NCBI GenBank assembly: GCA_014905635.1
Contig: JABVCE010000025.1
Coordinates: 372,001 to 436,000 of the forward strand
Origin: Scenedesmus sp. PABB004
Taxonomy: Eukaryota
Direction: 5' to 3'
Length of the DNA: 64,000 nucleotides
In this document: positions 1-64,000 of the stretch, one piece after another
How the letters are laid out: the number at the start of each line of letters is the position of its first letter
How positions within the stretch are numbered: position 1 is the stretch's first letter
Made by a program: the position numbers and the translations under genes
The notes under the pieces: model-generated
What the model saw: the letters and a program-made list of their open reading frames with translations, nothing else
What the model was told of the DNA's origin: nothing
Database searches by the model: none

Positions 1-38
1 CTGCGACACGCTGCGCGGGGGCGACAGACAACCGTGTG

Positions 39-43
39 TTACA
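39..43 (-). terminator. Chlorophyte poly(A) signal TGTAA
   Basis: TGTAA about 40 nt downstream of the methyltransferase stop. Confidence 0.55.
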
Positions 44-83
44 GTGAGCCTCCTCCAACCGTGCGGCGCGCGCAGCTCGGGCG

Positions 84-1342
84 TCAGGCCGGCGGCTCCA
101 GCGGCCGCCGCTCCTTGGCCAGGATCAGGGTGATTGGCAGCACCACCGTCAGCGTCGCGGAGGCGTCGCTCTGCGCGGCGGCGGCGGCGGCGGCGGCGGC
201 GTGGGCGCAAGCCGGCCCGGACAGCCGCGCCGAGCGCGAGCGGCTGGCAGCGGCCCGCCGACGCGGCGCCGTCGCCGCGCCGCCGCACCGCGCCCAGCGC
301 GTCCATCAGCTGCTGCCGGACCGCGATGAGCGGGTCGGGCTGCTCCGGGTGGCGCTGCAGGAACGTCGCGTGCGCGGACCAGCTGCGAAGGTAGCCCACC
401 TGCGAGCGGCCGGCCGCGCGCACGTGCGCGGCGACTGAGCGCGCCGCGCCGCGCGCCCCGCCCCGCCGCTCGCGCGGGCCGCGCGCCCCTGCGGCCCCGG
501 CGGCCGCGCCACGCGCCAGCTCGTCGACGCTCTGCACGCGGCTCGACTCGAGCTCGCGCCGCGCGACGACGCCAAAGTCGCTCGGCGCCGGCTCAATCCC
601 CCGGTACGCGCGCTCCACGTGCGCCCGCTCCGGCGCCCAGCAGCCCGCCAGCGTGTCGCCGTAGAAGCGCAGCAGCACCTCCTGCACGCGGCGCGCCGCG
701 GCCCGAGCCTCGGCGCGGCGCACGGGCGCTGCGGCGGCGGGCGCGCCCGCGGGCCGAGCCTCGGCGCGGCGCGCGGGCGCTGCGGCGGCGAGCGGGGCGC
801 CGCGCGCCTGCGCGGGGTGCTGCCGGTGGATCAGGATCGGCAGCCCATACGTCCACGCCGCCAGCACGCCGTCGGGCTTGAGCACGCGCCGCGCCTCGCG
901 ATAGAAGCGGGGCGGGTCAAACCTGCGGCGCGGCAGGTTGGCGGGGCGCGCGCGCCGTGCCGCGCCCCGTGCCCCGCCCTGCCGCCGGCGCTGCATGCGC
1001 GCCGCACCAGTGCAGCGCCTGCGCGACGGTCACGAGGTCGGCGCAGGCGTCGGGCAGGCCGGTCGCGTGGGCGTCGCCGACCGCGTACTCGACGTTGCCG
1101 CGCGCGCCGCGATCCGCGCGCGCGAGCTGCGCGGCGCTGCCGTCGAGGCCGACCACGCGCTCGTACGCGTCCGCCAGCGCGACCGTGGCCTGGCCCGAGC
1201 CGCAGGCCACGTCCACGGCCAGCGCACGCGGCGCGCCGGCGCCGGCAAACTCGGCGATCGCGTCGTACAGCGCCGGCGGGTAGGCCGGGCGGTGCGCGGC
1301 GTAGCTCGCCGCCTGCTGCGCGTCGGCGAAGAGCTGCGCCAT
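84..1342 (-). CDS. SAM-dependent methyltransferase (Methyltransf_11-like), spliced
   Basis: MAQLFADAQQAASYAAHRPAYPPALY..., motif I AVDVACGSGQA, DLVTVAQALHW, then exons FDPPRFYREARRVLKPDGVLAAWTY and GYLRSWSA. TGA at 84-86 and TGTAA at 39-43 on the minus strand. Confidence 0.85.
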
Positions 1343-1370
1343 GGCGCAGCGGCGCGGACGCCCGGGCAGC

Positions 1371-1480
1371 GGGCTGCTGGTGCGCTGGTGGGCAGCGGCA
1401 GCGCGGGCTGCTGCTGCGCTGGTGGGCAGCGGCGCGGGCTGCTGGTGCGCTGGTGGGCAGCGGCGGCGCGCTGCTGCGCT
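1371..1480. repeat. Imperfect ~31-34 bp tandem repeat (~3 copies) upstream of the methyltransferase ATG
   Basis: Repeated GGGCTGCTGGTGCGCTGGTGGGCAGCGGC units. Confidence 0.7.
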
Positions 1481-1719
1481 GCTGCGGGCTGCGGCGGCGC
1501 CGGCGGGCGCTGCTGCGGCGCCGGCGGGCGGCTGCGGCTGGCGGTCGCCTCCCAGCGAGAGCACGGGGCGTGTGAGCGTGAATGACGGGCTCTGGGGCGC
1601 GGACGGGCTGCGTTCTCCGGTTTTGCACTGGCGTCACTCGTCACGCGCGCTGCTTCGCAAGGGCTTTGGGCGCTCCTCACTCTCGCGCGCCGCCTCCTCC
1701 GCCTGGCCTTGGGTGCTCC

Positions 1720-2605
1720 TCACTCGCGCGCGCCGCCGCCGCCGCCGCCACCGACCGCGTCCCAGATGTCGCGCCAGGCGTTGGTGTCGAGCGTGGCCTC
1801 GCCGTGAATGGCGACCGCGCGGCGCAGCACTGCGGCGGGCGCCGGCCGCGCGCGTGAGCGCACGCGCGCGCGCGCCGCCTCAGCCGCAGCCGCGCCTCAC
1901 CGGACGCCGTCAGCGCCGCCCAGTCGGGTGCTGCCAGCGGGTGCGGGTGGCCGGCGGCGGCGCCCGCCAGCGGGTCCTGCACGCCCGGCTCCAGCCCCGC
2001 CCACTGCCTGCGCGGCGGGCGGCGGCCGGGCGCTGCGGCGAGGACGTGGGGACGAGCCTCGCCCCGCTGGCAAGCGGTGCGGCTCGCACCCGTCTGCGTC
2101 AAACTCGGGCGCCAGCCCTGCGTTGGCGTGCGGCCGCGGCGGTGGCGCAGCCAGGCTGGGGCTGCGGCGCAGGCCGCGGCGCGGGCGGCGCGCGGGCCGG
2201 TCCCGCCGCGTGCACCCCGGGCGAGGCCTCACCGATGGCCTCCAGCGCGGCGGCGTGCTGGGCGTGCGTCGCGTCGACGCCGTACCGCGCCGACACGCCG
2301 GCGCGCTCGAGCCACGGGTCCACGCCCGGCGCGCGCCGGCAGTGCTCGACTAGCCCCCGCCAGCGCCGCCGGTTGGCCACCGTCAGCGGCTCGCGCGGCG
2401 GCGGCGAGGGCCGCAGGCTGCCGTCGGGGTGGCGGTAGCTGCGCGGGCCGTGCTCGCGCAGGCGCCGCGCGTGGCCGCGCGCGAGCGCCGCGACCTCCTC
2501 GTCCGCCGCGTCCTGGGTGGCGCCGGCCGGCGGCTGCTGCGGCGCCGCGGCAGCGCTGGACGGCCCCGCCGCCTCGCGGGCTAGCACGTCTGACAGGCGC
2601 GGCAT
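1720..2605 (-). CDS. Hypothetical protein, 3 exons, with an apparent 1-nt frameshift near 2063
   Basis: MPRLSDVLARE... exon with GTGAG donors, middle exon ...QWAGLEPGVQDPL...PDWAALTAS, last exon VLRRAVAIHGEATLDTNAWRDIWDAV...*. No recognisable domain. Confidence 0.5.
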
Positions 2606-3103
2606 CGCTCCCTGCGCCGCACGGCGGCCCCGCGCCCGCGCGCTGCGCGTGCAGTCCGCGCCGCCTGGGACGGCTCGACGGCCGCGCCGCGGGCGCTGCC
2701 CGCGGTGGTGAGTGAGCGTGAGCAGCTGTGACGGCTGTGCGGGTCACGGGCGGTGGCGGCAGCTGACGCGCAGGACATCGGCGCCGCCGCGGCGGCGAGC
2801 GCGGAGCGTCACGAGCGGTCCAGGGCCGCCGCAGCGTGATGCGAGCGGTGATCGGTCGGTCGTCTCGTCCCAGCCCCCCGACAGACGACGCGACCCGCTA
2901 CGCGCTCGTTCCAGCTCGCCGGCAGCGGCACGCAGCAGCAGCGCGCGGCCCGCACCAGCCTTGCCGCCGCGCCCGACAGCCGCCGGCGCAGGGATACCTC
3001 CGGCAGGCGAGCGCGGTGGCCACAGCTGCAGGAGGGCGGCAGCGGCAGCGGCGGCGGCGGCGGCAGCGGCAGCGGGCGCCGCGGCGCGCAGCAGCGGGCC
3101 CGC

Positions 3104-4345
3104 ATGTCGGCCAAGCACGCCGTGCTGCTGGTGCCGTCGGCGGTGGCGGCGGCCATGGCGGGCTGGCAGGTCCAGCGCATGCGCTGGAAGGAGGGCCTCG
3201 TCGCTGAGGCGCAGGCCGCGATGGAGCAGCCGCCGGTGGACCTGCTCGCCGGCGGCGCGGCGCGCTTCCGGCGCGTCGCGACACAGGGCCGCTACGACCA
3301 CGCGCGCGCGGCGTTCGTCGGCCCGCGCCCGCTCGGGTGCGCGCGCTGCGCGCGTCGCGCCTGCCGCGCCTGCCGCGCCGCCCGCAGCGCGCGGGGCAGC
3401 ACGCAGCGGGGGCAGCACGCGCGGCGCGCGGGCTCAGGCGGCGCCCATGGCCGAGCGGGCTGGGCCCCGCCGCTGCCGTTGCTGCCGCCGCGGCGCGCAG
3501 GTACCAGCCCAAGGACCCGGACGTCAAGCTGGGCATGCGGGCGATGCTGGTCGTGCCGAGCGCGCTCAAGAGCGGTTTCCTGCTGCTCACGCCGCTCACC
3601 AGCGACGACGGGTGCGCGCCGCCCCGCCTGCTGCGCTGCGCAGGCCGAGCGGCGGCGGCGGCGCCGCGCCCGTGCGGCCGCCTCGGCTCACGGCGGGCGG
3701 CGCGCGCGTGGCGCAGGCGGCACACGGTGCTGGTGAACCGCGGCTGGGTGCCGCCGTACTGGAAGGCCGAGTGGGCGGCGCGCTACGCGGCGCTGCAGCC
3801 GGCCGGGCCCGTGGCCGTGACGGGCGTGGTGCAGGGCAGCGAGGAGCCGAGCAGCTTCGTCCCGCCCAACAGCCCAGCCACGGGGGAGTTCTTCTGGCTC
3901 GACGTCCCAGGCATCGTGAGCGGCGCGGCGCGGCGGCGCCGGGGCGCGCGCACGCGAGCGGCGCGGCGGCGGGACGCGTGCGCGCGAGCTGCCGGAGCGA
4001 GGCGCCGCGCGAGGCGAGGCGCCGCGTGCTGCGTCGCCGCCGCCGCCTCACCGCCGCCTCAACGCCGCCGCCCGCCGCCCGCCGCCCGCCGCGGCCCAGG
4101 CGGAGGCGCTCGGGCTGCCGCGCAGCACGCCGCTGGTGCAGGTGCTGACCGACGAGTCGACCTTCCTCAAGGGCGAGGCGCCGAGCACGGCGGGCGAGGT
4201 CTTCCCGCTGCCCAAGCCCATCACCAGCGTCGTGGCGTTCGGCACGATGCCGCTGGGCCACTTCAACTACGCCGTCGGCTGGGCCGCGATGTCGGCGGCC
4301 ATGGCGGCGCTCGCGCTGAAGCTCGCGCGCAAGGCGTGGCGGTGA
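3104..4345 (+). CDS. SURF1: SURF1/Shy1 cytochrome c oxidase assembly protein, spliced (true start probably upstream, ~2839)
   Basis: GWQVQRMRWK, FVGPR, GFLLLTPL, VLVNRGWVP, FVPPNSPATGEFFWLDV and HFNYAVGW are diagnostic SURF1 motifs joined by GT-AG introns. Confidence 0.92.
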
Positions 4346-4560
4346 CGCGCGCGGGTCGGCGGCCGCGCGGCGCGGCGGCGGCGTTGCGTCGGCGGCGTTG
4401 CGACAGACGCCCCGGGCGCAGCGGGCGCGGGCGGCCCACGCGTCCGAGGGGCGGTTCCCCCGCGGCGAGCAACCGTCCAGCCTCCGTGCCGCGGCCGCGG
4501 CGCTTTTTGCAGCGCCGCGTGCTGCTCGGCGGCCGGCAGCTCGCGCGGCGCAGCAGCGCG

Positions 4561-5595
4561 TCAGGCCGGCGGGTCTGCCTGGAACACCACGTCGCTCCGC
4601 AGCACGTACTTGACGCCCGCCACGATTTCGGCGGCCTCGTGCTCCAGGCAGCGGTCCTCCCCGTGGAGGTGCAGCAGCGCCAGCCCCGGCGCGGGCGCCA
4701 CGCGCGCGACGACGCGCCCCCGCGGGCCTGCGCGCGGGCCGGCGGCGGCGGCGGGCGGCCCGTGCGCGCGGTGGCGCCTCGACGGTCACCCAACCAGGCG
4801 CGGCCCGTCCCCGCCCTCGCACCGTAAAACACGGTCTCGCCGCCCACCAGCTGCTGCACCGCGCTCGTGTCGAGCTGCGCCGGCACCGGCGCCGCGCCGC
4901 CGCTGCCGCCGCCGCCCTTGCCGCGCTTGCCGCCGCCGCCGCCCTTGCCCGCCGGCGCTGCTGCTTGGCTCGCGCCGGCCGCGCCGCCGGCGGCGGCGCC
5001 GCCGCCGCCTGGCAGCGGGCCGCTGAGGTAAATGAGCAGCGTGTAGCCGGTGAAGCGCCCCTGCCCCAGCTCCACGCTGTCGTCGATGTGCCGGCCGAAC
5101 CGCTGGCCCCGCGTGTAGCGGTAAAACCGAATGTTTGGGTTCAGGCCCACCGCCGCCGCGCCGTCCAGCTCCAGGCCGGCAAACGCCTGGGCCAGCCCCG
5201 TGGCGCGCCAGAGCGCGTCCGCGAGCGCCTCGTCCTGGAAGCTGATGCGGTGGTTGTCCCGGAACGCCTCGCCGTGCGCGGGGCCGCGGCTGCTCTGCCA
5301 CTCAAAGCCCGCCGCCTCTGCCACGTCGATGAAGCGCTGCGCCTCGGCCACGCTCAGCACGCCCGGCACCTGCGCGCGGCGGCGCCGGCAGCGCGCACGG
5401 CGCATCGTGGGCCAGGCGCCGGCAGCGGCGCGCGCAGCGGCGTGGGCCAGGCGCCGGCAGCAGCGCGCGGCGGCGGCGTGGGCCACGCACCAGCAGCATG
5501 TGGTCGGTGACGACCGTCGCCTTGAGCTGCTTGCGCGTGAGCTTGGTGAGGCCGGCCGCTCCGGGCGCGGCTGCTGCCGCCTGCGGGCGCGGCAT
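4561..5595 (-). CDS. 2OG-Fe(II) oxygenase (prolyl 4-hydroxylase-like), spliced
   Basis: GLNPNIRFYRYTRGQRFGRHIDD (HxD), TLLIYL, GGETVFY, LLHLHGEDRCLEHE...GVKYVLRSDVVF. Confidence 0.88.
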
Positions 5596-5910
5596 GGCGC
5601 CTGGGCCCTGGGGCAGACACTTCAGCGCTGCCGCGTCGCCGGGCCGGTGTGGCGGGAGCCGCAGGGCGGGCAGGGTGCGGCGGCGGGCGGCGCGCGACGG
5701 TCGGCACGACGCACGGCAACGACGGTCATTCGCCCGCGAGCTTCGGGAGGCGCATGCGGGGCGCCGCAATGTCACGCACCTGCCGCGTTCCTCCGTCGCT
5801 CGGCCAGGCCCGCCGACGCCGCCGACAGCAGCCCTGGCAGCAGCAGCCGGCGCCGCCGCCGCGCCCAGCCCCACGCGAGCGCTCCGTCCTGCGGGCGCGG
5901 CGCGGACGCC

Positions 5911-8244
5911 ATGGCGTCGCTCAGGGTGACCGACCTGCCCGCAGCAGAGGTGCGCGGCGGCGTTTGCGCTCGCCGCCAGCAGCGGCCGGCGGCAGCGGCC
6001 GCGCCGGCGCGGCGGCGACCGCGCAGCTGCCTGTGCGGCTGGGCGCGCACAGGCCGCCCGTCCGACACCGCAGCCGGCCCGCGCGTCCGGCGGCCGACGC
6101 GCGCCGCGCGCGGCGGCGGCGGCGCAGGCGGTGCTGGTGCCGACCGAGACGGTGCCCGAGACGCCGATCATCCGCGGCGTCGACTTTGCCAAGGGCTGCG
6201 ACCTCGACGCCATCATGGGCGCCATGCTGACCAGCGGCTTCCAGGCGACCGCGCTGGGGCAGGCGATCGACGAGGTCAACCGCATGGTGCGCGCCCGCGG
6301 CGCGGGGGCGGGGGCGGCTCACCCGCTGCGCCGCAATGGCTCAGCCGCGCGCCCGCGATGGCTCAGCCGCGCGCCCGCGGCACACCCAGCTGCTGCGCCG
6401 CGGGGGCTCAGTCGCGCCGCTGCTGACGCGCGCGCCGGCAGATCAACTGGCGCCTGGAGGACGACCCGGTGCCGGCCAACGCCGACCCCGCGCACGCCGA
6501 CCCCGCGTTCCGCGCGGCCACGCGCACCAAGATATACCTGGGCTACACCTCCAACCTCATCAGCGCGGGCGTGCGCGAGCAGATCCGGTGCGCCGCCGCC
6601 GCCGCCGCCTCGCCGCCGCGGCCTGCAACCCGCGGGGCCATCGCGCGCGGCGCGGCGAGCGTCGCTGCGAGCTGAACGCGCTCGTCCCGTCGCGCTGGCG
6701 CCAGGTGGCTGGTGCAGAACCAGATGGTCGACGTCATCGTCACCACCGCGGGCGGCATTGAGGAGGACTTCATCAAGGCACGCGTGTGTGTGTGTGTGTT
6801 GAGTGTGTGTGTGTGTGGGAGGGGGGGGGGGCGCACAGCACAGCACAACAGCACACACAGCGCGCGCTTGGCGGGGGCGCACGGCAGCCTGTCCCTCTCA
6901 GGGGCGCGCAGGGCCCCGCGCCGCCGACACCGAGCCGCCGCCGCCGCCGCCGCCGCGGCTGCGGCGCGCAGTGCATGGGCCACACCTACGTCGGCGACTT
7001 CAACCTCAAGGGTGCGGCGGCGGCTGCGGCGGCAGCCCCTAGCCAGGCGGCGTCCGCCCGCCCGCCCGGCCGCCGCGCACGGCCGCGCGCTCACCCACAC
7101 CCCCCACACCCGCCCGCCCGCGCGCGCGCGCGTACTCGCACACACACCCGCTGGCGCAGGCAAGGAGCTGCGCGCGCAGGGGCTCAACCGCATCGGCAAC
7201 ATGCTCGTGCCCAACAGCAACTACTGCCTGTTTGAGGACTGGATCATGCCCCTGCTCGACGACATGCTGGAGGAGCAGAAGACCCAGGGCACCGTGTGGA
7301 CGCCGTCCAAGGCGCGCGCGCGCGCCGCCGTTGGCGTTGCACGCCGCCGCACCGCGACCGCGCCCGCCGCCGAGCCCCGCCGCTCATCACTCACCGCTTC
7401 CTGCACCCGCGCCCGCGCCGTACGCCCTGCCGCTGCGCCCCGCGCGCCGCGCCGCGCCGCGCAGATGATCGCGCGCCTCGGCGCCGCGATCGACCACCCT
7501 GACAGCGTCTACTACTGGGCGGCGCGGCACGGCATCCCCGTGTTCTGCCCCGCCATCACCGACGGCTCCATCGGCGACATGCTCTTCTTCCACTCCTACC
7601 GCAACCCCGGGCTCGTCGTCGACGTCGTCGGCGACATTCGCGCGATCAACGACTCGGCCATGCGCGCGGCGCCGCGGCGCACGGGGATGATCATCCTCGG
7701 CGGCGGTGCGGGCCGGCGCGGCCTGGCCGGCGCGCGGCGTGGTCGGCGCGCGCGCGGGCCGCCCGCCCCTGCTCTCTCTCCCTCTCTCTGCCTCTCTCTC
7801 ACCCCTGCACCCACCCAACCCACCCAACCCCCGGCTGCCCCGGCGCGGCGCGCAGGCGTGCCGAAGCACCACATCAACAACGCCAACCTCATGCGCAACG
7901 GCGCCGACTTTGCGGTGCTGCTCAACACAGCGCAGGAGTTTGACGGCAGCGACAGCGGCGCCAAGCCCGACGAGGCGATCAGCTGGGGCAAGATCAAGCC
8001 CGACGCGCGGCCGGTCAAGGTCTGCGGCGACGCGACGATCCTGCTGCCGCTGCTGCTGTCGCAGACGTTTGTCAAGTTCTGGGGCAAGCGCGACGCGCTG
8101 CGCGGCGCCGCCGCGGCGGGCGGGGACGCGGCGGGCGGGGGGCGGCGGCAGCGCAGCAGCAGGCGGGGGAGCAGCAGCAGCAGCCGCAGCAGCCGCTGCC
8201 GCAGCCGGCGCCGACGCAAACAGCTGGCGGCGGCGGCGGCCTGA
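5911..8244 (+). CDS. DHS: Deoxyhypusine synthase, 8 exons
   Basis: [87 protein letters not shown]. Confidence 0.97.
6785..6817. repeat. (GT)n microsatellite followed by a G-run in DHS intron 4
   Basis: gtgtgtgtgtgtgtgttgagtgtgtgtgtgtgg. Confidence 0.9.
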
Positions 8245-8285
8245 GCAGTTGAGGCGGCGTGACCCCGCCCGGCCCGGCGGCCGCC

Positions 8286-8290
8286 TGTAA
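8286..8290 (+). terminator. Poly(A) signal TGTAA for DHS
   Basis: TGTAA 42 nt after the DHS stop. Confidence 0.6.
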
Positions 8291-8295
8291 CCGCC

Positions 8296-11200
8296 TCACA
8301 CCACCGCCGCGGCGCGGCCGGCCGCGCGCGCGCGCTCCTCGGCCTTCCGCGCCGCGCCGCCGGCCGGGCCGCCCGCGGCGGCGCCGGCGCCGCCGCCGCC
8401 GGCGCGCCAGCCGCCGCGCGGCGCGAGCGCCTTGTGCACCGCGAGGATGCGCATGTTCTGGTGCCGGATGTAGCCGTTGAAGTCGAGGCGGAGGTACAGC
8501 TGGCGCAGGTAGGGCGCCTGCGCGCCGCGGCGGCGGCGGGGCGCGCAGTGACGAAGCGGGCGCGGTCAGCGGCCTGGCCCGCAGCAGTGGTGGCGGCGGC
8601 AGGGGCGGCGGCGGCGGCGGGCGGCGGGGCGCGCCTTGTCGTATTGCTGCAGCGTGCGGCTCTGCAGGTTGACGTACAGGCTCGACATGGTGCGGTCAAA
8701 CGCGGCGTGGACCTCCTGCGACCGCCGCGCGTGAGACGAGCCGGGGAGGCCGGCGGGCCCCCGCCGCGGCCCCGGGGCGCGGCCCGCCGTCCCGCCCGCG
8801 CCGCCGCACCCTGGCCTGCTCCCAGTCAATGCCGCGCTCGCGCGCGCCGCGCACGAGGCGGCAGAGCGCCGACGTCTGGCCAAACACCTCGCCGAGCTGG
8901 CGCACGAGGCTCGTGTGCGAGAGGAAGCTCTGCGTGAGCAGCGCGTGCAGGAAGCGCTCGTGCGCGTGCTCCGCCTCGGCAAAGTCCTGCGGGCGTGACG
9001 CGCGGTGGCGGGGCGTGCGTGAGCGAAGCGGCGCGTAGCACACGTCCTGCAAGTCAGCGAGCGGCCTGGCCGCGGCGCGGCCCCCCGCTGGGCCTCCTCG
9101 GCCAGCGCTGCCCGCCGTGAGCCGCACCTGCGCGGCGGCGACCTTGTCGACGAGGCGGGCGTAGTTGGTCTCGACGACGTCCAGCTGCAGGTAGATCTGG
9201 AGGTTGCCGACCAGGTGCCCCATGTGCTGGCGCAGCTGCAGCAGCGGCGTGATGTCGGCCGGCGACGTGCCGCCGCCGCGGCGCCCGCACAGCCTGCGCG
9301 GCGCGGCGGCGGCCGCGCACCTCACCGCGCCGCGCGCGGTGAGGTGAGCGCGCACTCGCGCGCGCGGCGCGCGCTGGCGGGGGCGCCATTGGCCGGCCGC
9401 AGCGCCGTCCCGCCTGCCGCGTGCGCCGCCGCACCGTCCCAGCTCCTGCCACGCCTGCTCGAGCGCGAGCTGCACGCGCTTGAGGCGGAGCAGCAGCTGG
9501 AAGAGCGCGTTGTAGCGCTCCATGTGCCGCCGCGTCAGCAGCACGCCCAGCGGCCACGGCAGCGACGCCTCGAGCCGCAGCTCGTCCCACGCCGCGTCAT
9601 ACGGCGGCACCGCCAGCGCGCGCCCGCCGCCCGCGCCGCTGCCAGGCGCGGCGCCAGCGCCGGGCGTGCCGGGCGGCGCCGCCGCCGCGCCCGTGGCGCG
9701 CGCGGCGGCACTGGGGCGCAGCACGATTCTGAACAGCTTGAAGCGCGGGTCCGCCGCGGCGGTGCTCTTGGCAGCCGCCGACTGCCACGGCACGGCTGCG
9801 GGATGGCGGCGTGGCGCACGTGCGCGCGTCAGGCGCGGCCCGCTGCACACTATGCCCCGCGCGCGCGCCCCGGCCGCGCGGCGCACCCAGGTCGGCGTTG
9901 GCCGTCTTCTCGCGCGGCGGCCCGGCCAGCAAGCGCGCCGCGTCGGTGAGGAAGCACTGCCAGAAGTCGCCGCGCGCGAGCAGGCAGTAGTCTTTGACGC
10001 CGCCCAGGTGCGCGACGAGGCCCGCCTGCACCACCAGCAGCCGCCACAGCCGGCTCGCGACCTGCGCGTCCGGCGCGCGGCGGTTTGGTGGCGGCCCGGC
10101 AGCGGCGGCGCCGTGTGGGGGGTGCCGGCACGCGCGCGCCGCGCTCACGTCGGCGCGGATGGCCTCGACCGTGCGCTCCAGCGCCGCCTGGCTGAGCGCG
10201 GGCTGCGCCGCGAGCCCGCGCAGCGCCGCGGCAAACGCGAGCGTGTCCTCGTGCGGCAGCAGGTCCTGCGGCGCGCCCGCCTCGCGCCAGCGGCCCTGCT
10301 GCTCCGTCTGCTCGCCGGCGCCGCCGTCGAGCGCCGCACGCGCGCCGGCGCAGCTCTCCGCGAGCGCCGCGAGCTTGGCCGACGCCGGCGGCGCGCGCAG
10401 CAGGCGCACCGCGCGCCCCACAAACTCCACCGACGTCGCCAGGTGCGGCGTGACGCCCGGCGGCAGCTCGTGCAGCGCGACCTGGGCGTGGGGGAGCGGC
10501 GTCAGCGGCGTCAGGGCGGGCGGCGGGCTGCGAGTGCCGCGCGGGCATGCGACCGCGCCCGCGGGCGTCTGCGGCCGGCCTCCCTGCGCGGCTCGGGCCG
10601 CCCCGCCGCGCCGCGCCTGTCCCGCGCCGCCACGCACCTCAAACGCCTCGTGCCAGTCGCGGTACGTGTCGTCCTCGCTGCACTGCGTCGGGTGCCTCGC
10701 GGCGCCCTGGTCGCGCGCCGCGCCGCCGTCGCGCGCCGCGTCGTCGCCGCCGAGCGCGTGCTCGCCGCCGCCCGCGGGCTCGCGGGGGCGGATGAAAAAC
10801 TCGCCGCCCTCGTCCGCCAGCAGGCCGTGCACCATCCTGCGAGCGCGCGGCGCGGCGCGGCGCGGTCGGCGGCGCGCGGGGCGGGCTCCGCAGCACGCGC
10901 AGCATGCGCAGGGTGGCCCCCCAGCGCCACACAGCATGCTCACCACATGGTGAGCTGGTTGAAGAGCACCTGGTTGACGTGCCACAGCAGGCGCTGCAGG
11001 CACGCCTGCAGCAGCGGCTGGCCGTTGAGGCGGTGCGCGTGCAGCGTCGCGAGCAGCCGCGCGCCGCGCGCCTCGGGCGGCGCCACGAGCAGCACGCCCG
11101 CGCCGCCGCAGGCCGCCGCCGCGGCGTCGCCGCCCCCGACCGCGTGCGGCGCGCGGCGGCGCAGGTCGTACGCGAGCTGGTGCAGCTGCGGCAGCAGCAT

Positions 11201-11485
11201 CTGCGTGCGCGCGGGCCGCGCTGCGTGAGCCAGCGGCGCCCACCGCGCCGCCGCCGCCGCCGCCGCCGCGTCCACCACGCCCACGCGGCCCGCGGCAGCA
11301 CACCTGCAGGTCAGCCAGCTGGTAGGCCAGGCCGGGCAGGCCGCGCTCCGCGCCGCCCTCCAGCGCGCTCTCCTGCAGCGCCACCACCTCGTCCTCGTAC
11401 ACCGCCAACACCTCTGCGCGCGGCGCAGCAGGGGGGCGTGGCCGGCCGGCCCCGCGGGCTCAGCCTCCCCGCGGGGCCCCGCCCG

Positions 11486-11529
<44 letters not shown>

Positions 11530-12137
11530 GGCGCGCACCGGCGAGGCCCGCGCACAGCGCCTGGCGGTAGAGGCTGCGCTGCCCCGGCTGGCCGCCGCCC
11601 TCCTGCGCGATGAAGCGCTGCAGCTGGCGGTAGTGGAAGCCCAGCGCGACGAGCTCGTTGAGGTGCGCCCTGCGCCGCGACCAGCGCCGGCCAGTGTTGG
11701 TTGGAACGCTCCCCGCGCGCGGTCACGCTGCGCACGCCGCCCGCCCCGCCCGCCCGCGCGCCCCCGCCCAGGGCGCCCGCACCTGTCCTGCGGGCACACC
11801 CAAGCGATGTCTGGCGCGAGCGCGAGCGAGCAGCGCTCCGGGTGCAGCAGCTCGTCGCCGAGCCTGCGCTCGCCCGCCCGCCCACGGCGGCGGCGGCGGC
11901 TCAGCGGCGCTGCTGCTGAGGGAGGCGCTGCGAGCGGACTGGGGCGCGGCATCGCCCAGCGCCGGCGTCGGCGCCGCGCGCGCGGCAGCGGCGCGCGCAC
12001 CCGGCGGCGCTCAACTCCACGAACACGTCGCCCGCCAGGCCCAGCAGCGCCATGAGCAGCTCCTGCATCAGGCTCTGCAGGCTCAGCTCCTCCTCCCCCG
12101 GGCCCGGGCCGCCCGGGGAGGGCGCCAGGCCGGGCAT
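8296..12137 (-). CDS. GCP4: Gamma-tubulin complex component 4 (Spc97/Spc98 family), multi-exon
   Basis: N-terminal MQELLMALLGLAGDVF, LNELVALGFHYRQL, VLFNQLTMW, DYCLLARGDFWQCF, YNALFQLLLRLKRVQLAL, GNLQIYLQLDVVETNY, C-terminal LRQLYLRLDFNGY. Confidence 0.9.
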
Positions 12138-12374
12138 CGAAGCGCGCGCGGGAGCAGGTGCTGTCGCGCGGGAGGCTGTGCGCAGCGGCCGGGGGCGAGC
12201 TTGGCGTGCGTTCTCGTCGTGCGGCGGCGGCGGGCTCTGCATTTTTTCAGCCCCGCCGGCGCTTTGAAAAAGGACAACTTGCACAAGCGCACCACACCGC
12301 CGACGGGCGCACTCAGGGGCTCTCATCATTGGGCATCGCGACGGACACGCCCGCAGCACCGCCTGGGCGCCATC

Positions 12375-14295
12375 ATGGCGGCGACGGCGGCGGCGGCGGC
12401 GGCGCAGCAGCAGCAGCCGGCGGCGGCCGCGCTGCCGGAGCTCGTCATCCGCGAGGGCGACCACGCCATATTCGACGAGCACGGCGAGAAGAAGTCCATC
12501 CACGTCATCACCGCGACGGGGTGCGCCGCCGCCGTCGGGCGTGCGCCGCCGCGCCGCTGCTGCGCAGCCGCCGGCGGCGCTGTCCGCGCCGCCGCGCTCA
12601 CCGCGGCGGCCGCCGCGCCGCGCCCCAGGCGCGCCAAGGTCGGCAAGTTCCACGTCCCGCTGGCGCCCCTCATCGGCGCGCCGTGGGGGTCGACCTACAA
12701 GCTCGCGGTCGACGGCAGCCGCCTCATCCCGCTCGCGCGGTGCGTGCGTGCCGCCGCGCCGCTGGCCACTGCAACGCGCCACGCCGCCGCCCACGTGCGC
12801 CGCTGCCGCCCGCGCGGGACAGGCACGAGCCCGTCATGGGGCCGGCGGTGGACGAGGTGGAGAAGGACAACAGCACGCTCGTGGACGCCAACCGCGCCAA
12901 CCAGGCGCTGAGCCAGTCCGACATCGCAGCGATGGCCGCGAGCGGCAAGGTGCGGCGGCGGGCGCAGCAGGGGGGCGCAGCGGAGGGCGGCGGCCGCGCA
13001 GCGCGCACGCGCGGCGGGCGCGCGCCCGACGACGACGCGCGGCGCCCGGCCGGCGCGCGCGCGCGCAGGGCGGCGAGGCGATCATCGCCGCGCTGTGCAG
13101 CAGCAGCGCGACGTTTGAGGGCAAGACTGAGTTTGCACAGGAGAAGTACAAGGCCCGCAAGGCCCGCAAGTACGCGACGCGCCTCACGCTGCGCCGGCCC
13201 ACGGCGTGGGGCATGTGCGAGGTGCGCGCCGCCGGCGGCGGCGGCGGCTCCCGCTGTCGCGCGGCGCTGGCAGCTGGGCAACGGCGGCGGCGGTGCGGCG
13301 GTGGCGGCGGCGGCGGCGGCGGCGGCGCGGCGTGTGCGTGCGTGCCCCCCACGCGCGGCGGCCGCGTGTGCGCCCACCCGCGTGCCCCGCGCGCCCCAGG
13401 TGATGTTTGACAAGTCGCCGGCCAACATCTGGAACCTGCGCCCCGACAGCCTTGCGCTGCTGCTCAGCCTGGCCAACGTCGGCGCGCACAGCCGCGTGCT
13501 GCTGGTCGACCACTGCGGCGGCCTGCTCGCGGCGGCGTGCGCCGAGCGCCTCGGCGGCCACGGCGCGCTCTGCTGCGTCGGCACCGCCGGCCGCATGTCG
13601 GCGCTGGGCGGGCTCAAGCAGCTCAACCTGGGCCCGCGCGAGCGCGGCGTGGTGTGCTGCGCGCAGCTGGAGGAGCTGCAGGCCGCAGCCAAGGTGAGAG
13701 GGGCGGGGGCGGCCGCAGCGGCCGCGCCGGCGCGCGGGCGCCGCGACCTGCTGCAGGCGCGAGGGGCTGCGTCCCTCACGTGCCGCGCCGCCGCCCGCCC
13801 GCAGCGCCTGGTTGAGGCCAAGCCGGCGGCGGCAGCGGAGCGGGCGCAGCAGGCGGAGGGGCAGCCGGAGCAGGCAGCAGCGGAGCAGCAGGCAGGGCAG
13901 GCGGCAGCAGCAGCAGCAGGAGAGCAGCAGGCGGGGCAGGCAGCAGCGGCGGCGGAGCAGGTGGCGGCAGCGGGTGCCGCGGCGCCCATGGCCGTGGACG
14001 CGCCGGCGGACGCGGCCGTCGCGCCCGCGCGCGTGCCAGTCGTGGCGGCCGCGGCGGTCGCGGCGGCGGCGGAGGCGCTGCCGGCGCAGGCGGATGCGGT
14101 GATGGCGGCAGAGGATGAGGGCATGGCGGCAGAGGATGAGGTGATGGCGCTCTACGATGCCATGCCCGAGGAGGAGCCCAGCGGCCAGCCCGGCAGCAGC
14201 ACGCCAGCAGCGCCGCCGGCGCCCAGCCCGAAGCGGCAGCGCCGCGGCGGCGGCGCGGCGCAGGCGGAGGCTGCGGCCGCGGCGGTCGAGGCGCC

Positions 14296-14338
<43 letters not shown>

Positions 14339-14878
14339 CAGCAGGAGCAGGAGCAGCAGCAGGACGCCATGCCGGCGGCGGGCGCGGGCGCGGAGCCTGG
14401 CCCGGCGGAGCCTGGCCCGGCGGAGGAGGGCGGCGAGGCCGGTAAGCCGCGCTACACCAAGACGCCGGAGCAGCTGGAGCGCCTGCTGGCGGGCGGGTTC
14501 ACCTCCTGCATCGTCGCCGCGCCGCGCGTGGCGACGACCGCGCTGCTCGGCGCGGTGCTGCCGCTGCTCGCGCCGTCGTGCCCCTTTGCCGTGTTCAGCC
14601 CCTGGGCGCAGCCGCTCGCCGAGGCGATGGCGGGCCTGCAGGCGAGCCGCGGCGCGGTGCTGCTGCAGCTGCAGGAGAGCTGGCTGCGGCCGTACCAGGT
14701 GCTGCCGGGGCGCACGCACCCCCACATGACCATGACGACCGGCGGCACCGGCGGCTTCGTGCTCTCCGGCATCACCGTCGCGCCGCCACCGCCGGACGAG
14801 GGTGCCGGCGGCGGCGCTGGCGGCCGCGGCGCCCGCGGCGGCGCGCGCGGGGGCAAGCGCGGGCGGCGCGCGCGGTGA
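12375..14878 (+). CDS. TRM6: tRNA m1A58 methyltransferase non-catalytic subunit (Gcd10/TRM6), spliced
   Basis: LIGAPWGSTY, DNSTLVD...NQALSQSDI, TFEGKTEFAQEKYKARKARKY, LRPDSLALLLSLANV, ESWLRPYQVLPGRTHPHM...GGFVLSG. Confidence 0.93.
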
Positions 14879-14882
14879 GACT

Positions 14883-14887
14883 TGTAA
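14883..14887 (+). terminator. Poly(A) signal TGTAA for TRM6
   Basis: TGTAA immediately after the stop codon. Confidence 0.6.
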
Positions 14888-15138
14888 CGGCGGCGCGCGC
14901 GGCGCGGGGATCTGCGACCGCGGCGCGCTCACGAGCTGCGCCCACACTCTCCACGCACCTCCGCGCGCACACGGCCGCGCCCGCGTCGCGCGCGACAGCT
15001 GCTGCCGCCCCGAGCGCATTGGCGCGCGCCGACACGCAAGGCCCCGCCGCCCCGGCAGCGGGCAATTGAGGATCAGGGACGACCTCCGCGACGCCGGCAG
15101 CGCCGCCACAGCCCGCCAGCAGCTCCCAGCGCGCCAGG

Positions 15139-17053
15139 ATGCAGTCTCGCTGCCTGCGCCCCGCGCCGGGGGCCGCCCGCCTCCCAGGCACCCGCCCAAC
15201 CGGCCGCCGCGCCGCCGCGCTGAGCTGCCGGGCAGCGGCGCAGGACCCGCTGCTGCTGCGCGTCGCGCGGGGCGAGGGTGAGCGCCGCGGCCGCCGCTGC
15301 TGCCGCGCCGCCCGCCGCGCCGCCGGCCGCGCCGCGGTCGCCGCGCCCGGCAGTGGCCGCCGCAGCCACGGCCACACCACGAGGCGCCGCCGCCGTGGCG
15401 CCGGCCGCCGCCCACGCGCCGCCGCCGCCACGCGCGTCGCGCCTCGCGCCCGCGCAGACGCGGAGCGCACGCCCGTGTGGCTCATGCGCCAGGCGGGGCG
15501 GTACATGGCCGAGTTCAGGGCCTACAGCGACAAGTACCCCTTCCGCGTGCGCAGCGAGACGCCCGACATCGCGATTGAGCTCAGCCTGCAGCCCTGGCGC
15601 GCGTTCAAGCCCGACGGCGTCATCTTCTTCAGGTGCGCCGCGGCGCTGCAGCGGCGCGCGCGGCGGGGCGGCGGGGCCGGCAGCAGCGGGCGGCAGCGCC
15701 GGCCGCGCGGCGGGTGCGGCGGTGCGGGGCGGCGGGCGGTCTGCGTCGCGGCGCGACGCTCACCCCTGCACGCCCCCCTGCCACCGCGCCGCAGCGACAT
15801 CCTGACGCCGCTGCCGGCGCTCGGCATCGAATTTGACGTCATCAAGGGCAAGGGCCCCCGCATCGAGGCGCCGCTGCGCAGCATGGAGGCGGTCAAGGCG
15901 CTGCGCCCGCTCGACGACCCCGCCGCCTCCCTGCCCTTTGTGCATGAGATCCTCTCCACCCTCAGGCGCGCCCCGGGGAGGGCCCCAGAGCTGGGCTGGG
16001 AGGCCCAGCGAGGCCACGGCCCGCGGCGGCGCGGCGGGCGCGCAGCGCAGCGCAGGCAGCGCGGCGCGCGCCGCCGCCGACGCGCGGCCGCGCGCGCCGC
16101 GCCGCGCAGGAAGGAGGTGGACGGCCAGGCGACGCTGCTGGGCTTTGTGGGCACGCCCTGGACGCTCGCGGCGTACGCGGTCGAGGGCAAGGCCGACCGC
16201 GACTGCAAGCAGACCAAGGCGCGCGGCGCGGCCGGCGGCCGGCTCGCGGCGCGGCCGGCTCGCGGCGCGGCCGGCTCGCGCGGCAGCCCTGCCGCCCCCT
16301 GTGCCCTGAACTGCCTGCCGCCGCCCACGCCCCGCAGACGCTGATGTTCAACCAGCCCGCCGTGCTGCACGCGCTGCTGGAGCACCTCACCGACGCGCTG
16401 GTCAGCTACGTGTGCTACCAGATCGACGCGGGCGCGCAGGTGGTGCAGCTCTTTGACTCCTGGGCGCACCACCTCAGCCCGCAGCAGTTTGCCGAGTTCA
16501 GCCTGCCCTACGCCAACCGCCTCACCGCCGCGGTGCGCGCCGCGCGCCCCGGCGTGCCCATCATCTTCCATGCCAACGGCGGTGAGCGGGGCGGGGGGGG
16601 CATGAACGCCGCGCGGCGCGAGCGAGAGCGGAGCGCGCCGGCGGGGGCTGCGGGGGGCGCGGCTCCTGACGCGCGCCGCGCGCGCCGCCGCCGCCGCGCG
16701 CAGGGTCGGGCAAGCTCGACGTCGTCGCCGGCAGCAACGCCGACGTGATCGGGCTGGACTGGAGCACGAGCATGGGCGCCGCGCGCGCCGCGCTCGGGGC
16801 GCACCGCGTGCAGGGCAACGCCGACCCCATGGTGCTGTTTGGCACGGAGGCGGTGATCGAGGCGGAGGTCCGCCGCGTGCTCGCCGAGGCGGGGCCGCGC
16901 GGGCACATCCTCAACGTCGGCCACGGCGTCGTGCAGGGCACGCCCGAGGAGAACGTGGGGTGGTTCTGCGAGCTCGCGCGCCGCAGCGGCGCGATCCACG
17001 CCGAGGCGGCGGCGGCCGGCGGCAAGCAGCAGCTCGTCGGCGTGGCGGCGTGA
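15139..17053 (+). CDS. hemE: Uroporphyrinogen decarboxylase, plastid-targeted, 6 exons
   Basis: Transit-peptide-like N-terminus. PVWLMRQAGRY, ELSLQPWRAF, IFFSDIL, GFVGTPWTLAAY, QLFDSWA, QGNADP, HILNVGHG. Confidence 0.97.
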
Positions 17054-17601
17054 GCGCGGCGGGGCGCGAGCGAGAGAGAGCGCGGGCGGGCGTTGGGGGA
17101 CTGGGGGAGGGGGGCTCCGCAGGAGTGGGCGCGGGGCGTGGCAACGCACTGAGTGAGCGGTCGTCGCGCTCGCGCACCGCCGCCGTCGTTCCAGCGGCGC
17201 GCCGGCGTGATGCGCCCGGCCGGCCCGCGATCTGCCGCAACCAACACCAAGTGCCAGCGCCGCCGCAGCAATGTCGCCGGGCGCGCAGCCCCCAAAGGCC
17301 CCGAGCATTAGCAGAGATGCACGCGACTCACAAAAGCTCTGGCACCGGCGGAGTTCCTCGTCTGAACAGCTGCCGACCGCGGCTGCCTGCGCGCACGCGC
17401 GCTGCGCCTCCCGGCGCCTGTGTGCGCGCGTGCCGCCAACCTAGCTGCTAGCTGCTGTACACAGCACGCGGTGGCCGACTGGCAGCCGCGCAGGGCCGGT
17501 CGCCAGCGATCCGAGGCTGGCGCCGTCCGCCGGCCGCCGCCGCCGCCGCGGGGCCGCCGCCGCGGCTCCGTCCGCGCGCCACAGCCCCGCGCGCCCGCCG
17601 C

Positions 17602-18400
17602 TCACGCGGGCAGGCCCGGGCGCTGGCGGGGGACTCGCAGGTAGTCAACCACGCGCAGCCCCTGGCTCGGGTCGTCCGCGTCGCCCGCGCCGCCCGCCCC
17701 GCCGTCGGCGTCGCCCTCGCCCTCGCCTTCGCCGCCCGCGGCGGGCACCCAGCGGCTCGGGTACGCCGCCGCGTGCGCGGGCCGGCCGCCGCCGCCGCCG
17801 CCGCCGCGCGGGCCGTGCCAGCGCGGGTCCTCGCGCCACGCGGTCGGCACGCGCTCGAGGCCGAGGGTGTAGAGCTCCAGGTCGCCGCCCGGCGTGATGT
17901 GGAGGCGCGTGAGGCCCTTGAAGTTTGCGATGCGCAGCGCGCTGAACGCCTCGTCGTAGTGCACGTGGAACCAGCAGACCGCGACGTAGAGGTACAGGCC
18001 AAACACCTGGCGGCGTGGGTGATGTCGAGCCGTGGGCGTAGGGGCGTGGGTGGGCGTGGGTGGCGCGGGGGCGTGTGGGCGTGTGTGGGCGTGGGGGCGT
18101 GTGTGGGCGTGGGGGCGTGGGGGCGTGGGTGGCTGGCGCGGCGCGGCGGCGTGCGCGGCGCGCTGCGAGGGAGAGAGAGGGAGGGAGGGAGGCGAGCGCC
18201 GCGCCGCCCACTCGTGCGACGACTCACAAAGCCCATCGCGGGTATGGCGAGCAGCCAGTAGTAGGCGAGCATGCCGCCGTAGTAGGAGAGCGCGGCGAGG
18301 CGGGAGAGGCCCGCAAACCCCGCGGCCGCGCTCGGCGCGGCGCAGACGGCGTTGCGCGAGACCGCGATCGCCTCGGGCAGGTCGTACACCGCCACTGGGA

Positions 18401-18441
<41 letters not shown>

Positions 18442-21400
18442 GGGGGAGGAGGAGGAGGGGAGGGAGGAAGGCGTGCAGGGTCGGCGGCGGCCGGCCGAGG
18501 AGGGCCCTCGCGGCGGCCGCGCGCGCGTGCAGGAGGGCCGCGGAGAGCACGGCGCGCCGAGCGCCGGCGCCGCCCCCCTGTGCCGGCGGCGCCGGGCGCG
18601 CGCGGGCGTGCGGCGTGCTCACTCGCTGCCTTGATGATGCCGGGGTAGAGGCCGAGGCTCAGCCGGTGCGCGAGCGCGCGCAGGCCGGCGGGGTCGGGAA
18701 AGTGCTGCTCCTGGTAGGCCTCAAACCAGCGGTACATGCTGTGCCGCCCCGCGTTGCCCAGCGACTCGTACCTGGGCGGCGGCGCGGCAGAGGGTGTGCG
18801 GCAGAGGGTGTGTGGCAGAGAGGCGGCGCGTCAGGGGGGGCTGGCGGCGCGGGCGCGCGCGCGGCGCGCGGTGCCGTGGCTGCAGACACACTCACTTGAT
18901 GCACACCTCCACGCCGAGCTCGAGCAGCAGCAGCAGCACGATCGCGAGGCTCAGGTGCGCGCCCGCGTGCAGCACGGCGACGAGCAGCTGCGTGCTGCTG
19001 CCGCCGGTGCGCAGCTTGACGAGCGGGCCCACCACGGGCGAGCGCCGGCGGCCGCCGCCGGCGCGGCGCCGCGCGCCGACGCCGCCGCCGGCGCCCGCGC
19101 CCGCCGCGGCGGCCGCGGCGGCCGCGAGGCTCGACTCGCGCGCGGCGCGCTGCGCGGCCTGGAGCTGCTGCCGCTCGCCGCTGACCGCGCCGACGCCGCC
19201 GCCCTTGGCGAAGCCGAGCGTGATCGCGACGAACGCGAGGGCCATGCCGAGGCTCAGGTAGCTCGTCATGACGACGTCATGCCACGCCGCACAAAACTCG
19301 GCCCCAAACGCGGCGGCAAACTCGAGCGCGCTGCCCGCGCGCAGCAGCGCGCCGCCCGCGCGGCAGCGGGGCAGGATGGAGACGATCGACAGGAAGTAGA
19401 TGGCGCCGCCGATGACGTCAAAGCGCGAGTTCTTAAACCTGGGGTTTAGGGTTTAGGGGTTGGAACGGGCGGCGGCGGGTGCGGTGCGGGCGCGGCGGCG
19501 TGCGGGCGCGGGTGAGGACGCGCGCGTGCGTGCGGCGAGGGGAGGCAGGAAGGGAGAGGCCGCGGGGACCTCTGTGCAGAGGGGGGCGGCGGCGCTGGCG
19601 CGCGCGCGGGCGCGCGCGGCGCGCCTGAAGAGGTGCAGGTTCTTGCGCCCCAGGCGCAGCGACTTGTCGGCGGGCGGGAAGAGCGCGGCGCACTTGTACA
19701 CGCCGCCGCCGTGGGGCGGCGCGCCGGCGTCGCCGGCGGCGCACGGCGCCGCGCCGGGCGCGCAGGAGGCGGCGCCCGGCTCGGCGCCCGCGCCGCCGGG
19801 CGGCGCCGAGTGCGCGTGCGCCATGCCGCCGGCGCCGCCGCCCGCCCCGAGCGCCTGCGGGGGCGGCTCCCAGGTGTCCGACGCGCCGCTGGGGCTCATG
19901 GGGCAGTGCCAGGAGAGAAGCTCGGGGTCCCAGGTGCAGCAGGACGAGTGCCGCGGACCGGGGCCGCCGCCGCCGCCGCCGCAGGGCGCGCCGCCGGTCG
20001 TGGCGGCGCGCGGCGGCGGCGGCGGCGCGCCCGACACGGGGCTGCTCGCGCCGCTGCTGCCGGACAGCGGCACCGCGGCAAGCCTGCGCAGCGCGCCGCG
20101 GGCGGCGCGCGGAGCGCGTGACGGAGCGAGCGGACGGCGGGCGCGCGCGAGCGTGAGAGGCTGCGCCGCGCCGCGCCGCGCCGCGCCGCGCCGCGCCGCG
20201 CCGCGCGCGCCCGCCCCCATGGTGGCGCGCGGTCAGCGTCGAACCAGGGGCGCGCCGCGCACCCGCCGCGGCCGCCGGCGGCGGCGGAGCTGTAGATCGC
20301 GGCCGTTGCCGCCGCGGCGTCGTCGTCGAGGCAGGCGAAGCGGCTGTAGCTGAACACGTGCGTGGGGTGCAGGAAGGCGCCACCGAGGCCGTTGACGATG
20401 AGGTGCTCCGGGTCGAGCAGCGAGTGCCCCGGCGCGCCCCCGCCCGGCTGCGCCGCCGCGCCCGGCTGGTGCTGCGCCGCTCGCTGCGCGGCGCCGCCGG
20501 GCGCGCGCGCCGCCGCCGCGGCAGCCGCCGCGGCCGCGGCGCCGAGGTCGCCCGAGCCGGCGCGCGAGGGCGCGCGCTCGACGACGAGCCGCGGCAGCGT
20601 CAGCCGCGCGCGCAGCACCGGCGACGCGCCGGCGTCGGGGTCGGGCGGCGCCGCGCCCGCGTCCGCCGCCGGCGGCGTGTGCGACAGCAGCGGCGTGTTG
20701 CAGCTGTCGATGCCGGAGCTGCTGGTGCTGCTGCTGCTGCTCAGCCGCCGCGCGCTGCCGTTGGCGTGCTGCTGCTCCTGGGGTGCCGCGCCGCCGCCCG
20801 CGCTCGCCGCCAGCAGCTCGTCGGCCGCCGCGACCTTGGCGGCCGCGGCCACACCCGCGCCGTCGCCCGGCCGAGGCGGCTGCACCGCGCCCTCCTGCAC
20901 GGCGGCCGCGGCGGCCGCCGCCGCGGCCCCGCCCGCCGCCGCGGCGCCCGGCTTCGCCGCCGCCTCTGCCGCGGCCGCGGCCGCCGCCTCGGCGCGCGCG
21001 CCGGCGGCGGCATAGCTGTGTCGCATGTAGAAGTGCAGGTCGCCCGCGAGGTGCACGCGCGCGCGGCCGCGCAGGTGCCCGCGCACGAGCTGGCGCAGGT
21101 TGCTGGAGCTCGACGCCGCCCAGAACCACTCGAGCAGCCACGTGGGCTCGTGGGTGATGATGATCACGTTGTCGCCCGGGCCCAGGCGCCGCTCGACGAC
21201 GTTGGCAAAGTACCTGGCCGGCGGCAGGGAGCGAACGGCAGGGAGCGAGCGCGCGCGCGCGCGCGCGCGGCGGGGCGGGGACGTCGGCGGCGCCGGCGGC
21301 ACCCGCCGCCCGCCGCTGGCGCGCGCGCCGCCGCAACCTCCTCCCCGGGCCGGGGCCTCCCGCGTGCGCCGCCCGCGCCGAGCGCGCCGAGCGCGCCCAG

Positions 21401-24400
21401 CGCGCCCAGCGCGCCCAGCGCGCGCGGCGCGCCCAGCGCGCGCGGTGCGCGCCTGTACTGGCACATGTCTATGTCTCCCACGAGCGCGAGGTCGAGGCCA
21501 AAGACCCACCACCCCGCGGGCAGGCGCAGCGCAAAGTAGCTCTTCTCCTGCACGGCGGCGGCGGCGGTTGGTTGGTTGGCCGCGCGGCCAGGTGAGGGCG
21601 GCGTGTGGCCGCAGGGGCGGGCGGAAAGCCGGCGCGGCGCAGTGCGGCGGCGGTGCGGGCGGGTGCGCGCCTGGGGCATGAGCCAGCCGCCGAGCCAGCC
21701 CTTGTGCATGATGTGCTTGATGAAGGTCTCTAGCCCATCAATCCCTGGCGGGCGGTGGGGGGCACGGCGGCGGCAACAGGGCAGTGAGCGGGGCAGCGCC
21801 AGGTGGTGTGGGCGGGGCGGCGGCGGGACGGCGGCGCGGGGTGGCGGCGCGCAGCGCGGCGCGGCGCGGCGGGTCCGCCGCGGCGCTCACAGTCGTGGTT
21901 GCCTGGGATGGCAAACGCGTTGGGCCCCCTGTACGCGCGCAGCGCCGCGACGCTGGCAAAGCGGCTCGACCGCGGGCTCAGCCCCGCGGGCGCCGCGCCG
22001 CCGCCGCCGCCGGCCTCCTGCACGCCAAACGCGGGCGGCAGGTCGGGCTTGTGCACCACGAGCCGCCCTGCGCAGGCGCGCGCGGGTCGGTCGGCCGGCG
22101 GGCGCGGCGGCGCGACGTCGGGCGCCCTCGGGCGTCGGTCGGTTGGCGGGTGGCGGCGCAGGCGACGCGGCGGCGCAGGTGCGTGCGCGCGCGTGCACCA
22201 GCGCCCCCTCCCCCGCCCGCGTGCGTGCAAGCACGCGCGCGCACACGCACCCGGGTGGTAGTGCGGCGGCGGCGGCATCGCCTCCTGGAAGGGAACGAAC
22301 AGCCGCGCCTCGTACGTCTCCCGGCAGGGGTTGGGGTACGCCAGGTCGCCGCCGATCAGCAGCACGTCGCCGCGCGGCAGCACGACGCACCCGCCCGGCC
22401 CGCGCGGCGCGCCCGTGCCGGGCGCGGCCGCGGCGCCGGCCGCGCCGGGCGGCAGCGTGAGCGCCGGCGCCGCGAGCGCGCGCGCGACGGCGTAGGTGGG
22501 GTTGCCGCCGTCGCCCGTGTCGGCGATAAAGTCGAGCCACAGCTCCTGGGGGGGGGGAGCACGAGCGGGTGCGGCGAGGCGGGCGGCGCGGGGGCACGCG
22601 TCGCCGTCGCGGGGAGACCGGCGTGACGTGTGCGCGCCTGCTGTTTCCGCCTGCTGCGCCGTGCCCGCGCGTCCGCGCCCGCGCGCCGCGCCGCGCCTGC
22701 TGTGTGTGCGCAAAGTGCTCATACGTGAATCCGTCGCCCTCGGCGGGCGTGTCGTTGAAGCTGTCGGCCATCGACGCCGCGGTCGCGGCCTGCGGCGCGA
22801 GCGCCGCGCGGCAGCGTGAGCGCGTGCGCGCCGCGCGCAACGCCCCCCGCACCGCCGCCGCGTGTCCGGCCGGCCCTGCCCCCGTCCCGCCCCTGCAACC
22901 GCCGCAGCGGCGCGCCGCGGCGCGCCGCGCCTGCATCGTGCGCATGTCGAAGCGCCCCAGGAAGAGCTTCAGGCTGACGGTGAGGTCAAACATGGTCTTG
23001 ATGAGGTCCGCGCTCGTCCCGCTGTACCAGGGAACCTGCGGGGACGATGATGACGCGAGGGCGGGCGGAGAGGCGCGGCGGCACATGCGGGCGGGCGGCG
23101 GCGCGGCGGGCGAGCGCGTGAGCGGGTGAGCGGGTGAGCGGGCGAGCGAGTGAGCGGGCCGACGCACGGGCGGCAGCAGCGCGCGCGGGGGCGGCACGCA
23201 CCATGTCCAGGAAGGGCGGGCTGGGGCCGCCCGGCTCCTCGGCGCGCGCGCGCGGCCGCGCCGCGGCGCCGCCGGCTGCGGGCGCGGCGGCGCGGGCGGC
23301 GCTGGCGCGGCCGCGGCCGCGCCCCGCGGCGCTGCTGCCCGCGCCGTCGTCGCCGCTCGACTCGCCGCGGCTGCGCGCGAGGGAGGCGGGGTCCGAGGGC
23401 CGGCCGGCGCCGGCGCCGCCGCCGCCGCCGCTCCGGCCCGCGGCGGACAGCTGCGCCGCCGCGGCCGCCTGCGCCGCCGCGACGGCGGCGGCGACGGGCG
23501 AGCCGCCGGCCGCGGCCGCCGCCGCGGCGGCGCTCACGGCCGCGGCGGCGACGGGCGAGTCGCCGTCGGCCGCCGCCGCCGCGAGCACGCTCTCCAGCTC
23601 CTGCAGGCGCTCCGCCGAGTCGCCGGCGCGCGGCGAGGTGAGGTTGATCAACGAGCCAAAGCCGCCAAACCCCATGCTCCGCAGCTGCCCCCCCACGCGC
23701 TGCGTCGCGGCGTCCGCAAAGGGCGTGACGCTGCCGAGGCTCGCCTCCGACCCGCGCCGCGAGCCGCGCGGCGGCAGCCCGCCGCCGCCGCCGCCGTGGC
23801 TGCTGGCCAGGCTGTGCAGCGACGACGACGAGCCCCCGAGCGCCGAGTCCGTACCGCGCGGCTTCTTCGCGCGCTGGGGCGGCGCCGCCGCCGCCGCCGC
23901 GTCCCTGCGCTCCTCGTCCTCCCTGGCCGACGGGGTGGTGCCGCCGGACGGGATGCTGCTGAGGCTCCTGCTGCGCGTGTGCTTGGCCGGCCGGTGGCCC
24001 CCGCCGGGCGGGGCGGCGGCGGCCGCCGCCGCGGCGCCCCGCTGGCCGCCGCCGCCAGCGGCGGCGGCGCCCTCCCGCGCGCCCGCCGCCGTCACCTGCC
24101 GCCGCCGGCCGCGGCCCCCGGCGCCGCCGCGGTCGGTCAGGCGCGCGCGCGCCGCCGCGAGCCCGCCGAGGCTCAACCGGCGCGCGAGGCCCTGCTGCTG
24201 CAGGCTCTGCCAGCTCGGGAAGCCGCTGGCTTCGATGCCCTCCAGCAGCGCGGCGGCCTTGAAGCTGAAGCTGCTCGTCGTCTCCAGCAGGTTGACCACC
24301 GTGCGCTCAACCATGAAGCGCGGCGACCAGGGCGGCGTGTGCTCCGCGCTCGGCCGCGACGCCTGCGGGCGCGCGGCGCAGGCGGTGCGGGCTGAGCGGG

Positions 24401-25142
24401 CGCGGCGCGGCGCGTTCTTGGGCGCGGCGGCGGCGGCAGCGGCCTACCTCGAGGCTCCTGCTGCGCTTGGCCTGGCCGAGCCGGCTGCCCGCGGGCCGCC
24501 CGCGCGCGTCGCTCTCGTGCCGTTGCGCCGCGTGGCGCTGCTGCTGCGCGGCCGCGAGCTGCTTGGCGCCGTGCCTGCGGGCAGCGCCGGCGCGCGCGTC
24601 GGCGGCGCGGCCCGGCGCAGCCGGGGCGGGGTCCGCGCGGCCGCCCGCCGCGCCGCCGCGCCGCACTTGAGCGACGCGCCGGCGGCCATGGAGAGGGCGG
24701 CCAGCAGGGCCAGGTCGGGGTCCTCCACGTCCCGCCGCAGCTCGCTGATGTGCCGCGCGCTCATGTCGCTCGCGGCGGCGTGGTCGACGAGCACGTTGAC
24801 TGCGGCGGGCCGGCGGCGGCGCGGCGCGCTGTTTAATGCCGCGGCGGCGCCGCGCGGCGCTGCAGTCCCGTGCCCTGCCTGGCCGCGCTGGTGCGCGCCG
24901 CGCGCGTCGGCTCACTGATGTAGAGCGCGACGAGCGTGACCCAGAGCGTGAACACGGGGCTGATCACGCTGCCGTCCTCGGGCCCGCCGCCGCCGGCCGG
25001 CAGCGGCGCCACGAGGCCCGCGAGGCCGCTCGCGTTGAGCGGCAGCGCCAGCGCCGCCGCCGCGGGCGCGCGCGCGCACGCGGGCGGCGGCGGCGGCGGC
25101 GCGCCGAAGAGGCGCAGGCCCGGCAGCTCGCCGCGCAGCAGC

Positions 25143-25174
<32 letters not shown>

Positions 25175-26732
25175 ACCGCCGTCGGGCGCGCAGCTGGGCG
25201 AGGGCCCGGGCGGCGCGGCGGCGCGCGGCGGCGCCGCGCCGGCGTCACGCTCGCCGTGGATCATCCACGCCGAGAAGGTCGGGTACTGCGCGGTGGGGAT
25301 GGGCGCGAGGTAGCGCACGCACACCGCCTGCTGCAGGAACGACGCGGTCGGCAGCCCCGCCGCGCCGCCGCCGCCGGCGCCGGCGCCAGCGCCCGGCCCC
25401 GCCGCGCCGTTGCCGCAGAGCTGGAAGTACGTGCTGCACGCCGCGGCGAGCGTGAGGCTGTTGAGCAGGATGCAGGAGCAGACCGCCTGCCGCGTCGCGC
25501 CTGCGGGCGCGGGCGCGGGTGAAGGTGCGGGCCCGGCGGGGTCGGCCGCCGGCGGTCGGCTGCGCGCGAGGGCCCTGCCGCGCGCGGCGCGCGCCGCGCC
25601 CGCACCCGGCGCGGGCGTGAGGAGCTTGGCGTGCGTGAGCAGCAGCTGCAGGCCGTGCAGCACGCCGAGCACGAGCAGGCTGCTCGCGGCGATGGAGAGG
25701 CCGAGGCTCACGTCGGCCTTGACGTCGATGCCCAGCGCCTCGAGGCTGGGCAGGTGGCAAAAGAGCGCTGAGCACAGCCACACGATGTACAGCGAGTAAA
25801 AGTTCAGGTACCCCCTGCGGCAACCCAAGCGCGACGTTGGCCGGTCGGCCGGGCGCGTTTGCTTGCGGCGGCGGGCGTCGAGCGCGTGGCCGGCGGGCCG
25901 GCGGCGGGCCGCGGCGGCGGGCGGGCGCGCCCCGCGGCGGCGGGCGGGCGCGCCGCGCGTGCGCGCGCCTGTGCGCCGAGCCGAGGCCGCGCCGCACAAA
26001 GGGGCGCATGTAGAGGTAGGCAAAGCACACGAGCGCGCCTGCACGGCACGGCACGGCGCGCGCGCGCGGCACCGGCGCTCAGCGCGCAGCGGCGGGCGGC
26101 TCAGCGCGCGCAGCGCGCAGCGTGCGCGGCCACCGCTTGCGGCTGCGCGCGCCGCGGCGGGGCGCGCGGCGGAGCGCGGGGCGCACCATAGAGGTAGAAC
26201 CACTTTTTGCTGACGTGGTAGCGGTCCACGATGCCCTGCGGCGCCGGCGCCGGCGGCGGCGGGTGTGGCCGCGCGCGCGGCCGTGCGCGGCAGTGCGCAG
26301 GCCGCGTGCGACCGGCACGCGCGCTGCGCGTGCCGCGCCGCCGGCGCGGCGCGCGCGCGCTGCGCAGGGCCGCCGCTGCCGAGTGGCGACGCGCGCCGCG
26401 CGCGGCCAGATGCCCGGCCACCGTGGCGAGATTCCCCCGCGCGGCGTCGCGGCCGCGCGCCGTCTGGCGGGGGCGGTTGGCCCGCCCCCGGCCGCCGCTG
26501 CGCGCGCTGCCGCGGCCCAGGGCACTTGATGCGGCGCCGCAACACCTGACGGCGCGCCAGCGGCGCTGCGGCGCAACGCGCCGCGCCCGCGGCGGCGCGC
26601 GGCGCTGCTCCGCACCTGCGCGCTCGACGCCCACAGGTAGCACAGCCCGAACGCGCCGGCCAGGTACACTCCCAGCTGGGTGTGCTGGAAAGCCACACCC
26701 TGCGCCTGCACGCTGTCGTCATCGCGGGCCAT
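17602..26732 (-). CDS. Large multi-pass membrane calcineurin-like metallophosphoesterase, many exons, with long low-complexity inserts
   Basis: N-terminal TM segments. WLDFIADTGDGGN, LIGGDLAYP, AIPGNHDW.DGL, SYFALRLPAGWWVFGLDLAL, HLAGDLHFYMRH, NGLGGAFLHPTH, HYDEAFSALRIANFKG. Resembles the plant At4g11800/At4g23000-type family (from recall). Confidence 0.88.
18404..18440. repeat. 37-nt poly-G tract (poly-C on the sense strand, 3' end of an intron)
   Basis: Uninterrupted G run next to an acceptor. Confidence 0.9.
19445..19458. repeat. Two TTTAGGG telomere-type repeats (telo-box) at an intron 3' end
   Basis: tttagggtttaggg directly before the AG acceptor on the minus strand. Confidence 0.6.
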
Positions 26733-26998
26733 GGCGCGCAGGCTGCTCCCGAGATGTGTCCGCAGCTGCTGCTCCGGGCGCCAGGCGGCCGCGCCGCCCG
26801 CCCGAGGACTCTTTCAACGCATGCGTTAACTGAGACGGCGCGCCCAGGCGGCAGGCGCGCGTGCGGGCGACTGGCAGCAGTGCTGCCACGGGGGACAGCT
26901 GCACGCTCTCTGGCGCGCGGGCGCCCCTAGCGCGAGCGCAGGCGGCGTCGGGACGGGCGGTGTCGCGCGGGGTGCGCGTGGGCGCGATCAGGCGGGCC

Positions 26999-27003
26999 TT
27001 ACA
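26999..27003 (-). terminator. Poly(A) signal TGTAA for the F-box gene
   Basis: TGTAA ~27 nt after the stop at 27030. Confidence 0.55.
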
Positions 27004-27029
27004 CAACCACAACCGCGAGCCGCCGCACC

Positions 27030-28868
27030 TCACGCCAGGCGGGCCGGCAGGCCGGTCGCGCGCGCAAAGAGCGAGAACGAGTTGACGGGGCGGTGCCAAA
27101 TCAGGCCGAACGCGTCGTCGTCAAAGACGAGCAGCTCGGCGCCGATGATCGACGGCGAATTGAAGCCGCTGAACGCAATCTGCGCCCGCCCCCGGTAGCG
27201 CTCCTGTGCCCCCGGCGGCGGCGGCGGCGGCGGCGCGTGTCGGCCGGCGCGCCGCGCGGCAGCGCGCGACTGCTGCGCAGCCTCGGACGCCGCGCGCGCG
27301 CGGCGCGGCGCAGCGCGCGCGGCCGCCGCCGGGGCGCACCCTGACGCGCAGCTCGCGCGTGCCCGCGCGCCCGTGCAGCGCGACGTCGCTGTCGGCGCCG
27401 GGCGGGAGCACGAGCGCCTCGCCCGCGCTCGCCACGCAGCGGCTCGCGACGTCCACCGCGAACGACGCGCGGCCCACGGGCACGTTGAGGTCCCCCGTGA
27501 GCTTGCGCGCGACGAGCAGCAGCTGCGGCGCGGCGCCGCCGCGGTCGGCCTGCACGCCCGGCTCCTCCGCCGCGCCGTGGGCCGGCGGCGGCGGCGGCGC
27601 GTCCACCTCCATGGCGCCCGCGCCGTCGGCGGGCGCGTCGCCAGGGCCGCCCAGGCCGGCGACGCCCGCGAGCAGCACGCCGGGCGCCGGGTCGGGGTCG
27701 GCGTCCGCGTCCGGCGCGCCGCGTCCGCGCCCCCACAGCGCGCCCGGCGCCGCGCGCACGAGCGCGAGCTGCAGCACCTCCACGCCGTGCGCGCCGTAGG
27801 TGCCGCGCCACACGCCGAGCAGCGCGCGCGCGCGGCGGCGGCCGGGCCGCCGTCTGCGCCGCCGTCGGCGCCGCCGCCGGCGCCGCTCTCGGCCCACGAG
27901 CAGTCGAGGGGCACGAACCGCGGAACCTCAAAGCTCGGCAGCACGTCGTTGAGCGACACCAGGTGCAGCCAGTCGAGCGAGGGCGCGGGCGCGAGGTCCG
28001 GCAGCGGCGGCGCCGCGCCGCGCGGCACCGCGGCCGCCCCGCTGCTCGCCGGCGCGACCGCCGCGTAGGGCCGCGAGCGGAGGCGGCGGTTGGTGACCTC
28101 GCTCAAGGCGCTGTCGCAGTGCCCAGCGCAGCAGAGCGTGAAGCCGGCCGCGAAGCCGCCCGCGACCACCGGCCGCAGCTCGGCGGGGCTCTCAAAGCGC
28201 TCCGCGCCATGCTTGTCGCGCCAGCAGCTCACGGCAGCTTTGGCCTGGCCGTGGCGGGCAGCGCCCGGGGCGTCGGCGGCGGGTCGCGCGCGTGGGCGCG
28301 CGCGCGCGCGCACATGCATGCAGCGCCGCGCCGCGCCGCGCCGCGCCGCGCCGCGCCGCGCCGGGCTCGGCCCCACCTTGGCGCCGCCCGGCGGCAGCTC
28401 GATCGTCATGACGTCGTGGCAGAGCGGGCCGGCGTTGAGGGAGTCGTAGAAGAGCGAGCGGCCCACGAGCCGCGGCGGTGCCGCGTCGACCGTCAGCACG
28501 ATGCCGCTCGGCCACGTCGCGCTGTGCCAGCCGCGCTGTGCCAGCAGGGCGCCGAAAGGCCGCAGCAGGCCCAGGTACAGGTGCTGCGAGTCGGCCGCGC
28601 CCCAGTCGCGCGGGCTGGCCGACGCGCCGGGCGGCAGGGCAGCGGCGCAGCGCGCCGCCCAGACGCTGTCGCAGCCCGCCGCCGCGCGCGCGGCGCGGCA
28701 GGTCGCGGCGAAGGCGAACACAGACGGCGGGTCGTCCGCGAGTGTGGAGAGGATTTGGGAGAGTAGCGGCGCCGGGAGGTCGAGCAGCGCTGCTCCCGCG
28801 CCGCCGGGGCCCGCTGCTCCCGCGCCGCCGCCGGGGCCCGGGGCGGGCGCCACCGCCGCGTCCAGCAT
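27030..28868 (-). CDS. F-box protein with a C-terminal DUF3506/cyclin-D1-binding-like domain (FBXO31-like), apparent frameshift at ~27830
   Basis: F-box LLDLPAPLLSQIL...FAATCR...DSVW. GVWRGTYGAHGVEVL, ARKLTGDLNVPVG, YRGRAQIAFSGF. Confidence 0.75.
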   Translation of the reverse strand: MLDAAVAPAPGPGGGAGAAGPGGAGAALLDLPAPLLSQILSTLADDPPSVFAFAATCRAARAAAGCDSVWAARCAAALPPGASASPRDWGAADSQHLYLGLLRPFGALLAQRGWHSATWPSGIVLTVDAAPPRLVGRSLFYDSLNAGPLCHDVMTIELPPGGAKVGPSPARRGAARRGAARRCMHVRARARPRARPAADAPGAARHGQAKAAVSCWRDKHGAERFESPAELRPVVAGGFAAGFTLCCAGHCDSALSEVTNRRLRSRPYAAVAPASSGAAAVPRGAAPPLPDLAPAPSLDWLHLVSLNDVLPSFEVPRFVPLDCSWAESGAGGGADGGADGGPAAAARARCSACGAAPTARTAWRCCSSRSCARRRARCGGADAARRTRTPTPTRRPACCSRASPAWAALATRPPTARAPWRWTRRRRRRPTARRRSRACRPTAAAPRRSCCSSRASSRGTSTCPWAARRSRWTSRAAAWRARARRSCSRPAPTATSRCTGARARASCASGCAPAAAARAAPRRARAASEAAQQSRAAARRAGRHAPPPPPPPGAQERYRGRAQIAFSGFNSPSIIGAELLVFDDDAFGLIWHRPVNSFSLFARATGLPARLA

Positions 28869-29230
28869 GGAAGTGTTGCGGTCTGCGTCTGGGAGCGGCG
28901 CTGGGGGCCGCTGGGCGCGCCGTCGGCGACGCGGCGGCGGCGGGGCGCACGTGTGGCGCTGCCGCGAGCGGCGGCGACGGCTAGACGCTGTGCCGGATCG
29001 CTGCCACGGGGCGCGTGCAGGGACGGAGACCGGGAGGTCTGCAATCAGGCAGCGAGTCACGCGCGAGGGCGGCGGCGGGGTTCAGCCAAAAGCGCAGCGC
29101 GCTGCGCCGCTCGCGCACGCCCGCGCCCGTCAGTCGTCGTCGTCGTCGCTGCTGGCGCCGCCCGACCCGCCGCCCCAGGCGGCGACGCCGTCGTCGTCGT
29201 CGTCGCTGGTGAGCGGGTCCTCGTCCACGG

Positions 29231-30934
29231 TCACGGGTCGGGGCGGCACTCGAGCTGCTCGACCACGTGCTGCGCGATGCCGCGGCTCGGCACCGTCAGC
29301 CGCTCGAGCGCGGGCAGGCCGAGCAGCCCCGCGGGCAGGCGCCACAGCGACGCGCTGCCGCCCACGTCCAGCACCCGCAGGCGCGAGAGGCGCGACACGT
29401 CCTCCGGGAGCTCCGCGAGCACGTTGTCGCCCAGCAGCAGCTCGGTGAGGCCGACGCACTCGAGCAGCTCCTCGCCGAGCCAGCGAATGCCGCAGCCGCG
29501 AGCGTCGAGGGAGTCGAGCCCGGTCAGCGCCAGCGCGCGCGGCAGCACCATGAGCTGCCGGTTGTGCGCGAGGCTGAGGCGGCGCAGCGCGCGCAGCGCG
29601 CCCAGCTCCGGCAGCAGCCCCGCCTGCGCCGTGTGCGGCAGCGCGGGCAGGAGCAGCGCGGCGGGCAGCGCGGCCCGCGCGGCGGCGCCCGCGCCGCCGC
29701 CGCCCGCGCCCGCCGGCGCCTGCGCGGCCGCCGCGGCCGCGGCCGCCGCGGCGGCCGCCGCCGGCGCTGCGCTGGGGTCCGCCCAGAAGCCCGACGGCCC
29801 GACCAGGCTCAGCGCGGTGAGCGCGGAGAGCCCGGACAAGCCCGGCCCGAGGCTGCGCAGGCGCGGGTTGCCCGCGAGCTCGAGCTCCCGCAGCGCCGAC
29901 AGCGCGCTGATGCCCCGCGGCAGCTCAACGAGCGCGTCAAGGTTGGCCAGCACGAGCCGCGTGAGCCCCGTCGCGCCGCACACCGGCGCGGGCAGCTCCG
30001 CCGCCCAGGCGCAGCAAGACAGCGTCAGCGCGCGCAGCGCCGGCAGGCGCGGCAGCAGCGCGCCCAGCGCGTCGTCGGGCGCCGCCGCGAGGTCGCACGA
30101 GCACAGCGCGAGCTCGCGCAGCGCGCCGAGCGCGGCGCCCGGCGGGGGCGCGCCGCCCGCGCCCCGGGGCGGCGCCGGGTGCGCCGCCTGCGCCGCCAGC
30201 GCGCCCAGCATGCGCGTGACGTCGCCCGCGCCGGTGAGCTCCAACACCTGGAGCGCCGTGAGCGCCGGCGCGGGCGCCGCCCACGCGGTGCCGCTCGCGC
30301 CGGCGCCGCCCGCGCCCGCCGCCAGGCCGCGCGCGAGCGCCGCCGCCACGGTGGGGCACTGCACCAGGCGCAGCACGTGCAGCCGGTTCAGCGCGCGCGG
30401 GTCCACCGCCGCCCAGCAGCAGCCCGCGCCGTCGCCGTGCGCCGCGGCGGCGGGCGGCGGCGCGGCAGCCGCTGCGGGGCGCGCGCCCGCCGACGGCGGC
30501 CACGCCGTGCCGCCGCCGCCGCCGCCCGCGCCCGGGCGCTGCTGCTGCTGCTGCTGCGCCAGGTGGTGCGGCCGCGGCGAGCCGCCCACGACCAGGCGGC
30601 GCAGGTTGGGCAGCTGCCGGAGCAGGGGCAGGTCGTCCGGCGGCAGCGCCGCCTCGTCGAGCCCCGCGTTCACCGCAGCGCGCCACGCGGCGCACACGCG
30701 CTTTACGTCGGCGCGCTTCCAGGGCGCGTGCGCCAGGATGGCGCCCAGGAAGGCGGGCGGCAGCTCCCGCCAGTCGCTGCGCGCGCGGCGGTGGCCGGCG
30801 GCGCACGCGGGAGGGCGTCGTCGGCTGTGTGTGCGCAGCCCGCCCGGCGCGGCGCGCGCATGGATCGCCGGCGCCGCGGCGCCGCACTTGACGGGCCCGG
30901 TATCGCCCGGGGAGCGCTCAGGCGGCGCCGCCAT
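29231..30934 (-). CDS. Leucine-rich repeat protein with an F-box-like N-terminus
   Basis: DWRELPPAFLGAIL...VCAAWR followed by repeated LxxLxLxxN/C units (LRELELAGNPRL, LRRLSLAHN, LTELLLGDN). The true C-terminus may be the acidic tail ending at 29130. Confidence 0.8.
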   Translation of the reverse strand: MAAPPERSPGDTGPVKCGAAAPAIHARAAPGGLRTHSRRRPPACAAGHRRARSDWRELPPAFLGAILAHAPWKRADVKRVCAAWRAAVNAGLDEAALPPDDLPLLRQLPNLRRLVVGGSPRPHHLAQQQQQQRPGAGGGGGGTAWPPSAGARPAAAAAPPPAAAAHGDGAGCCWAAVDPRALNRLHVLRLVQCPTVAAALARGLAAGAGGAGASGTAWAAPAPALTALQVLELTGAGDVTRMLGALAAQAAHPAPPRGAGGAPPPGAALGALRELALCSCDLAAAPDDALGALLPRLPALRALTLSCCAWAAELPAPVCGATGLTRLVLANLDALVELPRGISALSALRELELAGNPRLRSLGPGLSGLSALTALSLVGPSGFWADPSAAPAAAAAAAAAAAAAQAPAGAGGGGAGAAARAALPAALLLPALPHTAQAGLLPELGALRALRRLSLAHNRQLMVLPRALALTGLDSLDARGCGIRWLGEELLECVGLTELLLGDNVLAELPEDVSRLSRLRVLDVGGSASLWRLPAGLLGLPALERLTVPSRGIAQHVVEQLECRPDP

Positions 30935-31274
30935 GGAGCAGGCCGGCGGCGGCAGCGGCGGCGCCGGCAGCGGCGGCAGCGGCAGCAGCAGGAGTGGAGG
31001 CTGGCCGCGTGCGCTTCAGGCGGAGAGCGCGATGCTCTCGAATGCTGTGAACCGCGAGCGTGCGGGGCTTTGCCTGCGCCGCGGCGCGCCGCTCGGGATG
31101 CCCGCCCACGGCGCCACCAGCACGACGCGCCGCTCCCGCCGCGCCACATCCGCGCTCACCGACACGACTCGCTGTGACCAGACGCGCCGCAGCAGGCCGT
31201 GAGCCGACGCGCCCGCAGGCCAGCTCCTCCGCCCGTCCGCGCAAGGCGCGCCCGCGCTCCAGAGCCGCCCCGTC

Positions 31275-31916
31275 ATGGGCGTCGGTCCGGAGCAGCCGTC
31301 GGCGCCGCCGCTCTACCCGCCGCTGCCGCCCGCGTACGCCGCGCCCGGTGCGGCGGCGCGCCGGCGGCCTGCCCCAGCGGCCCCCAGCAGTGCGCCCGCC
31401 GCCACCACCGCGTGCCCACGCGCCGCCCCACGCCCACGCCGCAACGCGCCGCCGCCACCGCCGTGCGCAGGCGCGCCGCACCCGCCGCCGCCGCCGCCGA
31501 GCGGCTACCCGACCACGCCGCCGTACGGGGGGCAGGCGCTGGGCGTGCCGGCGGGGCTGCGCCCCATCGCGACGGCGCCGCCGCCGGGGGTGACCATGGC
31601 GGCGCACCACCACAGCGGCGCGCCGCTGCTCGCGGCGTCGGCGCCGCCCGAGACGATCACGGTTCAGTTCTACGACGAGGCCCGCCTCCAGCCCGCGCGT
31701 GCGGCGATGCTCGCGGCCTGCCCCGCGTGCCGCGCGACGGGGCCGACGCTCGTGCGGCGCGAGAGCGGGTGCTGCGCCTGGCTGAGCGCGTTCGCGCTGT
31801 GCTGGCTCTGCTTCCCCTGCTTCTGGCTGCCCTTCTGCCTCGACTGCGACAAGGACCTCGTGCACCGCTGCGGGACGTGCGGCAGCGAGCTCGCGCGCGT
31901 CAAGCCCTGGAAGTAG
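31275..31916 (+). CDS. LITAF-domain zinc-ribbon protein
   Basis: Pro-rich N-terminus, CPAC...hydrophobic Cys-rich segment...KDLVHRCGTCG. Confidence 0.88.
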   Translation: MGVGPEQPSAPPLYPPLPPAYAAPGAAARRRPAPAAPSSAPAATTACPRAAPRPRRNAPPPPPCAGAPHPPPPPPSGYPTTPPYGGQALGVPAGLRPIATAPPPGVTMAAHHHSGAPLLAASAPPETITVQFYDEARLQPARAAMLAACPACRATGPTLVRRESGCCAWLSAFALCWLCFPCFWLPFCLDCDKDLVHRCGTCGSELARVKPWK

Positions 31917-32382
31917 TGACGCGACGCGGCGCGGTTTGGCCGGGGGCGCAGGATGTGACACACTTGCTCGCGCGTGCCGCAGAAAAAAACCTGCTGCCTC
32001 GCCCAAGCCGCGCACGCACCCTTCAGCCGCCGATCGTGGCCCGCGACCGCCGCCGCTCCGCCGACAGCAGCAGCAGCGGCGGCAGCGGTCGCAGCCGCGC
32101 CGCCACACGCGCCCTGAGCCGCTGGTCGTGCGAGTCCGCAGCAGCAGCGCCGCCCCGCCTGCAGCGTCGCGCAACCCGCGGATCGCCAGCTCGGCCATCA
32201 CGCCCTCTCGGCCTCGCCACGCGTGCCGGCCTCCTGGCGCCCATGACGCCGCGCCGGAGCAGCGGGGGCTAGGGCGCTAGGCAGGGCGAGCAGGCGCAGC
32301 GCGTGGCGCGTGCGCGCCGAGCGCCGGCGGCGGCGCGACAGCAGCAGCAGCGGGGGGCGAGCGCCGCGGCGCCGCGGGCAAG

Positions 32383-35163
32383 ATGCGGGCGGCCGTGGTC
32401 GTGCTGTCGCTGTGCATGCTGATCACGGGCACCATCAACACCATCGCCACCAAGTACCAGGTGCGGCGGCAGAGAGGCGCTGCCCGCGCGCCCGCCGCTG
32501 CCGCGCGCAGCGGCGCCGCTCACGCGCCGCCGCGGCCGCCGCCAGGACATCACCGTGGTGGGCACGCTGCCCGACGGCACGCCGCTCACGTTCAAGCACC
32601 CGGCGGTGCAGAGCGCGTGCATGTTCTTCGGCGAGGCGCTCTGCCTCATACCCTACTTCATCCTCCGCTGGCGCCGCCGCAAGGCGCGGGCGCGGCGCGG
32701 CGCGGCGCCTGCCCCGCCACGCGCCGCGCGCGCCCCGCACCACGCCCCGCTCACGCGCCGTTCACGCGCCGCCGCGCAGGCGAAGCGGCGCGACCCGGCC
32801 TACGTGCCGATGGCGCGCGAGGAGAAGCGCAGCCGCCGGCTCGCGCGCGTGCTCGCGTTTGCGGTGCCCACGCTCTGCGACGCGACCGGCACGACGCTGA
32901 TGAACGTTGGCCTCATCTACACGTGCGCACCGTGACCACGCGAGGCGCGCGGTCACGCGCCACACCCCCACGCCGCCGCCGCGACTGCCGCCGCCACCGA
33001 CGCCGCCACCGCCTGCCCGCACCGCCGCCTGCGACCGCCGCGCAGCTACGCGTCGACGTACCAGATGCTGCGCGGCACGCTCGTGCTCTTCGCGGGGCTC
33101 TTCACCGTCACCCTGCTCCGCCGCCGGCTCTACATCCACAACTGGCTCGGCATGGTGCTCATCACCGCCGGCGCCGCGCTCGTGGGCGCGTCGAGCGCGC
33201 TCTACGCCGGCCCCGCGCCCGCGCCTGCCGACGGCGCCGGCGGCGGCGGCGCGCTCGCCGGCGCGCTGCACTACAGCGCCGGGCTCAGCCGCGTCGGCAG
33301 CCGCGGCCTGCTCGCCGGCGCCGGCGGCGCCGGCGCCGGCGCCGGCGCGGCGGGGCTGCTCGGCTTGCTGCGCGGCGGCGGCACCGGCGGCGGCGGCGCC
33401 GGCGCCGGCGGCGGCGCGGACGTCGCCGGCGCGCCGCTCTTTGGCGACGCGCTCGTCGTGGGCGCGCAGATGTTCACGGCGCTGCAGTTCATACTCGAGG
33501 AGAAGTTTCTGGTGAAGTACAAGGTGCGGCGGCGGCGCCAGCGGGCCCCCGCGTGCTGCCGCCGCGCGGGAACGCGCGAGCCGTGGGCGGGCCGCCGCCG
33601 CCGGTGCCGACCGGCGCGCGCGCGCGCGTCGCGCCGCCGCGCCTTGCCGCCAGGTGCCCGCGCTGCTCGCGGTCGGCCTGGAGGGCTGCTGGGGCCTCGT
33701 GCTGTGCGCGGTCGTGCTGCCGCTCGCGTCGAGCATCACCGGCGCGGACGGCCGCCCGCTCGACGACGCGCGCGAGGCGGTGTCGGCGATCCTGGGCAAC
33801 GCGCAGCTCGGCGCTGCGGTCTACACCTCCATACTCTCCATCGCGGCGTTCAACTTCTTCGGCATCAGCGGTGAGCGCGCGGGCACGCGCAGGGCGCGGC
33901 GCGGCGCGGCGCGGCGCGGGGCACGGCCGGCCGCGCGCGCCGCGCAACGCTGCCGCCGCGCGTCCGCGCGCAGTGACCAAGTCGCTGAGCGGCGCGGCGC
34001 GCGCGACGATCGACGCGGTGCGCACGCTCTTCATCTGGCTCTACGCCCTGCGCGCGGGCTGGGAGGCCTTCCACGGCCTCGAGGTGCTCGGCTTCATCGT
34101 GCTGCTCTGCGGGACGAGCCTGTACAACGAGATCCTCAAGTCATGCCTCCCGGGTGCGCCGGCGGCGGCGGCGGCGGCGCGCGGTGTGGCGCGGGGAGCG
34201 TGCGGCGTGGGGCGTGGGGCGCGGCGTGGCGCGGGGCAGCTGGCAGAGCGCGCGCGTGTGGGGTCAAGCAGGCCGGGCGCCGACGCCCGCCCGCCGCGCC
34301 GCGCAGGCACAACGCTCGTCGCGGAGGCGCCGCCGCCGCGCGCGCCGGCCGGGCGGCGCACGCGCGGGAGCGCGCCGGGCGCGCTCGCCGCGCGTGGCGG
34401 CGCGGCGCCCGCGTCGACGCCCGGCGGCGCGCGGGACGAGCTCGTGCTGCCGCTGCTGGCGCCCGCGGAGCGCGACGACGGCGGCGATGGCGCCGGCGGC
34501 GCGCCGCCGGGCCTTGGCGCCGGCCGCGGCCAGCGCGCACCGCCGGTGCCGCTGCGCGCGCCGCCGGTGCCGCTGCGCCGCCCCGTGCCGGCGCACGAGC
34601 CGCGCCTGTTTGACGCCGCCGCCGCGACGCCGGGCGCGTCGGGCGGCAGCTGGGTGTACACCATGGCGCGCAGCATGCGCATGGGCCTGCACACGCTCTC
34701 GCCGCAGTCGCTCGCCGCCACGGGCGGCCTCGCGCCGGACGAGCTCGACACCGGCTCCGAGAGCGACGGCAGCTACCTCAGCTCCACGCCCGGCGGCCTG
34801 CTCGCCGCGAGCCTCGGCCGCCGCAGCAGCGGCGGCATCTTCAACTACAGCGGCGGCGGCTCCGCAGTGGTGGGGCTGAGCCCGCCGCCCGGCGGCGGCG
34901 GCGGCAGCGGCGGCGGCGGCGGCGGCGGCGGGCTCGCGCTCGGCGGCGGGGGGCCGGCGCTGGCGCCGGGCGGCGGCCGCGGCGCGGGCGGGCTGACGGC
35001 GTCGTTCGCGCGCGACCGCCAGGCCGGCGGCGGCGTGCGGCGGAGCAGCTCCGCGTCGGGCATGGCGCGGAGCGCGTCGTTCGGCAGCCTGCCGCGCGCG
35101 TCGAGCGGCGGCGGCAGCAGCCGTGGCAGCGGGGGCGGCGACGGGCGGCCGCAGCAGCAGTGA
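32383..35163 (+). CDS. SLC35F6-like DMT/nucleotide-sugar transporter family protein, spliced
   Basis: MLITGTINTIATKYQ, FKHPAVQSACMFFGEALCL, PTLCDATGTTLMNVGL, ASTYQMLRG, QFILEEKFL, SIAAFNFFGISVTKSLSGAARATIDAVRT. Confidence 0.9.
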   Translation: MRAAVVVLSLCMLITGTINTIATKYQVRRQRGAARAPAAAARSGAAHAPPRPPPGHHRGGHAARRHAAHVQAPGGAERVHVLRRGALPHTLLHPPLAPPQGAGAARRGACPATRRARPAPRPAHAPFTRRRAGEAARPGLRADGARGEAQPPARARARVCGAHALRRDRHDADERWPHLHVRTVTTRGARSRATPPRRRRDCRRHRRRHRLPAPPPATAAQLRVDVPDAARHARALRGALHRHPAPPPALHPQLARHGAHHRRRRARGRVERALRRPRARACRRRRRRRRARRRAALQRRAQPRRQPRPARRRRRRRRRRRRGGAARLAARRRHRRRRRRRRRRRGRRRRAALWRRARRGRADVHGAAVHTRGEVSGEVQGAAAAPAGPRVLPPRGNARAVGGPPPPVPTGARARVAPPRLAARCPRCSRSAWRAAGASCCARSCCRSRRASPARTAARSTTRARRCRRSWATRSSALRSTPPYSPSRRSTSSASAVSARARAGRGAARRGAGHGRPRAPRNAAAARPRAVTKSLSGAARATIDAVRTLFIWLYALRAGWEAFHGLEVLGFIVLLCGTSLYNEILKSCLPGAPAAAAAARGVARGACGVGRGARRGAGQLAERARVGSSRPGADARPPRRAGTTLVAEAPPPRAPAGRRTRGSAPGALAARGGAAPASTPGGARDELVLPLLAPAERDDGGDGAGGAPPGLGAGRGQRAPPVPLRAPPVPLRRPVPAHEPRLFDAAAATPGASGGSWVYTMARSMRMGLHTLSPQSLAATGGLAPDELDTGSESDGSYLSSTPGGLLAASLGRRSSGGIFNYSGGGSAVVGLSPPPGGGGGSGGGGGGGGLALGGGGPALAPGGGRGAGGLTASFARDRQAGGGVRRSSSASGMARSASFGSLPRASSGGGSSRGSGGGDGRPQQQ

Positions 35164-35262
35164 GCGGGCGCGCGGGGCCTCCGGCGTAGGGGCAAGAGTG
35201 TGTGCGGTGTGTGTACAGAGAGCGGCCGCGGGCGTTGGGGCACGGCAACAGCGCGCACGAGC

Positions 35263-38200
35263 TCACAGCGCCCCCCGCCGCGCGGACGCGCCGGGGCTGG
35301 CGCAGCCCCGCGCGCCGAGCGCGCGTGCCGCCTTCTTGGCCGCCGCAAAGAACGCCGCGCTCGCCGGGTCGCCCGCCGCCGCCGCCTGGCACGCGAGGTC
35401 GGCGCGGTCAAAGGCCTCGCCCGGGTCCTCGCCCTCCTCGCCCTCGCCGCCGCTCTCGTCGTCGCCGCTGGCATCAGCCCGCCACGCCGCCGCGACCTGC
35501 GGGCTGCCGTCCAGCCACGCCTCGAACCCCGCCAGCAGGCGCGCCTTGGCCGCGGCGACGCCGTCCAGCGCGGGGTCCAGCGCGCTGCGCCGCTCCCGCA
35601 GGTCGTCAAACGCGCAGCGATAGCTGCGCCCCCGGCCGGGCGCAGCAGCGCGGGGTGAGCCGAGGGGCAAGTTGCGGCGGCGCCGGCCGCGCCGCCCCCG
35701 CCGCGCCGCGCCGCGGCCCGCGCCTGGTCTTGGCGGCCCTGAGCTGCTGCAGAAGCACGTGCTCCTCGTCGTCCAGCACCTCACCGCCGCCACTGCCGCT
35801 GCTGCTGCTGCCGGCCGCGCTCGCGCGGCCCGCCGGCGCCGCCAGCCGGCGCGTCTCCAGCTGCGCGGACAGGGTGTCGATGGCAGCCTTGCTGCCGTTG
35901 ACCTGCGCGCCCCCGTCCTGCGCGCGGGGCGGCGGCGGCGGCGGCGGCGGGCGGCGGCGCCGGTCAGCGGCCGAGGAAGCAGCGCCGCAGCGGGGGACGC
36001 CAGCCAAGGCCGGCGCACCTTGATCTGCTGCTTCAGCTCCGCGACCTGCTGCTGCGCGGCGCGCACCGCCTCGGCCGCGCGCCGCCCCTCGGCCACGCCG
36101 TGCTTGAATCGTGAGAAGAGCGCGTTGCGGTCCAGCGGCGGCTCAGCGCCCGCGCCGCCGGCCTGCTCGCCCGCCAGCGCGGCGGCGGCGGGCCCCGCCT
36201 CGGCCGCGACGGCCGCCGCCGCCGCCGCCGCTGCGGCCGCGGCTCGCTGCCCGTGCGCCAGCGGCGAGCCCGGGCGCTGCTGCTTGGCGGTGCCGGCCAG
36301 CTGCTGCAGCGCCTGCGCCGTGCCGCGTGGCGAGGGGCTGCCGCGCGGCGGGCTGGCGCCGCGCGACTGGCCGCCAGGCACGCCCGCCGCACCGCCGACG
36401 GGGCTGGCCGGCGGGCGCGCGTGCGCCGGCGCGCTGCCGACGCAGAAGCCACCGCCGGCGTCCACCTCGCCCACGCCGCCGGCCTCCAGCTCCGCGGCGG
36501 CGCCCTGCGACCGGCGCGCGAGGGCGGGGGTCACGGCCCGCTGGTGACGGCAGCGCCGCCGAGCCCCCACCGGCGCCTGCGCGCGCGCAGCCCCGCGCAC
36601 CTGGCCCGCGGCCGCGGCGGCGGCGGGGCCGCGCGGTCCCGCGGCGCCGCCGCCGCCGGCCCAGCCGCCCGCAAGCGTGACCGCCTTGAAGGCCTTGTAG
36701 GTCTCCCTGATGCGCTTCAGGCTCTCCGTCGGCAGCTCGTCCAGCTCAGCGGCACCTGCAGGAGAGGGCAGCGCCGCCGTGGCCGCCGGCGTCGTCGTCG
36801 CGCCAGGTGCGGCGGCCGACTGCGCGCGCCGCCGCCGCGGCCTCACCTGCCAGGTAGCGCGACACCAGCTGCTGCAGCTCCGCCTGCTCGCCGGGCGAGA
36901 GGTCCTCGTACACGATGCGACCCCGGCCGCTGCGGGGGGCGGGGCGCGGCGGGCGCGTGGGCAGGCAGGGGCTGGCGCGGGCCGGCGCGGCGCAGCGAGC
37001 GCGGCGCGGCGCGCGCCTGAGCATGTCGCGCATGGCCAGCTCGGCGCGGAGCTCCCGGATGACGCGCGTCGCGCGCGCGAGCGCGAGCCCCGGGTCGTTG
37101 CTCTCGTTGACGACCGCCGCCGTCTCGAGGCAGCGCACGCGCGCGGCAAAGCGCAGCGTCGACGCGCACTCCTCGAGGTGGGGCGCCTCGGGCCAGAGGT
37201 TGGCCACCATCACGGTGCGGGAGTTGCCGCCCAGCGCGTCGCGCAGCGCCTCGGTGAGCTTGCACTGCCTGCGCACGCGCGCGTGCGGGCGCAGTCGCGC
37301 GGCCGCCGCGCCCCGCCCCGCGCGCGCCAGGCCCCCCGCCCTGCCGGCGCCGCCGCAGCGCGCGCGCACCGAAAGGGCACGTGCGCGTCGCGCCGCGCGA
37401 GCGCCTGCACCACCTGCTCCAGGAAGGTCAGCGACTTGTTGATGCACGCCGCCTCGCGCAGCGCGAGGCCCTCCGCCTGCGCCGCCGCGGGGCGCGCCGC
37501 ACGGGGTCGGGCCGCGGCAGCGCGCGGCGCGCGTGCGGCTCCGCTGCCGCGCGCAGCAGCGGAGCCGCTCCCGCCGCGCCGCGCCGCGCGCCTGCGTCTT
37601 CTTGGTGCGCTCGCTGCCGGCGAGGTCGACGAGGTGCAGCTTGGACAGCGTCGCGCGCTCGCGCGCCTCCGCGCTCGTGCGGCCCTCGACGTAGACGCTG
37701 AACACGACGTGGCTGCGGCTGCTGTTGCTGTTCAGCACGTGCACCGCCGTGCTGCGCCCCTGCTCGCCCAGGAAGAACTGCGCGAGCGCCTCCTCCTCGC
37801 TGCCCACCTCGACGCGCGTCAGCCCGCGCACCTGCGGCGGCGGCGCGGCGGCGCTGCCTCGGCCCCAGGCTGTCGCACGCCGTCTGGCCGCCCCAGCCCC
37901 GCGCGCCGCGCCGCGGGGCGCACCACGGTGCCGGCGGCGCCGTCGAGGATGGTGAGGCGCTCCGCGCTGCCGGCGGGGTCGTCGGCGAGCAGGTCGTACA
38001 GGGCCTCATTGTAAATCTCCATGTAGCTCACCGCCACCTTGAACAGCCGGTCGCTGCGCAGGTCCACCTGCCTGAAGATGTGGTGCAGCGCGCGCGGGAC
38101 GATGCCGCGGTGCGCGTAGCTGGCGGCGTCGCCGCTCATCGTGAACGTCTTGCCCGCGCCCGTCTGCGGCGCGGCGCAGCCCGTCCGCGGGCCGCCGCTG

Positions 38201-38806
38201 CTGCAGGGCGCTGCGTGCGCTGCGCGCGGCAACACCCTGGGCGCGGCACCTGGCCGTAGCAGAAGAGAGTGGCGTTGAAGCCCGACAGCACGCTGTCGAC
38301 CGCGCCGTGCGCGCACGTCTCGTACACGGTGACCTGGCTGACATTTTCGAGCACGCCGTCAAACTGCGGCGCGCGCGCTTGCCTGGGCTGGGCGCGGCAC
38401 GGCGCCGGCGGCGGGAGCGGCACGGCGCGGTGCGGCGCGGCACAGCACGGCGCCGCCGCCGCGCGCCGCTGCACGCCTTGAGCGTCAGCGTCTCCAGCTG
38501 GTTGTTGATCAGGCCCGACGCCTCGTCCTTGGGGAAGGTCACGGTGATGGTCTCGCCGTCCTTGTGCGTCCTGCGGCGGGCGCGCACGCCGCGAGCGAGC
38601 GAGCGAGCAGCGGCGCCGCCTCGCGGCCGGCGCTGCGCCGCACCGGACGCCCCGCGCGCGCGCCCAGCGCCAGATGCGCGCGCCCGCGACGTCGAGTTGG
38701 TGCCGTGGCGCCGTGGCGGCGCTGCTGCTGCGCACCTGATCCCCTCGAATGGCCGTGCGGTCGGCCGCGTCCGCACGAAGACGCGCACCTTCTCGCCCTC
38801 CTTCAT
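35263..38806 (-). CDS. KLP1: Kinesin-9 (KLP1/KIF9-like) motor, multi-exon
   Basis: [11 protein letters not shown]-loop [77 protein letters not shown]. Closely resembles Chlamydomonas KLP1 as recalled. Confidence 0.9.
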
Positions 38807-38933
38807 GGCGCCACGCTCGCGCGAGCGCGTCTCACAGGCGCGCGTGTGGAGGCAGGTGCGCTCGGGGCCGCGGGCTGGGTTGGTGCGCCGGACGAGCAGC
38901 GGCAGTCGCGGTTTGACCGACGGCGCCCGGGCA

Positions 38934-39048
38934 TCACGGCTTGGCGATCCAGCCCGCGAGCGGCGCGCCGGGCGCCCGCAGCGCCGCCCAGGCCGCCACG
39001 TAGGCCGCGCCGGCGCGGGCCTTGTCCGCGCGGTAGGCTGCGAGGCCG

Positions 39049-39084
<36 letters not shown>

Positions 39085-40807
39085 GCGCCGCAGCGCGCCG
39101 CCAGCTCGGGCGGCGCGGCCGCGAGCAGCGCGCGCCACGCGTCGTGCATCGCGGCCGGGCAGAGCCGGCTGCGCGTCTTGGCGCTGCCGGCGGTGAGCTC
39201 CTTCTTGCTGGCGCCCGCCCGGCGCCCGTGCGCTGCGAGTGTGACCTCGTGCACGCCCGCCGCCGCCGCCGCGCCCGGCCTGGCCGACGGCGCCGCCAGC
39301 GCGTCCAGCAGCGGCATCTGGCAGCTCCAGTTGATGGACACGCCTGCAGGCGGCGCGCCGGCGTCAGGGCCGCGCGGGCGCGCGTGAGCCGGGCGCGGGC
39401 GGCAGGCGCGCGCGCGCGGCTGCTCCCTCGGCCGCCGGCGGCGCAGCGGCGGCCGGCGCGCGCGCGGCTGCCCTGACCCGAGGGGCTCTTGCGCGTCGCA
39501 TCCGGGCTGAGCCCCAACCGCGGGTCGGGCGGGCCCACGGCGACCACCGCCGGCGCCTGCAGCCGGAACGGCGGCGGCAGCAGCGCCGCGGCGCCCGCCA
39601 GCCGGTCCCGCACGGCGCGCGCGCCCGCCGCCTCCACCGCGGCGCCCAGGGCCTGCTGTTGCTGCGGCTCGCCGCCGCCGGGCGGCGCCGACACCGCCAG
39701 CAGCTCCAGGCCGAGCGGCGCGTCCAGGCAGGCGCTGAGCAGGCAGCCCTGCAGGCCGAGGCAGGCCCAGCGCGCGATCTTGTCGCTGCAGCTCAGCGAC
39801 AGCGTGGGGTCGCCCTTGCCCGGCTTGCGCCGCAGCGCGCCGAGCGCCTGCGGCCCCGCCTCCACGTCGGCCGCGCCCGGCACAGCCGGCGGCTGCTGCT
39901 GGCGCGCGTCGGCGCCGCCGCCCCCGGCGGCGGCCCGCGCGGCGTCGCGCACGTCCGCCGCGCCGGCCGGCCGGAGCAGCTTGGCGCCGGTGCGCCCGCC
40001 AGCCGCCGCCGCCTGCTCCTGCGCCGCCGCAGCGAGCGCCGGCGCGGCCGCGCCGTCGCTTCGCGGGCCGCAGGCGGCGCCGTCGCCGGCCGCGGCCGCG
40101 CTGGCGCCCGGCACGCCGCCGTGCTGCGCGTGCTGGCCGCCGCCGTCGCCGCCGCCGTAGATCGAGGCGTCGCCACAGGGCGGCTGGCTGACGTACATCG
40201 CAAAGCGCACGCCCGGGCGCAGCCTGAACGCGCGCGCCTCCGGGCACCACGCAAACGCGGCGCCGCAGCCCGCCGGCTGCCGCCCGCCCCCGCCCTGCTC
40301 CTGCTCCTGCTCCTGCCCCTGCTCCCGCTGGCGCCGGTGGTGCGCCGCCGCGAGCGCGAGCTGGCCGTGCGCCCATGCCACGAGCGCGCGGCGCGCGACG
40401 ACCTCCGCGTGGCTGTCGTGCAGCACGTCGCCGTGCCGAGAGCGCTTTGACGCGCCGAGGCACTTTGTCCCGCTCCCCAGCGCGACGACGTGCAGCCGCG
40501 GCGGCTCCGCCGGCTCCACCGGCGCTGCACCCTCGGGCTCAACGACAAACGCGGCGATGCCTGCGCACGCGGGCGCGGCGGCGGCGGCGCTCGGCGGCGG
40601 CAGCAGCGCGCGGCGCCCGCGCGCGGCGGCGGCGCCGGCCTGCGCGGGGCGGCCCCACCCACACGCGCACGCACCCGCCAGCACCGTGTGCTCGTGGGCC
40701 TGGCACTTGCCGGCCTTGGGGAGCGAGGCGAAGCGGCCCGCGACCGCCGCCGCGAGAGCGGCGGCGAGCGCGCGGCGCGCCGCCGCGTCCGGCAGCGGCG
40801 ACGCCAT
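38934..40807 (-). CDS. ADAT1: tRNA-specific adenosine deaminase 1 (A37), 3 exons
   Basis: [61 protein letters not shown]-terminal WIAKP. Confidence 0.92.
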
Positions 40808-41047
40808 CCCGCGCTGCCGCTGCTTGCTGCTGGCCGGGGAGAGCCAAGCGCGGTGGTAAATTTCTCGGCCTCCTCTTGCACCTCTTGTCCTGCTCGCACC
40901 CCGGCCGTCGCGCCCGCTCGAGCGCCGCCGCTGCGCCGCGCGCACGGCCGCCGCCACCGCCGCCGCCGCCGCACATCCCCCCGGCGCGTGCCGGCCGCTC
41001 CCTGCGCCGAGAGCGCCCTCGAGCCCGGTGCGCCCGGCCTCGCCACG

Positions 41048-41462
41048 ATGGCCACGCTCAGCGATCGCTTCAGCATCAACAGCCAAATCGAGCACCTGCA
41101 GGCCAAGTACGTGGGAACGGGCCACGCGGACATCACCAAGTTCGAGTGGCTGCTCAACATCCACCGCGACAGCTACGCGAGCTACGTGGGGCACCACAAC
41201 ATGCTCGCCTACTTTGCCACCGCCCAGAACGAGTCCATCGGCCGCGTCAAGTGCGCCCCGGCGCGGCACCGCGCGCTGGAGCGGCGGGCGGGGCGCTGCG
41301 GCGCGCTGCGCGGCGCAGGCGTCGCCGCGCAGCCGCCGCCGCTGCTGCTGCTGCTCCCGCCGCGCCGCCCACCGCCGCCGCCCGCCCGCCGGCAGGTACG
41401 AGTTCCTGCAGAAGATGCTGCTGCCGTGTGGCCTCCCGCCGGCGGGCCAGGAGGACGAGTGA
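41048..41462 (+). CDS. SF3B5: Splicing factor 3B subunit 5, 2 exons
   Basis: [29 protein letters not shown]...[11 protein letters not shown]...[10 protein letters not shown]. Confidence 0.97.
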
Positions 41463-41518
41463 GCGCGCGGGGGCGACGCAGCAGCAAGACGAAGCACCAG
41501 CAGCGGCTGGGGCGGCGA

Positions 41519-42689
41519 TCACCCCTGCTCGCCCGCGCCGGCGCCGGCCAGCGGCGCGAGCTGCGCGGCGATGGCGCTCAGCAGCGCTGGCGGCGCGTCG
41601 GCGACGTAGCCGTGGCCCACGCCCTCGAGCCACAGCGTCTGGAAGTCGGCGCCGGGCGCGGCGTGGCGCGCCCACGCCGCGAGCTGCGGGCGGCGGCGGC
41701 GCCAGCCCGGCGCCGCGCGCTTGTACACTAGGAGGGAGCGACTGCAGCTTGGCTCTGGTCGCTGCGCCGGCGAGGCTCGCCGGCGCTGCCGGCGGGGTGC
41801 TCGGCGGCACGGCGCCCTCACCTGCTCTGGCGAGTAGCGCCGGTCGAGGCGCGCGCCGACGGCGGTGATGGGCACGGCCGTGGTCGCCTCGGGCGCGCTG
41901 GGCTGCGCGCGGCGGCGGCAGCAGCGGCGCCCGGACAGGCGCAGGGGCGCGGGCGGGCGGGGGCAGGGGCAGGGGGTCGGCGGGCGGGCGGGCGGCGGCG
42001 CGCGCCGCAGCGCCGCGCGGGGCTGCGGGCGCCCCCCGGCGGCTGCCGGCGAGAGGGACGGCGACGCGCGTCGGCAACGGCCGGCTGCCCGCGCCGGTCC
42101 GCCCCGCTGCGCGCACCGCGTAGCGCTCGACCATCGCAAAGTCGTCCCGCAGCACCGGGAAGGCCAGCGCGCGCAGCACGGGGTCCGCCAGGCTCGCGTT
42201 GGCACCGTAGCGCCGCTCAAACGCGGCCCAGAACGCGTCGGGAGGCAGCGCGTGCAGCCGCGTCGCGTCGGGGTCATGCGCCGCGCCGGCGAGCCAAGGC
42301 GCCCGGTTGCCGGAGACGAACAGCCGCGCCAGCGGCCGCAGCCCGCGCCGCGCCAGCTCTTGCGCGACCTCCCACGCGAGCCAGGCGCCCATGCTGTGCC
42401 CGAAGATGGCGCACGGCGGGCCCCCGGCGAGCTCGGGCGCCAGGGCGTCGACGAGCTGCGCCGCGAGCGCGGCGAGGTCGGCGGCGGCGCGCGGCTCGCG
42501 CAGCCGCGCGCCGTGGCCGGGGAGCTCGACCGGCAGCACCGCGACGCCGCGCGCCGCGAGGGGCGCCGCCCAGCTGTGGAACATCCACGCCGCGCCGCCC
42601 GCGCCGCCGAGGCAGACCAGGCGCGGCGAGCCGGGCGGCGCTGCGACGCCGCGCGCCGGGAGCAGCCACGCCGCCGCCGGCGCCGCCAT
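41519..42689 (-). CDS. Stand-alone type II thioesterase (GrsT/RifR-like alpha/beta hydrolase)
   Basis: RLVCLGGAGG, VELPGHGARLRE, FGHSMGAWLAWE, LFVSG, PVLRDDF, GVGHGY. Confidence 0.88.
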
Positions 42690-42697
42690 CGGCGAAC

Positions 42698-42823
42698 GCT
42701 GCCTTGGGAGGCGCTGGGTGGGCGCGGTGGGCTGCGCAGCGCCGCCGCTGCCGTGGCTGCCTTGGGAGGCGCTGGGTGGGCGCGGTGGGCTGCGCAGCGC
42801 CGCCGCTGCCGTGGCTGCCTTGG
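42698..42823. repeat. Perfect 58-bp tandem duplication (2 copies plus a partial third)
   Basis: The unit GCTGCCTTGGGAGGCGCTGGGTGGGCGCGGTGGGCTGCGCAGCGCCGCCGCTGCCGTG starts at 42698 and 42756, with a partial copy at 42814. Confidence 0.95.
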
Positions 42824-43049
42824 AAAGTACTGGGTGAGCGCGGGGCGGCGCGGCGGCGGCTGCACGGCGCGCGCCGCCCCGCCGCTGTGCCCTGGTCGGC
42901 GGCGAGAGCCCCGCGCCGCGGTCTGATTGCCCTCCCCGTGCGCGCCCCATTCGCTCCAGGCGCCCCACACGCTGTCGCGCCTGACGTCTTCCCCGTTCGT
43001 CCATCACGCGCGCAGGCCGGATCGCCCTCCTCGGTGTGCAGCACCATCA

Positions 43050-44643
43050 ATGCGCGCCGCAGCAGCAGCCCGCCCCGGGGCGCGGCCGGGCAGCGCGCCG
43101 CGCCGGCGTTGCGTCGCGGTGATGGCGTCGGCCAAGCCAGTGCTAATGGTGAACAGCTGCACCGGCAAGATGGGGCGCTCGGTGGCAGAGGCAGCAGTCG
43201 CTGCCGGCCTGCAGCTCGCGCCCTTCACGCTCTGCGGCGCCGCGGAGGCGGCGGGCGGTAAGAGCATAGACGTGGCGGGCGTGCAGATGCAGCTGGTGGG
43301 GCCGGACGCGCGCGACGCGGTGATCGAGCAGGTGCGGGACCGCCGGCGCAACCGCTGCCGCCGGCCGCCGCGCGGCGCGCTGGCCCGCGGCGGCGCGGCC
43401 CCGCGCCGGCGGCGCCGCGGCCGTCGGCGGCGCCGCGCCCGTGCGCGCGGCGGGAGCGGCAGCGCGGCAGCGCGGCACGCCGCGGCGGCGCGGGGCCGAC
43501 CGCCGCGGGCGGCGCCCCGCTCGCGGCGGCGCGCGCAGGTGAAGCAGCAGCACCCGGGGCTGGTCATGGTGGACTACACGGTGCCTGACGTCATCCACGA
43601 GATGGCGGGCCTCTACATCAAGCACCGCACGCCGTTTGTGATGGGCACGACCGGCGGCGACCGTGAGCGCCTCGTGGCCGACGTGGTCGCGTCGGGCGTG
43701 TACGCCGTCATCGCCCCCCAAATGGGCAAGCAGGTGACGGCGCGGCGGGGCCGCCGCGGCGCCGCGAGGGCTGGGCGGGGCCCCGTGCCCGCCGGCCCGG
43801 CCGCCGGCCCGACCGCCGCCGAACCGCGTGCCCGCCCGCTGCGCCGCGCAGGTCGTCGCGTTCCAGGCGACCATGGAGCTCATGGCGGAGACCTTCCCCG
43901 GCGCGTTCGCGGGCTACACGCTCAAGGTCCGGCGGCGGCGGGGCGGGGCGGGGACAGCCACGCGGCGGGCGGCGCGGCGGCGCGGCGGCGCGGCCGCGCG
44001 GCCGCGCAGCGGCCCGGCGCGACGCGGCGATACGTGGCAGACGCCAGCGCCGCGGGCGCGCAGGTGACTGAGAGCCACCAGTCGAGCAAGAAGGACACGA
44101 GCGGCACCGCCAAGGCCATCGTCAGCAGCTTCCAGGGTCTGGGACTCAAGTTTGACGTCTCGCAGGCGCGGCGCTGCCCGCGCGCGGCCCCGCCGCGGAG
44201 CGGCCCGCCGCGCGTGCGGCGGCCGCCCACGAACGCGCCGCCGCCGCCGCGCCGCCGCCGCGCAGATTGAGCTCGTGCGCGACCGCGAGCAGCAGCTCGG
44301 GCGCATGCGCGTGCCCGAGGAGGCGCTGCCGGGGCACGCGTTCCACACGTACCAGCTGGTCAGCCCCGACGGCAGCGTCGCGTTTGAGTTCCAGCACAAC
44401 GTCTGCGGGCGCACCATCTACGCCGAGGGCACCGTCGACGCCGCGCTCTTCCTCGCGCGCCAGGTCGAGCAGGTGCGGCGGCCGCGGGGGCGCGCGGAGC
44501 GCTCGGAGCGCGCACAGGGCGGCGGCGGCAGCGCCGCGCCGGCCCCTCGCCGGCCCCGACGCCGCGCCGGCCCTCCCCTGCAGGGCGCGAGCCAGACGCT
44601 GTACAACATGGTGGACGTGCTCAGGGCCGGCGCGATGCGGTGA
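43050..44643 (+). CDS. dapB: 4-hydroxy-tetrahydrodipicolinate reductase, plastid-type, 6 exons
   Basis: MVNSCTGKMG, VDYTVP, PFVMGTTGGDR, YAVIAPQMGKQVVAFQA, ESHQSSKKDTSGTAKA, FQHNVCGRTIYAEGTVDA. Confidence 0.95.
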
Positions 44644-44930
44644 GGCCGCAGCGCCGGGCGGACACTCGGACGCCGCGCGCGCTCGGCGGCGGCGTCGGCT
44701 TGCCAGGGCCTGGCGCGGCCGCGGCGCGGGGGGCGGGGGCTGCTTGCGAAGAAAAGTCTGCACTGCACACGGTTGCCGTTGTGGGCGTTGCGAGCATGCC
44801 AGCGGGGGAGATCGGCGGCGGCCGCGCGGCCGCGCGCCCGAGATCGGCGGCGGCCGCGCGGCTTGCAGTAACGAGACGCAGGTGCCGCGCCGCCGCACCA
44901 GCACTGCCGCCGCCGCTCAGTGCGGGCGCC

Positions 44931-46951
44931 TCACCGCCGGCCCGCGCCGTGGCGGCTGTCGGCGAGGCTGCCAAACGCGCGCACGCGGCCCGCCAGCACC
45001 GCGGCGTGCACCCACTCGTCGCCAACGGCGAGCGGCGCGTTGAACTCCTGCAGCATGCGCGACCGCCACTCGATGAGCTGCACGGGGCAGGCGCAACGGC
45101 GGGGCGGCGTCAGCACCGCGTGGTGGAAGGTCGCGACCGGCGCGCGCGCGCGCGCAGCCCATGCGTGGCGCCTCACGTCGGCGCGCTGCTGCGCCAGCGT
45201 CGCCTGCTTGGCAGCGCTGCGCTGCGCCCGCTCCTCAGCAAGCGCCGCGTCCAACGCCGCGCGCGCGGCCGCGCACTCGGCCGCGTCGGCCGCCTTCTGC
45301 CGCGCGTCTGCCTCGCGCTGCGCCGCCTTGTCGGCCATCTGCCGCCGCAGCCCCGCCGCGGTTCGCTGCGCCGCCGCCGCCTCGGCCGCGCGCCGCGCCG
45401 CGGCGTCGGCGGCCTGGCGCGCCTCGTGCGCGGCCGCCTCTCGCGCCGCGCGCTCCGCCTCCTCGTGCGCGCGCTGCTCCAGCTGCCGCTCCATGTCGTG
45501 GCCGCCGGCGCGCTCGTACTTCAGGCGCTGCTTGGTGCGCCAGGCCTCGCTGTCCGCCAGGCGCTTGGCCTCCGCCGCGTCCATGGCCTGCGCACGCGCC
45601 GCACACAGGGGCGGCGGCAGGCGGGCGATCGGCGGGCGGGCCCTGAGCGCGCGTGCCGCGCCCGCCCCCCCCCCCCCCACTCGGCCCCTCCGCCGCTCAC
45701 CGCCTGGCACTCCTGCGTGTACGCGCGCTCCCGCTCGCGCGCCACGGCGTCCACGGCCAGCTTCGCCTCTGCCGCCGCGCGCGTCTCGGCCGCGCGCGCC
45801 TCGAGCGCTGCCCGGTGCGCCGCCGCGCGCTCGGCCGCGGCGGCGGCCTCTGCCGCCGCCTCCGCCGCCAGCTCCGCGCGGTGCAGCGCGGCCTCGCGCG
45901 CCGCGGCCGCGGCGGCGGCGGCGGCGGCGGCGGCCGCCTCCTGCTGCTGGCCCCTGTACAGCTCTGCCTGCCGTGCCTGCGCCGCGCGCGTGGCAGCCGC
46001 CTCGTCGAGCTCAGCCCGGTACGCCGCCGCGACCGCCGCGTCCGTCTCGCGCGCCTCCCGCTGCCTGGCCTGCCGCTCCGCCTCGCGCGCCGCCTCGCGC
46101 TCCGCCAGCTGCGCCGCCAGCGCGCCGCGCAGCGCGTCGCGGCGCCGCGCCCGCTCGGCCGCCCACCGCGCGTCCTCCTGGGCCGCGAGGCGGTCCTGCA
46201 AGGCAGCGCGCGGTGCGGGGTCGGCGGGCCCTACCCGGGTGTGCCGTGGCACACTGCCGGTGTGCTGCAAAGCCCACCTGCGCGACGACGATCTCGTCGA
46301 ATGCGTTGGGCGTCAGGTGCGCCCGGTGCTCGAGCAGCACCGTCGGCACCGCCCCCAGGTCGCCGCCCAGCACCGTGACGGCGCCGTGCGTGCGCCGCCG
46401 GTGTGCCGCCGACCCCGGCGCGGCGGCAGCGGCGCCTGCTGCCGCAGCTGCCACCGCGCTGGCGCCGGCGGCCCCGGGCCGGCCCGCGGTCGGCTGCTCG
46501 GCCGCCACGGCCGGCCTCGCAAGCGCGCGGGCGACGGCGCGCACCGCGGCGGCCCTGCCGGCTTCGGCGCGCGCCGCGGGGGCCCTGCCGCCGGCCGCCG
46601 CTGCGGTCGGCGCCGGCGCGCCGGGCCTGAACGTCGCCGGCCGCTGCTGCGGCGCGAGCAGCGCGCACGCAACGTCGGCCTTGAGCGCCGCCAGCGCGGC
46701 CGGCGTCGGCGGCGCGCCCGCAGTGAGCAAGCGGTCACAGAGCTTCAACGCTTGCAGGAGGCCGTCCTGCTGAGGCGCGTCGCGCAGCCGCGCGACGACG
46801 GCGGCCTGCGCAGCGGCGTCCGGCGGCCGTTTTCTGTGCGGGCCGCCACGCGCCTCACGGCTGGTCGTGAGGCCGTGCCGGACTGCCCGTCCGGCCCGCG
46901 CCACCCCACCTTGAGCTTGCGCGCCGCGGCCGCCGGCTCCGCCGCCGCCAT
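44931..46951 (-). CDS. Ala/Glu/Arg-rich coiled-coil protein (possibly cilia/basal-body type)
   Basis: Spliced ORFs with long heptad-like helical segments (DRLAAQEDARWAAERARRRDALRGALAAQL..., LRRQMADKAAQRE). No catalytic motif. Confidence 0.55.
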
Positions 46952-47038
46952 GCTGACCGCCGCGCGGGGCGCTCCTGCTCCGCCCCCGTGGACCCGTTGT
47001 CGCGCGGCCGACGGTGCACGAGCGAGCGGGGCGCTCGG

Positions 47039-47043
47039 TTACA
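47039..47043 (-). terminator. Poly(A) signal TGTAA for the GT77 gene
   Basis: TGTAA ~235 nt downstream of the stop at 47277. Confidence 0.45.
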
Positions 47044-47276
47044 AGCGCGCGCGGGCTCTCTCGTTCGTTGCCGCGCGCGCAGTGGCCGCTCGGCCGCCGG
47101 CCGCAGCAGCAGACGCGTCCTAGCCTAGCTCGCTAGCTGCACATCGAAATCAAATGAACAAATGATCACTCAGCGCGCGGCTGCCGCGCCCTCGCTCGTC
47201 CGCCGCGAGCTGCGCCGCTGCGCTGCGCGGCGCGCAGCTCGCGACGCCCGGGCGCGCCGCCCCGCCACGGCCCGCG

Positions 47277-50200
47277 TCACGGCCCCGTGCGCGGCTCCCA
47301 CTTGCCCTCCCAGGTGCGGCCAAACTTGTCGGTGTGGGGCGTGTCGAACCACATGTCGTAGTGGATGTGCCCCGGGTGCGCGTCGACGCAGCACCACACG
47401 CTGCCGAGGTGGCTCGTGCGCTTGAAGAAGCGGACATAGTCCGCCTCCGCGCTGAAGTTGCCAAACGCGTTGGCCATGGAGCTGAACTTGAGCACCGCGA
47501 CGTGCGCGACCGACGACAGCGTGCTGCGTTGCGGCGGCGGCGCGCGCGCGCGCACGCGTGGGTGGCGGCGGCGCGCGCGCGCGGGCTGCGGCGCGGGGGC
47601 TGCGGCGGCGGCGCGGCGCGGCGGCGGCGGCGGCGCGGCCGTGCAGCGCCGCTCACAGCTTGATCTGCTCCGACAGCAGGTTCTCCTGCAGGTGTATCTT
47701 GTCGACGTCGACCGTGCCCGGCGCGTCGGGCTCGGGGCAGTAGCCCCGCCCCCGCGTGCACACGACGACCGTGACCGCGCTGTGCCGCAGCACGTCGGGC
47801 AGCTGGCTCGAGTTGAGGAACCCCGCCGCGCGGTAGTCGAGCGCGGGGCCAAACTCGGCCTCGTCCCAGGCACGCCCAAAGCCGCCTGCGCGGCGCGCGC
47901 GGCGGACGGGCGCGGGCGGCGCGCGCGGGGGCGTGAGCGCCGCGCGCTGCGCGCCGCGCGACGGCGCGGCCGCGCGGGGCTCGAACGCTCCCAGCGCCAC
48001 GCAGCGCCACGCAGCGCCGCGCGGCGGCGCGGCGCCCGGCGGCGCGGCGCGCACCCTCGAGGTCGAGCACGTGGTCGGCGGGGCAGACGAAGGGAAGCTT
48101 GAACTCGCTGCCCGGCAGCGTGCCCGCGTGCGGCGCCCAGTAGCGGTCGAGGCCGCACCAGAGCGGCGGCAGCACGAGCACGCGCCCGAGCACCGTCGCG
48201 AGCGCGAGCGCGTTCCGCAGCTGCGGCGCGCGCGCGGGGGACGCGCGGCAGGCGCGCGTCAGCGGCCCCGCGGCACGGCGCGCGCGCGCCCGCCCGCCCC
48301 TCCTCGGCCCCCGGCGCGCGCCGGCGTGGCGGCGCAGCGCAGCGCAGCGCAGCGACCGTCAGTCACCTCCTTGAGCTGGTGGTTGACCAGGTCAAAGTGG
48401 CCGAGCGTGTTGTTCACGTCCATGCGCCCCGTGCGCGGCCCGCCGCCGTCGAGCAGCGCCTGCGGGACCTGCGGGTCGTACGCCAGGAAGCCGGCTGCAA
48501 GGGCACGGGGGGGGGGGGGGGGTGAGGCGGTGAGGCGCGGGCGGCGTGCGCGGGCGGCGTGCGCGAGGCGGGGTGAGGCGGTGAGGCCAGGCCAGGCGGC
48601 GCCGCGGGGGCGGGGCGCGTTGTCGCGCACACACGCCAGGCGCCGCCGCCCGCCCGCCGCGCGCGTTCGGCCGCCGCCGCCGCGTTCAGCCGCCGCGCTC
48701 ACTCTTGGGCGTGAAGTAGTCGTACTTTTCAAACCACAGCCCCGCCTCGCGGAAGCGGTTCTTCTTGCCCGGCGTGCCGCTGAACTGGAACGTCGCGTGC
48801 ACCGCGTAGGGCCGGATGCGCAGCGTGTCGTGCATGCGCTGCGTGAAGTACACGTGCCCGCTCGCAAAGTACGCGAGCGGCAGGATGCCCACCAGCAGCT
48901 TGCCCTCGTCGCCTGCGCACGCGCCCACCGCCGCGGCCGGCGGCCGCGGCGCCGTCACGGCGCCGTCGCGGCGCGCGCGCGCGCGCGTGGGCGCGGGTGC
49001 CCCGCCGCGCCCCGCCGCGCCCCGCCGCGCCCCGCCCCGCCGAGGCCGCAGCCGCGGCTGCGGCCGCGCCGCGCCTTTGAAGAGGTGGTGCGGGTCGTCG
49101 GGCTGCAGGACCTGGCCCTTGCGCACGAGGTCGTTGAACGCGTTCTGGTCCCACACCTTGTCGTCCGCCTCAATCACGCGGATCCACTCCTCAACAAACG
49201 GCAGCGCCTTGCGCCGGAACAGCATGATGCCTGCCGGGAGGGGGCGGGCGGCCGGTCCGGGCGGGGCGGGGTTTAGCGAGGGGTGGGCGCCGGCGGGCGG
49301 CGGCGCCCAGTGTGGGCTGCGGCCGCGCCGCGCCGTGCGCCAGCGCCGGCGCCGGCGGGGGCGCCGCACCGATGTTGAACGCGCTGCCGGCCTCTGGGTA
49401 GCGCTCGAGCTCCTCCTTGGCGCCCACGGTGCTCGCGAGGTGGTCGGTCGAGGTCAGGATGTCGGCGTCGGGGAAGCGCGCAAAGAAGGGCACCGGGTCG
49501 CGCAGCCACATCACGTCGACGTCAGAGATGATGACCTGACGCCGGGCCGCGGCGCATGGCGTGGGCGCGGGCGCGGCGAGGTCGGCCGGGGGCGCGAGCG
49601 GCGCGCCGCGCGCGGCACGCTGGCCGCCGGCCGAGCGGCACGCTGGCCGCCGCGCCGCGCCGCCCCGCTGCGTGAGCCGCGCGGGCCGCCGCCGCGTCCG
49701 CCGCGTCCGCGCCTGCACGTCGAGCTTGAGGAAGAGGGCGATGAGGTTGATCTTCTGGCGCCCCATCTTGGCAAACGTGGGCGACCCCCACCCAAAGTCG
49801 CCCGTCGTCAGGCCTGCGCGCCACGCGCGCCGCGCCGCGCGTGTGCCGGCGGGCGGGCGGGGTCGGGGGCCGCGCCGCGCCCGCGCCGCCGCCGCCGCGG
49901 CGCTCGCCCGCGCGTGTGTGCGCGTGCGCGTGTGTTGTGTGCGTTTGCGCACCGCTCTGCATGCTGAACACGGGGATGCGCCGCCGCGCGAGCGAGGCGA
50001 GGATGTTGTCGTCCATCGCGCCCACCAGGAAGCTCGTCACGTTCTGAGCCTGTCGCGACGGCGCGGCGGCGGCAGCCCAGCGGCGCGGGCCGCGAGCCTC
50101 GGGCGGGGCGCGCGCCCGCCGCGCCGCGGCAGCCGCCGCCGCTGGGCGTTCGCGCGGCCGCGGGGGCGCCGGGCGGGGGCGGCGGCGCGCCTGGAGGTGC

Positions 50201-51052
50201 TGCACCCACGACATCGTGAAGTCTGTGTAGTGGTGGTTGGCCCACGTCACAAACAGGTAGCCGTCGCGTGCGATGCGGTGCACGCTCTCCCTGCGCCCCG
50301 CGCACCGGGCGGCGCGGCGTGAGCCGCCGCGGCTGCCGCCGCCGCGTCCGCGCGCCCGGGCCAGCCGCCGCCGCGCCGCTGCCGCGCGGGCCGGGGTCAG
50401 CGCGGGCCGGGGGCGGGCACGGGCCCGGGCGGCGGCGGGCGCGCACCGCGTGAGCGTGACGTTGTACTCCCGTATGAGCGCCTTGTCTGTGGCCTTGTGC
50501 TTCTCGTTGTCGCGCTGCCGCTTCTCCGCCTCCTTCTTCTGGTACAGCTTCCACCACTCGTCCTCCCACTGCTTCTCCCGAGCCTTCTCCTTCAGCCGCT
50601 CCAGCTGCTCCAGCGTGAGCTTTGACAGATCGACCACGCGCCCGCCGCCGGCGGCGCCGGCGCCCGCGTCCGCTGCGTCTGCAGCGGCGCCGGCGCCGCC
50701 CGGCAGCTCCCGCCGCGATAGCTGCGGCGACGGAACCCCTGCGGCGCGCGCAGGGTGAGGGGCCGCTGGCGCGGCAGCTGCAGCGTCTGCCGGCGGCCCC
50801 GCCGGGCGGCAGCAGTGCCGGCGGCAGCGGCGCACCCGCCGGCTGCCCCGTGTCGGCGATGAGCGCGAGCGCGGGGTCGGGCTCGTATCTGTGGATGACC
50901 TCGGCGTAGAACTTCCAGTACAGCGGCCGCCCCAGGGCGTAGAGGGCGTAGCCCCCGCCCAGCAGCAGCAGGAGCACGATGGCCAGCGCCGCATAGCGCA
51001 CCGCGCCGTCCTCGCTGCTGAAGCGCCGCCGCCCCGGCGCCTTGCCGCTCAT
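47277..51052 (-). CDS. XEG113: GT77 nucleotide-diphospho-sugar transferase, XEG113-like arabinosyltransferase (type II membrane)
   Basis: N-terminal TM. VTWANHHYTDF, LVGAMD, DFGWGSPTFAKMGRQK, SDVDVMWLRDP (DxD), WDQNAFND, FASGHVYF, VHATFQFSGTPGKKNRFRE, PPLWCGLDRYW. Confidence 0.9.
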
Positions 51053-51716
51053 CCCACCTCGCGGCCGCCGCGCCGGGCGCCCGCGGGCGCGCGGGGGCGC
51101 CTGCCTCGACTGGAGCTGCCCCGCGGGCGCTCAGCGGCCGCCCATCCTACGCCGGTCGAAGGGTGAACGATCAAAGAGACGGCCTGGCGCGTCGCTGTGC
51201 GGTGGTGGGCAGCTGCGGCGAGCCAGGCCGCGCGCGCGGCGGTTGGCCGGCCGCCGCGGCTGACGCCGTCATGCTGCCTCCGCGCGCGCCGCGCGGAGTT
51301 CGCCGCAGCCGCTCAAACTGCCCGGCGGTCGCTGGTGAGCTGCCAGCGGTCGGTGGCGTGGCCGTGCGGGCTGCCACCAGGCCGCGCTGCGCGCGACCAG
51401 CCTCCTGCCAGCGCAGCCGCCGCCGCTGGCAGGTGCCCCCGCGCAGCACGCCACATGCAGATCCGATTACTTGTTATTGCACAGCGCGTTGCCGTTGTTC
51501 GGGTGAGCTGCAGCCACACAAAATGGGCCCGCACGGCAATGTGACAGCCGGGCCGTCCTGCAAGACGCGCTTGCAGGGTAGAGGGAGGAGAGGGAGAGAG
51601 GGCGGGCGCACGCAGCGCGGGGGCGGGGCGGCGGCGCGCTGCTTGCGCAGCAGCGTGCCGCGCGCCGCCGCATGCAGCGCGACTGAACGCGCCCCGGCGG
51701 CCTCGCCGCCACGGCG

Positions 51717-52966
51717 TCACTGCGCGAGGAAGAGCTCTGTGCACTGCTTCTGCGTGTCGTCGGGGCTGGTCACGGTGTGGCCGACCGTCTTCTCGGAGCT
51801 GAAGATCTCGTAGTCGTTGCCCCCCTGCCGGCGGCGGAAGAGGCGGGGGCGTCTCTTGGCGGCCCGCGCCCGTGCGTGCGTGCGCCCGCACGCCGCGCGC
51901 CGCGCCGCGGTGCACCGCCCCCTCACGCACCGGGAAGGTCTTGTCGCCGAAGAAGTGGATCTCGTCAAAGTCCTTCTCGACAAACTGGAGGCAGTAGGTC
52001 TTGTCCCAGCCCTGGGGGAAGACGTCAAAGCTGATCTGGCCGCCGATCGAAAAGGTCAGCCCGTAGTCAGCAAACTCCTTCTTCAGCACCTCGACCATCT
52101 TGGGCCTGGCGCGGCGCGCGGCGGTGAGCGCGCGCGGCGCTGCTGGCGCCGGCGCGTGGCGCCCGGCCGGCAGCTCGCGGCCGCGGCCGCCTCGCCGAGC
52201 GCTCACCGCACGCCGGCGCCCTTGTCGAACACCTCAAACGCGTCGCGCTCCTCCTGGCTGCAGTTGCGGCCGATGGGCGAGACGTTGAGCATGCCGTTGC
52301 GGAACTCGATGAACGTGCCGCGCTTGATGGGGATGTCCAGGTCGGCGATGTAGTGCAGCACAAAGTTGATGAAGCGCTGCAGCCGCTCCTCGCCGAGGTG
52401 CGCCTTGAGGCTCTGCACCGCCAGCTCCGCGCCGTCCTTGTGCGCCACCAGGCCGTTCTCGCTGAACACGTAGTCGTAGGCCGTCAGCACTGCGGCGCAC
52501 GCGCGGGCCGGGCCGCGGCGTCGGAACGGCGGCTGCGGCGCCGAGCGGCGCGGCGCGCGCGGGCGCGGGCGCGCCCGGCGCCGCTGCCCCCGCCGCACCG
52601 TTGTCGCCCAGCTGCTCCTGAATCTTGACCAGGTCGGAGCCGCCCACGATGCCGACCTTGATGACCTGCGCGCGGGGAGGTGCTGCCGGCGCTCACGCCC
52701 CTGCCCCGCGCCAACGCGGGCCCCGCCCGGCGCGCAAGCGTGCCACGACGGCGTCCCAGTTCACCGCCCGGCCGCACCTTGCGCAGCTGCTGCAGAAACT
52801 CCAGCGTGCCGGCGCTGGCGGTCTGCATCAGCGCGGGGGATCGTTAACTGCCGCGTGGGCGGCGCGCCGCGGCGCGCTGCGTGGCGCGGCGAGGGGTTCG
52901 CACCTTGCGCGGCACGGTGAGCGTGCCGTCCACATCGAACAGGGCCAGCACGCGCTTGCCGGCCAT
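51717..52966 (-). CDS. PMM: Phosphomannomutase (eukaryotic HAD-IIB)
   Basis: [77 protein letters not shown]. Confidence 0.97.
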
Positions 52967-53213
52967 CCTGGGCGGGCGGCTGCGGGCGGCTAGAGGTGCG
53001 GGCGCGTGGACGAGGGGCGCGGAGGTGAGGCGGAGGGGCAGGGCGTCGCGCCAGGCGGCCGGCGCAGGCCTGACGCTCGCGCTGCGCCGCCGAGCTGACC
53101 CACCCGGCGGCCGCGCCGCCGGCCGAGGTGCAACGTGGCTTTTACTCTCCTCGCTGCAACCAAAGGGGCGCTGGTCGCCGACTAGGCACGATCTCACCTA
53201 GCTGCCGCCCTCA

Positions 53214-56200
53214 TCACTTGCCGCGGCCGCGGCCGCGAAAGCCGCCGCCGCCACGCCCGCCGCGCCCGCCGCGCGCCCCGCGGAAGCCGCCGCCCCTGCT
53301 GCTGCCGCCGCGCCCGCCTCCCCGGCCGCCTCCCCGGCCGCCTCCCCGGCCGCCGCGGAAGCCGCCGCCGCCCCGGCCACCGCGGCCGCCGCCGCCTCCG
53401 CGCCCGCCGCCGCCGCGCCCGCTGCCGCGGCCCTTGCTGCGGCCGCCCTGGTCGGCGCGCCACGCCTCGCTGCGCGCCTTCTGCGGCAGCTGCGCCGCCC
53501 AGGCCTGCTGGAAGCGGTTGCCGCCGGCGTCGCCGTCGTCGTCGTCCTCGTCCTTCTTCTTGCGGACCTTCTTGACCTTGCCGCGGTCGTACTCGGCGTC
53601 CCACTCGTCGCGCTCCGCGCGCTTGGGGCGCCCCGCCCCCGCGCGCAGCGCCGCCGCGGCGGACGCGAGCCCCGCGTCGGCGCCGTCCCAGCCGCCGCCG
53701 CCGCCGCCCACGGCCAGCTGCAGCGCGGCGGCGCCCGTCACCGCGGGCGACGCGGGCGCCTGCTGCCGCTGCTGCGCCTGCTGGGCCTGGCGCCGCTGCT
53801 GCGGCGCCTGCTGCTGGACCTGCTGCGGCGCCTGCTGCTCCGCCGCCTGCTGCTGCTGCTCCTCCGCCTGCCGCCGGCGCTTGGCGGCGCGCTTGTCGCC
53901 GTCGCCGGCGCCCGGCAGCTCCTGCTGCGCGGGCGCCGGCTCGGCCGCCGCGCGCTGGCGCTTGCCGCCGATCAGCCCCAGGTCCACGACCGTGGGCTGC
54001 CGCGCGGCCGCCGCGGCGGGCGCGGGCGGGCTGCCGCCGAGCGCCGCGATCGCCGCGGCGGCCGCCGCCGCGCGCTGGCGGTGCTTGGCGTGCGCCGCCT
54101 GGCGCGCCTTGGCCGCGACGACCGTCTTGTGCAGCGCCATGTGGCGGTCAAAGGAGTTGAGCAGCAGCGCCGGCCGCGAACGCGTGTGGTGGTGGTGCGC
54201 CGCGTGGTGGTGCAGGCCCTTGGCCGGCGAGGGCCCGCCCGCCGCCGCCACAGGCGACTCGACCGCGTCCGGCGACCTGCGCGGCGGCGCGGGGCGGGGC
54301 TCAGGGTCGCGGCGGCGCGCCGGCCCGCGCAAGAGGGGCGGGTTGGGGGCGCGGCGCGGCGCAAGGGGTCGGCAGACAGGGTTTCTGAGGCCCTAGCACT
54401 TTGTCGTCACTGTCACGCTCGGTGCCCAGTGCGTGTCGTCACTCCCCTCGAGCGTACGCGCACGCGCGCGGCCGCTGCGCGGCCGCCGCGCAGCCGTCGC
54501 CCCCCCAGCAGCGCGCTCACCGCGGCTGCGCGGCGCCCGGGCTCGCGTTGGCGGTGGACTCGGTGGACGACGTGGCCACCTTGCGCAGGCCCTCGGCGGC
54601 GCTGGCGCTGCCCGACTGGCCCGCCGCCGCCGCCGCCGCGGCGGCGAGGTGCAGCTGGCGCTGGCGCTCCGCGCCCGTCAGCCCCGCGCCGCCGCCGGGC
54701 GCGGCGGCGCCGCCGCCGCGGCCGGGCGTGCGCGTGCTGTTGCTCGCGGCGCCCGCCGCGTCGGCCGCGGCGGCGCGGTTGGCCGCCGCGGCGGCGCCGC
54801 GCGCAGCCGCCGCGACCGCGGCCGGCAGCGCGCCCGCGCCGGCCTTGGGCGTGCGGCGGACGTAGAAGAGGATGTAGGCCTGCTGCCCCTCGACCGCGCG
54901 CTGCCCGACCTGCGCGACGCGGTGGTCGTCGCAGAGGTGCCAGATGCCGTTCCCCGCCTTGACGTAGCACACGTAGTGCCCGCTGTGCAGCGAGTGCCCC
55001 AGGTGCACGAGCACGGCGTAGAGGTCATACATGACCGGCGCGGCGTGCCCCGCGCCGTGGTGGCCGCCGTGGTGGCCGTGCGCGTGGTGGTGGCGGTGGT
55101 GGCCGCCGGCGGCGTGGGTCATGTAGGGCGCGAGGTCGAGCTCCAGCCCAAACTCCACGCGCTTGCTGAGCTTGTGCCCGCGGCCAAAAAAGTCAAAGCG
55201 CTTCAGGTGCACGGTCAGCACGTTGGGCGCGTCGTCGATGCTGATGCGCTTGTACGCGCGCACCTGGACGCGCGCGGCGCGGCGCGGCGAGCGGCGCGGC
55301 GAGCGGCGCGGGCGCGGGCACGGGAGGTGAGCGGCCGCGCGGCTGCGCGGGCCGCGCGCGGGGAGCAGCCAGCGCGGCGGCGCGGCGCGGCGCGGGGTGC
55401 GGGCGCGGCGGCGCGGGGTGCGGGCGCGGCGCGGCCGCACCAGCTTGTTGTTGCGCGGGCAGCGGTAGCGGTTGTCGCCGTCGAGCACCTCGGCGGCGGT
55501 GAAGTGCTGCAGCGCGCGCGTGAGACTGTGGGCCTTGTTGATCTCGAGGCTCAGGTCCAGGAAGGGGTCGAGCGTGGACGAGGTGTAGTCGACGCCCTCG
55601 CACGTGATCTGGGACCGGCGACGCGCGGCGGTGGCGGGCGAGTTGGGCGCGGGAATGCAGACGCGCGGCGCGGCCGCCGGTGCGTGCCACGCATGCGCGT
55701 GCGCACCTGGCTGCGGAGCTTGCCGCCAAAGATGCGCTGCACAAACGTCGTCGCCGCGAGCTCGGGCGGCGGCTTGGGGCGGATGGGCTTGAGCAGTGCC
55801 TCGTGCATCGCGTCCAGCACGCAGCGCAGGTACTCGTGCGCGTCCTCCTGCCGGCCCAGGCGGAACCTGCGGGCGGCGCGCGGGCGGGCGGCGCGCGCGG
55901 CACGCGGGCGGCGCGCGCTGGTGAGGCGGGCGGCGCGGGGGCGGCGCCGCGCGAGGGGGCGCGGGCGCGCGCGCGGCGCGGCGCGCTTCTGGCGGCGTGT
56001 GTCAGTGTAACTATGACATAAGACAGAGCATCACGTGCCGCGGGCCCCCCAGAACGGGGGGCGTGTGCGGCTCAACTGTGAGCGGATCATCAACCACACG
56101 CCGCGCCCGCCGCGCCGCCGCGCGGCTCCGCACGCGCCCGCGCGCCCCGCCGACGCCGGCCCCGCCGCCGCACCTGCGGTTGATGGCCTTGAGGTTGCGC

Positions 56201-57015
56201 GCGTGCCACTTGGGCTGCACCGGCGCGTGCGACGAGAGCGCGCGCCGGATGTGCGACTGCGTGGCGGCGACGGGGTCGAGCGCCGCCGCCTCGCCCGCCG
56301 CGTTGCTCAGCGCCGCGCCGCCGAGGCAGAGCTCCGCCAGCGGCGCCGTGTGCGTGAGGCACTGCAGGACGCTGTTCATGAAACAGGTGTTGCCCAGGTT
56401 GACCAGGCCCGCGCCCTGCCGCACGGGCCGCGGGGCGCGGCGCGGCGCGTCAGCGCGGCGCGGCGCGCGGCGCGGCGCGCGGCGCGGCGGGGGCCGACGG
56501 GGGCAGGCCAGCGCCGGGGGCGGGGGCGAGCGGCACGGGCGTGCCGCGCCGGCGCGGCGGCCGGCGGCGGCCGGCGGCGCGCCGCAGCCGCCGGCGGCTC
56601 GCGCAGCAGCGGCGCCGGCGGCGGCGCGGCCGCCGGCGCGCCGCGCCGCCCCGCCGCGCGGCCGGCGCGCTCCGGCGTGGGCGCGGGTGTCTCACCGCCT
56701 TGCGGGGCGAGCCCCAGCGCAGCTTGACCGCGCTCTCCGCGCACAGGGGGCGCGCCAGGCCAGGGCTGCTGCCGCCCTTGCCGCCCTCGCGCGGCGTCAC
56801 GCCGGACGGCATCTGCGGCGGGCCGGGCGCCTCGGGGACCGCGCTGGCGGCGCGACGGGCGCGGCGGCGCGCGGCACGGGGCGCACCTCGGGCGCCAGCG
56901 CCACCAGGCGCGCATCCGGCGCGCTGCTGTGCGCGTCGGGCTTCTGCGCCGCCACAAACGTCAGGCGGCGGAACGGCAGGCTGGAGGAGTTGTGGGAGGG
57001 CAGCAGCTCGCGCAT
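53214..57015 (-). CDS. Ubiquitin-specific protease, USP36/USP42/UBP23-like, with a C-terminal RGG tail
   Basis: Cys box GLVNLGNTCFMNSVLQCL, GRQEDAHEY, LTVHLKRF, His box VHLGHSLHSGHYVCYV, QAYILFY, C-terminal DEWDAEYDRGKVKKVR and RGG repeats. Confidence 0.92.
54364..54448 (-). ncRNA. Intronic box C/D snoRNA, predicted guide for LSU rRNA Cm (yeast C2197; snR76/SNORD88/snoR118-like)
   Basis: Terminal stem AGGGG/CCCCU. C GUGACGA (54436-42), D' CCGA (54419-22), C' GUGACGA (54404-10), D CCGA (54369-72). The 10-nt guide GCACUGGGCA is complementary to conserved LSU UGCCCAGUGC. Confidence 0.75.
55996..56100 (-). ncRNA. Intronic box C/D snoRNA, predicted guide for LSU rRNA Am (yeast A2256; snR63/SNORD46-like)
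   Basis: Terminal stem CGUGUG/CACACG. C UUGAUGA (56087-93), D' UUGA, C' GUGAUGC, D CUGA (56002-05). The 11-nt guide GUCAUAGUUAC is complementary to LSU helix 69 GUAACUAUGAC. Confidence 0.85.
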
Positions 57016-57340
57016 CAGGCGCCGCGCTGCGGTGTTGTGGGCGGCGGTGCTGGGCGCGGGCGCGGGCGCCTCGGGCGGGGGCACGGGCGCACGAATAGCC
57101 GCCGGCAAAAGCGGCCGCGCCGTGCGACGAGGCGGCCGGGGCACCCCAACTAACAACCAGCGCTCGCGCCGCGCTCCCGTGCCACCGACCGCCGCGGGAC
57201 GCCCAGATCACCATTTCGCGACGCGTCGAGCGAGCGACGGCCCCGCCGACAGCCTCAAGTTGCTTTCGGAGCAGCGCCATCACTCGCCTCGCTGCAGCAG
57301 AGCCCCGTGCCGCGCCCAGCCCCTCTCCAGCAGCGCTCTC

Positions 57341-58192
57341 ATGCTGGGCCACGCAGCATGCAGCACCGCGGCGCCCCGCCACAAGCCGCTGGCCGGCTCG
57401 GCGGCGCCGCAGGGCTGCGCGCCGCCGCTGCTGCGCCGCGCCGTGCAGGTGCGGCCCCGCGGTGGCCGGCTGCGCCCAGATCAACTCAAAACTCTAACCC
57501 CCCTCTCACGCCGCACCGGCCGGCGCGCAGGCGCGGCTGAGCAGCAAGCAGCAGCAGCAGCTCGCCGCGGCAGCGGAGGAGGAACAGGCCGCGGCGGGCG
57601 AGGCGCCGGGCGCGTTCCAGCAGCTCTTCGACCGCCTGCTCAACCGGGCGTCGTCGTCGCTCAAGCGCGGCCCGGCGACGTGCCTCACCTGCAAGGGCCA
57701 GGGCTCGTGCCAGTGCCCCGCGTGCAAGGTCGGCGCGCGCCGCGCGCCGCGCGCCGCCGAGCGCCGCGCGCCGCGCGCCGCCGCGGCCGCCCGCCGCCCG
57801 CCACGGCCGGCGGGCGCCGCTCACCGCGGACGCCGCCGCGGCGCGCCAGGGCCAGGGCCTGCTGGACAAGGACCACGCGCGCATGAACGTGATGCGGCAC
57901 ACGGCGCAAAAGGTCAAGCAGGTGCTCAACATTGATCGCTCCAACTACGACACCGAGTGGCTCGTCACCAACAGGCGCGTGCCGGGCGGCGGGCGCCACG
58001 CGGCGGGCGCCACGCGCTCCACGCGGCGGCGCGGCGGCGGCGACGGCGCCGCGCGCGGCTCACCCGCGCCGGTTGGGACTGCGCGCCGCGCCGCGCAGGT
58101 GCCGGCGGTGCCGCGGCTACGGCAACATCGCCTGCCCCACGTGCGGCGGGCTCGGCGTGCGCTCGCCGGGCGTCAAGGCGCCGCCGGAGTGA
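57341..58192 (+). CDS. DnaJ-type zinc-finger (CxxCxGxG) protein, likely plastid-targeted, 4 exons
   Basis: CLTCKGQG, CPACKGQG, CRRCRGYG and CPTCGGLG repeats. No J domain. Confidence 0.8.
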
Positions 58193-58617
58193 GCGCGGCG
58201 CGCGCGGTGCGGAAGCAGGGCGTCGGTGAATGAAGCGCGCGCGATTTTGGGCGGCAGCGCGCCGTGTGCAGCAGCAGTCGGTGCAGGCTGGGGCAGGTGG
58301 AGAACGCTCGTGGTGGCGTCGGGCCGGAGTTAGTCTCTGCGCAGCTTGATCTCTCCGCCAGCGCGGGGCGTGCGCGGCGCATCGCTTTCACGCATGCGCC
58401 GGACGGGCCGCCGCGCGTGCGGCGCGCCGGTGTCGGTGCCACACAGTAAGGGCAGGAGGCCGGCAGGCAAGCTGGAGGCTGGCACGCTGACCGCTGCACA
58501 GTGCGGCGTTTGGTGCCGCGGTGCGTCGTCCCGTTGTTTTGAAGCAGCCAGTGCGCTTGCCGAGGTTACCGCGTGCAACGCCGCGCGTGCGACGCGACGC
58601 GCCCACCCCCGCCCCGC

Positions 58618-59757
58618 TCAGCTCGCCGGCGGCGCCTGCTGCTGCCCCCCGCCCGCGCCGCCGCCCGGCGCGGCGGCCTCGACCGCGGCGGCGAGCCGCC
58701 GCGCGAGCACTGCGTTCATTAGCCCCGGGTTGACGCGCCCCGCACTGACCTTCATGACCTGGCCCGTGAAGAAGCCCGCGAGCTTGGTCTTGCCCGCCAC
58801 GTACTGCAACAGCTGCCCCGGGTTGGCGGCGAGCACGCCGTCGACCATCGCCTCCACCGCAGACTCGTCTGCCGGACGCGGCCGCGGCGGACGCGGCCGC
58901 GGCGGGTGTTTGCGTGCGCGCGCGCGCGCACACGGCGGCTGCGCGCGCGCAGCGGCGGCTGCCGGCGGGCGGCCGCCGCCCCGCGCCGGCGCGCACCCGA
59001 GATCTGGCCGAGGCCCTCCGCCTCGACAAACGCGGCCACGCCGGCGGCCGCCTCGCCGTCGAGCAGGCGGGGCAGCAGGTCCTTGGCGATCTTGCCGCTG
59101 ATGGCGCCGCTCTCAATGAGCGAGATCGTCTCGGCCAGCGCGGCGGGCGAGAGCGCGAGGCCGTCCATGCCGACCTTGCGCTCCTGGGAGCGGCGCGCGG
59201 GCGGGGGCGGGGCGGCGGGCGGCGGCGTGAGGGCGGCGGCGCGCCGCGCGAGCGCGGCGTGCGCGGGCGAGGGAGGGAGGGGAGGGGAGGGTGTGCGGGG
59301 GGCGCGCGGGCTGTCAGCACCCAGTTTGAGGCGGCCGGCACTGCCGCCGGCCGGCCGCCAAACTCTGGCGTGCTGCGGGGGTCGCTCTCGCTCCAAAGGA
59401 AGCCGGGTAGCCCACGGGGGTGGGGCGCACCAGCCCTAGTAGGAGCGTTGTGCGTGCGCGCAGCGCCCCGGCGTGGCGCGGCGCGGCGCGCGCGACGGAC
59501 GAGACGCCGCGCGGGCGGGAACGAGGCCTCGGCGGGCGGGGCCGCGCGGGGGCGCGCGCGCACCTTGCAGGCGGCCATGAGGTCGCCCATGACCCAGTTC
59601 GCCGCCGCCTTGGCCGGCGCGCCCGCGGCGAGCGCCGCGTCAAAGTAGTCTGACGTGGAGAGCTCGTCCGCGAGGATGAGCACGTCCGCGCGCGGCAGGC
59701 CGAGCGAGAGGTAGCGCGCGCGCTTGGCCACGGGCAGCTCCGCCAGCGACGCCTGCC

Positions 59758-59788
<31 letters not shown>

Positions 59789-61798
59789 GGCGTGGGCGCA
59801 GCGGGGGCGTAGCGCCAGAGCGGCGGCGGGGGGCGGGTGCGGCAGCGGGGCGGCGGGTGCGGCGCTGCTGGTGCTGCTGGCGGTGGCGGTGGCGGTGTGC
59901 GGGCTGCTGGTGCTGCTGGCGGTGGCGGTGTGCGGCGCACCTTGACCTCCTCGATCTGCGCGTCGGTGATCTCCAGGTCGGGCAGGTCAGGCTCGGGGAA
60001 GTACCTGCGGTCCGGACGACCGGAAGGTCAGGTTCAGGGGCCGTCGGGGCCGCGGGCGCGGCGGGCGCGGCGGGCGCAGCGCGCGCGGCGGGCGCGGCGC
60101 GCGCGGCGCGCGCGGCGGGCGCGGCGGGCGCGGCGGGCGCGGCGGGCGCGGCGGGCGCGGCGGGCGCGGCGGGCGCGGCGGGCGGCGGGCCGGCGCGCGC
60201 GCTCACCGGTAGTCTGCGAGGCCCTCCTTGGTGCGCATGCTCGTCGTCTCCTGCTTCGCCTCGTCCCACAGCCGCGTCTCCTGCGCGACCTCGGCGCCGC
60301 GCCCCGCCTCGAGCAGCGACACCTGGCGCTGGATTTCAAACTCGATCGCCTTTTGCATGTTGGCAAAGCTGTTCATGTTTTTGACCTCGACCTTGGTGCC
60401 GAACGCGGCCGCGCCGGCGCAGCGCACGCTGACGTTGACGTCGCAGCGCATGCTGCCCTCCGCCATGTTGCCGTCGCTGATGCCGAGCGCGCGGACCACG
60501 CGGCGCAGCTCCGCGCCGTACGCCGCCGCGTCGCGCGCGGAGCGCATGTCCGGCTCGCTCACAATCTCCAGCAGCGGCACGCCTGCGCCCGGGCGCGCGG
60601 GGGAGCGGCCGCGCGCGCGCCGGCGCCGGCCGCGTCGGCAGAGAGAGGCCGGGCGGGGGCGGGGGCGGGGCCCGCCGCCGCGCGCGGGCGCGGCCGGCGC
60701 GGCAGCGGCGGCGCACCCGCGCGGTTGTAGTCCACCAGCGTGTGGCTGCTCCCCGACAGCGCGTCGGCGCCGCCGTGCACGTTTTTGCCCGCGTCCTCCT
60801 CCAGGTGCGCGCGCGTCACGCCGAAGCGCTTGGTGCCCTCTGCGCGCCGCGGCGGCGCCGGCGGGGGCGCCATGAGCACGGCGCGCCCTGCTCGCGCCGC
60901 CGCCGCCGCCGGTGCCGCCGCTGCGGCCGCCGCGCTGCCCGCGCCGCCGTCACCGGCCGGGCGCGCGCTGCTGAGCACCCGCGGCGGCGCACGCACGCAC
61001 ACGCACACACGCACGCGCGCGCACCCGGCGTGTCAACCTCCAGGTAGCCGCCCGAGCAGACGGGCAGGTCGTACTGGCTGATCTGGTAGCCCTTGGGCAG
61101 GTCGGCGTAAAAGTACTGCTTGCGGTCAAACTTTGACCGCCGCGCGATGTCCGCGTTGAGCGCGAGGCCCGCGCGTATCGCGAGCGTCACCGCCTCGGCG
61201 TTCAGCACCGGCAGCGAGCCCTGCGCGCGCGCAGCGGGCGCTCAGCAGGCGCAGCGGCGACCGGCCGGCCGCCCGCGGCGTGTGGGCCGCGGGCGCCGGC
61301 AGCCGCCGCGGCCGGCGCCGCAGTGTGCCGCGCCGCTGCGGCCGGCGCCGCAGTGTGCCGCGCCGCTGCGGCCGGCGCCTCCAGCGCGCCCGCCCCGCGC
61401 GTGCGCACCGGGTGGCCCATGCACACGGGGCAGATGTTGGTGTTGGGCTCGTTGCCGTATTGGTTGGCGCAGCTGCAGAAAGCCTTGGTGCGCGTGAGCA
61501 GCTGCACGTGCGTCTCGATGCCGATCACGGCCTCATACTCCTGCGCCGCCGGCGCCGACACGTGCTCCGCCGCCGGCGCTGCTGCTGCTGCTGCTGCGAC
61601 GCTGCTCGCGGCGCGCCGCTGCTGCTGCTGCTGGTGGTGCTGCGCCTGCTGGCTGCGCGGGGCCAGCGCGCGCGCGCCGCCGCCGCGCGCGACGGCGGCT
61701 GCTGCTGCGGCCGCCGCTGCGCCGTGTGGCCGGAGCAGCAGGCGCATGCATTGGCCGCTGCGCAGCACGGGCGCCCTCAGCATCCCGCTGGCGTTCAT
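58618..61798 (-). CDS. gatB: Glutamyl-tRNA(Gln) amidotransferase subunit B, organellar
   Basis: [102 protein letters not shown]. Confidence 0.97.
59309..59449 (-). ncRNA. Intronic box H/ACA snoRNA candidate in gatB
   Basis: Two hairpins (CGCUCC...GGAGCG and CAGCAC...GUGCUG), a degenerate hinge AGAGCGA and a terminal ACA. The 5' pocket UACUAGG/UUCCU is complementary to SSU rRNA AGGAA-UN-CCUAGUA. Confidence 0.7.
60052..60186. repeat. GCGGCGGGC 9-mer minisatellite in a gatB intron
   Basis: About 14 near-identical 9-bp units. Confidence 0.9.
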
Positions 61799-62323
61799 CG
61801 CGGCGGCCCCAGGCGATCAGCGGGCGGGCCGCGCGCAGGCGGGATGTTGCTGCTGGGGTGCTGCTGCTGCGGGGCGGCAAGACGCGCCGCAGCGCGCGCA
61901 CGTGTTCAAGCGTGAGTGCTGAGCACGCGGGATTGCGCTGGCAGCAGCGCGCGCCCGGCAGGTGACTGTTAGGCACGTTGCGAGTTGCGACGCCGGCAAA
62001 TACCGGCAGCAAACCTCGCACGCCGGCGACGCGCGGCTCGGCACTGTGCACATTAAGCGCAGCCTGACTCCGCCAGCCCAGCGCCCCGCGTCGCGCCAGC
62101 AGCGGCCTGGGCCAGGCATCGTGCAGCGCGCGCCCACCCCCCGCGCGGCGTTCGCCGGCCTGGCAGCTGCGATTCGGAGCTTTCTAATTAGTGGCTGACG
62201 CCTGGCCACACCCGCGGGGGCCGCGGCGGCGCGCAGCGCTGCCGAGGGGAGCAGCAGCGTGCCAGCCCACTGCCAGTCGGCGTGGGCGGCACGCAAGCTG
62301 CCGGGCGGGCGGCCGGGGAGCTC

Positions 62324-62329
62324 TTATAT
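62324..62329 (+). promoter_or_regulatory. TATA-like element upstream of the lipase gene
   Basis: TTATAT in very GC-rich context, ~80 nt before the ATG at 62407. Confidence 0.4.
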
Positions 62330-62406
62330 GCTACTGCCGCGCTGAGTCGCGCGCGCGCGGAGCCTGAGCGCCTGCGCGCGCGCGCGCGCGTGGCGTGGCG
62401 GGCAGC

Positions 62407-64000
62407 ATGGCGTTCGCCAAGGCTGCGCACGTCAGCGGCTTCCAGAGCTTGCGAGTGAGTCGAGAGACGACTGACGCGCGCCCTGGCATGCCCTGGAGCC
62501 GGCCGTTGCAGCCCGCCCGCGCTCACCCGGGCGCCGCCGCCGCGCAGGAAACGATGGAGCGCTGCGCGCTCATCGTGTCCGAGGCCTACGCCAAGCCGCC
62601 GGAGGAGCTCGAGATCTACGAGGGCGAGCTGCCACCGGGGCACCGCGCGAGCGACCGGCGCCAGCGGTGCGTGGCTGCCTGGCGCCGCGGCTGCCTGGCA
62701 CCGCCGCCCGCAGCTGGTCGCCCCGCCCCTCCGCCGCCGCCGCCGCGGCTGCCGCTGCTCTCCCGCTCACACCGCCGCGCCCGCGCGCGCCCCCGCGCGC
62801 CCGGCGGCGGCGGCGCGCCCACAGGTACTGGGTGACCGAGGCCGGCGGCGACATGGTCGTCGCGCTGCCCGGCACGACGCACCCGCTCGACTGGTCGTCC
62901 AACATGCGCGTGCACTACGTGCCCATCGACCGCGCCGACGTGCCGCCGGAGCGGCTTGAGGAGGTGCCCTGCGCGCACGCTGGCTTCTACTTCCGCGCCG
63001 AGACGGTGCCCACGCTGGGCCTGCTCGCGCGCGCGGCGGCGCGCGGCTGCCGCCTCGTGCTCACGGGGCACAGCCTCGGCGGCGCGGTCGCCAACCTGTG
63101 CGCGCTCACGGCGCTGGAGGCGCAGAAGAAGGCGCTCGCCGCGGCCGAGGACGCGGCGGGCGCCGCGCTGCCGCCCGCCGCGGCGCGCGGCGCGGCGGCC
63201 GCGCGCGCGCGCGCCGCGGGGCGCTGCGCCTGCGCCGGCTACACCAGCGACGCAGCCAACCACAGCTGCTGCAGCAGCAACAGCGACATCATCGTCGGCC
63301 CCGCGGCCGCGCTCGTGGAGGTGCTGTGCGTGTCGTTCGCGTCGCCGATCTTTGCCAACGCCGCGCTCGCCGCGCACATCGACGACAACGGCTGGGTCGA
63401 AAACTTTGTCAACGTCGTGGTCCCGGGTGCGCCCCGCCCCGCCCCGCCTGCACGGCGCCGCAATGCCGGGGGGAACGGGCGGCGGGGTGCTCTGCGGCGC
63501 GCTCGCCGCGGCCCGCGGCCCGCTCACGCCGCGCGCCGCCGGGCGCGCCGCGCCGCCGTGCTCACAGAGGACTACTGCCTGAAGCTCTTCAACAACGTCC
63601 TCACCTCCGCAGAGCCGGCGGCCTCGTCGCGCAGCTCCAGCAGCGGCAGCCTGCGGGGCAGCAAGCTGGCGAGCGACTTTGCGGAGGGGCTGCCCGACGA
63701 ACCCGACGAACCGCCGCCGCCGCCGCCCGCGGCGGCGCCCGCGGCGTTCGGGCCTGCGGAGCGCGCCGCGGCGGCGCCGCCCTGCCCGGCGGCGCGCGCG
63801 AGCAGCAGCAGCTGCAGCGGCAGCGGCGACTGCGGCGACGGCGACCCGCCCGCGCCGCGCCACAGCTACAACGGCCAGGCGCCCGGCCAGCCCCTGGTCA
63901 GCGCGTTGGCGGGCAAGGGCGGCGCCCGTCGCGCGCGAGGCAAGCGCCAGCTCAGCTTCGCACAACCCGTGCGCGGCGCCCATGCCGACGGCGGCGGCGA
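62407..64000 (+). CDS. Class 3 lipase (alpha/beta hydrolase), runs off the window
   Basis: VVALPGTTHPLDW, AHAGFY, LVLTGHSLGGAVA, CVSFASPIFAN, FVNVV. Confidence 0.85.

Follow-up and report, generated by a model that had tools for sequence, protein, structure and literature searches.

A USP36-like gene on the minus strand of the window, i.e., the whole 64-kb stretch of DNA analysed here, carries in one of its introns what is very probably a functional C/D snoRNA gene (55992..56104), the green-algal orthologue of SNORD46, snR63, U46-1/U46-2 and Ot-CDsno82. This reading draws on the anatomy of the RNA, its homology, its covarying structure, its conserved host intron and the complementarity between its guide and rRNA. 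The RNA is a real, ordinary member of a family with catalogued representatives in plants and a green alga.

Box C/D anatomy and the host intron

The snoRNA lies on the strand that is minus in the window and sense for the host gene. Its parts, and those of the host, are as follows, with the basis of each call in brackets where one applies.

55992..56104, minus strand: entire C/D snoRNA with its 10-bp terminal stem (sequence, fold, covariance-model match)
56104-56095 with 56001-55992, minus strand: terminal stem, 10 bp, GCGGCGUGUG with CACACGCCGC (fold)
56087..56092, minus strand: box C, UGAUGA (invariant in homologue alignment A1)
56076..56086, minus strand: D' guide region, UCCGCUCACAG, 11 nt (sequence)
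56072..56075, minus strand: box D', UUGA (sequence and alignment)
56037..56071, minus strand: internal two-step stem-loop from D' to C' (fold, covariance model, covariation in relatives)
56071-56067 with 56041-56037, minus strand: outer internal stem, GCCGC with GCGGC
56062-56056 with 56050-56044, minus strand: inner hairpin, GCCCCCC, loop GUUCU, GGGGGGC
56028..56033, minus strand: box C', UGAUGC (sequence, alignment, covariance model)
56007..56017, minus strand: D guide, GUCAUAGUUAC, 11 nt (sequence, SNORD46 consensus match, LSU complement)
56006, minus strand: single spacer base A between guide and box D
56002..56005, minus strand: box D, CUGA (sequence, SNORD46 consensus match)
55867..56173, minus strand: host intron of the USP36-like gene, 307 nt, GT..AG, phase 2
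54844..56418, minus strand: UCH/USP catalytic-domain exons of the host gene (PF00443, homologues)
56418-56174, 55866-55698, 55629-55438 and 55263-54844, minus strand: host exon blocks (approximate)

A preliminary description had proposed a terminal stem, boxes C, D', C' and D and an internal GCCCCCC/GGGGGGC hairpin on the sense strand, and every one of these elements is present. Box C, box D and the terminal stem stand in K-turn register: folding of the region recovered the 10-bp terminal stem (z -3.18), a 3-nt K-turn-like bulge (GUU) separates the stem from box C, and the stem abuts box D directly. The internal boxes, D' (UUGA) and C' (UGAUGC), are linked by a covarying stem-loop. The base 5' of box C is U, not the purine of the RUGAUGA consensus, and among relatives the conserved part of D' is GA only (invariant G29 and A30 in alignment A1). 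Degenerate D' and C' boxes are common among box C/D snoRNAs. The D' guide region could also form a small local hairpin with the D' box (GCUCA-CAGU-UGAGC).

The same description had noted an AT-richer island, and the GC fraction is indeed 0.59 at 56000-56099 vs 0.91-0.92 at 55850-55999, in a window of 79% GC. Allowing up to two mismatches, GTCATAGTTACNCTGA has a single match in the window and no match in any of 100 shuffles. A strict scan of both strands of the 64 kb (UGAUGA, CUGA and a terminal stem of at least 5 bp) returned 56104..55992 as the sole site.

The host intron interrupts a UCH-domain gene between ...KAINRR and FRLGRQEDAHEY. Upstream of it we found one weak N-terminal match (57006-56896), and the intron is plausibly "intron 2" of the gene. 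Pfam PF00443 matched the host gene at 4.9e-31 and 1.3e-11, and the best solved chains for the protein were those of human USP36 (8bs9 and 8bs3, 8.4e-32), the next chain from outside USP36 scoring 5.2e-16; named homologues include plant UBP23 and animal USP36. Judged by its sequence, the host is a USP36-type deubiquitinase with a UCH/USP domain and USP36 as its nearest relatives, in agreement with the USP36-like host and sense-strand intronic site claimed earlier.

The D guide, its rRNA target and family assignment

A scan of genome contigs for rRNA motifs yielded 23 loci, among them two complete eukaryotic rDNA units (L134 and L142, neither of them this alga's own), while the same scan of viral contigs gave no matches. 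The guide GUCAUAGUUAC forms 11 Watson-Crick pairs with the LSU sequence GUAACUAUGAC, which has one site in each of the two units. Counting back from box D, guide base five is paired to the second A of that LSU sequence; this is exactly the complementarity and D+5 position claimed before. Extension of the guide to 13 nt adds no pairs. The motif begins at 1910 in E. coli 23S, which makes the second A A1913; the predicted methylation site, an adenosine of the H69 loop, corresponds to yeast Am2256 and human A3739.

The guide and D box are identical to positions 82-98 of the Rfam SNORD46 consensus (17 of 17). The Rfam comparison called for by the preliminary description gave a divided answer: at gathering thresholds nothing in the whole window matched, and the SNORD46 model (RF00218) was matched only locally, over positions 82-98, at 14.2 bits (E 5.9) against a gathering score of 40. 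As the RF00218 threshold is missed, we file the RNA as a functional orthologue by guide and target and not as a member of the seed-defined Rfam family. Defined by target, SNORD46/U46/snR63 RNAs carry a guide of at least 10 nt upstream of box D that complements the H69 loop, and such a guide is present here. In the yeast literature, Am2256 is located in the H69 loop. The target, A1913 in E. coli, sits at the very tip of this helix, and since the same literature has the tip touching both the decoding centre and the A-site tRNA, a conserved guide is to be expected and comes as no surprise.

The assignment to the Am2256/snR63/SNORD46 site made in the preliminary description was borne out by an Arabidopsis site table, the SNORD46 consensus and an O. 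tauri homologue. In Arabidopsis, 25S Am2246, the site of U46-1 and U46-2, equals human Am3739 (U46) and yeast Am2256 (snR63) (PMC2685112 Table 2); the two RNAs map to an intron of At3g51800 and an intergenic cluster, and a northern blot has confirmed the intronic U46-1 (PMC2685112). Both are shorter than the algal RNA (79 and 83 nt). Human SNORD46 (U46, RF00218) is likewise an intronic box C/D RNA whose guide and D box, UGUCAUAGUUACACUGA, are identical to those of the alga, and its 28S Am3739 is the same H69-loop adenosine (PMC2685112). The host gene of SNORD46 is RPS8, not a USP gene. Beyond the guide and D box, no similarity in sequence can be detected between SNORD46 and the algal RNA, and the complete Rfam model stays below threshold. 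Yeast snR63 has the same target nucleotide, 25S Am2256, and is likened to the algal RNA by target, not by sequence. Yeast snoRNA genes of the snR63 kind are mostly independently transcribed.

A published counterpart from a green alga, Ot-CDsno82 of Ostreococcus tauri, is an intronic, uncapped, 98-nt C/D snoRNA detected by RNA sequencing and annotated as SNORD46/snR63; it is hosted by the Cpn60 chaperonin gene and has a predicted second target at 25S A1996 (PMC7671301). It shares with our RNA the guide and D box UGUCAUAGUUACACUGA and the presence of a hairpin separating D' from C', but differs in its host gene (Cpn60 vs USP36-like) and in its D' region, which reads AUAACUAAUCG...

The second target of Ot-CDsno82 raises the question of a dual guide, in which the D' element UCCGCUCACAG would also direct methylation, predicted on the G before the asterisk in CUGUG*AGCGGA. 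Such a target would be species-specific, e.g., a GC-rich rRNA expansion segment, an snRNA or another RNA. The layout is suitable: 11 nt separate C from D', a conserved GA comes next, and after it a stem that makes the C'/D' motif. Several plant-like homologues moreover have D' guides (10, 11, 14 and 14 nt) complementary to an LSU stretch that precedes the H69 site by about 107 nt. However, our search with UCCGCUCACAG found nothing above chance in the rDNA units L134 and L142, which come from other organisms: the best matches, 9.5 of 11 and 9 of 11, were equalled by 35 and 226 of 300 shuffled guides, respectively. In addition, the D' element is unconserved among relatives, even in the closest host-gene relative (L041), and GCUCACAGUUGAGC is self-complementary and could sequester D'. 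We therefore regard a dual guide as unlikely; most probably this alga has no conserved rRNA guide on the D' side, which fits the earlier suggestion of an orphan guide with no identifiable target. Half of the RNA is thereby left with no demonstrated role. The best match to the D' guide, UUGUGAGCGAA in L134, belongs to a variable stretch just upstream of conserved CGAAAGGGAAUCCGG and is unconserved in the other loci. A 10-nt complement between the internal stem and the L142 SSU is attributed to chance since it falls outside the guide position.

Homologues, covariation and retention of the host intron

A covariance model (R1) was built from 12 metagenomic algal USP-hosted homologues, the window sequence being left out. 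It matched the window at 56100..55995 with 74.9 bits and E 2.4e-16 (a rough value, from a shortened calibration), over model positions 1-104 of 104 and with all 16 model pairs formed and standard, while the next-best match reached 10.1 bits. Because the model loci were picked by a pattern of box C, guide and box D, those positions match by construction, and the independent evidence consists of the stems, C', D' and spacing only. Across the 12 homologues, 89.4% of cells were paired vs 61.3% in shuffles, 15 of 16 model pairs showed changes on both sides, and the observed covariation score was reached by none of 500 shuffles (slid controls, 22-44% paired). Covariation was found in all three helices, namely terminal, outer internal and inner hairpin.

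These results bear on the reading that the motif is a chance resemblance, or an antisense rDNA fragment inserted in the intron. The shortness of the rRNA complement (11 nt) is the one point in its favour. Against it, the complementarity stops exactly at the ends of the 11-nt guide, and the absence of the motif from shuffles together with the full-length covariance-model match effectively refutes it, leaving it with a negligible probability.

Of 122 homologous loci retrieved, 18 show exons of the same USP gene on either side of the snoRNA and on its strand, the host-protein alignments being interrupted at query residue 93/94. These USP-hosted loci range from 43 to 71% GC, with Dunaliella-, Volvocales- and Prototheca-like hosts, and comprise the following.

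L041; L011/L015/L034/L043/L062; L033; L019; L063/L069; L065; L006; L087/L095; L057/L060; L061/L078

These metagenomic homologues share with the window the host gene, intron position, three helices, boxes and D guide. L057, L060, L061 and L078 also share the CGUGUGG/CACACG terminal stem. The D' guide regions differ from ours, many beginning with AUAAC.AAU where the window's does not, and Dunaliella-like loci have three tandem snoRNA copies in the intron. As a positive control, a locus resembling the published O. tauri RNA (L080) sits between Cpn60 exons; this matches the O. tauri host (PMC7671301) and supports the host-gene approach. From the placement of these loci, the host intron appears to be conserved across diverged chlorophyte lineages. 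A full-text search returned no relevant paper on a USP-hosted U46 in Chlamydomonas, the snoRNA catalogue of Chen et al. (2008) lying outside the search. Contigs of a freshwater metagenome run containing 12% of the sequence words gave, at 80% likeness, mostly short, GC-rich partial matches with no cover of 56016-56059, and one contig matches host exon sequence 55457-55653 with 4 differences; we base no conclusion on expression or habitat on these matches.

A decaying or silent relic, i.e., snoRNA-derived intron sequence from which a stable snoRNP is no longer made, could explain the non-purine before box C, the degenerate D' and C' and the orphan D' guide. But no damage is seen in C, D, the guide, the spacer or any of the 16 model base pairs, and the snoRNA is kept in the same intron across many diverged lineages. 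A GC content of 59% is moreover maintained in an intron otherwise at about 80-92% GC, which argues for purifying selection. Decay is accordingly a very improbable account, and a functional snoRNA gene is much the better one.

As for that functional gene, we infer that the RNA is expressed, assembled into a snoRNP and active in methylating the H69 adenosine. The snoRNA would be transcribed within the USP36-like pre-mRNA and freed from the spliced intron, and exonucleases would trim it as far as its terminal stem, where the snoRNP protects it. Both motifs, C/D and C'/D', would form K-turns, the internal stem-loop bringing D' and C' together, and would bind Snu13, Nop56, Nop58 and fibrillarin. 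The 11-nt guide upstream of box D could then pair with the loop of LSU helix 69, and fibrillarin would 2'-O-methylate the adenosine opposite the fifth guide base, the second A of GUAACUAUGAC.

A second snoRNA candidate and the host gene in chlorophytes

We noticed a second snoRNA candidate, SNORD88/snR76-like, at 54450..54362, which would be a further intronic guide of the USP36-like gene. It carries U to C changes in all four boxes (UGACGA and CCGA, each twice). A U-U pair beside tandem G-A pairs is near-universal in K-turns; with these boxes, both K-turns of the candidate have C-C at that place. Its guide would direct methylation to the equivalent of yeast Cm2197 next to helix 69, predicted to be the third C of UGCCCAGUGC, which precedes the H69 adenosine by 59 nt. 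No convincing copy of its guide was found in the flanks (up to 1 kb) of the 122 homologous loci. The boxes of this candidate and the conserved host intron are more unusual than the U46 orthologue itself.

Mamiellophyceae, land plants and humans have other host genes for the U46 snoRNA than the chlorophyte USP36-like gene. Tentatively, and with somewhat more doubt than confidence, we suggest that the core chlorophyte USP36-like gene might be an anciently fixed, dedicated snoRNA host, here bearing two intronic guides, for the LSU Cm2197 and Am2256 equivalents. USP36 is a nucleolar enzyme and in humans SUMOylates snoRNP proteins. If the gene is such a dedicated host, production of the guides would be coupled to an enzyme acting on their own snoRNP. 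If the second snoRNA is functional, its boxes would represent a natural double covariation, in which the snoRNP core tolerates a C-C swap under extreme GC pressure, and the four-box U-to-C candidate could inform the rules of K-turn recognition. With the snoRNA at 55992..56104, the annotation of a very GC-rich alga gains a conserved guide for ribosome modification that protein-only pipelines and Rfam thresholds miss, and the retention of this RNA in the same intron of the USP36-like gene across diverged chlorophyte lineages can serve as a marker of how snoRNAs and their host genes evolve.

Anatomy and predicted target of the U46 snoRNA

The forward strand of the window at 55996-56100 reads GTAACTATGAC, which places the snoRNA on the minus strand. 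The preliminary description had proposed a full C/D architecture on the sense strand within an AT-richer island, and a box C/D snoRNA is confirmed at this site, with every box and the terminal stem present:

56104-56095 with 56001-55992, minus strand: terminal stem, GCGGCGUGUG with CACACGCCGC, 10 bp in both the MFE and centroid folds
56092-56087, minus strand: box C, UGAUGA
56086-56076, minus strand: D' guide region, UCCGCUCACAG, 11 nt
56075-56072, minus strand: box D', UUGA
Minus strand: internal stem-loop, outer stem GCCGC/GCGGC and inner hairpin GCCCCCC-GUUCU-GGGGGGC
56033-56028, minus strand: box C', UGAUGC
56017-56007, minus strand: D guide, GUCAUAGUUAC, followed by a single spacer A
56005-56002, minus strand: box D, CUGA

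The fold has a z-score of -3.18, with an equally good fold in 1 of 200 shuffles, and the K-turn register is as expected, box D adjoining the terminal stem and three bases (GUU) lying between the stem and the GA of box C. The island is 59% GC, whereas the intron flanks reach 79-92% and the whole window 79.1%. With up to 2 mismatches allowed, the motif GTCATAGTTACNCTGA has a single match in the window, and 100 dinucleotide-preserving shuffles gave none. A strict scan requiring a terminal stem of at least 5 bp in addition to UGAUGA and CUGA had the U46 site as its sole match on the two window strands.

The D guide forms 11 Watson-Crick pairs with LSU GUAACUAUGAC, and extension to 13 nt gains none. 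Counted back from box D, its bases are A1, C2, A3, U4 and U5, the fifth pairing with the second target A. Since GUAACUAU starts at position 1910 of E. coli K-12 23S rRNA, this second A corresponds to A1913. In Arabidopsis, the U46-1/U46-2 site Am2246 is equivalent to human Am3739 (U46) and yeast Am2256 (snR63) (PMC2685112); the yeast modification depends on snR63 (PMC5199042) and, according to PMC2794176, lies in the loop of LSU helix 69 (H69) beside pseudouridines 2258/2260, i.e., E. coli 1915/1917. The claimed Am2256-equivalent target (snR63/SNORD46) is therefore correct by register, by the 11-bp guide duplex and by these published equivalences. In Rfam, the window gave nothing at curated thresholds; permissive thresholds gave a local SNORD46 match, in which UGUCAUAGUUACACUGA is identical to model positions 82-98 (17/17, 14.2 bits, E 5.9), as well as a weak match to snoR442 at the same site.

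The reading with the best support is a C/D snoRNP that is processed from an intron and acts on H69. The RNA would be excised from its intron and assembled as a snoRNP, the internal stem-loop would bring D' and C' together, and the particle would methylate the H69-loop adenosine; expression, assembly and methylation are predicted here from knowledge of the family. Taken as a whole, the preliminary interpretation is supported.

Relatives were sought in metagenome contigs with a pattern of box C, a gap of 40-70 nt, the guide and, after a single unconstrained base, box D, which recovered at least 122 loci. Among the 154 matches listed, there were short plant-like forms, long forms with an internal hairpin, and a group near-identical to Ostreococcus tauri Ot-CDsno82. 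The latter is an intronic C/D snoRNA of 98 nt, uncapped, seen in RNA sequencing and annotated as homologous to SNORD46/snR63; its predicted targets are 25S A2099 and A1996, and its host gene is Cpn60 (PMC7671301). Both the family and its target are already known, as are algal members, to which the window RNA adds one more.

Conserved helices and the D' side

We aligned 12 distinct USP-hosted homologues with MAFFT, leaving out the window's own sequence. RNAalifold recovered the terminal stem, the outer internal stem directly after the GA of D', and the inner hairpin. Across the 16 pairs, standard pairs filled 89.4% of cells compared with 61.3% in shuffles, and 22-44% when the 3' partners were slid by 1-3 columns as a control. 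Both-sided changes occurred in 15 of the 16 pairs (matched by 1 of 500 shuffles), and the covariation score of 0.808 was reached by none of 500 shuffles. A covariance model built from this alignment and applied unfiltered to the entire window matched 56100..55995 on the minus strand at full length (74.9 bits, E 2.4 × 10−16, 16/16 pairs formed; next-best match 10.1 bits), a score in which helices, C', D' and spacing only are independent evidence, the training loci having been chosen by box C, guide and box D.

The inner-hairpin loop (alignment columns 43-59; window 56044-56062) is U-rich in many algal homologues (GUUCU, GUUCC, GUUAU, GUCCCU, GUUUCU), and the O. tauri loop, AUUCG, is similar. 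Such sequences suggest a conserved loop feature beyond plain D'/C' juxtaposition.

The D' guide is predicted to methylate the G of CUGUG*AGCGGA. This element had been described as lacking an identifiable target, and our search agrees: in two complete eukaryotic rDNA units (L134 and L142; SSU, 5.8S and LSU confirmed by Rfam), the best matches, 9.5/11 and 9.0/11, were at chance, being equalled by 35 and 226 of 300 shuffled guides, and the best sits in a variable, non-conserved rRNA stretch. The C-to-D' region is not conserved among relatives either, many of which open it with AUAAC.AAU, absent from the window RNA. A species-specific target is possible, given that the rDNA searched was that of L134 and L142 and not the alga's own; most likely, judging from these comparisons, the D' guide is not an rRNA guide in this species.

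Short plant-like forms carry D' guides perfectly complementary to L142 LSU (L002, 10 nt; L091, 11 nt; L020 and L064, 14 nt), at AAACAUAGCUUUUAGAA, ~107 nt upstream of the H69 site and near the second predicted target of the O. tauri RNA (A1996 vs A2099). The window RNA has either lost this plant-like guide or never had it. We also observed a perfect 5-bp palindromic hairpin, GCUCA-CAGU-UGAGC (56067-56083, minus strand), which combines box D' with the 3' half of its guide and with the opening bases of the internal stem, and so might form in competition with the C'/D' fold.

On a 1.16-Mb contig that carries the label of a bacterial genome, two short stretches of L123 (5680-6085) score as eukaryotic LSU rRNA, at model positions 2200-2320 and 2439-2605; this may be an assembly chimera or odd insertion.

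The host intron in a USP36-like gene

The host intron (56173..55867, 307 nt, GT..AG, phase 2) lies on the same strand as the snoRNA and splits the coding sequence at ...KAINRR / FRLGRQEDAHEY. Homologue alignments give the exon blocks, all with approximate limits:

~56418-56174, minus strand: exon block
55866-55698, minus strand: exon block
55629-55438, minus strand: exon block
55263-54844, minus strand: exon block

One weak N-terminal homologue match lies upstream (57006-56896). The snoRNA-bearing intron is plausibly intron 2. The exons on either side encode a UCH/USP domain (Pfam PF00443, 4.9 × 10−31 and 1.3 × 10−11). Two human USP36 chains are the top solved-structure matches (~1 × 10−31), the next, non-USP36 chain scoring 5 × 10−16. 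The closest named homologues are from Monoraphidium minutum (69% identical where aligned), Volvox, Gonium, Astrephomene, Chlamydomonas and Prototheca, followed by plant UBP23 and animal USP36; they place the source among the chlorophyte green algae, probably in the Chlorophyceae. USP36-like, as the host had been called, is a fair label on these grounds. A contig from freshwater metagenome run X1 differs from exon 55457-55653 at 4 of 197 bases, and none of the X1 contigs covered the window snoRNA; a close relative of the alga may occur in this sample at low depth.

Using the window's two exons, spliced, as tblastn query against all 122 listed loci, we found USP exons beside the snoRNA, on its strand, in 18 (L006, L011, L015, L019, L033, L034, L041, L043, L057, L060, L061, L062, L063, L065, L069, L078, L087 and L095; near-duplicates included, about ten distinct sequences of 43-71% GC). 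Their alignments are interrupted at query residue 93/94, the window intron position, and in their USP exons they most resemble Dunaliella (80-90% identity), Volvocales, Prototheca or unnamed proteins. The other 104 loci have different hosts or flanks too short to judge. As a positive control, L080, of the Ot-CDsno82 group, is flanked on its own strand by Cpn60 exons. The same-intron link between the U46 snoRNA and the USP36-like gene holds across diverged chlorophyte lineages. In five Dunaliella-like loci (L011, L015, L034, L043, L062), the homologous intron carries three tandem U46-type copies (at ~1001-1468), two near-identical and the third with a different D' region.

Elsewhere, the counterparts are hosted differently: by Cpn60 in O. 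tauri and by RPS8 in human, while those of Arabidopsis lie in At3g51800 or an intergenic cluster. PMC10164564 describes human USP36 as nucleolar, promoting rRNA processing and SUMOylating the snoRNP proteins Nop58, Nop56, Nhp2 and DKC1. A USP36-like host association for a snoRNA was not found described in the literature searched, a search outside which the Chlamydomonas snoRNA catalogue fell.

A second snoRNA candidate

The minus strand has a SNORD88/snR76-like candidate at 54450..54362, which scores 36.5 bits with the SNORD88 model (gathering threshold 46; E 2 × 10−4, whole window) and is closed by a terminal stem of 7 bp, CGAGGGG/CCCCUUG. The guide at D', GCACUGGGCA, is the complement of LSU UGCCCAGUGC, a stretch found 59-60 nt before the H69 motif, and the predicted C target precedes the predicted A by 59 nt, the exact spacing of yeast Cm2197 (snR76) and Am2256. 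Sixteen of the 23 rDNA loci have this LSU complement at that distance; the remaining 7 are archaeal, fragmentary or too short upstream. We found no convincing relative in the flanks (≤1 kb) of the 122 listed loci.

The candidate sits in a putative intron (in the region 54300-54520, minus strand; opening GTGAGC at 54520) that probably belongs to the same gene as the U46 host. An ORF lying downstream on that strand (in the region 53214-54392) ends in a long RGG/GAR-type repeat, ...GRGGGGFRGGRGGGRGG... Repeats of this type are typical of nucleolar proteins, and the ORF is a candidate C-terminus of the USP36-like gene.

All four boxes carry a U-to-C change (UGACGA in C and C', CCGA in D' and D), which would exchange the usual U-U pair of the two K-turns for C-C. 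A snoRNA candidate changed in every box is less ordinary than the U46 member, and the USP36-like host association is likewise less ordinary than the U46 snoRNA itself.

Follow-up and report, generated by a model that had tools for sequence, protein, structure and literature searches.

A predicted intron-encoded box C/D snoRNA with C·C in place of U·U in both kink-turn motifs in the green alga Scenedesmus

The host gene and its snoRNAs

We analysed 64 kb of contiguous DNA (the window) from Scenedesmus sp. PABB004, a chlorophycean alga with a genome of about 79% GC. Open reading frames on the minus strand at 53214..56691, an approximate extent with an undefined 5' end, make up a gene whose C-terminal exon is RGG-rich and whose product is a USP36-like ubiquitin carboxyl-terminal hydrolase. 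The protein matches the Pfam UCH domain (PF00443, E 7e-31), and its best solved relatives are USP36 structures (8bs3/8bs9, E 7e-11). Elsewhere in the window, a deoxyhypusine synthase is closest in a homology search to chlorophycean proteins (59-61% to Tetradesmus).

The reading frames point to a 244-nt intron of the host gene at 54277..54520 of the minus strand (GT at 54520-54519, AG at 54278-54277): the upstream frame stops at a GTGAGC donor, and the predicted splice junction restores the downstream frame. Beginning 70 nt past the 5' splice site and ending 85 nt short of the 3' splice site lies an 89-nt box C/D snoRNA (54450..54362, minus strand). The first-pass annotation had described the same element without its outermost stem pairs, at 54364..54448, and the consistency of the reading frames across the predicted junction supports the intronic location that it proposed.

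From its 5' end, the snoRNA consists of a stem arm CGAGGGG (54444..54450), a single A, the C box GUGACGA (54436..54442), CAC, the D' antisense element GCACUGGGCA (54423..54432), the D' box CCGA (54419..54422), an 8-nt spacer, the C' box GUGACGA (54404..54410), a 31-nt spacer containing the element GGGCCUCAGAAACCC (54379..54393), which is conserved in comparisons of the family, the D box CCGA (54369..54372) and the 3' stem arm CCCCUUG (54362..54368). The two arms form a terminal stem of 7 bp, including one G-U, that joins C and D as in other box C/D snoRNAs, and this stem is present in the minimum free energy fold. The energy of that fold is not better than that of shuffled sequences (z = -0.33), as is usual for C/D snoRNAs.

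An upstream intron of the host gene carries a second snoRNA (56102..55994, minus strand) with canonical UGAUGA (56092-56087) and CUGA (56005-56002) boxes, a stem GGCGUGUG/CACACGCC and a D guide, GUCAUAGUUAC, of the snR13/U15 type; the snR13 target is Am2280/2281 (PMC5199042). When both strands of the window (128 kb) were scanned for boxes joined by a stem of at least 5 bp, one UGACGA/CCGA candidate, the snoRNA described here, and one UGAUGA/CUGA candidate were recovered. CCGA itself is frequent, occurring 289 times on the minus strand of the window. A UGAGGA/CCGA candidate at 6749-6942, which falls in the deoxyhypusine synthase region and spans a GT-repeat, was taken as chance.

Guide, family and covariation of the facing box positions

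The D' guide has the sequence and register of the SNORD88 consensus guide, and the window contains its exact 9-mer a single time. Counting five bases upstream from D' gives G 54427, which would pair with the third C of UGCCCAGUGC, the nucleotide that the first-pass annotation had named; this LSU motif is conserved, and the target is predicted here from the guide shared with SNORD88. In yeast, Cm2197 of 25S rRNA is guided by snR76 (PMC5199042). A cmscan comparison with SNORD88, snR76 and snoR118, proposed in the first pass as a check, aligned the full SNORD88 model (1-91/91) at 36.5 bits (E 2.5e-5 for 8 kb, 2e-4 for the whole window) and placed the snoRNA in clan CL00071, below the Rfam gathering score of 46 bits. 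The two features common to the clan are both present, namely the D' guide and a conserved element upstream of the D box; GGCCUAGAAAACC or GGGCCUCAGAAACCC is found at the latter place in fungal-, plant- and alga-like members alike. All 14 alga-like sequences tested, with C·C or U·U, also fall below Rfam gathering (30-53 bits), and the plant-like L060 and L009 pass it. The expectation that consensus-based finders would overlook this snoRNA because of its boxes thus holds in part, but its canonical-box algal relatives are below gathering as well and the covariance model does find it at E 2e-4.

In box C/D geometry, position 5 of the C box lies opposite position 2 of the D box. Here both are C in place of U (54438 and 54371, respectively), and since C and C' both read GUGACGA and D and D' both read CCGA on the minus strand, exactly as first reported, C·C stands where U·U is the norm in the C/D and the C'/D' motif. 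Relative to the strict consensus (C = RUGAUGA, D = CUGA), each box has one deviation, always at the mutually facing positions. As judged from the sequence, the rest of the kink-turn core is intact: sheared G·A/A·G pairs in tandem have their bases in G54440/A54439 (box C) and A54369/G54370 (box D), and the G54437-C54372 pair, the bulge A-G-U and the adjoining 7-bp stem are present as well. In kink-turn terms, 3b:3n is C:C in both motifs and 4b:4n is kept as G:C, compared with natural box C/D kink-turns in which 3b:3n is reported to be strongly conserved as U:U and 4b:4n is G:C (PMC5689011).

Relatives were sought in metagenomes with the pattern TGANGANNNGCACTGGGCNCNGA, which leaves both test positions free. 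It matched at least 117 loci (at least 125 matches), and the conserved downstream motif retained at least 87 rows, the window's own included, or at least 67 distinct sequences. Among the 67 distinct members listed, 10 are UGACGA/CCGA, 55 are UGAUGA/CUGA (53, plus 2 after correction of D-box miscalls) and none is UGAUGA/CCGA; the remaining two are UGAAGA/CUGA and UGAUGA/CAGA (L014). The sole UGACGA/CUGA sequence among the matches listed, L115, was dropped by the motif filter and lies outside the 67. With L115 counted (10/1/0/55), a Fisher test on these matches, which include related metagenome rows, gives p = 5e-11. The alga-like subgroup, a label for likeness to the window's RNA rather than a test of the contigs, has 21 distinct sequences among the matches listed: 10 C·C, 11 U·U and none mixed. 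One tandem cluster (L016 = L030 = L044 = L089) combines two copies of the C·C kind with a single U·U one, and the full set of four boxes of the window's snoRNA recurs in L066 and L087, which differ elsewhere in sequence (over 89 nt, L066 shares 79.8% identity).

With the test positions masked before tree building, the C·C label requires 6 changes, of which well-supported branches force at least 2; only 2 of 18 inner branches are well supported and the rows are related, which makes the number of independent switches uncertain. The family counts, the Fisher test and the masked tree agree with the earlier claim of a coordinated change, and these sequence comparisons show C·C kink-turns to be a genuine variant that is tolerated and co-varies. 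For the C'/D' motif, algal members L052, L057 and L061 pair CCGA with G, as does CrCD03. A rule that a D' CCGA never faces U was considered and is true only for six alga-like cases among the matches listed; in fungus-like members several C' bases lie opposite D' CCGA, and therefore no general D' rule is claimed. Comparison of the host region by tblastx and blastn with the loci listed (at least 117) matched only the snoRNA itself, and screening the flanks of those loci for more C/D candidates produced too few matches to interpret.

Interpretation of the C·C substitution

We consider it probable (roughly 0.8) that the sequence encodes a functional, intron-encoded box C/D snoRNA of the snR76/SNORD88/snoR118 type in which C·C is tolerated and selectively maintained. 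Within that reading it is the orthologue, in a chlorophyte, of snR76 in yeast, SNORD88 in humans and snoR118 in plants. The RNA would be released from the last intron of the USP36-like gene and would assemble with Snu13, Nop56/Nop58 and fibrillarin, and its D' guide would direct 2'-O-methylation of the LSU rRNA cytidine equivalent to yeast Cm2197. A D box reading CCGA may be acceptable as long as C (or G) lies opposite it in the C box. C·C was probably reached through C·U (UGACGA/CUGA), a state common in plants, and a GC-biased mutation spectrum would probably make this route likelier.

The first-pass annotation had gone further and seen in these boxes a rewriting of the snoRNA code across the genome, driven by GC pressure. 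Genome-wide rewriting is not borne out, because the host gene's second snoRNA keeps UGAUGA/CUGA. As for GC pressure, it can be at most a bias, since C·C relatives occur on contigs whose GC is 49-68%. Consistent with a bias, median locus GC among the matches listed is about 0.60 for C·C and about 0.52 for U·U (Mann-Whitney p 0.01, on non-independent data). C·C kink-turns also occur outside extreme GC.

The snoRNA could instead be a decaying, non-functional intron relic whose boxes drifted under GC-biased mutation while a canonical paralogue elsewhere does the work; both boxes are off consensus, the Rfam score is sub-threshold, and in a genome of about 79% GC, U-to-C changes are expected. However, all four changes fall on the two mutually facing positions, whereas the bases of the G·A/A·G pairs, the closing G-C pair, the stem of 7 bp and the guide of 10 nt have been preserved. 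The four-box arrangement is kept in L066, L087 and Ot-CDsno107 of Ostreococcus tauri, CCGA D boxes face C in 10/10 family members among the matches listed, and the 64-kb window holds no second copy of the guide, so that decay appears unlikely to us. It is highly improbable that the resemblance arose by chance or that this GC-rich intron DNA was wrongly sequenced or assembled. The abundance of CCGA in the window is the one point in favor, and it is outweighed by the full-length covariance-model match (E 2e-4), the single such candidate in 128 kb of both strands, the homologues with the same boxes in independent assemblies and the implausibility of four concordant errors at structurally paired sites.

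A further alternative is that the snoRNA is functional but that C·C alters its behavior, whether in conformational class, protein-free pre-folding, assembly, stability or regulation, which would make C·C snoRNAs a functionally distinct subset in green algae. The variant is maintained beside a U·U paralogue in the tandem cluster, as might be expected if the two differed. The Snu13 of O. tauri, printed in the supplement to that alga's snoRNA catalogue, would argue the other way, as it has no apparent oddity relative to the human protein. In Kt-7 model RNAs, 3b = C favors protein-free folding in Mg2+ (PMC4382518), and C-C kink-turns are placed in the N1 class and U-U in N3 (PMC4914095); therefore, C·C is not simply equivalent to U·U. 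A C-U pair lowered the affinity of archaeal L7, according to a paper citing Kuhn et al. 2002 (PMC6461891). The abundance of O. tauri snoRNAs varies widely, which its authors ascribe to stability (PMC7671301). However, the box C/D context of G:C at -1b:-1n and 4b:4n, also present in this snoRNA, is reported to suppress ion-induced folding regardless (PMC5689011), and L7Ae folds all Kt-7 variants tested (PMC4382518). We give altered behavior only a slight chance and prefer the reading of a tolerated variant in a functional snoRNA.

In box C/D motifs U·U is regarded as close to invariant, and snoRNA finders incorporate it. Taken together, the present locus, related sequences and the snoRNAs catalogued for O. 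tauri indicate that changing both bases to C is tolerated and recurrent, in one or both motifs; snoRNAs that carry C·C will be missed or scored too low when green algae and other GC-rich eukaryotes are annotated. The substitution rule appears directional: C at 3n would be accepted only opposite C or G, and C at 3b would also tolerate U. A stricter statement, under which UGAUGA/CCGA would be absent altogether, fails on one copy predicted by homology, wheat snoR120-8 (PMC5122169). More tentatively, and as something possible rather than probable, green algae may have maintained through evolution a separate subclass of box C/D kink-turns that carries C·C, governed by this directional rule and reached by the route U·U to C·U to C·C. 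If so, its snoRNPs would, given the Kt-7 results, either follow a somewhat different assembly path or reveal that Snu13 and Nop56/58 override the Kt-7 rules, and it would offer a natural test of kink-turn sequence rules and a reason to widen the boxes of snoRNA finders for GC-rich eukaryotes. C·C snoRNAs are natural substrates for testing the effect of this pair on folding, conformational class and snoRNP assembly.

Comparison with known snoRNAs and kink-turns

Explicit descriptions of UGACGA/CCGA or C·C box C/D motifs were not found in the literature searched, which gave only comments on degenerate C'/D' boxes. Direct mutational data on U·U (Kuhn 2002, Watkins 2002) and the Chlamydomonas boxes (Chen 2008) may bear on the novelty of C·C.

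Among green algae, O. tauri belongs to a different class, the Mamiellophyceae. Its experimentally derived catalogue lists UGACGA/CCGA snoRNAs without comment in Supplementary File 3 (PMC7671301), and the suggestion of an unannotated snoRNA class therefore does not wholly stand. With boxes assigned by eye from the plain text of that file, without the paper's colour marks, the terminal D box is CCGA in 10 snoRNAs and faces C in nine (Ot-CDsno10, 14, 19, 36, 61, 85, 93, 107 and 129), G in one (76) and U in none; on the same assignment, Ot-CDsno107 (AUGACGA/CCGA/GUGACGA/CCGA) is variant in all four boxes. Ot-CDsno10 was probed by northern blot and is reported at 3593 TPM (PMC7671301). The O. tauri set thus resembles the Scenedesmus snoRNA in having C at C-box position 5 together with a CCGA D box in a green alga, and its members were detected as RNAs, but they have other guides and targets.

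Land-plant snoR44, U61, snoR15 and snoR39BY likewise have UGACGA C boxes, conserved across many species, but their D box stays CUGA in 24/24 of the terminal C-box entries listed, the C·U state (PMC5122169). Of 30 CCGA tokens among the 140 in that source, 29 belong to D' boxes, and the remaining one, in wheat snoR120-8, is a terminal D box that faces UGAUGA (PMC5122169). The U4 snRNA 5' stem-loop and the Kt-7 variants are also kink-turns of the Snu13/15.5K/L7Ae type with a variable pair after the G·A pairs, that of U4 being mostly G-C or G-U at 3b·3n (PMC4382518); however, U4 and the 3b·3n variants of Kt-7 from the Lilley laboratory are other RNAs or engineered model duplexes.

Finally, clan CL00071 comprises SNORD88 (RF00604), snR76 (RF01209) and snoR118 (RF01424). 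The Scenedesmus snoRNA shares with them the D' guide GCACUGGGC and its register to D', the length, the order of the boxes and the element upstream of D. It differs in reading GUGACGA/CCGA in both motifs, where theirs are RUGAUGA/CUGA, and it scores below the gathering threshold of every family of the clan, as do its canonical-box algal relatives. Homologues of land-plant snoRNAs have been reported as hard to find in green algae (PMC5122169), and a chlorophyte snoRNA is now linked to the snR76/SNORD88/snoR118 family.

An intronic snoRNA of the SNORD88 family

We found that the RNA encoded at 54450..54362 on the minus strand is a genuine snoRNA belonging to a known family, the SNORD88/snR76/snoR118 clan (Rfam CL00071), with a real, co-varying variant of the box C/D kink-turn. 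Its 89 nt are closed by a 7-bp pairing of CGAGGGG at the 5' end with CCCCUUG at the 3' end. The C box GUGACGA follows the 5' stem arm, and the guide GCACUGGGCA begins 3 bases past it and runs directly up to the D' box CCGA, from which an 8-nt spacer leads to the C' box GUGACGA. A 31-nt spacer, which contains a GGGCCUCAGAAACCC element (54379-54393, minus strand), lies between the C' box and the D box CCGA, and the 3' stem arm completes the RNA. The first-pass annotation of a C/D snoRNA with GUGACGA and CCGA in both motifs was therefore confirmed on this strand. The minimum-energy fold contained the terminal stem; its energy was no improvement over shuffled sequences (z = -0.33), as is usual for C/D snoRNAs.

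A search of Rfam at gathering thresholds gave no match anywhere in the 64-kb window. In the Rfam E-value search, the SNORD88 model aligned over its full length (1-91) at 36.5 bits, short of the gathering score of 46; E was 2.5e-5 for a search of 8 kb and 2e-4 for the entire window. The guide is that of the SNORD88 consensus in an identical register relative to D', so G 54427, the fifth base counted from D', lies opposite the third C of UGCCCAGUGC, as had been proposed. The yeast guide for 25S Cm2197 is snR76 (table in PMC5199042), and we infer that the UGCCCAGUGC motif and the Cm2197 numbering apply to the rRNA of Scenedesmus sp. PABB004, where the RNA presumably functions as a snoRNA. The exact 9-mer guide occurred once in the window. 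A scan of both strands for boxes plus a stem of at least 5 bp returned two snoRNAs (54450..54362 and 56102..55994) and one likely chance match.

Host gene and surrounding sequence

In-phase joining of two open frames predicts a 244-nt intron on the minus strand, from 54520 (GTGAGC donor) to 54277 (CAG acceptor), which would leave 70 nt between the 5' splice site and the snoRNA and 85 nt between the snoRNA and the 3' splice site. A UCH domain was recognised in the host gene product (Pfam PF00443, E 7e-31), and among solved structures human USP36 is the closest (8bs3/8bs9, E 7e-11). The last exon of the host gene (53214-54276, minus strand) encodes a long RGG/GGRG-rich tail that follows Gln/Ala-rich low-complexity sequence. 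This tail would fit a nucleolar protein, which suggests that the snoRNA host is itself likely a nucleolar, USP36-like deubiquitinase. The second C/D snoRNA (56102..55994, minus strand) lies in an intron further upstream in the host gene. It has canonical UGAUGA and CUGA boxes, an 8-bp stem (GGCGUGUG/CACACGCC) and, next to box D, a guide of the snR13/U15 type (GUCAUAGUUAC), whose target is the Am in GUAAC of the LSU. It was absent from Rfam matches at E below 1.

The GC content is ~79% throughout the window, and because of this many long spurious open frames occur on all six frames; stop-to-stop ORFs of at least 150 aa numbered 288 over the six, and among the 100 longest just 18 matched Pfam. 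The real genes recognised include those for an A_deamin editase-like protein, Gcd10p, SURF1, a gamma-tubulin complex component, URO-D, kinesin, SF3b10, DapB, a thioesterase, PMM, a GatB-like protein and a class 3 lipase. The deoxyhypusine synthase ORF (6676-8241, plus strand) matched Pfam DS in four stretches of one 522-aa open frame, which suggests GC-rich insertions or short in-frame introns, and a (GT)n-like repeat lies nearby at about 6790-6830. This protein is 59-61% identical to that of Tetradesmus obliquus and to a transcriptome entry, 54% to those of Raphidocelis and Monoraphidium, and 51-52% to those of Volvox and Chlamydomonas; since it is nearest to chlorophycean proteins, the organism is a chlorophycean green alga.

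Paired change in the terminal boxes

C-box position 5 and D-box position 2 lie opposite each other in the box C/D kink-turn as the 3b·3n pair, adjoining the sheared G·A pairs. The nomenclature follows PMC4382518 and PMC5689011. We scanned a metagenome collection with TGANGANNNGCACTGGGCNCNGA, a pattern that allows any base at C-box position 5 and at D'-box position 2, and obtained at least 125 matches at at least 117 loci. A conserved downstream element was present in 87 of the 126 matches listed (window included), which reduced to 67 distinct sequences. Most of the 39 removed by this filter were, by eye, chance matches lacking a D box and stem; those resembling real snoRNAs were L028 (UGAAGA/CUGA), L035 and L079 (UGAUGA/CUGA) and L115 (UGACGA/CUGA).

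Among the matches listed, the terminal boxes were UGACGA/CCGA in 10 of the 67 distinct sequences (window included), UGAUGA/CUGA in 53, plus L029 and L116, where CUGA is plainly there, and UGAUGA/CAGA (L014) and UGAAGA/CUGA (L055) in one each; UGAUGA facing CCGA occurred in none of the 67. Fisher's test on 10/1/0/55, with L115 added as the sole C·U among the matches listed, gave p = 5e-11, a value that overstates independence because the sequences are related. L115, a probable family member, is the only mixed state among these matches and a possible intermediate.

Members were grouped by sequence likeness as alga-, plant- or fungus-like. The alga-like subgroup, which shares GGGCCU(C)AGAAA and GAGG/CCUC-type stems, comprised 21 distinct sequences among the matches listed (10 C·C, 11 U·U, none mixed). 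One contig family (L016, L030, L044 and L089; ~49% GC) holds three tandem copies within about 1.1 kb, two UGACGA/CCGA and one UGAUGA/CUGA, each with its own intact compensated terminal stem. L066 is 79.8% identical to the window snoRNA, and both L066 and L087 carry all four variant boxes. On a maximum-likelihood tree with the tested positions masked, the C·C label needs 6 changes and clusters no more than in shuffles (133/500 as low). The tree is weak (2 of 18 inner branches well supported), and at least 2 changes are forced by well-supported branches; at least two switches of state therefore took place, each changing both positions at once.

The internal motif follows a looser rule, as the D' CCGA of fungus-like members faces various bases among the matches listed. 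In the alga-like matches listed, the base opposite D' CCGA is C (window, L066, L087) or G (L052, L057, L061), and that opposite D' CUGA is U, G or C. Fungus-, plant- and alga-like members among the matches listed share a conserved element, GGCCUAGAAAACC / GGGCCUCAGAAACCC, which lies 5-9 nt upstream of box D, and the bases adjoining box D vary. The distance of this element from D exceeds that of a standard guide; from the flanking rRNA sequence, it may be an accessory pairing adjoining the D' target. The fungus-like L024 is clustered with Afu_300, snR75 and Afu_513, and the plant-like L060 lies in a cluster of snoR66, snoR118 and snoR109.

In box C/D kink-turns of archaea and humans, U:U at 3b:3n and G:C at 4b:4n are strongly conserved (PMC5689011). 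Kink-turns with a U-U pair take the N3 conformational class, and C-C pairs belong to the N1 group (PMC4914095). In Kt-7 duplexes, C at 3b favours Mg2+-only folding and Watson-Crick pairs prevent it, and every variant folds with L7Ae (PMC4382518). The window snoRNA has G:C at both -1b:-1n and 4b:4n, which in the box C/D context suppresses ion-induced folding (PMC5689011).

Base composition, detection and precedent

The variant boxes had been attributed to GC pressure and were expected to escape consensus-based finders. C·C loci were indeed GC-richer on average among the matches listed (Mann-Whitney p 0.01, on non-independent loci). However, C·C is also found on contigs of 49% GC, and the snoRNA in the neighbouring intron of the 79% GC gene keeps U·U, so that GC pressure would act at most as a bias. 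As for detection, all the alga-like relatives tested, C·C and U·U alike, scored 30-53 bits in CL00071, below gathering, and the plant-like L060 and L009 passed snoR118 gathering. Under-annotation therefore reflects mainly the divergence of algal members from the seed alignments rather than the boxes. With strict-motif snoRNA finders, box changes would add to under-detection.

Our literature searches gave no account of C·C in a terminal box C/D motif, nor of the covariation seen here; relevant data may lie in Chen et al. 2008, Kuhn et al. 2002 and Watkins et al. 2002, which were outside our search. The variant is, however, already in one published algal catalogue, that of Ostreococcus tauri, reportedly based on sequencing of size-selected RNA together with northern blots (PMC7671301), and the passages of that paper searched for box variants carry no remark on C-C box pairing. 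We identified the boxes visually in the unformatted sequences of its Supplementary File 3. Terminal D boxes reading CCGA face C in Ot-CDsno10, 14, 19, 36, 61, 85, 93, 107 and 129 (C boxes AAGACGA and AGGACGA in 14 and 19) and G in Ot-CDsno76 (AUGAGGA); none in that file was seen facing U. UGACGA occurs with CUGA in Ot-CDsno34, 49, 75 and 111. The main text gives Ot-CDsno10 at 3593 TPM and on a northern blot.

UGACGA is common as a C box in a compilation of land-plant snoRNAs (PMC5122169, supplement 2), and among 30 entries listed all 24 UGACGA terminal C boxes occur with CUGA. The first 30 of its 140 CCGA tokens are 29 D' boxes and one terminal D, which lies opposite UGAUGA in a wheat copy predicted by homology. 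Tolerance of C at C-box position 5 is thus widespread. At D-box position 2, C is rare, and the base opposite it is nearly always C or G. The full C·C state is, within the data compared here, a green-algal feature. The four-box arrangement of the window snoRNA is matched by Ot-CDsno107, which reads AUGACGA...CCGA...GUGACGA...CCGA (PMC7671301).
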